From Trichosphaerium sp. ATCC 40318 (taxonomy: Eukaryota; Protista; Tubulinea): DNA of 42,678 nt. The notes under the pieces are model-generated. The model saw nothing but the letters and a program-made list of their open reading frames with translations. It was not told the DNA's origin and searched no databases. Both the position numbers and the translations under genes were made by a program. This document shows, piece after piece, positions 1 to 42,678 of the stretch (the stretch's first letter is position 1; each line of letters starts with the position of its first letter). The DNA is taken from assembly GCA_038496445.1 (NCBI GenBank), contig JALMLS010000337.1, positions 1-42,678 on the forward strand. The letters run 5' to 3'.

Positions 1-45
1 AAAAACATAAACTAAAACTCTAAGTATAACAAACAACTAATCAAC

Positions 46-1553
<1,508 letters not shown>

Positions 1554-2974
1554 AACTGCTACAACTTTTGTATTTTTAATAAACCTTCTTATCATTTATG
1601 TTACTTGTCTATGTTCCAAAACACCTTATCTATCTGTTTGTATCTGTACTTGACGGATCCTTGCAAACTACCTTGCAAACTTGCTCACTACAAATTGTAT
1701 AGTGATACCGTTCACATGGAGAAGCTATTCACACTTAGAAAGCAGCAAACGCCTAGGTGATACAAAGCTAAACAAACAACTAGGTTAATACATAGTATCA
1801 CTCTTTTGAAGTGGTACTACTGCATTTGATAAACTCACCAATTACCAGAACATACCATTAAGATGATCAGAAAACAAAACGAGACTAATTACAATGATTT
1901 TTTCTTCCAACTTGAATTTATCTTCAAGGAAATATGATGTATCAGATACCAGAGTAGTTAAAAACCCATTCGATGATTTATTACAAAGCATACATGTGTA
2001 TGTGCTCCTTCAAGTGCCAATCCAATTAATCTTGCAATTCTATGTCTTCAGCTTGTCAATACTTCTGTCCTTTTCCAATAGTTTGAAGGCAATGTAAGGT
2101 AGATGTCAAGTTGTAATTCTGAGATGCACGATAATTTACAGATCCAAGTAGGAGATGTGACATTAATGATGACAGTCTGATATGGAGCGTCAACGCAGTC
2201 TGTAAAACAGAATTACGAACAAGGTTAGTGAACCACAACTATTTTTTTTATTCTCTATATAATGCATAGCACTCACAGTTGGTTCTACAGTGTGTTTTAC
2301 GTCGTTTAACACTAATTGGAGTACTAGAAATTCTCTTTTAGCGCATATTTCACGATGACTTTTGCAGGAGCTTATAACGGTACCAATGCTCTGTGGTTAT
2401 GTGACAACGTTCAATAGACCCTTTTTAGCCAAAGGGCGACACCAAAATCTACTGGTATCACCGTATAGCGTAGCATTATGGATTAACGGATTACTTTGGC
2501 GGTACAAAAAAAAATTGATTTGGTCACGTGATTTAACACCAAAATAGTACTGGTAGTGCGTAGTACTACTTGTTACACGCTTTTTGACGTTGTAAAGCCA
2601 TTAATCCTGTATTTGTTAACAGTGCCAACAAAGATTACCATAGTTGCAATAGTAACATAAACCTCAACCATCAAAACGCATTAGAAATAAGTAAGGCATC
2701 ATATTGTTTTTTTTTTCGCCTTATATTCAATGAACGGTTTTTTTGTTTGAAATACAATTAAAATGTTGTGCATACAATTTACAAAGGCCGGTACTCAGTG
2801 TTAGCTTGTTTGTTAGATTTATCACATACAATTTATTTACACTGTGCAACCAAGTTACTCGGAAAATCAGCCTTCAAGATGAATTCGGGCATTTCAACAA
2901 AAATTCCACTAAATTTGGCTTGCTTGAAAATAAACATAAACTAAAACTCTAAGTATAATAAACAACTAATCAAC

Positions 2975-4343
2975 ATGGATGGTAATGGTACGGCTCTAAC
3001 ATAATACTATTGTCACTACAGCATTTTTGGAGTAAAACAAAAATAAAACCAAAAGAGACCTCCGCTAAATTGCTTTCTCTGACTTCACCTAGTACAAGCC
3101 CTTGTAGTAGACAATGGATCTGGTATGTGCAAAGCCGGTTTTGCTGGTGATGATGCACCTCGTGCTGTCATCCCATCTATTGTCGGTCGCCCAAGACATC
3201 CTGATACTATTGTTGGTATGAAACTAAAAGACTCATGTGTTGGAGATGAGGCTCAATCAAAACGTGGTATCCTCACATTGAAATACCCAATTGAACGCGG
3301 TATTATCACCAACTGGGATGACATGGAGAAAATCTGGCATCATACATTCTACAATGAACTCTGTGTCGCCCCAGAAGAGCATCCAGTTCTCCTCACTGAA
3401 GCGCCATTGACCACAAAAGCTAACAGGTATGTAATTGACTTATTGGTTTTGAACAGATCAATCCATCGTTTATTTTCTGCAAATTGTTTTTACTTACCTT
3501 TGTGTTAGAGAGAAGATGACCCAAATTATGTTTGAGACATTCAACACCCCGGCAATGTATGTGGCCATAGAGTCTGTGTTATCTTTGTTTGCTTCTGGAC
3601 GTACAACTGGTACGTATTGGTTAATACACAGAAAATACAGCTTGCTTTGTCTGACTTTTTTTTTAGGTATTGTCCTCGATTCTGGTGATGGTGTTACCCA
3701 CGCAGTACCAATTTATGAAAGTCATGCCCTTTCTCATGCTACCATACGATTGGATTTGGCTGGTCATGATCTCACTGATTACTTAATGAAAATGCTCACT
3801 GAACGTGGTTACTCTTTCACCACAACAGCTGAACGAGAAATCGTACGAGATATCAAGGAGAAACTCTGCTATGTTGCTCTAGACTTTGAACAAGAGATGG
3901 CCACAGATGCTTCATCTTCTTCCCTAGAGAAGTCCTATGAGTTACCAGACGGTCAAGTGATCACTATCGGCAATGAGCGTTTCAGATGCCCAGAAGCACT
4001 CTTCCAACCTTCTTTCCTTGGTATGGAATCTGCAGGCATACACGAGACAATATACAACTCCATCATGAAGTGCGAAACTGATATCCGTAAGGACTTGTAT
4101 AGAGATGTTGTCCTTTCTGGTGGTTCTACTATGTTCCCAGGTGTTGCTGACCGTATGAAAAAAGAGTTGACAGCTCTAGCTCCTTGCAGAACGATCAACG
4201 TCATTGCTCCACCTGAGAGAAAATACTCTGTATGGATTGGAGGATCTATCCTCGCTTCCCTATCCACTTTTGCAAATATGTGGCTATCCAAAGAAGAGTA
4301 TGATGATTTTGGTCCATCTATCATACACAGAAAGATGTTCTAA
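2975..4343 (+). CDS. act: Divergent actin copy 2 (exons 2975-2987, 3093-3426, 3509-3609, 3667-4343)
   Basis: Actin sequence; three GT-AG introns splice to an open frame; ends SIIHRKMF. Confidence 0.93.
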
Positions 4344-5047
4344 ACACTGTAACAGCTTTTGTATTTTTAATAAACCTTCTTATCATTTATGTTACTTGTC
4401 TTCCACACCTGTATACAAGTTTGTATCTGTACTTGATCCTTGCTAAAACTACCTTGTAAACTTGTTCACTACAAATTGTATAGTGATGCCGTTCACAAGA
4501 AGCTATTCACACATAGATAGCTAGACAAACGACTAGGTTAAATAAATACATAGTAACACTCTACAGTTTTGAATTTTTGAAGCAGTATTGCATTTGATAA
4601 ACTCATCAATTACCAGAACATACCATTAAGACAACCAGAAAACAAGGCTAAAAAAATAATAACTAAAAGAGCTTACAAGCATCGAGTAATTTGTATAGGT
4701 TGAAGGTCCCAAACTCTCATAGAAATGATTCGAAAGTAATTGCTGTTTTACCAACGCCTATATCTTCAATAAGAGTTAATTTATAATGTGCCATGAGTAA
4801 GTAGTACTAGCTGACATTAACGTCTGTTTTATAGAAAACAAACTAAGTTTATTTGTCTTTGGTTCAATGAAATAGAACCAGTTAGCTAAAATTGGATTGT
4901 CACCTTATGTTATGTAAACTCAAGATTGAGTTAGTTTTTCACCACTTAGGTAACTCTGAAATATCGTGGCAAACCGTTACAGAACTTAAACAAAAACAAA
5001 AAAAGTCATCTTGTTTTATTGGAAAGAATCAAGTACAATATATCTTC

Positions 5048-6577
5048 TTATTGGTTTGAGTATGGTGAACGTTGTTCTAGATTTAAGTATGCAGGCGGTT
5101 GTTTATTCCTTATCATTGTACCACAAGACCAAAAAAAGAAATAAGCCATCCTTGGTGACACAGAATTACAAATGCAATGCTTAAGAGGACCAAACAGATA
5201 CAAGATCCCGTAATCGGTGATGAGAGGACAACCATTTGCTGTTAAATCTTTGATGCCATACAGAGGTATAATGCTGTTGTTTGTAATATTGTAGCATCCA
5301 GAAATATCCAGTTTTTTAACTCCGACAAGGTGTCTTATTCCTTTGTCTGTAATTTCGTTGCAACATGCCAAACTGACGTCATAAGCCCCAGAAATATACA
5401 TCAAACCTTTATCTGTAATCTTATCACAGTAATCGAGTTTGATCTGTTCAACACCTTTTAATGCTTTCAACGACAAGTCAGTTATTTGGTCGCACTTTTC
5501 TAGATTGATCTTTTTTACACCGCTTAATGTTGAAACACCTTCATCAGTGATCATGTTACAACCACGTAATGATATTGTATGTACACCTGCAAGGTATGAT
5601 ATACCAAGAGACGATACAAACCAGCAGTCATCCAATATAATTGTGTGTACACCTTTGAGGTGTTGAAGACCTGCGCTGGTTACACTTGCATCGCTAATGT
5701 TAATTGTGTGAACACCTGACAGCGCCTTCATACACTTATCAGTAATATCACATCGATGCATATCTATTGTATGTATACCCCTAAGCGCTGATACACCTTC
5801 ATCAGTTATATAAGGATTTCTATAAATAGCAAGCTTCTTAATGCCAGCAAGTGCTTTCAATCCAACATCTGTCAAATTGTTTGAGCCCGAGGTATAGCCA
5901 TTAGGTATAAACTTTGCTTCTTTAACACCTGCCAATGACGCATATCCTTTGTCAGTTACTTGCTTACACTCACTGATCGTTATTTTTTCGACACCAGACA
6001 GAAACTTGATACCTTCGTCAGTTATGTTATCACAAAATGATAAATTGATAGATGACACTCCAGAAATAGCTTCCAGATGACTATCAGTGACAAACTGGCC
6101 AAGCAATTGTATTTTTCTAAGTCTAGAGAGTGATTGGAGACCTGTTGGAGTAATTTTCTTGGAAGGGAAAATTGATAGGTTTACTATATTTGAAATTGCA
6201 GATAAACCATCGTCCGAGATATTGCTGTGACCAATATTGAGTTCGCGGACATTTGTTAAGTATTTTATGACACCATCGCTGATGTTGTCGATATCTATCC
6301 TCAATATTCTTGCCTCACAAAGAAAAACGACGGATTCTGGCTTCAGTAGCATGGGTATATGAAGATGGGTTGATTTTAAAAGTCCTTTGGCCTTGGAAAG
6401 AGGGAATATGTTGTACTTTTTTACTAGAATGTTGCGGAAGCCAATATCGGTTCGTACAATATGTAGAAACTGTTTACAAGCTAAGGAGATTGATTTCAGA
6501 TTTGATGAGCGTAAGAACGTCAGAATCTCTTGTACTATCTCCTGTGGTAGCGTTGATATATAACAACCCTTAGACAT
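5048..6577 (-). CDS. F-box/leucine-rich repeat protein (FBXL/AMN1-type LRR), intronless, 509 aa
   Basis: N-terminal F-box (LPQEIVQEILTFL...LACKQF) followed by many ~22-aa LxxCxxITDxGlxxL repeats. Confidence 0.9.
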   Translation of the reverse strand: MSKGCYISTLPQEIVQEILTFLRSSNLKSISLACKQFLHIVRTDIGFRNILVKKYNIFPLSKAKGLLKSTHLHIPMLLKPESVVFLCEARILRIDIDNISDGVIKYLTNVRELNIGHSNISDDGLSAISNIVNLSIFPSKKITPTGLQSLSRLRKIQLLGQFVTDSHLEAISGVSSINLSFCDNITDEGIKFLSGVEKITISECKQVTDKGYASLAGVKEAKFIPNGYTSGSNNLTDVGLKALAGIKKLAIYRNPYITDEGVSALRGIHTIDMHRCDITDKCMKALSGVHTINISDASVTSAGLQHLKGVHTIILDDCWFVSSLGISYLAGVHTISLRGCNMITDEGVSTLSGVKKINLEKCDQITDLSLKALKGVEQIKLDYCDKITDKGLMYISGAYDVSLACCNEITDKGIRHLVGVKKLDISGCYNITNNSIIPLYGIKDLTANGCPLITDYGILYLFGPLKHCICNSVSPRMAYFFFWSCGTMIRNKQPPAYLNLEQRSPYSNQ

Positions 6578-7551
6578 GGTAGCGCTTGTAAGATTTGTTT
6601 CAACTTAAGTGTTTTTGAAGACCAAAACTGACTATTTGTTTTGACGTTTGTAAGGAAAAGACTTGCATTTGTTGAATTATCAGCTGTTTCCTAAACGTTT
6701 CTCAAAATGCTCTTAAAATTATCACGTGACAACTATCGGCTCATTGTGCTGCATGGTACGGGAGCATGTATATGTGTGCTTCTTCACAGGTAAAGCATAA
6801 AGAATAAGAAAACGCAGCGCTAAAAATCTTTATATGCTCTTCTATTGATCTTAACAACGAAGCTTTGATTGTATTTAGTATTGTAAATAAATAATAGCTC
6901 TGTACCTTCTATTGGAGGTGAGGATTTGGAGGTTTTTAATGGCTTATGAAATCATGCATTGGTATTAAGTCAACTATGTAGCCGAAGCGTTCAATCACTA
7001 ATTTCTTCTTTTTTTCTGGAGCAGAATGTCACATTTATCAATGGCGCATCCTATAAGCTAATGGCAACTAAAAATTATAATCATCATGTAGCTGTTTTCT
7101 ATTATTTTTAAAAAGTCTGGAGTATAAAAAATCTAAAAATCCTGTTTTTTTCTTGTTTGTAATGATACTGTCATAGGCACTGCCGTCCTGTCTCACATGT
7201 TGCCATACAGGTTCGACCCCTGTGTTTGGACACATGGCACTAACCAGGTTCTCTTTTAGAGGTAATTGGAGTCCTGTGATAAAACATAGACTAATAAAAT
7301 CAAAAAAAAAAATGCATGACTTAAAAAAACCTACTCCGTAGAATTATGATTCCAAACAAATGTACACTTTCTCTGGTCTTATCCTCTAGTAACTACTAGT
7401 AGCATCTGACATGTTTAGTATGTCAAATTACAATACTTGCTCTACATAGCGCTCTTCGCACATTAAATTTCCCCACGGCCAAACATTTAGTGCGGACAGT
7501 CGTTGGCAGTCAAAATAAATACATAAAATTTATAAAACACAACCAATAAGC

Positions 7552-8441
7552 ATGAGCGGCGTTACATTCACATTGCAGCCAGAACACGGATGGGTATTTG
7601 TAACTATAAAGCCAGTACAAGTATTAATAGAATTTAGGTCATCTTGAGCGCAGTAGGTTCAATTGTCACCGCTACAGTTATTGGAGGGATGGTAGGTTTG
7701 GCCAGGAAAACTTTTGGAGTACCTGTACGTTAATCAAACAATTTTCGGTATTTAGCCACCTGCTTAAACGTTTCCACCCAATGTACGGCCTTCACAGGCG
7801 CTGAAAAGCCCAGTGTGCCTATTTGTTTGCCTTTCAAGGGAGACTCAAAAAAGCCTAAATCAGTGCGACCGCACGCGCGCTTTTCTAAAATGGCAGACAG
7901 GAAACTCACTATGTTTGGCTTGTGTGGAAACGTTTAGTGGTTGTCAACACAATTGACATTCTGATGTAAATTGTCCTAGTACCCAGCCCTTTACACAACT
8001 GATAAGAGCAAAGAGATATTTAACTGTTATCAGCGTGGTCACCAAAACATGTACGTACTAAATGAAAAATTATGAATGTAACAGCGTATCTAATAATCTA
8101 CAGGCTCGAATCGCATTATCAAATAATCACGTTGCTTTGTTTTGGAGGCCTACAGAACCCTGTACGCTATCATCGATTAAAACTCCATTTGTGATGCTTT
8201 TATAGGTGTGGGCAGCGTCTCTCGGGGGTATGTGGAGTATTGGGCGTATTGTTTATGCTCTAGGTTACCAATCAGGAGGTAAAGACAATGTGGAAGCCGA
8301 TTCTGTTTTTTTCTCAATTTTTTTTTAGATCCAGCAAAGAGAATGAGAGGTTCTGTCATCATTTACCCTTCGTTGCTTGGATTACTCTTCCTATCTTGCA
8401 AGTTAGCAACAAAAATGCTTTGTAACGCAAACAATCACTGA
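7552..8441 (+). CDS. MGST3: MAPEG family protein, microsomal glutathione S-transferase 3-like (exons 7552-7593, 7638-7724, 7980-8050, 8104-8161, 8206-8278, 8329-8441)
   Basis: Manual splicing gives MSGVTFTLQPEHGWVILSAVGS...ARKTFGVPYPALY...FNCYQRGHQNMLE...GRIVYALGYQSGDPAKRMRG. FNCxQRxHQN is the MAPEG signature. Not in the ORF track. Confidence 0.9.
7765..7936. repeat. Inverted repeat (MITE-like or RNA hairpin) inside MAPEG intron 2
   Basis: Perfect 13-bp arms taaacgtttccac (7765-7777) / gtggaaacgttta (7924-7936) plus an inner imperfect pair (tgtttgcctttt / aaaatggcagaca). Confidence 0.55.
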
Positions 8442-8872
8442 TCACGTGAGACAAGACTGTTAACTATAATTATTTCTGTGTATCTTCATGGTGTTATACT
8501 TAAACTTCTACAAGAAGCAAAGAGCCACAAAATAGGTTCATAATTTGTTTAAAGGCGTAAGTAAATAATGAAATGGTGCACTATTGTTACGTGATCTTGT
8601 TTGACTATTTGACATTTTCATAACACCTAACATGTCAAAATGTGAAGCCAGAGTCTGTCACTTTTCTTGAGGATGTGAGGTATCGATATATCATTAAGCG
8701 CCTTATTAGGTGTACATATCAAGCGCACCTTTTAAGGTGTACACTTAAGAGAACACCAAAAATGAAGAAATAGAATTCTCAAGACCGAAAGTAGACTGTT
8801 GGACTGATGTTAGTTATTTTTGGTTCATTTGTCTGTTTGTATTTTGTAAAGGTTATTGTGTTTGCATTCAAA

Positions 8873-9370
8873 ATGAGTGTTAGAGGCTGACAGGTCAGTA
8901 AGTTTGTCTATTATATGCTTTATGTCTGACTAGAGTCAACAAGAATGCTCAAGGTTTTAAAAGCCTTTAAATACATTGTTAACTTTTATGTCCCTAAGCA
9001 GTGGACGTGAAGCAAACTTGAATTTGGAACTTTTTTACCACTATAGAACAAGTGTTCACAAAGCTACTGATTTTACCAAAACAACCAGCAAGGTATGGCT
9101 AAAAGCTGAAAAAGCACTGTATGCGGATACAATAAGTGCTTTGAAGCCCTTTTGCTCTTTAGGCAAGAGACCCAAAGGCATACAAAAAAGACAGATTTTG
9201 AAACAATGATCTGGGGTAGGTACATAAAGGTTACCCACAAATCAGCTTCTAAAGCTCCTAACTATAGCAAATTTGCAACTGACACTGCGGCTATGCTCGC
9301 GAACAAGCTCTTATACATGGTTGAGAACATGCTGTTTGCCACCACTACAAAACCTAGTGATTGTTACTAA
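8873..9370 (+). other. Possible small or decayed multi-exon gene, product unknown
   Basis: Short open frames bounded by splice-like signals (aag|gtatgg, tttag|gc); no recognisable motif. Confidence 0.2.
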
Positions 9371-10008
9371 AGACGCAATCAAGATGGAAGCTGTGCCGGG
9401 AAGCCGCCCAACAACAAGACAATGTGTAGAAATGATCAGTAAACCCACAAATATTAAACAATGTACCTTGCTATGTTCTTGTAATTTATATATTTGCTTG
9501 TACTGCTATGAAGAGATGACGCACTTGTGGGGATACTGGATGGAATTATAAAACAATCACGTTTACATGCGTCACGTTAATTTCCTTTCTCAGCAACTTT
9601 TCACGCTTCACGTTAATTCCTTTTGTAAAAACTAAATTTAACGCAGGATATCCGAACAAGTCACTTTTTGACTTTAACTTGTGATATGGCCAATATAATA
9701 CACAGCTTTTCTTAATCCTGTCGGTAATGTCTACAAACTTGTCATGAGGGGTACATCGCATGCTTTGTAACACTCCCACAACATCTCTAACACAAGCGTA
9801 ATGGTACGTACTTAACAAGTTATTTTATGCCCAAGTGGTGAAGAATGTTGAATGGTTATTACAGCTTCCGACTAGGTTATAACGTGGCAACCTTGTACAC
9901 ATTCAAGGCAATGTCACAACGTCATCATACAGGCTTTGTAACTGCTGGTATTATATCTGTATGCAATATGCTCCATAAAGTTTGGTGTTTATTAATTTAC
10001 AACACATG

Positions 10009-13000
10009 TTATATGAACATAGAGTTGGCTGATCCTTGACTGCCAGTGGACGCTGCATCGTCCATTGGTACATCAACTGATTGCACATTATTCTGTAGAG
10101 CTCTATTAGTTTGTTTCTTAACATACATTATTAAAACAACGAATAATATCAATCCAATAACAATAACTACAACAACAACACCAACAGCTATACCCCATGT
10201 CTTACTACCATTTGAAACCTCATTGTCATCACATTCCTTAGATGTGACCATAACTTCCATATGTGTTGCTTCAAGTACAGTGTCGAACTTGACAGACTGG
10301 CATACATTGTCTTTAATCTGTAATTGGACAATGGGAGATGTATTGCTCGCATTGCACAATCTGTCATACTTGACAAGTGTCAATGTATTGTTTTTTGGTG
10401 GTTCATCAATAGTGAACACTACTGGTACTGTGGCGTCATAACATCCAATGATGGTGATGTTGGCATTTGGTTCCAAGATGATTATACCTCCTCCACCTTG
10501 AATGAGATCACCTAAGTTCAACTTAATGTAAGTATTGGAAAAAACAAATATTGTTTATCATACCAACAACGATAACTGACTTGGTGATATTAATAACATT
10601 GGCGACAGTGCCATTTATAAGTCCAAGAACTTTGTCAATTGAAGATGGGGTCTGTGTTGGAGCATCACTTGTTGGTTCAGTCATTGGAGATTCAGTTGTG
10701 GGAGATTTGGTTGTTGGAGATTCAGTTGTTGGAGGCACAGTTGTTGGAGATTCAGTCGTTGGGGATTCAGTTGTTGGAGATTCTGTCGTTGGAGGCACAG
10801 TTGTTGGAGGTATAGTTGTGGGAGGTGGTATCCTGTAGTGCATGCCTTAACAAAACTAGCATTAATAATAATAGGGTGCAGCACTTGTATAGTCACCTAT
10901 GGTTGTTGGCGCATCTCCTCTCGGATTATTAAAATAATCTGTTTCATGTTCTGGAACGTGTTCACCAAGGAAGCTAAGAGGAGATGTAGGACTGATCTCA
11001 AAACCTTGATTCTCAATATCCATAAATTGAGGATCAAGTTCATAATTATCAGCACTTGCATTGACAGGTACATCTTCTGGTTCACCATAAAACCATTGAG
11101 TGAACACGTTGTTCCTGTAAGTGTAGTCTAAAACAACAAATTAGTATTCCAAACAAAGAAGATGTTTATAGTACTTGAACCTAACCATGGACCAACAAAC
11201 GTTAGGTTGCTATGTTGTACATGAGTAAAAAACAAACTTGAATACAATTAAAGATACCCGTCAAAAATGTTGTTGATGAACTTAACTGCAAGCGAATCAG
11301 GATAGTGTATTATTTCAGATACATTCCTAAAAACGCAGTAATAAAAGGAAATAGACTGATTTCTAGTTCCTTGCGCATTTGTAAAACTCAAAAGACCTGT
11401 TTATCCCAATTAGCAAATAAAAGTTGGTTAGTGCTTGTTAATGACTTGGTCTGAATAAGTCATGAAGTTGCATTCATGTTGTTAAACTTCATCAAAAAAA
11501 TTTAAAGTTAAACCTTCAAACCAAGTCATTAACAGCAGCAGCATGGAGCTCTGTTCTTACTGCCTGCATCTACAACTAAACTATTATCCACATTTAATGT
11601 ATTAGAATCTTCTGATATATAAAACGCTCCCTGTGATAGCCTGTATGGGGAGGTCATAGGAAAACCTTCATATAAGCATCTAAAGCAGTATTTCAGTTAC
11701 TTCTACATTTTTTTTTTTGTGTTAACTGACATACCTTGTAATGTAAATTATGCCGTGATTATCGTACCCAAAAATAAACCCATCAGTGAGTTCAAACACA
11801 CTATCTGATATAGTCTAGGCGAAGATATAAGTCATCACTACTACCAATCTATTAATAGCAATACATACCAACCTATCATGTGCATTAAGGTTTACAAAAG
11901 TAACAGCATACCCATAGCATTCTTCAACTCTACAATTAGAAATTGATGGATTGGTTTGAAAAAACAATATAATTCCTACCAAATATTAGAACCTCTCCAA
12001 AAAAAAGCCCGTTAACAAAACATACCAGCCCTGTAAGCATCACCCTCCAGGTAAGTGTCATTGTATAATGCTACAAATACGAGTCAGTAGTTAAAAACAA
12101 ACTTGCCACGCACTTTGTCTAAGGTAAATGCGGCGAAATGTAACATTATCAATAATGACTTGGTCCCCGAAAAGAAAATGAACACCTTCTCCATATACAT
12201 TAGATATTGAGCAGTTACACAAGGTGATGTTTGCTCCATTAAATAGGTAGCCACTCCCTACGAGGTTGTGAATACAGCGTAGTAGTGGTAGTTTTCAAAC
12301 AAGCGTACCAACACTTCCAAGGATGTTAATCCCGCAAATAATAACATTTTTAGACCCAGAAAGAAGCGCCATTACAGCTGTGCCCACGTGTTCAAAATTT
12401 ATTTGTGGTGTTTTTATTTCTCCACCAGTATACCGCAAGATCAAATCAACATGTTGGCCTAAAAATCCAAGATGAGACAAACAATCTATCACATAAATGT
12501 TAAGTGCAATCTCTCGTCTTTTGTTCCAAAAGATACACTAACGTAAGGAAGTCTAGCTTCGGCTACACCAAAAGCCAGTCAATAACACTTCCTTAGATTA
12601 GCACTGAGGCATAACAACCATGTGTATAATTTTAACAAACGTTAGCTTTGTTCCGTTTTTTGGGAAAAAAAAAAGAAAAACGTGATTGCACGTACCCATG
12701 TAATTTGAAATAGTGATTGGTGAGCTACTAGTTCCGTTTAAAATAAAAGCATTGATATCTACAGTATTTGTAGCATTTAAATCCATTTCAATGACGTGTT
12801 CGCCGCCAAGGAAGAATATTTGTTCAACACCTGTTGAATCATTCTGTAGCGCCGCTACAAGGTTTACATACGATATGGCGCTATTTGGAGAACTCAGTTA
12901 GTACATTAAAGAGTGTAAGGAATGATACGTGCTCTTGAAACCAAAAAATCTGTAATGTTGTTCTAGTGAGTTTAAAATGTTCACGTACGTTTCAATAGAG

Positions 13001-13110
13001 CCGCCGTCGCCTCCTGTATCGTTTACTGCAACATAGTACACTGGAAGAGCTGATTTAACCATTACAATACAAGCAATGGCTAATACAGAGCGAATAAGCG
13101 CTGCAGACAT
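10009..13110 (-). CDS. Multi-exon type-I membrane/surface protein, copy A (signal peptide, beta-helix-like ectodomain, Pro/Thr stalk, TM helix, short tail)
   Basis: MSAALIRSVLAIACIVMVKSA signal; YYVA...GGDGGS start and DPQFMD...FEISPTSP...GDY segment resemble pectin-lyase-fold proteins; PPTT/ESPTT repeats; WGIAVGVVVVVIVIGLILFVVLIMYVKK TM. Internal exon boundaries not fully resolved. Confidence 0.75.
10690..10830 (-). repeat. 15-bp coding tandem repeat (PTTES/PTTVP mucin-like stalk)
   Basis: Repeated cagttgttggagatt / cagttgttggaggca units; more units in copy A than in copy B (14675-14757). Confidence 0.85.
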
Positions 13111-14011
13111 TGTTTTCGGTACAATTTATGATGTTTAAGGCAAGAAACTCAAGCTAAGCAATTTAAACGCTCGTATACTACTCTTACGCGTATAAATTGT
13201 ATTTACAACGAGTCCTTGTAGCAAAGCATCCAAATCAATCGAAATATTCCCAGTTTCTCGAATAACAATTTTCAAGCTAGAGCCAGCTTACGTAAGCATT
13301 CCACAAGCGTTTATACAAAAACATACTGTTATGAGGATATGGCGCGTGAAAGTACTGAAAACAAGAAGTGTTTCCTTAAAAGGAAGTATCAGAATATGCT
13401 CCAGTTATTGCCACAACAATACCCAGACGCTGTTAGTTACGCGTAAAAGGAGTGTGGGTGTCCACAAAACGCCGTTTAAAACAAAACGGTACCATAAAAA
13501 GGTAAAACTCGCTCAATTATGTTCTACTACGCATATTTAAACCCCATTCTTCCTGTTACAACTATTTGTTGTTTGACCGCATTGGCCCTAGTCTTTAGTG
13601 TTTTGCGAAAAATTCTAGTGTCAGAGGTGTTGAGACCAAAACTTGGTTGTAATGTAGAAGTCCTTTGAAGGATTAAATGAACATGCCGTTTTGAAGGCTA
13701 ACATTCTTGATAACATGTTTCAAACAATTGAAATAGTCTATCTTCCTTCTGAACAAGATTGCATGGAGCTACTAATGCAAGGATAGGAAGATAGAATGCA
13801 AGTTCAAAGAAGCTGTTATTAGTGTGTCACTTGATACAGAAATGAAATGTCACATCAAAAGCAGTAATTGTGTCACGTATTTTAACAAATTCTGACTAAA
13901 TTTGTATTTACATGCTACTGTGAACATATTTTACTACCAAAGAATCAGTTGAAAAGAGATTTGTTAAACAAGGAGTCTACAAATTTGGCGTTGTTTATTT
14001 ACAAACAAATG

Positions 14012-16871
14012 TTATATGAACATAGAGTTGGCTGATCCTTGACTGCCAGTAGACGCTGCATCATCCATTGACATATCAACTGATTGCACATTATTTTGTA
14101 AAGCTCTATTAGTTTGTTTCTTAACATACATTACTAAAACAACGAATAATATCAATCCAATAACAATAACTACAACAACAACACCAACAGCTATACCCCA
14201 TGTCTTACTACTATTTGAAACCTCATTGTCATCACATTCCTTAGATGTGACCATAACTTCCATATGCGTTGATTCAAGTACAGTTTCAAACTCTACAGAC
14301 TGGCATACATTATCCTTAATCTCTAATTGGACAATGGGAGATGTATTGCTCGCATTGCATAATCTGTCATACTTGACAAGTGTCAATGTATTGTTTTTTG
14401 GTGGTTCATCAATAGTGAACACTACTGGTACTGTAGCGTCATAACATCCAATGATGGTGATGTTGGCATTCGGTTCCAAGATGATTATACCTCCTCCACC
14501 TTGAATGAGATCACCTAAGTTAAATTTAATATCAGTATTGGAAAAATAATCCAAAAGTTGATTGTACCAACAACGATAACTGCCTTGGTGATGTTAATAA
14601 CATTAACGACAGTGCCATTTGTAAGTCCAAGAACTTTGTCAATTGAAGATGGAGTCTGTGTTGGAGCGTCACTTGGAGGTTCAGTTGTTGGTGATTCAGT
14701 TGTTGGTTCTGTCGTTGGAGGCGCAGTTGTTGGTGGTATAGTTGTGGGAGGTGGTATCCGGTAGTGCATGCCTTAACAAAACTAGCATTAATAATAATAG
14801 GATGCAGCACTTGTATAGTCACCTATGGTTGTTGGCGCATCTCCTCTCGGATTATTAAAATAATCTGTTTCATGTTCTGGAACGTGTTCACCAAGGAAGC
14901 TAAGAGGAGATGTAGGACTGATCTCAAAACCTTGATTCTCAATATCCATAAACTGAGGATCAAGTTCATAATTATCAGCACTTGCATTAACAGGTACATC
15001 ATCTGGTTCACCATAAAACCATTGAGTGAACACGTTGTTCCTGTAAGTGTAGTCTAAAACAACAAATTAGTATTCCAAACAAAGAAGATGTTTATAGTAC
15101 TTGAACCTAGCCATGGACCAACAAATGTCAGGTTACTATATTGTAGAAAAAGTTAAATGGTTGATAAGGAGTCAAAAAGTTTAAATACCTGTCGAAAATG
15201 TTGTTGATGAACTTAACTGCAAATTGCGATGGGGGGATGTTGCTTCAAAGATACCTGTTTTTAACAACAAGTTAGAATATGAATTTCGTTTTTTCTTACT
15301 GTTTGCATTGATCACCAAACTATTATCCATGTTCAATCTAGCATTAAACGGTGAAAAGACAAACACTGCAGTTGATAATTTATAGAGTGAGTTTATTGGG
15401 AAACCTTTGTATAAGCATCTGAAAATCATTTGTCAGTTTTTTCCTTTTATTTTCTTGGTACCTTGTAATGTAAATATCCTTACCAGTGCCGGCAACTAAA
15501 AATCCGTCAACAAGTTCAAATACACTGTCTGATATTATCTAAGCAAAGCTATAAGTCATCAACTCATTAATGATAAAGTTACAGACCAAACTTGCAGGGA
15601 CAGGTTCAACGTTTAAATCTACGTTTACAACCTCAACAGCATATCCATAGCATTCTTCAACTCTACAATTAGAAATTGTAGTATTTGCTAGATGAAATGA
15701 TGAAATAGCTACCAAATGTTAGTATTCTCTACAGAACCATTACAACAATGCGTACCAGCAGTGCTTGTAGTATCATTGTAAATTGCTATGAGTTCAAGTC
15801 AGCAAATGAAAAAGACACACTTTCCACTCACTTCGTCTGAGGGCAATACGGCGGAATATAACGTTATCAATAACCACTTGATTGCCATTAAAAAAACGAA
15901 CACCTTGAGCATATACATTAGATATTGAGCAATTACACAAGGTGACATTATCTCCACGTAATTCAAAGCCTTTCCCTACAATGAATGATATTGTGAGAAA
16001 ACTGGTACTTTTAAATGAGTGGTACCAATGCTTCCGAGGATGTTAATCCCGCTAATAATAACATTGTTCGAGTTTTGCAAAAGCTTCATTACAGCTGCTG
16101 CCATGTGTTCAACGTTCACTTGTGGTGTTTTTATATCTCCACCAGTGTACCGCAAGATCAAATCAACTTGTTGGCCTAAAAATCCAAGATGAGACAAACA
16201 ATCAATCACATAAATGTTAAGTGCAATCTCTCGTCTTTTTGTTCCAAAAGATACACTAGCGCAAGGAAGTCTAGCTTTCGGCTACACCAAAAGCCGAGAC
16301 TAAAAACAAATCAACCTTTCGACGGTTTGTTTAAACAGGTTTGCTAAAAATTGATTCTTAACAGGCGGACTCCGCTGAAAAGCTTGAATATAAAGGGCGC
16401 TTTGATACAATATTGTCTCAGGTGGAAAAAAAAAAGAAAACGTGATTGCACGTGCCCATGTAATTAGAAATAGTGATTGGTGAGCTACTATTTCCGTTTA
16501 AAACGAACGAGTTTAGCTGTATAGTATTTGTAGCGTTTAACTCGATTTCAGTAACGTGTTCGCCGCCAAGGAAGAATATTTGTTCAACACCTGTTGAATC
16601 ATTCGAAAGCACCGTTATAAGGTTTGCATACGATATGGCGCTATTTGGAGAAGTCAGTTAGTACATAAAAGAGCTGTAAGGAATGATACGCGCTCTTGAA
16701 ACCAAAAAATCTGTAATGTTGTTCTTGTGAGTTTAAAAGTAGAACGTACGTTTCAATAGAGCCGCCGTCGCCTCCTGTATCGTTTACTGCAACATAGTAC
16801 ACTGGAAGAGCTGATTTAACCATTACAATACAAGCAATGGCTAATACAGAGCGAATAAGCGCTGCAGACAT
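14012..16871 (-). CDS. Multi-exon type-I membrane/surface protein, copy B (tandem paralogue of 10009-13110)
   Basis: Near-identical N-terminal and C-terminal exons to copy A, shared ~90 bp upstream, diverged central exons. Confidence 0.75.
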
Positions 16872-17637
16872 TGTTTTCGGTACAATTTATGATGTTTAAG
16901 GCAAGAAACTCAAGCTAAGCAATTTAAACGCTCGTATACTACTCCGCACGCGTATAAATTATAAAGAACGTTTCTAGCCGAATCAATCGAACTTTATTTG
17001 ATGCTGACTTGTTCCCAGTCCAAATATTCTAAATTTCAAGACATGAGAACCAAGCTTCTTTGGTTGGTTGATATAGAAAGTTCAAATGCTAGTGGATTTT
17101 CGAAACGTGAGTGGTCTAATGAAAAAGAAAACCACCATTCATGTATGACACTGTAAAGCTTCAGCATAAATAAGTGACACATTAACATGTCAAAAAAAAC
17201 GGTGAATTCTCTAGAATTCGTTCATGAATATGACCACCGTGGCGGTTACAGGAGCTTAATGGTACCATTTTGTAACATTGTTAAGTGCAGTACTACGGAT
17301 TGTGATGGTTTACTGTGGCGGCAAAACAGTAGTGAATGGCGATGGCAAACAACTTCCAATAACAACTACTATCGTTTAGTAATTGGACGAATTGCCACTA
17401 AACCATTTGTAACTCTGCACGTTACATTCTGTTCTTATGCTCACGTAAGATATTCCATTACTGTATCCTTATCGATTACGTGAGCATAAAGGTTGCAGCG
17501 TTATTTCGGGTCAAATCTACAATTTATTTGGAAAATCAACCGCCTTCGAGAATTCGGGCATTTCAACAAAAATTCCACTAAATTTGGCTTGCTTGAAACA
17601 TAAACTAAACTCTAAGTATAACAAACAACTAATCAAC

Positions 17638-19221
17638 ATGGACGATGATGGTGCGGCTAACCACTTCTATAACTAATTACAGCGCCTTTTTTTTACTATC
17701 TTCTTAACCTCGTTTGCTTTAAAACCACTAAGTTTCTGTGGTTCACGCAACTTTAATTATAAAAACAAATCAGCGTTGCTCCGTAGAGCTATGAATGGTC
17801 TAGTACGCGCCTTTACAGTGTCGTACCACCCATTCCGACACTGTCTTTTTAATTGGGGTTGCTTTTATTCACTTCAAAAAAATAAAAACACGTGCGCGTT
17901 TGGTACTATTGTCACTAAGCATTTTTGGAGTAAAACAAAAAAAAACAAAAAGAACCTCCACTAAATTACTTTCACTGACTTTCTTCACCTAGTACAAGCC
18001 CTTGTAGTAGACAATGGATCTGGTATGTGCAAAGCCGGTTTTGCTGGTGATGATGCACCTCGTGCTGTCATCCCATCTATTGTCGGTCGCCCAAGACATC
18101 CTGATACTATTGTTGGTATGGAACTAAAAGACTCATGTGTTGGAGATGAGGCTCAATCAAAACGTGGTATCCTCACATTGAAATACCCAATTGAACGTGG
18201 TATTATCACCAACTGGGATGATATGGAGAAAATCTGGCATCACACCTTCTACAATGAACTCCGTGTCGCCCCAGAAGAGCATCCAGTTCTCCTTACTGAA
18301 GCGCCATTGACCACAAAAGCTAATAGGTATGCATTGACTTGTTTGAAAAGATGAATCATTTAATGTCTTGCAAATTGTTTTACTTAACTTTGTGTTAGAG
18401 AGAAGATGACCCAAATCATGTTTGAGACATTCAACACCCCAGCAATGTATGTGGCCATAGAGTCTGTGTTATCTTTGTTTCATTCTGGACGTACAACTGG
18501 TGCGTACTGGTTAGGCTGGCTTTGAATCTGACTTTTTTTTATAGGTATTGTCCTCGATTCTGGTGATGGTGTTACCCATGCAGTCCCAATTTATGAAAGT
18601 TATGCCCTTTCTCATGCTATCAAGCGATTTGATTTGGCTGGTCATGATCTCACTGATTACTTGATTCATATCCTCAAAGAATGTTGTTACTCTTTCACCA
18701 CAACAGCTGAACGTGAAATTGTACGAGATATCAAGGAGAAACTCTGCTATGTTGCTCTCGACTTTGAACAAGAGATGGGTACAGCCGCTTCATCTTCCTC
18801 CCTAGAGAAGTCCTATGAGCTACCAGACGGTCAAGTGATCACTATTGGCAATGAGCGTTTCAGATGCCCAGAAGCTCTCTTCCAACCTTCTTTCCTTGGT
18901 ATGGAATCTGCAGGCATACATGAGACAATACGCAACTCCATCATGAGGTGTGAAGTTGATATCCAAAAAGACTTGTATAGAAATGTTGTCCTTTCTGGCG
19001 GTTCGACGATGTTCACAGGTGTTGCTGACCGTATCCAAAAGGAGTTGGCAGCTAGAGTTTGTTCCACAACAAAGATCAAGATTATTGCTCCACATGAGAG
19101 ATACTCTGCGTGGGTTGGAGGATCTATGCTTGCCTCCCTATCCACTTTTGCAAATATGTGGCTATCCAAAGAAGAATATGATGAGTCTGGTCCATCTATC
19201 ATACACAGAAAGATGTTCTAA
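17638..19221 (+). CDS. act: Divergent actin copy 3 (exons 17638-17650, 17993-18326, 18399-18499, 18545-19221)
   Basis: Actin sequence with the same intron positions; open frame; one-codon deletion (PHERYS vs PPERKYS); ends HRKMF. Confidence 0.9.
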
Positions 19222-19843
19222 ACACTGTATTGTTAATAAACCTTCTTATCATTTATGTTACTTGTCTATACTCCATACACCTTATACCAGTTTGTATACT
19301 TATTACAATAAAGAAACAAGAAGACCAAACAAACTATCTGTGCACTACAATTACACTTGTAAACTGCTCAATACATTGTATTTCTCCGAGACCTCTTGTT
19401 GAACCTTTTTACATTCCCTTTTTTTTTCTCGCTTTGGGCACGTGGTAGTAAGCAAACTTTGACTTCTTTATCTAGATTACCTTTTATGAGTCACTCAATT
19501 ACTTAACTAGTAGCAAAGGACAGATGTTTAGAAAACGATCTAGGGTAACTATTCATCTTTTCAGTTTTTTTCACATGTTGCTTGAGAACCACTCTTTATC
19601 AGGTATAATTGCAATCGCCCTGTAAGTGGTTGCACTGTGCAAAATACCTTTTTGTCTACACTGTCGTTGCCTGAGAATATCTATAACGTCCTGTATAGGA
19701 TAAGAAATGAAGTAACTTTGAATGTGTCACGGTACCAAAGTAAGCGTGTCTGGTTAAGTTGTTCAATCAAATATTAGACACTACCTTAGTATTTATTATC
19801 CACCCAGCAGGCAGTGCTAACAGCTAGAAATTGATATTTCTAC

Positions 19844-21800
19844 ATGGAAGATGATGAATTAGATATACTTATGCCTCGAGACGTCGAAAAAGGCGATGGG
19901 GAGTCAGAACACGACGATACAATATCATTCTACGTTTGTTTGAATAGAAACCATCTCAAAACGCGTGTAAAGCATCGTGGGAGTATCACAGAGCTTAAAC
20001 AAGCTGTTTATGAAGCGACAGGATTAAAACCGTTCAGACAACTGTATCCGTCCTTTGATACATCAATTGGCGCCAACGTAAGTCATTTCAGTACAATAAC
20101 TCGTCATCGCTTATATTTGATTACCAAAACGGACCAATTCTGCAAAAAAAGCGAAATCCTAATTTGTTTGTTTTTAGGATTTACTGAGTTACGAGATGCT
20201 TGGTATCACAAATGGTTCAGTCTTGCTATTAACGGATGCTGTGCCACCACTTTCACCAGTACTACAAATGCTCATGTACGCTATACTCTTAACCTGCAAG
20301 TTCTTTATTTTTTTTTTTTTTGATCTACTTGCCATGTTTGATAGCGTTGTACATGACCTCCTGTTCTACCAAGCACAAAGTATACTTGTTTTTAATAAGA
20401 TCTCATTTAACGCTACTGCCTAGGTGTATTGATTTTGATATAGCACGAAATAAAAGCTTGACAGGCTTACTAACTGATCTGACTAAATTTACACTTGACA
20501 AAAAAGGTATTCCTCCTGAATGGAAAAGCGATGCTTTTAATTATGTGATATCCATTCAAACAAACGATTTGACATGTAAAAAATTCAACAAGTAAGTATC
20601 AGTGAACATTTCGCACCCTGTTATTACCCTAAATGGTCCTCTTTCTTCTTCATGTTTGATTTCAAAATTTGCTAATTTCCTATCCACAAAAGTGATGTGC
20701 TACAATCTAAGGAGGTAATCTCAATGTATGTAAAGCATAATATTAGAATGATATCTATCAAACTATCTGACCTGTTGCTGGATGCACCTGATCTACCTGT
20801 TTTTAATGACTTTCCTGTCATTATTATTGGACGAAGGGAATATCAATGTACAAGAATTCTCAAAATACATCAGGTATGTGTTGCATTCTCGACTCAACAT
20901 GCAAGGCAATAGCTAAATTGGAAGTGATTAATTCATTTTATCTAGGGATTCATGGCACTAAAAGACCTCGTATCTGCTATGGAATACATTGATATTGCGT
21001 CAAAGTTAGCCTCACCATCTTTAGCCATTGACCATTGTGAGAGCTTTATAAGAGTTGACAATAACATGCTTTACTCAACTCCTTTCAGTGACATAAAACG
21101 GAAACTTATAAAGACTGAGAGTATCTGTGGAGAAGGCATTAAATATCATTTAAATGACTTACAACCAGGTTCAACCTTTTCTATGTTCCTTACTAACTGT
21201 CAACTTGTAGAAATCATTGCTAATATTCTATCATACCTTGATTGCTTGTCATCAAAGTGTCTAAGAGTTGTATGTCATTCACTTTATGATGATGTGAAGA
21301 GTAATCTGTACAACTACCTTGGAGCAACATACAATATTGAACTATTTGGCAATGCTGTCTGTGTTGATACAAGGCTGATGGACACTGATGGTATAGAAAG
21401 TTTTGTAGATCTTCATAACCATAACCGAATCAAAAAGATTACTATTGGTGCTGTGGCTGTTATCCAACAGATAGCCAACAAACGGAGTAAACTATCGCCA
21501 ACCACATCACTAGATTATACTCCTATTTTTTTCACTTGCTATCATATCATTCATTCTGAGTACACTGCTACTTTGGTACTCACGGAAGGTTGTGCTATGT
21601 CAACACAGATTAAAGAGTTTGTTAAGGTTCTAGAAAAACACAAGTCAATACGGTTGATTGAAGTATACAACAGTCAATTTTCTGGAGCACTTGTTCTCAA
21701 GAAAATATGTCAAGAGTTGGGTTGTGTTGTATTCTTTTGTGGTCCTTGTCACTTGAATTCACCACCATCTCAATATCGTAGTAACAATTTATTTCGTTGA
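19844..21800 (+). CDS. Multi-exon protein with N-terminal ubiquitin-like domain and internal F-box-like motif
   Basis: Exon 1 (19844-20077) SITELKQAVYEATGLKPFRQ spliced to exon 2 (from 20178) DLLSYEMLGITNGSVLLL matches a Ubl pattern; last exon has LVEIIANILSYLD...LRVVCHSL. Middle exons approximate. Confidence 0.6.
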
Positions 21801-22314
21801 ACAATAAAAAAAAATTGTTACATTCGATATTCCATCTACACGTGCTAATAAAGAATAAGATATTGTCCGTTTCAGTCAAGTCAGTCAACGAGTTATTTCT
21901 TCATTTATTTTTCGCTCTCTGGAAGCACTTTATTTGTGTTGTAGTATCCATGGAGCACTTTTAATGAGAAAAATAAATGACTAAAAAACTAGGTGATTAA
22001 CTTTGACTGATACGGACAATACAGTAAGTATTTGTCAACGTAACATCACCAATGATGACAAGTTAATTTGCAATCTATTAGATATTAAGTAAGGTAGGAG
22101 CTTAATAAACGTTCCCGGAAAAACAGCTCCACGTGGACAGTATACTGGTTTTTTCAGATCAGTTGTCTATCTTTACAGAAAATGTTGTCCAGAAACGGAG
22201 GATTCTGGTTTATTCTAGTGCCAAAGGTAAGAAAACAAACAACAGTCGTATGCATATTGATTCTTTGTTTACTATAACTCTTATTCTTCGCTTATTATCC
22301 CATTTGTGTTCCGA

Positions 22315-24003
22315 GTTTTTTCGTGGTCAAAAACGTTATTGTGTTTTATTTAACGGTTGATATCATCATCATTAATAATAATGGCGTATAATGTTGTAGT
22401 ACAGCTAGTGTTTTTAATGTTGTGTGGGTTGTTTATCTACACAGAAGGCGCGAATTGGGCAGAAGCAGAATCTGAATGCTCTAGCTCAACAAGGTACGTC
22501 TCTTCGCTATCACGTGGACACTTTTTACGACGTTCCGTTTTTAATTAAAAAAGGTTTTTACGGGGTACAGTATTTGTTAATATCTATATCATAAAGGGGA
22601 TCTAATCTCATAGAAGTACTAGACAACGTGACATACAGCTTTTTACCTCAAGTTACTGGTCAAACTGATAAATATTGGTTGGGCGCAATGCTCATTGGAG
22701 ACCCTTCATTGTACTTGGGAAACTGTTCTAGATGCTACCCCGCGTGTCAAAATTGTTGCGATGCTTGTTATGTTGCGTTGTCTTCCTACTTTTGGATTTC
22801 AAGCAACGTATCTATGACTCAAACAGATCTGTTTGTAATTACAGCAGAAAATAACACAAAACTGTTTTTAGACATGTTTTTCGGCGTAGGCGAACCTACA
22901 TTCACGAACGGAAATCCCGAGAAGTGTCTGGAAATGACAGCAGAGGGTAAAACATGTGATTATCAATTCTTAAACAAACTAGAATTGTGTAATCGTTGAA
23001 ACTGTGTTTTTGATTTTTTTTACAGGGTTTAACGACTTGCCTTGTTCTCGACTGCTGACTGTTGTTCATTGTGAATCTGATATAACCACCCCAAAGATTG
23101 TAATGGAAGATACATATATTGTCAGTCAAACAATTAACTTCCTAGGTACGCTTTTGAGTAACATTCATTGGTGAATACCATTCGCTTTTTATTGCGTATT
23201 GTTTTGTCGCTCAGTATTTGTGTTCAGGAAACGTCACATTCGTTGATAACGTTATTATTGTAAACGAAGAGTCAAAGGTAGTAACTACTGGATGCTTAAC
23301 TTTTAATGGAAACGTCACAATAGATACCATTTCAGAACAAGTACGGTGATATCATTTTTTGTTCTTTCTTTTTTTTTGAGTTTTCTTTATTTTTAGATAC
23401 ACTTTTTGTGTTTATTATGAATTAGGTTAACTCATCGATTGATCTCTTTACATACAACAGCTTATGCTTAGTTTCTATCGATAACGTTACACTCTCTTCA
23501 AATGGCGCGTGCTTTATACAAGACAGTACGAAAACAATGAAAAGAAACAACTTTTTTTTTTGTTGTGCTTACAATAAGAATTCAGGTGTGCAAGGTACAC
23601 TTTCTATTTTCTTTGGACCAAAATGCACTCAATCAAAGGTGGGAGATGCGTCGTTCCCTGTATTTGTTATCATAATCGTTGTGCTTATTGTGTTATTACT
23701 TATCATCCTGACTTTACTTTTTTTTCTTGTACCTTCTTTGAGACAACGTATATTTCCTTACTCTCTCCCAAAACAAACTTTTAAGGCGTCTGTATCACCA
23801 AGCTAATAAAAACCGCATTTTGCTTTAATATACAACAACTTCAGGCTGGACCTTTCGTTCTAATGCAATCGAGTATAACTCTATTTTCTGATATTCACTT
23901 TATGTAATGAACAAGCACGTGTTCCTCCTGTAAGATGCAAACTTTTCATATTTTGATCATATTTATTGTTCGTTGGCTACGTTAAGTTCAATGAAGTAGC
24001 CAT
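22315..24003 (+). repeat. Left arm of ~1.7-kb inverted segmental duplication (partner 38890-40606)
   Basis: Colinear reverse-complement similarity across upstream region, exons, introns and 3' flank. Confidence 0.9.
22381..23806 (+). CDS. C-type lectin-like domain type-I membrane protein, copy 1 (6 exons)
   Basis: Signal peptide; WAEAESEC...YWLG...GEPTFTNGNPEKC...FNDLPC...HCE CTLD pattern; C-terminal TM (VFVIIIVVLIVLLLIILTLLFFLV); splices to an open frame. Confidence 0.8.
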
Positions 24004-24063
24004 CCAGACCGTCGTGTCAATAAACTGACTTAACATTAAAAAAACATGTCTTAACAATTAATC

Positions 24064-24501
24064 TTAGTTGTAGTACTCCTTGCGCAATTGTCCATTTGGG
24101 TAATACTCCCTGTACAGTCCTTTCATGACACCATTTACAATTCGTGTAGTTTTATGTAATTGTCCACTTGGAAACCACTCTTTCAATTCTCCATTCCCAG
24201 TAGTTACAATAGAAGACATAACACCATTACAATGCCAAGTTTTTGTAACACCCTCATCTTTTCCATCAACTTTATGACTTTCAACAGCTAATTGACCATT
24301 CAAGTGCCACTCTCTATACAACCCATCAAATGCACCATTAACTATAGAACATTCAGAACGAATATTACCATTACAGTGCCACTGTCTGAAAACACCTTTG
24401 ATTAAACTTGTGATATGTTGTTTCAAAGTTCCATTTTGAAACCACTCTTTGCTTTCACCTTCTTCATCTGTATGCCATTCTTCCACTATCTGACCACTGT
24501 T
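24064..24501 (-). pseudogene. MORN-variant repeat gene, 3' half (disrupted by LINE insertion)
   Basis: EWHxNGQL/GxYREYYPNGQL repeats; joins 38402+ in frame as ...RVWDNSGQIV|EEWHTDEEG... once the insertion is removed. Confidence 0.9.
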
Positions 24502-24837
24502 TTTTTTTTTTTTAGAATAAGAGGCAGCGCGCTAGCGCCTACTTTATTACATATAGATTTGTTACATTGTATTGGTTACATAATTTAGATAAATTTAAAA
24601 ATAAATTCATTGTGCAATAAGTTCCTTCTCAACAGTATACTGACTCAATATATAGATAAAATCATTAGGTGTGAATAAGAAAATGATTAAACGGAAAGAG
24701 AAAAAGAAAGAAAAAAGGGGGGTTGGGGGGGAATTAAAAACATAACCTTCGAGGGCCTATAGGGGCAAAATAGTTGGAGGGCCTATAGGGGCAAATTAGT
24801 TCGAGGACCTATAGGGGTGAAATCAAATGTTTATTAT

Positions 24838-25508
24838 TTAGAGCAAACATTTTGGAAGTACAATGTCTTTGAACTTGTGGCCACTACAACTGCCATTGAT
24901 GACACACATGTTTCTCTCATTGTTGATACTACTCGGTTCAAAGGTCATATGCTTAGCGTCAATGCATTCTTTTTCATGGCAGCGGTGGCTGAGGTCAACA
25001 ATGCTTCTACTCAAGCCAGACCAAACAACATATTTTTCATCACCTAAAAAACCTTCCTGCTCAGTATAAACAGTGATTCCAGCCACACAGTATCTTGCCA
25101 AATGCCCTGTCTTGAAATACTTGCCACCAATCTTGGCCCTGGGATAGCCGGAACAGTCTAGTTTCTTGTTTGCAGTGAGTACTAGACATCCACTATCTAA
25201 ATGAGTAAAAGTAATTAGTCAAACTTATTAAATCATTCGAGGTCCTATAGGGTCTAAAAAAAGATGATACCTGTTCTCTCTGCATTCCTCATCAACAATG
25301 CAAACTTAAGCCTAGCAAGTTCAAGAGGTACAACTCTCAAGTCATTGGCCAAGGGGCGGTGTTGGTAAGTGTACACTGGCTTTTTAAAAAGCAAACTTCT
25401 TCTTTCCATGATTTCCCGCAAACCTAGCTTGGTTCCTTCATAAGCATACTTTCTTGGCATGCACATGAGAGTTGGTAATTGTTCAAGAAGAGATCCCGGA
25501 TTGTCCAT
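24838..25508 (-). CDS. His-Cys box / His-Me finger endonuclease (I-PpoI-like, zf-His_Me_endon type), 198 aa, 2 exons (25508-25271, 25196-24838)
   Basis: 74-nt GT-AG intron (25270-25197, branch-like gactaat) joins two ORF-track fragments in frame: ...AERTDSGCLVL...SGYPRAK...GHLARY...DLSHRCHEKECIDAKHMTFEPSSINNERNMCVINGSCSGHKFKDIVLPKCLL. Spacing matches SHxCHxxxCxxxxHxxxExxxxNxxRxxC. Confidence 0.85.
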
Positions 25509-25644
25509 GTTGAGTTACTGTGTTGGGTGTGGTGTTTGTAGCTTTGTGAAGTGTACACAGTGTACTTAATCTACATTTTGTTACCATAACCAAAAACCAC
25601 GTGGTTTTTTTACAATAAACGTTTTATTTGTGCACAATTCAGCG

Positions 25645-25652
25645 CTTTTATA
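25645..25652 (-). promoter_or_regulatory. Candidate TATA box (TATAAAAG) for the His-Me endonuclease gene
   Basis: About 140 bp upstream of the ATG, whose context tcaacATGG is identical to that of the actin genes. Confidence 0.35.
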
Positions 25653-25904
25653 ATAAATACAGGATTTACGGGCTTTTGGGGCATAAGGGGGTAAAAAAAG
25701 TAAAAGTGCACGTGTTATGTGCGTTTAAAGTGCTTCGAGGACCTATAGGGGTAGAAAACAGTTTAAAAGCCCTATTGGTAAATAGTATAATGCTTTGAGG
25801 CCCTATAGTAATGTTTCGAGGTCCTATAGGGTAAAAAAAACAAGATTACGGTATTTGGTTTCAATGAACTATCCAAAAGTACAAAGTACACGTGTTATTC
25901 TAAA

Positions 25905-26110
25905 TTTAGTACACTGCCAATGGTGATGAGTAAAAACCCTTCGAGGGTCCCCCCCAAGAAAGAAAACCATTTTACATTTAGTACGCTGCCAATGGTGATG
26001 AGTAAAAATGCTTCGAGGGTCCCCCCCAAGAAAGAAAACCATTTTACATTTAGTACGCTGCCAATGGTGATGAGTAAAAATGCTTCGAGGGTCCCCCCCA
26101 AGAAAGAAAA
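25905..26110. repeat. 72-bp tandem repeat, ~2.9 copies, each with a TTCGAGGGTCCCCCC variant of the motif
   Basis: Unit tttagtacgctgccaatggtgatgagtaaaaatgcttcgagggtccccccaagaaagaaaaccattttaca repeated directly. Confidence 0.92.
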
Positions 26111-26217
26111 GAATAATATTAAATTAAGGACTACACACTAGGTGCGGTGCCTCAGTATAGGGAGCGCAAACGGCTCCAAATTTGCGAAGCAAATTAGGAG
26201 GGAACGCGACCTTAAAA

Positions 26218-26788
26218 CTATTGATTATAAACAGAACCTAATCTATGAACTGGTTTTGATATTCTTCTATCGTTAGTAGGTTGTAAAAATTTACTTAAAA
26301 TTATAGTACCATCAGGTAATATTTCATCTATTCCACTACCCACGACAAACGCTGGTGTATTCATCTGTAATCTTCGTAAGCTGTTTTGTTCTGATAATAC
26401 ATCCTTATAGTCCATCTGAACATGACATTTGTATCTATCAGTTGTCCATCTACTAGTCGTTTCACTTTTGTACATCCAATCTATATTTTTGACTGTTCCG
26501 TTGTACATGGCAATAATCATCCAATTTATAAACTTGTATCTGATTTGTTGTCCTGCCAACCACTTATTTGCTGGAACACCATGTTTAATGTCATTACGTA
26601 TTATCCAGGTTAATGCTAGTATAATTCCAATTTCTAACAAATGATGTACTGTCTTGCATTTATCTAAAGAGATCTTAAGTGATTCATCTGGTTTACAAAA
26701 GGTTAACAAATCAAATACTACTTCCATTATTTTACTAGGCACTGCCCAATCAAAGAAAATTTCTTCATGCTTTTCTGGAGGGAACGCA
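26218..26788 (-). pseudogene. LINE ORF2 C-terminal segment (zf-RVT-like region)
   Basis: After removing elements C1 and B: IRDIVWRFIMRCLPV|THKKDA|FPPEKHEEIFFDW...LTWIIRNDIKHG in frame; W..RN is typical of L1-clade ORF2 C-termini. Confidence 0.85.
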
Positions 26789-28764
26789 CAGGGCTGAAAC
26801 TAAATAAGGCTTTTTTTGCAAAAGCCTTTTTTTTGCCACCAAATACAGCCTTATTTTTCACCAAATTGCCTTGTTTTTGCCAAAAAAAATGAGCAAATAT
26901 GAGGCATTGCCTTGTAATTTTGGGCTTTGAAGCCTCATATTTGGACCAAATAGCAAGCAACTGGTTCACTAATTAGCCTTAAAATAGCCTGCATTGTTGG
27001 TCCAATAATGCCTCATTTTTTGTGCAACAATAAGGCATTTTTGCCCTCAATTTTTGGGCATAACCCAGGCACCATATACTCATAAAACAAGGCTTTATAT
27101 AGGCATACAATAGTGATTCATTTATTAAAGTACAGTACACAAAACACAAAAAACTTCAATGTCCTCCATGTGAAAAAAAACCTTTAGTTAAAAAAAAAAT
27201 TATAAAATTATTGGTATAATTTTCGCGGACTGGAAAAATGGTTTAAAGTACCTATACTCCTGTTGTAGGTGGATTTGGGCGCTGCGGTTCGAATGGCGGT
27301 GGTTTCGTTAGAATCCATAAAATACTAAGCGTGTGGTGACGGCGTCTATATAAAACGTCAGTAGTAAATGAAAAAAAATGTTTAGGAAGTGTTGGTGTGG
27401 TGGAGACTTACCTTAAACCAATGTATCCTTAATGTACAATGTGTACACAACCAATGCCTAATTGGTGCCTATAAATTTAAGGCTGGCAATGCATAAAAAA
27501 ACTAGGGCAGGCATTGCCTAAAAAAAACAAGGCATTGCAACAATTAAGGCATTGCCCAACAAAGCCTTATTTCAATGCCTGATTTTTGCCTTTTCTGCCA
27601 TTGCCTTTGCAAAATCAGGCATTGCCATTTTTGCATGCCTGATTTTTGCCATCAATGCCTGATTTTAAAAAAATGCCTTCATATTTAAGGCAAACAGGTC
27701 TAAAAATTAAAGTGGTATATACCAGTTTTTTTATGGTATATACCACTTTTTTCAACAAAATGGTATATGAACTGGTATATACCATTTTGAAATACCACTT
27801 TTTTTAGAAATTAAGTGAATAAAAAAGAGGTATATGGAAGTGGTATATACCACTTTTCATTCACATAATGAGACCTTCTAAAAATGGTATATGAAGTGGT
27901 ATATACCATTTTTTATGGTATGTGGTATATACCACCTTTTTATTGGTATATACCACTTTTATGGTGTGCTTCAAGAAGGTCATTAAGGAGCTTTTTGGTA
28001 ATGGGTTTTCTTGTTGAACGATCATAGACGTCATACATTGAACGGTGCGTAGGGACCTTAGTATATCATAGAATCTAACCAAACCAAGCTCATTCGAACC
28101 GCAAGACCTGATTCCAGTACCAACATTAAGGAAACTATATTGCAGGTATTATACAGATGTTCATGGGTACCAGACAAAGTTTTATTTTATTTTCGTTTGA
28201 TATACATTAATCGACCTCCGTAGGCCTTAGTAATTGATGGATTCAGGTGGGACCACTTTCATTAGGTGCGCAGCATGTTTTTACAGTAGGTACAGCAAGA
28301 TCATGGAGATGGAAGAATTTTCCAGACGCCCATAGTAATGTAACTGTAGTGGACATTGTCCAAAACTTGTAACTCACAAACTGTGTATTAAATAAAGTGT
28401 ATTTTCTGGAATTGCAGGTGTACCATAAGTAAGCATAAAGTGGTATATAAGAGTGGTATATACCATGAAAACTGGTATAAAAGTGGTATATAAGTGGTAT
28501 ATACCTAAAAAAGTGGTATAAAAAAGTGGTATATTTTTTTTCTGGTGAAAAAAAGTGGTATATTTTCTGTTTTTATACCTGTTTTTTTTGGTATATTGTT
28601 GGTATATTTGGTCAATATACCACTTTTTTATATTTTCGGTCAAAATATACACTTTTTTTGGTATATACCATAAAAACTGGTATAAAAAAGTGGTATAAAA
28701 GTGGTATATACCAAAAAAATGGTATATTTTTTTAGACCTGAAGCCTTGTTTAGTTTCAGCCCTG
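26789..28764. mobile_element. Non-autonomous TIR element B (~0.93 kb without nested element A), 3-bp TSD GCA
   Basis: TIR cagggctgaaactaaataaggctt / aagccttgtttagtttcagccctg; gca at 26786-26788 and 28765-28767; internal aggcattgcc-type repeats. Confidence 0.9.
27695..28740. mobile_element. Non-autonomous TIR element A nested in B, 1046 bp, 2-bp TSD AA
   Basis: TIR caggtctaaaaa / tttttagacctg; subterminal arrays of palindromic gtggtatataccac. Confidence 0.88.
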
Positions 28765-28782
28765 GCATCTTTTTTATGTGTA

Positions 28783-30728
28783 CAGGTCTAAAATTCTCGA
28801 GCTGTTTTTATGGTAGATACCATGGATTTGTGGTATAATTATACCATTGATTCCAATTTTATACCACAAATTCCAGTATAATATACCATAAATCAAAGGA
28901 TTTATACCATGAAACAGCCAAATTATACCATAAATATACAGTAGAAAGTGCGAATTTATACCATATTTTTTCACCTGAAAAAATGCATTATATGGTATAA
29001 TTCTACCATAAAACATGGTATAAAACACAGTATAATACCATAAAGCCTGGTATATTATACCTTAAAACTTGGTAGATTATACCACAAAACCAGGTGTATT
29101 ATACTGTGTAAAAACTGTTCTAAAAATAAAAACACATTTATTAATACATCTTTTTTTGTTTACATCCGTGACTTTAGTTTTGCCCATGTCCTTTTTTGCA
29201 GTGATCAAATAACCTTAAAAGAACAGATCGTACTTGCTGTAAGTGCATTGAATGGATATAGCATGAAACCTAAAAGAAGAGTTAGCGCCAGCTTGGTTTC
29301 TTGTACACAAAATAAATAGTCGTACAAAAATTGTTGTTTTATGGCAGCGCTGAGAATAACAAATGTCCTGCACGGTGAAGCCAAACCAAGACTAAAACAA
29401 AGAAATGAAAATAGCTACCAACCTCATCGGAAACGAGTTCTAGCGGAATAGTACCTGGTTGGGCGGCTAACACGTTTTGTTTTTTTTATATCACCTATTA
29501 AGCCTGTAAAACCTATGGCAAACAGCTTTAAAACAACTACTTTCTAGCGTACCTTGTGTTGTGGGCAATAAACTGGCTTAGTTTTATGCCCTGGCTTAGC
29601 CAATTAGTTTACAATATCACTCGTAAGGTCAACGCATGGGTGCAGAGCCTAAATGCTATCTGTTCCGCAAATGCGGGCGTTTGGTAGGAAAAAAACCAAA
29701 AAAATCAAAAAAATCCAAAAAAAACCAAAAAACTCGAAAATGGGTAGGCTCTGAAACAACTTTGCCTTATATCACTAATCGCGTGGTTTAACACACATTG
29801 GGGCATATATCAAGAATGTCAAAAAAAAATAAATAATTTTGCTCTTGATTTGGTAAATGAGGCTGTATGGCGTTGATTGAGTGTAAAAATGCGTATGGAG
29901 GGGAGAAAAAAATGAGAGCCGGAGAAAAAAACCTCCAATTGGAGGTTTTTTGCGAATGGGCATTTTTCGAGCGCTAAACGCGTTTTTGGTGTGTATACCA
30001 CTGTAGCGTTCTAACATGGGGTACGCGGAGTGGTTTCTTCCTCAAATACCATTAATCGGAGAAAGTTGGCCAATTTATCCCTAAAACGCCCGTAATTGGG
30101 GCGCGTTACCAGATCTCTCTTAAAACTGTTTTTCACACATTTATATGCCAATTATGTTCAATAACGGCTACTGTCAAAGCATTGTGTGGTATGGCGTTTG
30201 TGTAGGTCCATATGCTATTAAATCAAGTGCAGACCAAGTGAGCTTTGACTAACTTATACTTATACATAATACCACGGTATAATACCACATTTTATGGTAT
30301 AATTATATGGTATAATGCACGGTATACAATACTGTAAAATACAGTATAATACCATGGTATAATACTGTGTTTTATGGTATAATTATATGGTATAATGCAT
30401 GGTATAATATACTGTAAAATGTGGTATAATACCATGGTATAATACTGTGTTTTATGGTATATATGGTATATGCGTGATATATATATACTTTAAAATGCAG
30501 TATACCATGGTATAGTACCATGTTTTATGGTATAATTATATTCTATAAATTGAGATATGGTATAAACATGGTATAATGGCTGTTATACCATTTGTCCAAA
30601 AAACATGGTATTATACCATATTTTATGGTATAATTATATGGTATAATTATGGATTATACTGAGCTTGTACCATAAAAGGTGATTATACCATAAAATATGG
30701 TATTATACCATGATAATTTTCAGACCTG
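28783..30728. mobile_element. Non-autonomous TIR element C, copy 1, 1946 bp, TSD TA
   Basis: Ends caggtctaaaatt / aattttcagacctg flanked by ta; tggtataattatacca-type arrays at both ends; interrupts ORF2. Confidence 0.92.
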
Positions 30729-33475
30729 TAACTGGAAGACATCTCATAATAAATCTCCATACAATGTCTCTAATATAACTGACTCCCTTGAATTTATTTA
30801 GTAGTAGGAGTATGGATGAGTTAAAGATGTAGTTTTTCCTGAAGTGGGGTTTAAGGCGAGGGATAATTCTTTTCTTAAAATTAAAGAATAAAATTTAACT
30901 TTTCATAATTGGAATTTGGAACCACATTAAAAGAATCAAATTGTTTTCTGCAACCAAGATGTGACTTATTATTCCATACCGTTTTGTACAGTGTCTGTTG
31001 TTAGGTGACGTCCCATAATGATGCTTTAAATGCGTTACTAATTTAGATATGGAACTTAACGAAAAACCACCATTTTTGTATGGGAGAGAGAGTTGCGACC
31101 AGGAAACGCGAGAATACTTTCGGTATTTATCATATACTCTTGACACATCCCACAAGAACCAATTACAGACGTTAATAAGTTTAGCTGTTGCACTTGGAGG
31201 AATAGAAAGTGGTCTAGTAAAGTAGATTAGTTGGGACTGAGCATATGATTTAAAAACATTAATTTTTTGGCGAATTGTTTTGCATAGCGGTTTCCATTTG
31301 ATGAGTTGTAGAGCTATCTTGTGTATCGCACTATTCCAATCGAAATTCAGTCCATCATCACTAAGAGTAAAACCCAAGTATCTAATACTTGTACCTGTGT
31401 CGAAGACCTTACTATTATCGTCGTCTAAACCTGAAATATTTGCTTGAAAACACTTTTTCTCATTGATTTGTAGACCGGTTGCTTTGCCATATCTTGTTAA
31501 CCAATAATTCATTTCATCTATATCATCTACGGAACTAGCTAACAACAAGAGATCATCGGCGAAGAAGAGGTTCTTAAGCCAGTTATCAATACTCATCTCA
31601 GCTCCTTTAATATAAGCCTCGTGATTGATGATCCAATTAAGAGGTTCCACCATAATGGCGAAAAAATATGGGCTGATAGGATTCCCCTGTCCTGTACCTC
31701 TCTTAGTGCAGAATGTTTCCTCACTAACTACGGTTAATCCTAACTTGTACATCTAGTTTAAGCGCTTGAACTAGCATATCAGCAATTTTTTTTGAGAATC
31801 CTATTTTTGTTAGGAAAAGTTTCAGCGCTGTATGACTGCATGAATCAAATGCTTTTTTGAAATCATAAGCTATCATCCTAAGCCATTTTGAGTGTTTTTT
31901 GTTGTAAGCTATGGCTTCCAAAGCTGCTATCACGTTATCTACTATGTCTCTGCCTGGAATAAATCCATTCTGAGTTTTGAGAATAACCTTGGACATTATA
32001 GGAGTCATACGATTATAAAAAACTTTCATTAAAATTTTATAATCAATGTTAGTAAGAGTTATAGGTCTGTAATTAGCCATTAATGTAGGATCACCCTTCT
32101 TAAATATTGGAATAATGGTACCTTTACATAAAAATTGATCCACACATCCTTGTTGAATGAAGTCATTGAAAAGAGATGTTAAAGAGGGAACAAAGACATT
32201 CTTCATTGTTTTATAGACGCACGCAGAAAGGCCATCCGGGCCTGGAGCTTTGTTCGTTGGCATCTTATCTATTACCTCTTCTATCTCCTCTTCTTCAATC
32301 TTACTGTTTAATTTATTTTGGAGATCTACAAAGACTTTAGGATTCCATAAATTGCTTACTTGTTTTAATACGGTCTCATCTACAATCAGGTCGTCATATA
32401 GGTGCTTGTAAAAGCGAACACTTGTAGATAAGATAGCTTTGACATCTTTGGATGATGTACCATTCCAGGTACAACAAAGTTCTTCTATAACTCTGGCTGA
32501 ATTTCTTCCTTTTAGCAATCTAGTTAATTGTGCTGATGGAATTTCATTATATTTATCCTTATCCAGAGAGGCAGCGACACATGTAAATTCCTTTTTTTCT
32601 CTGATAAGATTATTGTATTCCAGAAGGTCCTTGACTGTAGCTGTGTGTTTGTTGGATAGGACATCTGCCAACACGTTTATTCTTGCATTTTTCTTAAATA
32701 TAAGATTAGTTTGAGTTTTTTTGAAACGATTCATCAGTTCCAATTTGTCACGCAAATAGTCTATTGGGAGGGGTCCAAAGGTCAAATCACATATCTTAGT
32801 GTCTTTATAGACCTCTTTAAACAAAACAGGATTAATACGAAAAGAACGAGGGAGACGAGGACCAAATTCAAACGTAGCTAGAAGAATTGAGTGATCCAAC
32901 TCAAATAAAGGCATTTCTAGGATCTTGAATGACTTTAAATTTGTAGCTAGCGTTTTAGAGACAAGAAGCAGATCCAGTCTACCGCCTTTTTCATGTGTAG
33001 GGAGCACTTTATGAAATTTGACAGCTGCATCTATGAATCCCAGATTAAGAAGTAATGCGTACGTTTTTAAAGACTTCTTATTCTCTATGCGCAAGTTAAA
33101 GTCACCAGTAATTATATCGCATTCTGCCACTGCTTCGAATACTTTAAGCCAAAATTGGTTAGAACTATTTGATTTAGCGTAAATCGTAGCTATCTTTAGT
33201 TTGACGCCATTACACTCCACCTCAGCGACAAGAATGCGTCCATCCAAAGAATTGATAAGAACAGGATTTTTTCCTCTGATTGCTGTTAACGCCACACCTG
33301 TACCTCTACCTTCATCTGTTGAAATTGTTTTGCGTCTGTGCTCCTGAAAAGAATTTGTTTCCGTGGAACATAAAATATTACACTTAAGGTTGTACGAGAG
33401 CTCACGCACCATGTCAAAATTACTGAAGCCACGTATATTGGCTGTAGCCAGCTTAACTGTTTTGAACTTAGTCAT
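30729..33475 (-). pseudogene. LINE ORF2: AP-endonuclease + reverse transcriptase (frameshift near 31727, stop at 30895-30897)
   Basis: APE motifs ANIRG, TET, TIYA, GDFN, RLD, DH; RT motifs KAPGPDG, NYRPITL, QNGFIPGR, DFKKAFD, RGTGQGNPISP, FADD, RYLG. Confidence 0.95.
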
Positions 33476-33702
33476 AGAAGATCATATAACCCAAACCACG
33501 CGTAGGCAAACCTATAATTAACTAGAAAAGACACAAAAATAAAAGAATGGTTACAAATTTGTATTTTTCTATAAAAACAGAGCCGACACAACCAAAGGAC
33601 CCTACGAAGCAGAAAAACAAGAGAAAACAACAAAAAAGGGTAAGAAAACAGCAAAAAAGGGTAAGTCAACGTAAATGATGTATTTATTAGTCTAACCATC
33701 AT
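33472..33702 (-). CDS. Small hydrophobic ORF (76 aa) bridging LINE ORF1 and ORF2
   Basis: ATGA start/stop overlap with ORF1 (33699-33702) and with ORF2 (33472-33475). T-rich, so it may be incidental. Confidence 0.35.
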   Translation of the reverse strand: MMVRLINTSFTLTYPFLLFSYPFLLFSLVFLLRRVLWLCRLCFYRKIQICNHSFIFVSFLVNYRFAYAWFGLYDLL

Positions 33703-36700
33703 TTTTTTGGGTTAAGAGGGTTATTCTTATAGAAGGCGATACGCAGCTGGGTAATCTCATCTTCTTTAAACTCCGGATCGACTCTCTTTGCAATTCTCTT
33801 TGGTCTTTCTAGTGCCATATGTTGTTTAAGTGCATCAATAAAGGCTTGTTCGCGTATAACTTTATCCTTCTCATATTGATCGTCAAATTGTTGTATTTGA
33901 ACAGGTTGCATTGGAACATCTGGGTCACAGACAGTCGGTTGTTGAGGATTGTAAGGAGCAACAATCTTTCTTGGGCGCTTCGGTTGAACAGGATTGACAG
34001 CAGTTTCGTTCTTTCTTTTTCCCAATCTAAAACTTTCTATTTCGTTTTCGGAGAGAAATTGTACCGTGTCTGCGTATTGTTGGGCACTTCTGAAGTCCTT
34101 AGCGCTTTTAAACACCTTAAAAACCAGATGATGTTTATTTCTCTTGAGAACTTGGAATTTTTCAAATCCTGCGATAATCTTTGAGCACAAGAAAACACAA
34201 CCATTCGTCGGATAATGAAACGTTTCAGTTTTCCATCTTCGAAAGTCGAGAAGTTTGACTCCCATAGCTTCACAGAATGCGTTACAAAGAAAACGCATCT
34301 CTTTTTCTCCTTCCGTGATTTCGAAACCAGAGATAACTATTTTGGTCGAGTTGTGGGCAATAGTAATAACGTTGAATCCATCTTTCTTGAGATTACCGCG
34401 AAGTTCTTGGATATCATCTACAGGTCTGAAAATTATCATGGTATAATACCATATTTTATGGTATAATCACCTTTTATGGTACAAGCTCAGTATAATTCAT
34501 AATTATACCATATAATTATACCATAAAATATGGTATTATACCATGTTTTTTGGACAAATGGTATAACAGCCATTATACCATGTTTATACCATATCTCGAT
34601 TTATAGAATATAATTATACCATAAAACATGGTACTATACCATGGTATTATACTGTATTTTAAAGTATAGTATACCGTGCATTATACCATATAATTATACC
34701 ATAAAACATGGTACTATACCATGGTATTATACCACATTTTACAGTATATTATACCATGCATTATACCATATAATTATACCATAAAACACGGTACTATACC
34801 ATGGTATTATACTGCATTTTAAAGTATATTATACCGTGCATTATACCATATAATTATACCATAAAACATGGTACTATACCATGGTATTATACTGTATTTT
34901 AAAGTATTGTATACCGTGCATTATACCATATAATTATACCATAAAATGTGGTATTATACTGTGGTATTATACCGTATAAGTATAAGTTAGTCAAAGCTCA
35001 CTTGGTCTGCAGTTGATTTAATAGCATATGGACCTACGCAAACGCCATACCACACAATGCTTTGACAGTAGCTGTTATTGAACATAATTGGCATATAAAT
35101 GTGTGAAAAACAGTTTTAAGAGAGAAATCTGGTAACGCGCCCCAATTACGGGCGTTTTAGGGATAAATTGGCCAACTTTCTCCAATTGACGGTATTTGAG
35201 GAAGAAACCACTCCGCGTACCCCATGTTAGAGCGCTACAGTGGCAGACACACCAAAAATGCGTTTAGCGCTCGAAAAATGCCTATTCGCAAAAAACCTCC
35301 AATTGGAGGTTTTTTTCCCCGGCTCTCATTTTTTTCTCCTCTCCATAGGCATTTTTACACTCAATCAACACCATACAGCCTCATTTACCAAATCAGGAGC
35401 AAAATTATTTATTTTTTTTTGAAATTCTTGATATATGCCCCAATGTGTGTTAAACCGCGTGATTAGTGTTATAAGGCAAAGTTGTTTCAAAGCCTACCCA
35501 TTTTTCGAGTTTTTTGGGTTTTTTTGGATTTTTTTGGATTTTTTTGGTTTTTTTCCTACTAAACGCCCACATTTACCGGAACAGATAGCATTTAGGCTCT
35601 GCACCCATGCGTTGACCTTACGAGTGATATTGTAAACTAATTGGCTAAGCCAGGACATAAAACTAAGTCTTGACCAGTTTATCGCCCACACAACACAAGG
35701 TACGCTAAAAAGTAGTTGTTTTGAAGCTGTTTGAACCTAGGTTTTACAGGCTAGATAAAAAAAAAACCAAGATGTGTTAGCTAACAGGTACGATTCTGCT
35801 AGAACTTGTTTCTGATGGAGTTGGCAGTTATTTTCATTTCTTTGTTTTAATCTTGGTTTGGCTTCACCGCACAGGTCATTTGTTACTCTCAGCGCTGTCA
35901 CCACAACAAAACAGCAATTCTTGTACGACTATTTATTTTGTGCATCAAGCCTTTACTAACTCTTCTTTTAGTTTTCATGCTATGTCCATTCGATGCACTT
36001 ACAGCAAGTACGATCTTTTTTTTTGAAGGTGTCAACTACTGCAAAAGAGAACATGGACAAAACCAAAGGTCACGGATGTAAACAAAAGAATGTATTAATA
36101 AATGTGGTTTTATTATTAGAACAGTTTTTACACGGTATAATACACCTGGTTTTGTGGTATAATCTACCAAGTTTTAAGGTATAATATACCAGGCTTTGTG
36201 GTATTATACTGTGTTTTATACCATGTTTTATGGTAGAATTATACCATATATTGCATTTTTTTAGGTGAAAAAATATGGTATAAATTCGCACTTTCTACTG
36301 TATATTTATGGTATAATTTAGCTGTTTTATGGTATAAATCCTTTGATTTATGGTATATTATACTGGAATTTGTGGTATAAAATTGGAATCAATGGTATAA
36401 TTATACCACAAATCCATGGTATCTACCATAAAAACAGCTCGAAAATTTTAGACCTGTATAACAGACGGAGAAGCATACATAGAAATCGTAGTATTGAAAG
36501 GGAACTCCTTAGCCGTAATGATATGTTCACTTTCGCTCTTGATTACTTCATGAATAGCACGTTTAGCTAGATTGAACTTGGCTTGAAGATCATCGGAAAT
36601 GAATTGTTTGGGTCTAACACCTTGGATCAGATCTGGATAAATCTCGAGTTTAATAATCCACACGATTCTTCCTTGTTGAGCGCTTTCTTGTAATTGATTG

Positions 36701-37272
36701 TCATTGGACTTGGACATATCAATACATACTTTTTCGATCGTGTTTTTGAAGACTGAGATTCTTTGGATTTCAGGAAGTTCATCCATAACTTGGTCAATTT
36801 GTTGATTTACTGCCATCGTTGTTAATCGTTTGTAGTGAGTAGTGGTAATGGATTGGACCATGGTGAGGGCATTCACATAATTTGCATACGTGTCATTATC
36901 CATAGTAGAAATTACCAAATTTTTGCAATTTTCTATATGAGCGAATTGCACTTTGGAAAGAAAATCTGAAATACAAAATTTTCCACGTGATATTTTAAAA
37001 TACAGATGAATATTGTTTTCTGTAAAGTAGGATTTTTTGTAAAAATGTTGATGATGAATTTTTTGTGGATAACTTGGTTTTGCCTTGGTATTGACTACGG
37101 ACCATGTATCGTTGATACGCATGACTACAATGTCATACGGATAAATCATAAAAGAAGTATGTACAAAATGCTGAATAATGGGTTTATTGTCACTACAGTG
37201 GTAGTTGTTATAACGTTCTAAATAATGTTTACTAAGGGGAAATGTATAGCTTGTAAGGTATAAAGTAGGCAT
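33699..37272 (-). pseudogene. LINE ORF1 (~511 aa reconstructed), split by element C2 (37272-36457 + 34418-33699)
   Basis: Removing 34421-36456 and one TA gives ...YASPSVI|DDIQELRG... in frame; lies upstream of ORF2; no domain recognised. Confidence 0.85.
34421..36456. mobile_element. Non-autonomous TIR element C, copy 2, 2036 bp, inverted relative to copy 1, TSD TA
   Basis: Reverse-complement homologue of 28783-30728 along its length; own TIRs and ta flanks (34419-20, 36457-58); extra subterminal repeat units. Confidence 0.92.
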
Positions 37273-37307
37273 AACCAGCACTACCGTTATTCTAACTAGC
37301 GTAACAT

Positions 37308-38339
37308 CAGTAGTAAAATAGAAATGGGAATTTTTAAGTAATCCACCCTGTTTTCCTATGGGAAAAGTAGACGGAAAAACTCTTCCTTAATTCCCATTGA
37401 ATTTATATGAAATTCCGTAAGTATTACTCATAGAATTCTTAAAGTATTACTTTTGGAATTGTGTATGTATTTTATATAGAATTCTCTATGTATTCTTTAT
37501 AGCATTTTTTAATGTATTTTTTGTAGATTTCAATAAAAAATACTGTATAAATTACACAAAATATTATTCGATACTTTGGTTCAGATTTAATGCAAAGTCA
37601 TTTTATTTATTGATCATTACAAAATACACACATCCTAAATAATACGTACAAGTTAAATACATCGTGTCTTCATAAACGAAAGAAGTAATTTGATTGCATT
37701 TGGTTTTGAGAGCCTGAACAATAATTAATGCGTTTGTAAACGCTAAATTAAGAATGCATAGGGTTTTTTGATAAATTAAGTGGAAATAAGCTTTAAAAAC
37801 AACGTACTTGGAGTTAATGCTTTAAATACATTCTTTAATGGTGTAATAAGGCTGTTGCAATGCTTTAATCATCCTAAAACAGATAAGTAAGAGATATTTA
37901 TGTTTAAGTGATTTTCCAAACCACCTAAAACGCGTTCTCTGTTACTTTTTGGATTAACGCACTTTAACCTGTACCATTGGTTTTTGCACCTTTAATAATA
38001 GCATGTGGATATTGTTTGCTAGAAAAACCTATGTACCTAAGGTGTCGATGGTTTTTTGCAAATATAAAACTAAACCCTAACCCTAACTTAATTTGTACTT
38101 TCATAAACCTCAACCCTAGCCCTAACCCTAACCCTAACTAAATTAGTACATTATTTGCTGGATTTTGTACAATAATTCTGAAAATTCCGTATTTAAGGGA
38201 ATATTATGGTAATTCTATCAAAAATCCTGCCATAAAAAAAAATAAAAATAAGAATTCTTCACAAATTACCTTAAAAATCCCTAAAACAAAGGAATTTAGT
38301 GGGATTTATATCCAAAATCCTGTTTTCATTTTACCACTG
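37308..38339. mobile_element. Non-autonomous TIR element D, 1032 bp, TSD AT, inserted in the LINE 5' UTR
   Basis: Imperfect TIR cagtagtaaaat / attttaccactg; at on both flanks; removal restores a 5'-UTR hairpin. Confidence 0.75.
38073..38138 (+). repeat. Telomere-like (CCCTAA)n tracts inside element D
   Basis: aaccctaaccctaac and aaccctagccctaaccctaaccctaac. Confidence 0.8.
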
Positions 38340-38401
38340 ATAATAGTTAGAACGTAAAATAGTGAAGAGGTGATGCACTCCCCGCGCAGTTAAGGCGGGC
38401 T

Positions 38402-38843
38402 CACTATCTGACCACTGTTATCCCATACCCTAAATATGCCTTCTTCTTCTCCATTAAGCATCTCTCCTTTTAAATATCTTCCATCACTGTACCACCTCTT
38501 CAATGAACCGTGTTTCAAACCTTTCGAAAAAAATTGTTCACAAACTAAGTTGCTGGAGTCATCCCATTTCTTCTCTTTGCCATGCTTCATTCCTTGTTTC
38601 CATGTTACTATTCCTTTAATCACACCGTTTTTATGCCATTTACGCCATTCTCCATTCTTTTGGAGCAGCGAATCAAAACGAGTCATCAAAGCACTTGTTT
38701 TACATAACGTAGGCCTACAACTAGGCATCAGCAACATAAATAGAGTACACAACATGCCACATGATGAATACTTCCTTATCTAAGTTACATATAATTATTT
38801 GAAGTTCAGATGGTAACCACAAAAGCCCAGGTATTGCTTGCAT
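38402..38843 (-). pseudogene. MORN-variant repeat gene, 5' half, with F-box-like N-terminus
   Basis: ATG at 38843 gives MQAIPGLLWLPSELQIIICNL... then a stop; a downstream frame has KHGKEKKW/KHGSLKRWYSDG MORN-type repeats. Confidence 0.75.
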
Positions 38844-38889
38844 TGTACAAAAGAAAAAATATGAGGCATTGACTTATTCTCATAAGCCA

Positions 38890-40606
38890 TGGACTGCTTC
38901 TTAGTTGAACTTAATGTAGCCAGTGAACAATATAAATATGATCAAAATTAAATGTGAAAAGCCGAAAGCTTTCATTTTACAGCAGGATGACAATTTTTAA
39001 CACGTGTTTGTTCATTACATAAAATTAAATGTCAGAAAAAAGATAGGTATACAATGGACCGCCTTAGAAAGGTCCAGTTTGATGTTGTTGTATTAAGCAA
39101 GCTGGTTTTTTATTAAGTTGGAGATACAGACGCTGTAAAAGTTTGTTTTGGGAGAGAGTAAGGAAATATACGTTGTCTCAAAGAAGGTACAAGAAAAAAA
39201 AGTAAAGTCAAGATGATAAGTAATAACACAATAAGCACAACGATTATGATAACAAATACAGGGAACGACGCATCTCCCACCTTTGATTGAGTGCATTTTG
39301 GTCCAAAGAAAATTGAAAGTGTACCTTGTACACCTGAATTCTTATTGTAAGCACAACAAAAAAAAAAGGTTGTTTCTTTTCATTGTTTTCGTACTGTCTT
39401 GTATAAAGCATGCGCCATTTGAAGAGAGTGTAACATTATCAATAGAAACTGAGCATAAGCTGTTGTATGTAAATAGATCAATCGAAGAGTTAACCTATTT
39501 CATAATAAACACAAAAGTGTATCTAAAAATAAAAGAAAACTCAAAAAAAAGAAAGAACAAAAATGATATCACCGTACTTGTTCTGAAATGGTAATTGTGA
39601 CATTTCCATTAAAAGTTAGACATCCAGTAGTTACTACCTTTGACTCTTCGTTTACAATAATAACGTTATCAACGAATGTGACGTTTCCTGAACACAAATA
39701 CTGAGCGACAAAAAAATACGCAATAAAAAGCGAATGGTATTCACCAAAGAATGTGCTAATCAAAAGGACTTACCTAGGAAGTTAATTGTTTGACTGACAA
39801 TATTTGTATCTTCCATTACAATCTTTGGGGTGGTTATATCAGATTCACAATGAACAAACTGTAGTAGTTGCTCACAAGGCAAGTCGTTAAATCCTGTAAC
39901 AAAAAAATCAAAAACACAGTTTCGACGATTACAATTCTAGTTTGTTTAAGCATTGTAATCACGTGTTACCCTTTGTTGCAACTTCCAGGCACTTCTCAGG
40001 ATTTCCATTCGAGAAACTGGGTTCGCCTGCCTCAAAAAACATGTCCAAAAACTGTTTTGTGTTATTTTCTGCTGTAATTACAAACAGATCTGTTTGAGTC
40101 ATAGATACGTTGCTTGAAATCCAAAAGTAGGAAGACAACGCAACATAACAGGCATCACAACAATTTTGGCATCCAAGGCCGCAATCAGAACAGTTTCCCA
40201 AGTACAATGAAGGATCTTCAATGAGCATTACGCCCAGCCAATATTTTTCGTTTTGCGCATTAACTTGAGGTAAAAAGCTGTATGTCACGTTGTTTAGTAC
40301 TTCTATGAGATTAGATCCCCTTTATGATATAGATATTAACAAAGAGCTACCCGTAAATACGCTAGTGTCGCTATTAAAGACGGAACGTCGTAAAAAGTGT
40401 CCACGTGATAGCGAAAAGACGTACCTTGTTGAGCTAGAGCATTCAGATTTTGCTTCTTCCCAATTCGATCGGCCTTCTGTGTAGATTAACAACCCACATA
40501 ACATTAAGAACACTAGCGGAAATAGATAATTAAACGCCATTATTAAGTATGAAGATGCCCCGCCGTAAATAAAACTCACAATAACTGTTTTTGACCACGA
40601 AAAAAC
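38890..40606 (-). repeat. Right arm of the inverted segmental duplication (partner 22315-24003)
   Basis: Reverse-complement colinearity with the left arm. Confidence 0.9.
39113..40540 (-). CDS. C-type lectin-like domain type-I membrane protein, copy 2
   Basis: Same exon structure as 22381-23806; WEEAKSEC...YWLG...GEPSFSNGNPEKC. Confidence 0.8.
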
Positions 40607-41283
40607 ACGAATATTCTCGAGTATCTGAATTATCTGGAATCTAGAGATATCTTAGATATCTGAAAGTCTTTAACGATTGCTGCTTTCTGTACATAAGCTA
40701 TTAAATTAAACCATAATACTCTTGGCTTGTACGGTGTGCATAGATTTCGGAAAAAAATTTCTAGTTAAGTAGTTGCTTCAAGGCATAATTGGAACTGCCC
40801 TGAAGATATACCGTATTTGAGGTAGAAAAGTCCTGTTCCCTCTACCAAAACAACTATCTAAAAAGCACGGGTCAACAAGTATTCAAGCCCGACAGTTAGG
40901 AGTTTTTGGCGTGATGGGTGACAGGAGGCTCGACGAACGCACAAATCGTAGTTGGTAGAACTACCTACCTGAGTTATGGACTATATGACTAAAATGTCAA
41001 AAAAACACGTCGAAAAAATGTCAAAGTGATATTGAACTGTTCGCCACAAAGGGAGATAACTGGGTTCTGGCACTCAGTCGCCTCTAGGATCTACCTCCAA
41101 ACCTTCCCCGTAAAGCTAACAAGAGGGGCCTTTCTAAATAGTTCAAAGGATAATTTAGTGTCGAATTTTTGACTTTTTTTTGACAAAGTTCATTTGGGTT
41201 TCCGCAAGGAGTATGTTTTACACACTTTTAACATTTCTGCACCGTAGGTATTAATTCAATGTTATTTTAATATTTTATTTAAG

Positions 41284-42678
41284 TTATTCTGTACTCTGAC
41301 CATCTTCAAATAAACTTGCACCAGCATCTCCTGCCTTCTTTGCATAGAATGTGGCAGCTTCAATATATCCAAGTTTCTTAAGATGAAAAGCGTAATCCAA
41401 GTGTATTGACTTTAACAATGTCTCAAGTGCAACAACTTTATCATTATTACCAAGTGTTGCTAGTAAAAACAATAAGCAACACACAAGCTAGATATGAACA
41501 AAAAAAAAAGAGCTGTAATATTCCAAAACGAGCCTACAATGTTGCGCAGCAAATCACGTGTTGAAGACATCGCTAAGTCAAAAATGTATAAAAAGGTTTG
41601 TTGTTAACGTACTTCCTTCCGGTGCCTCATTAAGTAAATCACATTCCTGACATGCCCTAGCAAATAGAGTAGCAGTATCAAATTGTCTAAGCTTATGGAG
41701 AAGCTGTAAAACCTAGAAAAAAAAGAACAAAATAAGCAAGAATAAAAGTTACAATAAAGAAAGTTGTACCATATGGAACTCTCCTAGTGTAAGCAAGATA
41801 TCTATTGATAGTTCTATATTACCAACTAAAATAAGATATTGAACCCATCTCATCATTACTGTTGAACATTCTTCCTCCTTTAATGTTATCTTCGCAAGCC
41901 ATGCTGCATCAATCCATCTAACAGGGAAAAAAAATTAATCAATATAAACATTCAATTACAATAAATGACTACGAAGACATTTAACATATAAAAAGTGATA
42001 GTGATGGCTACACAATACCACCAAATAATCGCAAAAACATAGAATTATTCTAAGCAGAATCTGTGATGCAGAGTTTTAAGCAAAAACGAAAAAGAAAAAA
42101 AAATTCAGGAAAGAAAAAAAAAGTATACAATTCACATACCTATCATAAGACTGTAAGTATCTACAAGCGTCCAAGCTTTTATCAATAAGACATAATAATT
42201 GTACACCTTCATCAAGGTTACCATTAGCTATCAAATTCGTAGCAACAAGCTTAACCTAAAAGCAGAAAACATTAGAGAAAATAAAACACAAAATAAAAGC
42301 TGAGCTCAAGCGCCGTTGTGAGATACTTACAGTATTTCTGAATGTATCAGGAGAAAGAGCAGCTGATACCACACAAGCCTTTAAAGCATCAGAATAGAAC
42401 TTTGGATTATCACTAGGCGTTTCTAGAAGCATTTCTAATCAAGAGTGTTAAGGAACAATAGCGAGAAATGTAAAAAAAAACTTACCAATCGCTTTCTCCT
42501 TATTTCCAAGTAATAAATTAAACTCTGCTACTTTTTTAACCAAGTGATAACCAGAACCTACATAATAATGAAAATAGTTAAGATATGGATAATGAAGATC
42601 TTGAGAAAGATATGAGAAGCGAACCTTTTTTCTTTTCGTTTTTAGCTCTTTCAAGTTGACTTCTCTTACAAGCTCAGC
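41284..42678 (-). CDS. WDR11: WD repeat-containing protein 11, C-terminal exons (gene extends beyond the window)
   Basis: Spliced translation LLETPSDNPKFYSDALKACVV...KLVATNLIANGNLDEGVQLLCLIDKSLDACRYLQSYDRWIDAAWLAK...DYAFHLKKLG matches the WDR11 C-terminus as I recall it. Confidence 0.9.

Follow-up and report, generated by a model that had tools for sequence, protein, structure and literature searches.

A 1.36-kb cassette whose only gene encodes a His-Cys box nuclease sits in the 3'UTR of a LINE retrotransposon in an amoeba genome. We propose that this cassette is probably a transposase-less, Kolobok-like TTAA element nested in a palindrome of the LINE 3'UTR, and that its nuclease may drive its spread by gene conversion. 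Positions given here are those of the window, the whole 42,678-nt stretch of DNA that was analysed; the nuclease gene lies on its minus strand, and the window copy is called C297 to tell it from its relatives.

Reading of the minus strand and scripted splicing placed the gene from an ATG at 25508 to a TAA stop at 24840-24838, in the stretch that separates the last LINE ORF (ending at 26218) from the LINE poly(A) (24513-24500). When spliced in silico, the predicted product is 198 aa long and free of lesions, and the rebuilt model agrees with the earlier note, which had described an intact two-exon ORF of this length. The candidate TATA box and the AATAAA after the stop, both claimed in that note, were also found (Table 1), and the paralogs likewise carry AATAAA at the stop or just after it. 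Within the predicted intron are one copy of the CCCTATAGGNCCTCGAA motif (25236-25252) and a TTGACT box. Position and phase of the intron are the same in all six copies that retain it.

Table 1. Features of the nuclease cassette and its host LINE in the window, with three complete elements from elsewhere in the genome
Feature	Positions	Strand	Remarks
C-terminal part of LINE ORF2, last LINE ORF	26218..26742	-	stop 26218-26220; 99% identical in C49, C359, C378
LINE 3'UTR, ORF2 stop to left palindrome arm	26102..26217	-	100% identical in C378, C49, C359; 82-83% in other subfamilies
Left palindrome arm TTGGGGGGGA, cassette left tip	26092..26101	-	10 nt, perfect, 1359 nt from right arm
72-nt unit, 3.0 tandem copies	25897..26110	-	96% matches; aligns with left ends of C76, C408, C44, C54
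Three upstream CCCTATAGGNCCTCGAA motif copies	25734..25831	-	25815-25831, 25794-25809, 25734-25750; motif count
Candidate TATA box TATAAAAG	25645..25652	-	about 140 nt upstream of ATG; seen in sequence, putative function
Exon 1	25271..25508	-	79 codons plus 1 base; N-terminal region; 50-56% identical in C76, C408, C44
Predicted intron, spliceosomal type	25197..25270	-	74 nt, GT..AG, phase 1
Exon 2	24838..25196	-	complete His-Cys box / His-Me finger nuclease domain plus stop codon
AATAAA poly(A) signal of nuclease gene	24830..24835	-	directly 3' of stop
Right subterminal array, three tandem 26-nt units with motif	24748..24817	-	motif count and repeat search
Right palindrome arm TCCCCCCCAA, cassette right tip	24723..24732	-	aligns with ...CTGC(A/C)CCC|TTAA right ends of C54, C19
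LINE 3' tail, own AATAAA and poly(A) (24513-24500)	24500..24722	-	231/232 bases identical to C378
C54, TTAA|GGGTGC...GCACCC|TTAA			2435 nt
C76, TTAA-flanked complete element			1709 nt
C408, TTAA-flanked complete element			2047 nt

The exons were analysed separately in the domain, structure and search steps. Exon 2 (24841-25194, minus strand) matched the Pfam family PF05551 (zf-His_Me_endon) with E = 7.1e-10 and 39.6 bits against a cut-off of 27, over profile positions 2-113 of 131, as its paralogs do too. It contains the motif S-H-x-C-H...C...H...E...N..R..C...C.GH...C, and the complete His-Cys box read earlier from the letters is thereby confirmed by an HMM comparison. A profile search of the PDB gave I-PpoI, the only solved relative, as its sole match (E = 1.2e-5). 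The profile aligned to I-PpoI residues 90-136, with H98, C100, C105, H110, E114, N119, R122, C125, C132 and H134 all matched. The catalytic histidine (H98) and the metal-binding asparagine (N119) are retained, together with S97 and E114. The counterparts of S97, H98, E114 and N119 are S69, H70, E86 and N91 of exon 2 (S149, H150, E166 and N171 of the 198-aa protein), which are invariant or nearly so in a family alignment of 11 sequences. Equivalents of the zinc ligands C100, C105, H110, C125, C132 and H134 aligned directly, and those of C41 and C138 are the family-invariant C3 and C116 of exon 2, assigned by position only. An AF2 model of exon 2 reached a pLDDT of 79.5; submitted to Foldseek, it returned I-PpoI and I-HmuI at the top, followed by NFI and Smad MH1 domains, with E-values of 0.03-0.06 and TM scores of 0.35-0.43. 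The product would be a zinc-stabilised, I-PpoI-like dimeric nuclease making a site-specific double-strand break.

The N-terminal 79-aa region had no Pfam match and an AF2 pLDDT of 58.9. A word-indexed protein search yielded zero candidates, and an exhaustive profile search yielded 1362 matches at E <= 1e-3 (best 4.4e-21), none of them close. One homologue was seen on a metagenome contig amid small ORFs that include SET and PDDEXK genes.

A perfect G7/C7 palindrome bounds the cassette exactly, one arm at either end, and the left arm can be aligned to the left ends (TTAA|GGG) of paralogs. Each of the tandem 72-nt units contains a G-run, a CTCGAAG half-motif, TTTACT and a ACCATTGGCAGCG box. The CCCTATAGGNCCTCGAA motif occurs seven times in the window where 0 matches are expected, always on the minus strand and within 24748-25831, and units of the right array recur in LINE copies that lack the gene (three in C49, five in C111). 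In the LINE, the cassette with its G7/C7 tips is flanked by TT and AA rather than by a duplicated TTAA, so that it may have entered by another route than the other copies did.

Eight copies share the same exon/intron plan, three of them intact (C297, C76 and C408) and five broken (C54, C133, C44, C19 and C378). Six are diverged paralogs, with 51-63% identity in exon 2 and the same intron position and cis-architecture, that lie outside LINEs; they occupy unrelated loci with no LINE ORF2 close by. The gene is not in a nuclear rDNA group I intron, as the paralogs stand between ordinary genes and the window copy stands in a LINE 3'UTR. Three paralogs form complete elements of 1.7-2.4 kb that have TTAA flanks and GGG...CCC inverted ends but no transposase. 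A TTAA duplication with 5'-RR...YY-3' termini is present in these three (C54, C76 and C408) and also at the left end of C44 and the right end of C19. C133 and C44 are 96-100% alike; their homology begins exactly at the GGGGG tip, and their flanks differ. Gene-less relatives (C77 and C160) share the tips, the tip pattern also recurs as a 7-kb pair on C540, and ACCATTGGCAGCG occurs 64 times in the genome versus 0-1 times for a control pattern, all of these being known from coordinates only. The common layout consists of a left module (short motif, TTTACT, ACCATTGGCAGCG and CACGTG), a promoter region, the two-exon nuclease gene with a motif copy in its intron, AATAAA after the gene, further motif copies and the right tip. 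The dN/dS values were 0.07-0.34, and dS between paralogs was about 1 or higher; purifying selection has thus acted on the nuclease in lineages saturated at synonymous sites.

These copies bear on two ideas in the earlier note. Its proposal of a stand-alone, nuclease-only cassette is upheld by gene-less LINE copies and by cassettes at unrelated loci, three of them with TTAA and GGG...CCC; its clause that the cassette had inserted later does not follow from them. It had also considered a deletion derivative of a KolobokP-type element. The ends are indeed Kolobok-like (TTAA, 5'-GG..CC-3'), but no transposase accompanies them and the terminal repeats consist only of 17-26-nt motif units and the threefold 72-nt tandem, with no direct repeats of 450 or 660 bp.

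The host is a young LINE of the APE/RT type, with RVT_1 in two ORF pieces and a poly(A) tail in every copy; its APE assignment comes from motifs (GDFN and a DH box) in a 583-aa piece that had no Pfam match at E <= 0.1. The C-terminal part of its ORF2 is 76-83% identical in three other subfamilies. As the earlier note had it, the intact nuclease ORF stands next to a decayed LINE: the window copy is interrupted by insertions at 26789-30726 and 34421-36456, and its frame is broken at least once. Among the 13 3' ends of this LINE clade that were examined, the full gene was found in one (C297) and a 5'-truncated copy in another (C378), so nuclease coding sequence is present in two and intact in one. 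Short repeat units alone were found in 2/13, and a perfect G7/C7 palindrome alone in nine. The gene-less copies comprise C49, C359 and nine more 3' ends, and in the empty ones the palindromes are perfect, their arms being 13 or 11 nt long. A second His-Me subfamily (L028) has a LINE-like ORF upstream, which was set aside because it proved to be the end of a separate retroelement that has a poly(A) of its own.

Could the nuclease gene be a third ORF of the LINE, a second nuclease belonging to its own equipment, with the gene-less copies as defective deletion derivatives? Cassette sequence does occupy the same position in two independent LINE insertions (C297 and C378), G/C tips are kept there in all four LINE subfamilies, and C111, from another subfamily, retains the left subterminal part and five motif units. 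However, 11 of the 13 3' ends are without nuclease coding sequence, and the gene-less copies include some whose ORF2 stays open over a long stretch of 1114-1137 aa (C425, C111 and C547). Moreover, a TATA-like box, an intron and an AATAAA belong to the gene itself, and this AATAAA would end the LINE RNA about 330 nt early; the gene has paralogs outside LINEs; and the LINE already possesses APE-type nuclease motifs. We regard such an ORF3, one of two options in the earlier note, as highly improbable, and the copy census largely refutes it. Since the same spot holds a truncated cassette in C378 and G7/C7 tips in every subfamily, the association between the cassette and the LINE clade is old or recurrent.

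A comparison of C297 with C378 gave 14 mismatches in 515 positions (2.7%) for the cassette and 20 in 5474 (0.37%) for the LINE (Fisher p = 2.8e-7). In C111, the motif array is 91% identical to that of the window versus 82% for the adjoining LINE 3'UTR. At the sequence level, these differences show separate histories for the cassette and the LINE backbone. The excess cassette divergence comes down to 14 differences over 335 nt, of which two fall at CpG sites that C49 shares, and a local mutation hotspot may be its source. Deletion variants could likewise arise by reverse-transcriptase slippage or template switching between direct motif repeats, without the nuclease.

The 1.4-2.4-kb elements contain no other ORF, and a DDD/E Kolobok transposase is absent from every copy examined. 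A DDE_1 ORF beside C408 was considered as a partner and rejected; it has its own inverted repeats, abuts the cassette TTAA from outside and belongs to a separate pogo-like element. The elements might nevertheless be plain non-autonomous cut-and-paste transposons, i.e., Kolobok- or piggyBac-type TTAA derivatives or passengers moved by a transposase in trans, with the nuclease uninvolved in mobility and the LINE copy an ordinary nested insertion that eroded later in other copies. Their TTAA flanks and 5'-GG...CC-3' tips agree with the Kolobok rule (PMC9587614), gene-less copies have the same tips, and the genome holds piggyBac-type transposases, with at least 13 matches to PF13843. Yet none of 42 sites with the TTAAGGGNGCNG tip pattern lies near any of 13 piggyBac matches, and PF12762 (IS1595-like, a proxy for Kolobok-related transposases and a weak test) had no match. 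Long purifying selection on the nuclease, across synonymous-saturated lineages, is not expected of a useless passenger. The TT and AA flanks in the LINE, instead of TTAA on both sides, and the unequal divergence of cassette and LINE backbone also argue against this account, which we consider rather unlikely.

That no transposase was found in the complete copies could alternatively mean that none is needed, the His-Cys box enzyme itself making the 4-nt staggered TTAA cut at donor ends and target. I-PpoI gives 4-nt 3' TTAA overhangs (PMC9587614), and the abutted junctions GCACCC|TTAA|GGGTGC form a perfect palindrome like an I-PpoI half-site. However, strand transfer by any His-Me nuclease is not known, target duplication out of 3' overhangs requires an unusual repair route, and the argument draws on a partner not found in an incomplete search. 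A transposon run by its nuclease in this way seems very unlikely to us.

For the nested, transposase-less TTAA element that we prefer, propagation would involve the following: 1) its own promoter would transcribe the nuclease gene, and the RNA would be spliced; 2) the nuclease would cut a family sequence, which may be the tips of the element, its repeated motif or the LINE palindrome in its empty state; 3) repair off a filled copy would spread or restore the cassette by gene conversion; 4) moves to new TTAA sites would need a transposase in trans; and 5) the LINE would passively bring the cassette or its stumps to new loci. That the motifs or the palindrome serve as the cleavage target is a link we infer. 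The cassette might also be a protein-guided homing element whose homing site is the G7/C7 palindrome of an active LINE's 3'UTR, and LINE retrotransposition would spread fresh sites. The nuclease would then cut empty palindromes, and repair from a filled LINE copy would install the cassette, often partially. We judge this unlikely. In a stronger form of it, the same enzyme would also make the TTAA cuts by which new sites are reached, and no transposase would exist.

To our knowledge, I-PpoI-type homing endonucleases are known almost solely from rDNA group I introns. Their sole reported link to a transposon is KolobokP, which is found in animals and always includes a transposase (PMC9587614). 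Here, an amoeba harbours a family of short TTAA/inverted-repeat elements with such a nuclease as their only gene, long kept by selection, and one of the intact copies occupies a palindrome carried by every copy of a young LINE. If true, the homing reading would be a case that, according to a 2026 review, is possible in theory but unreported (PMC13565253), in which a classical homing endonuclease serves a mobile element in a repeated target. The system thus makes it possible to test whether protein-guided homing enzymes can spread via a repeated element as landing site, and it bears on what a nuclease does for a transposon. New long-site nucleases may also be found among the cassette enzymes, and each lineage's own repeated motif may mark the target.

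Dualen/RandI LINEs combine an APE with a restriction-like endonuclease, the second nuclease being an ORF2 domain in all copies. They are alike in being non-LTR retrotransposons with a second nuclease coding sequence; here, by contrast, this is a separate intron-containing gene of another element family, found in 1-2 of 13 copies. In restorative homing by OMEGA/TnpB/Fanzor systems, a transposon nuclease cuts the empty site and repair reinstates the element; for a protein-guided homing enzyme this would require a transposon located in a repeated target, of which no example has been reported (PMC13565253). The concept of empty-site cutting by a transposon-borne nuclease is the same. Unlike those systems, the present candidate, known from sequence, has no guide RNA, and its repeated target would be the LINE 3'UTR palindrome.

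Other His-Cys box homing endonuclease genes lie in nuclear rDNA group I introns (I-PpoI, I-DirI and I-DsqI), and those of myxomycetes have small spliceosomal introns and polyadenylation (PMC9548176). They share with the cassette gene the family, the catalytic His/Asn, two zinc sites and an amoebozoan host. The cassette gene differs in being free-standing outside a group I intron or rDNA, with its own upstream region, in belonging to a dispersed, multi-copy, inverted-repeat-tipped element, and in its extra 79-aa N-terminal region without a known family. KolobokP, a TTAA transposon with a nuclease, has been reported from seven animal phyla only (PMC9587614), and contains internal direct repeats and multimerised terminal modules; its nuclease has been proposed to act in repeat-directed recombination (PMC9587614; Kojima and Bao 2022). 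Unlike KolobokP, the amoeba elements have no DDD/E transposase in any copy, units of only 17-72 nt in place of long terminal direct repeats of 450 or 660 bp, a spliceosomal intron in the gene, a host that is not an animal and one copy in a LINE 3'UTR palindrome where the TTAA duplication is absent. The likeness lies in the internal direct repeats and multimerised terminal modules of KolobokP and in the TTAA and 5'-GG..CC-3' ends of the elements described here.

The window carries a nuclease gene of the I-PpoI type, intact and under selection, whose element (the cassette) has Kolobok-like ends, contains no transposase and is nested in a palindrome of a LINE. The gene was found between the end of the last LINE ORF (26218) and the LINE poly(A) (24513-24500), where the earlier note had placed it. 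Rebuilding the gene model by reading and scripted splicing returned the two exons, 198 aa and absence of lesions that the note had described, together with the AATAAA just past the stop. Without splicing, the frame of exon 1 reaches a stop after 84 codons, leaving the nuclease domain without a start. Direct reading also located TATAAAAG about 140 nt 5' of the ATG.

Features of the nuclease gene, its copies and related elements (C plus number, contig or copy in the same genome, C297 being the window; L plus number, locus read from it; positions without a handle are in the window)
Feature	Position	Strand	State or basis
Start codon ATG	25508	minus	direct reading and scripted splicing
Exon 1	25508-25271	minus	scripted splicing
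Predicted intron, 74 nt, GT..AG, phase 1	25270-25197	minus	scripted splicing
Exon 2, ending in TAA	25196-24838	minus	scripted splicing
AATAAA, immediately 3' of nuclease stop	24835-24830	minus	direct reading
Palindrome arms around the full 1359-nt cassette	26101-26092 and 24732-24723		
Gene copy C297 (window)			intact, 198 aa; motif variant CCCTATAGGNCCTCGAA
Gene copy C76			intact, 201 aa; complete element, 1709 nt; motif variant TTATGAGNCCTCTAA
Gene copy C408			intact, 202 aa; complete element, 2047 nt; motif variant GGTATAGGTANNCTAAC
Gene copy C54			exon 1 frameshift; complete element, 2435 nt; motif variant GGTATAGGTANNCTAAC
Gene copy C133			exon 1 frameshift; motif variant AGTAGGCCCTCTAATTT
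Gene copy C44			~900-nt MITE within exon 2 and 3' truncation; motif variant AGTAGGCCCTCTAATTT
Gene copy C19			5' truncation; motif variant GGTATAGGTANNCTAAC
Gene copy C378			5' truncation, break within intron
ACCATTGGCAGCG arrays	C5:897603-897946, C94:15866-16216, C215:82684-83169, C228:15311-15552, C273:28847-29088		located by coordinates
Inverted TTAAGGGTGCGG tips, 7-kb interval	C540:156-7159		located by coordinates
Tip-to-tip 21-mer (TTAAGGGGGCTGCTCCCTTAA)	C210:35015-35035		located by coordinates

The protein was analysed one exon at a time. Exon 2 alone matched zf-His_Me_endon (PF05551) at 39.6 bits (E = 7e-10; cut-off, 27 bits) over nearly the entire model, bearing out the family proposed beforehand. 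When solved structures were searched with a profile built from eleven family members, all from this genome, I-PpoI was the sole match (E = 1.2e-5). The alignment covers I-PpoI residues 90-136 and keeps S97, H98, C100, C105, H110, E114, N119, R122, C125, C132 and H134; two more invariant cysteines occupy the positions expected for I-PpoI C41 and C138. A Foldseek search with the AF2 model of exon 2 (pLDDT 79.5) placed I-PpoI and I-HmuI on top, followed by NFI and Smad MH1 domains, with weak statistics. By its sequence, the nuclease is best filed in the His-Cys box group, and the predicted fold is consistent with this assignment, not decisive. The region encoded by exon 1 (79 aa) is conserved between paralogs, the diverged cassette copies outside LINEs; it matched no known family in a Pfam search and gave no confident AF2 model. 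Relatives beyond this genome are distant only (best E = 4e-21), with none at E < 1e-30. A distant homologue, P0017 (170 aa), is encoded on metagenome contig L062 (JGI 3300035016) amid many small ORFs, among them genes of the SET-domain and PDDEXK types; the contig has the appearance of a large DNA virus or something similar.

Searching the 70-Mb genome (642 contigs; 61 loci read at sequence level) revealed eight copies of the two-exon gene. Codon and phase of the intron (AG/GTA ... AG/A) are identical in all six copies that retain it. Exon 2 of the paralogs is 51-63% identical to that of the window copy; their synonymous sites are saturated or nearly so, with dN/dS values of 0.07-0.34, indicating purifying selection on the nuclease over a long divergence. 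Three copies (C54, C76 and C408) are complete elements: each is flanked by TTAA at either end, has inverted tips reading GGG...CCC, and contains no ORF besides the nuclease. LINE ORF2 was absent within 6.6 kb upstream of C76 and C408, and within 3.2 kb upstream of C19. Copies C133 and C44 are 96-100% identical; their flanks are unrelated and the homology starts precisely with the GGGGG tip, a pattern that reads as the trace left by a recent transposition. Gene-less relatives share the same tips (C77, 1.4 kb; C160, 1.1 kb). The nuclease domain itself is matched at no fewer than 26 places in the genome, in several subfamilies (L036, L037, L040); a 132-aa subfamily has three near-identical copies (C173, C1, C54), and on C382 and C57 there are long forms (290-425 aa) whose tails resemble coiled coils.

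The cassette layout is the same in all copies. Its left side consists of a tip, a short motif, TTTACT, ACCATTGGCAGCG, CACGTG and the promoter region, which contains a 24-nt hairpin in C76, C408 and C54. The middle comprises a motif, exon 1, the intron (with a motif and TTGACT inside) and exon 2; the right side, AATAAA, one or more motifs and a tip. Motif variants are repeated 3-7 times each, all on the gene strand; that each lineage has its own variant suggests that the motif may be bound by the protein which the element encodes. Seven copies of the window variant, with none expected, fall within 24748-25831, and genome-wide it is confined to the window and one related LINE tail. A genome-wide count gave 64 occurrences of the left-module box ACCATTGGCAGCG, compared with 0-1 for the control pattern; many of them stand in short arrays. 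Arrays of 3-4 boxes spaced 65-190 nt also lie distant from nuclease matches; these could represent terminal modules that have multimerised, or relatives without the gene.

The earlier note had offered two readings, a LINE lineage with its own nuclease gene (ORF3) or a stand-alone mobile cassette. The LINE clade comprises four subfamilies, which share 76-99% identity with the window copy in the C-terminal part of ORF2. In a census of thirteen 3' ends, TT-G(6-7) ... C(6-7)-AA recurs in every one at a fixed position of the 3'UTR. In empty copies this stretch forms a perfect palindrome (C359, 13-nt arms around a centre of 1 nt; the 83% subfamily, 11-nt arms around a centre of 2 nt), and removal of the G-run through the C-run would yield TTAA. 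Nothing lies between the arms in nine copies. Of the others, C49 has three motif units there; C111, from another subfamily, has the left subterminal piece along with five motif units; C378 has the 3' half of the intron together with exon 2 and three motif units; and the window has the full cassette. As the window cassette aligns at either end with the matching end of the TTAA-flanked elements, the LINE G and C runs correspond to element tips. Unrelated flanks mark the window copy and C378 as two separate LINE insertions. With gene-less LINE copies among the thirteen 3' ends and cassettes at unrelated loci, the ORF3 reading was rejected, and the census favours a separate element.

The window LINE copy is dead and decayed, with insertions at 26789-30726 and 34421-36456 and a frame break. 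Both insertions are recent and MITE-like with CAGG(G/T)CTGAAA inverted ends; the second (2.0 kb) has TA flanks, and in the first (3.9 kb) two elements are combined. An element of the CAGGGCTGAAAC type also breaks exon 2 of C44 (L048:1889-2797). An ORF at the edge of the 3.9-kb insertion (MNQLLAIWSKYEASK..., 26727-26969) has a close relative on C374 (L044:800-1752), directly followed there by another ORF with a weak His-Me domain. The C378 LINE has an ORF1 of 535 aa and an ORF2 open save one TGA, which follows 1028 aa in the conserved C-terminal part (L059:3311-3832, compared with window 26218-26742); in other subfamilies ORF2 reads through 1114-1137 aa. MORN_2-repeat genes adjoin the LINE in the window (24064-24486, minus) and lie near the C76 and C19 cassettes (L055:8839-9288, L057:500-1800), probably as an abundant gene family only.

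Between the window copy and C378, 20 of 5474 aligned bases differ in the LINE parts (0.37%) versus 14 of 515 in the shared cassette (2.7%), all 14 within 24750-25084 (Fisher p = 2.8e-7, for this one copy pair). In C111, identity to the window is 91% across the motif array and 82% across the adjoining LINE 3'UTR; on these small numbers, a decoupling in the opposite direction is only suggestive. At 24750 and 24803 in the 3' array, C49 and C378 share a base from which the window deviates; both are CpG sites, and parallel mutation is therefore possible. Taken together, these comparisons suggest that the turnover and exchange of palindrome contents outpace the evolution of the LINE, which fits DNA-level copying between copies; template switching in reverse transcription or a local mutation hotspot could also account for this.

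We propose that the nuclease gene would be transcribed and spliced on its own, for which myxomycete His-Cys box genes with spliceosomal introns and poly(A) tails provide a precedent (PMC9548176). The product would act as a dimer cutting a sequence of the cassette family, and repair would then copy the cassette. Since I-PpoI cuts leave 4-nt TTAA 3' overhangs (PMC9587614) and abutted element tips form a perfect palindrome (...GCACCC-TTAA-GGGTGC...), the nuclease may act at the tips. Two tips joined head to head on C210 resemble the empty LINE palindrome. No transposase was found inside any cassette copy, and a search with PF12762, a weak proxy for Kolobok-related transposases, gave no match. The genome contains piggyBac-type transposases, none of them near TTAAGGGNGCNG sites. 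A larger element, perhaps an autonomous one, could lie in the C540 interval between identical inverted tips. Next to the C408 cassette, adjoining its left TTAA, is a pogo-like element (L056:3700-5700); it has a 560-aa DDE_1 transposase ORF with a zinc-finger-like tail at its end, and inverted ends of ~45 nt (AGTGAAAAGTATAAAATGTCCC...).

The nuclease gene does not belong to the homing genes of group I introns, and our literature searches turned up no His-Cys box nuclease in either a transposase-less or a LINE-borne element. Among known systems KolobokP (PMC9587614) comes closest; the cassettes share with it TTAA flanks, RR...YY tips, a His-Cys box nuclease and repeat modules. Unlike KolobokP, they lack a transposase and long terminal direct repeats (both defining KolobokP features, and both tested), and their host lies outside animals. 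According to a 2026 review, a transposon could make use of a protein-guided homing enzyme only if its target is repeated, and no such case had been reported (PMC13565253); the LINE palindrome is a repeated target of the kind required.
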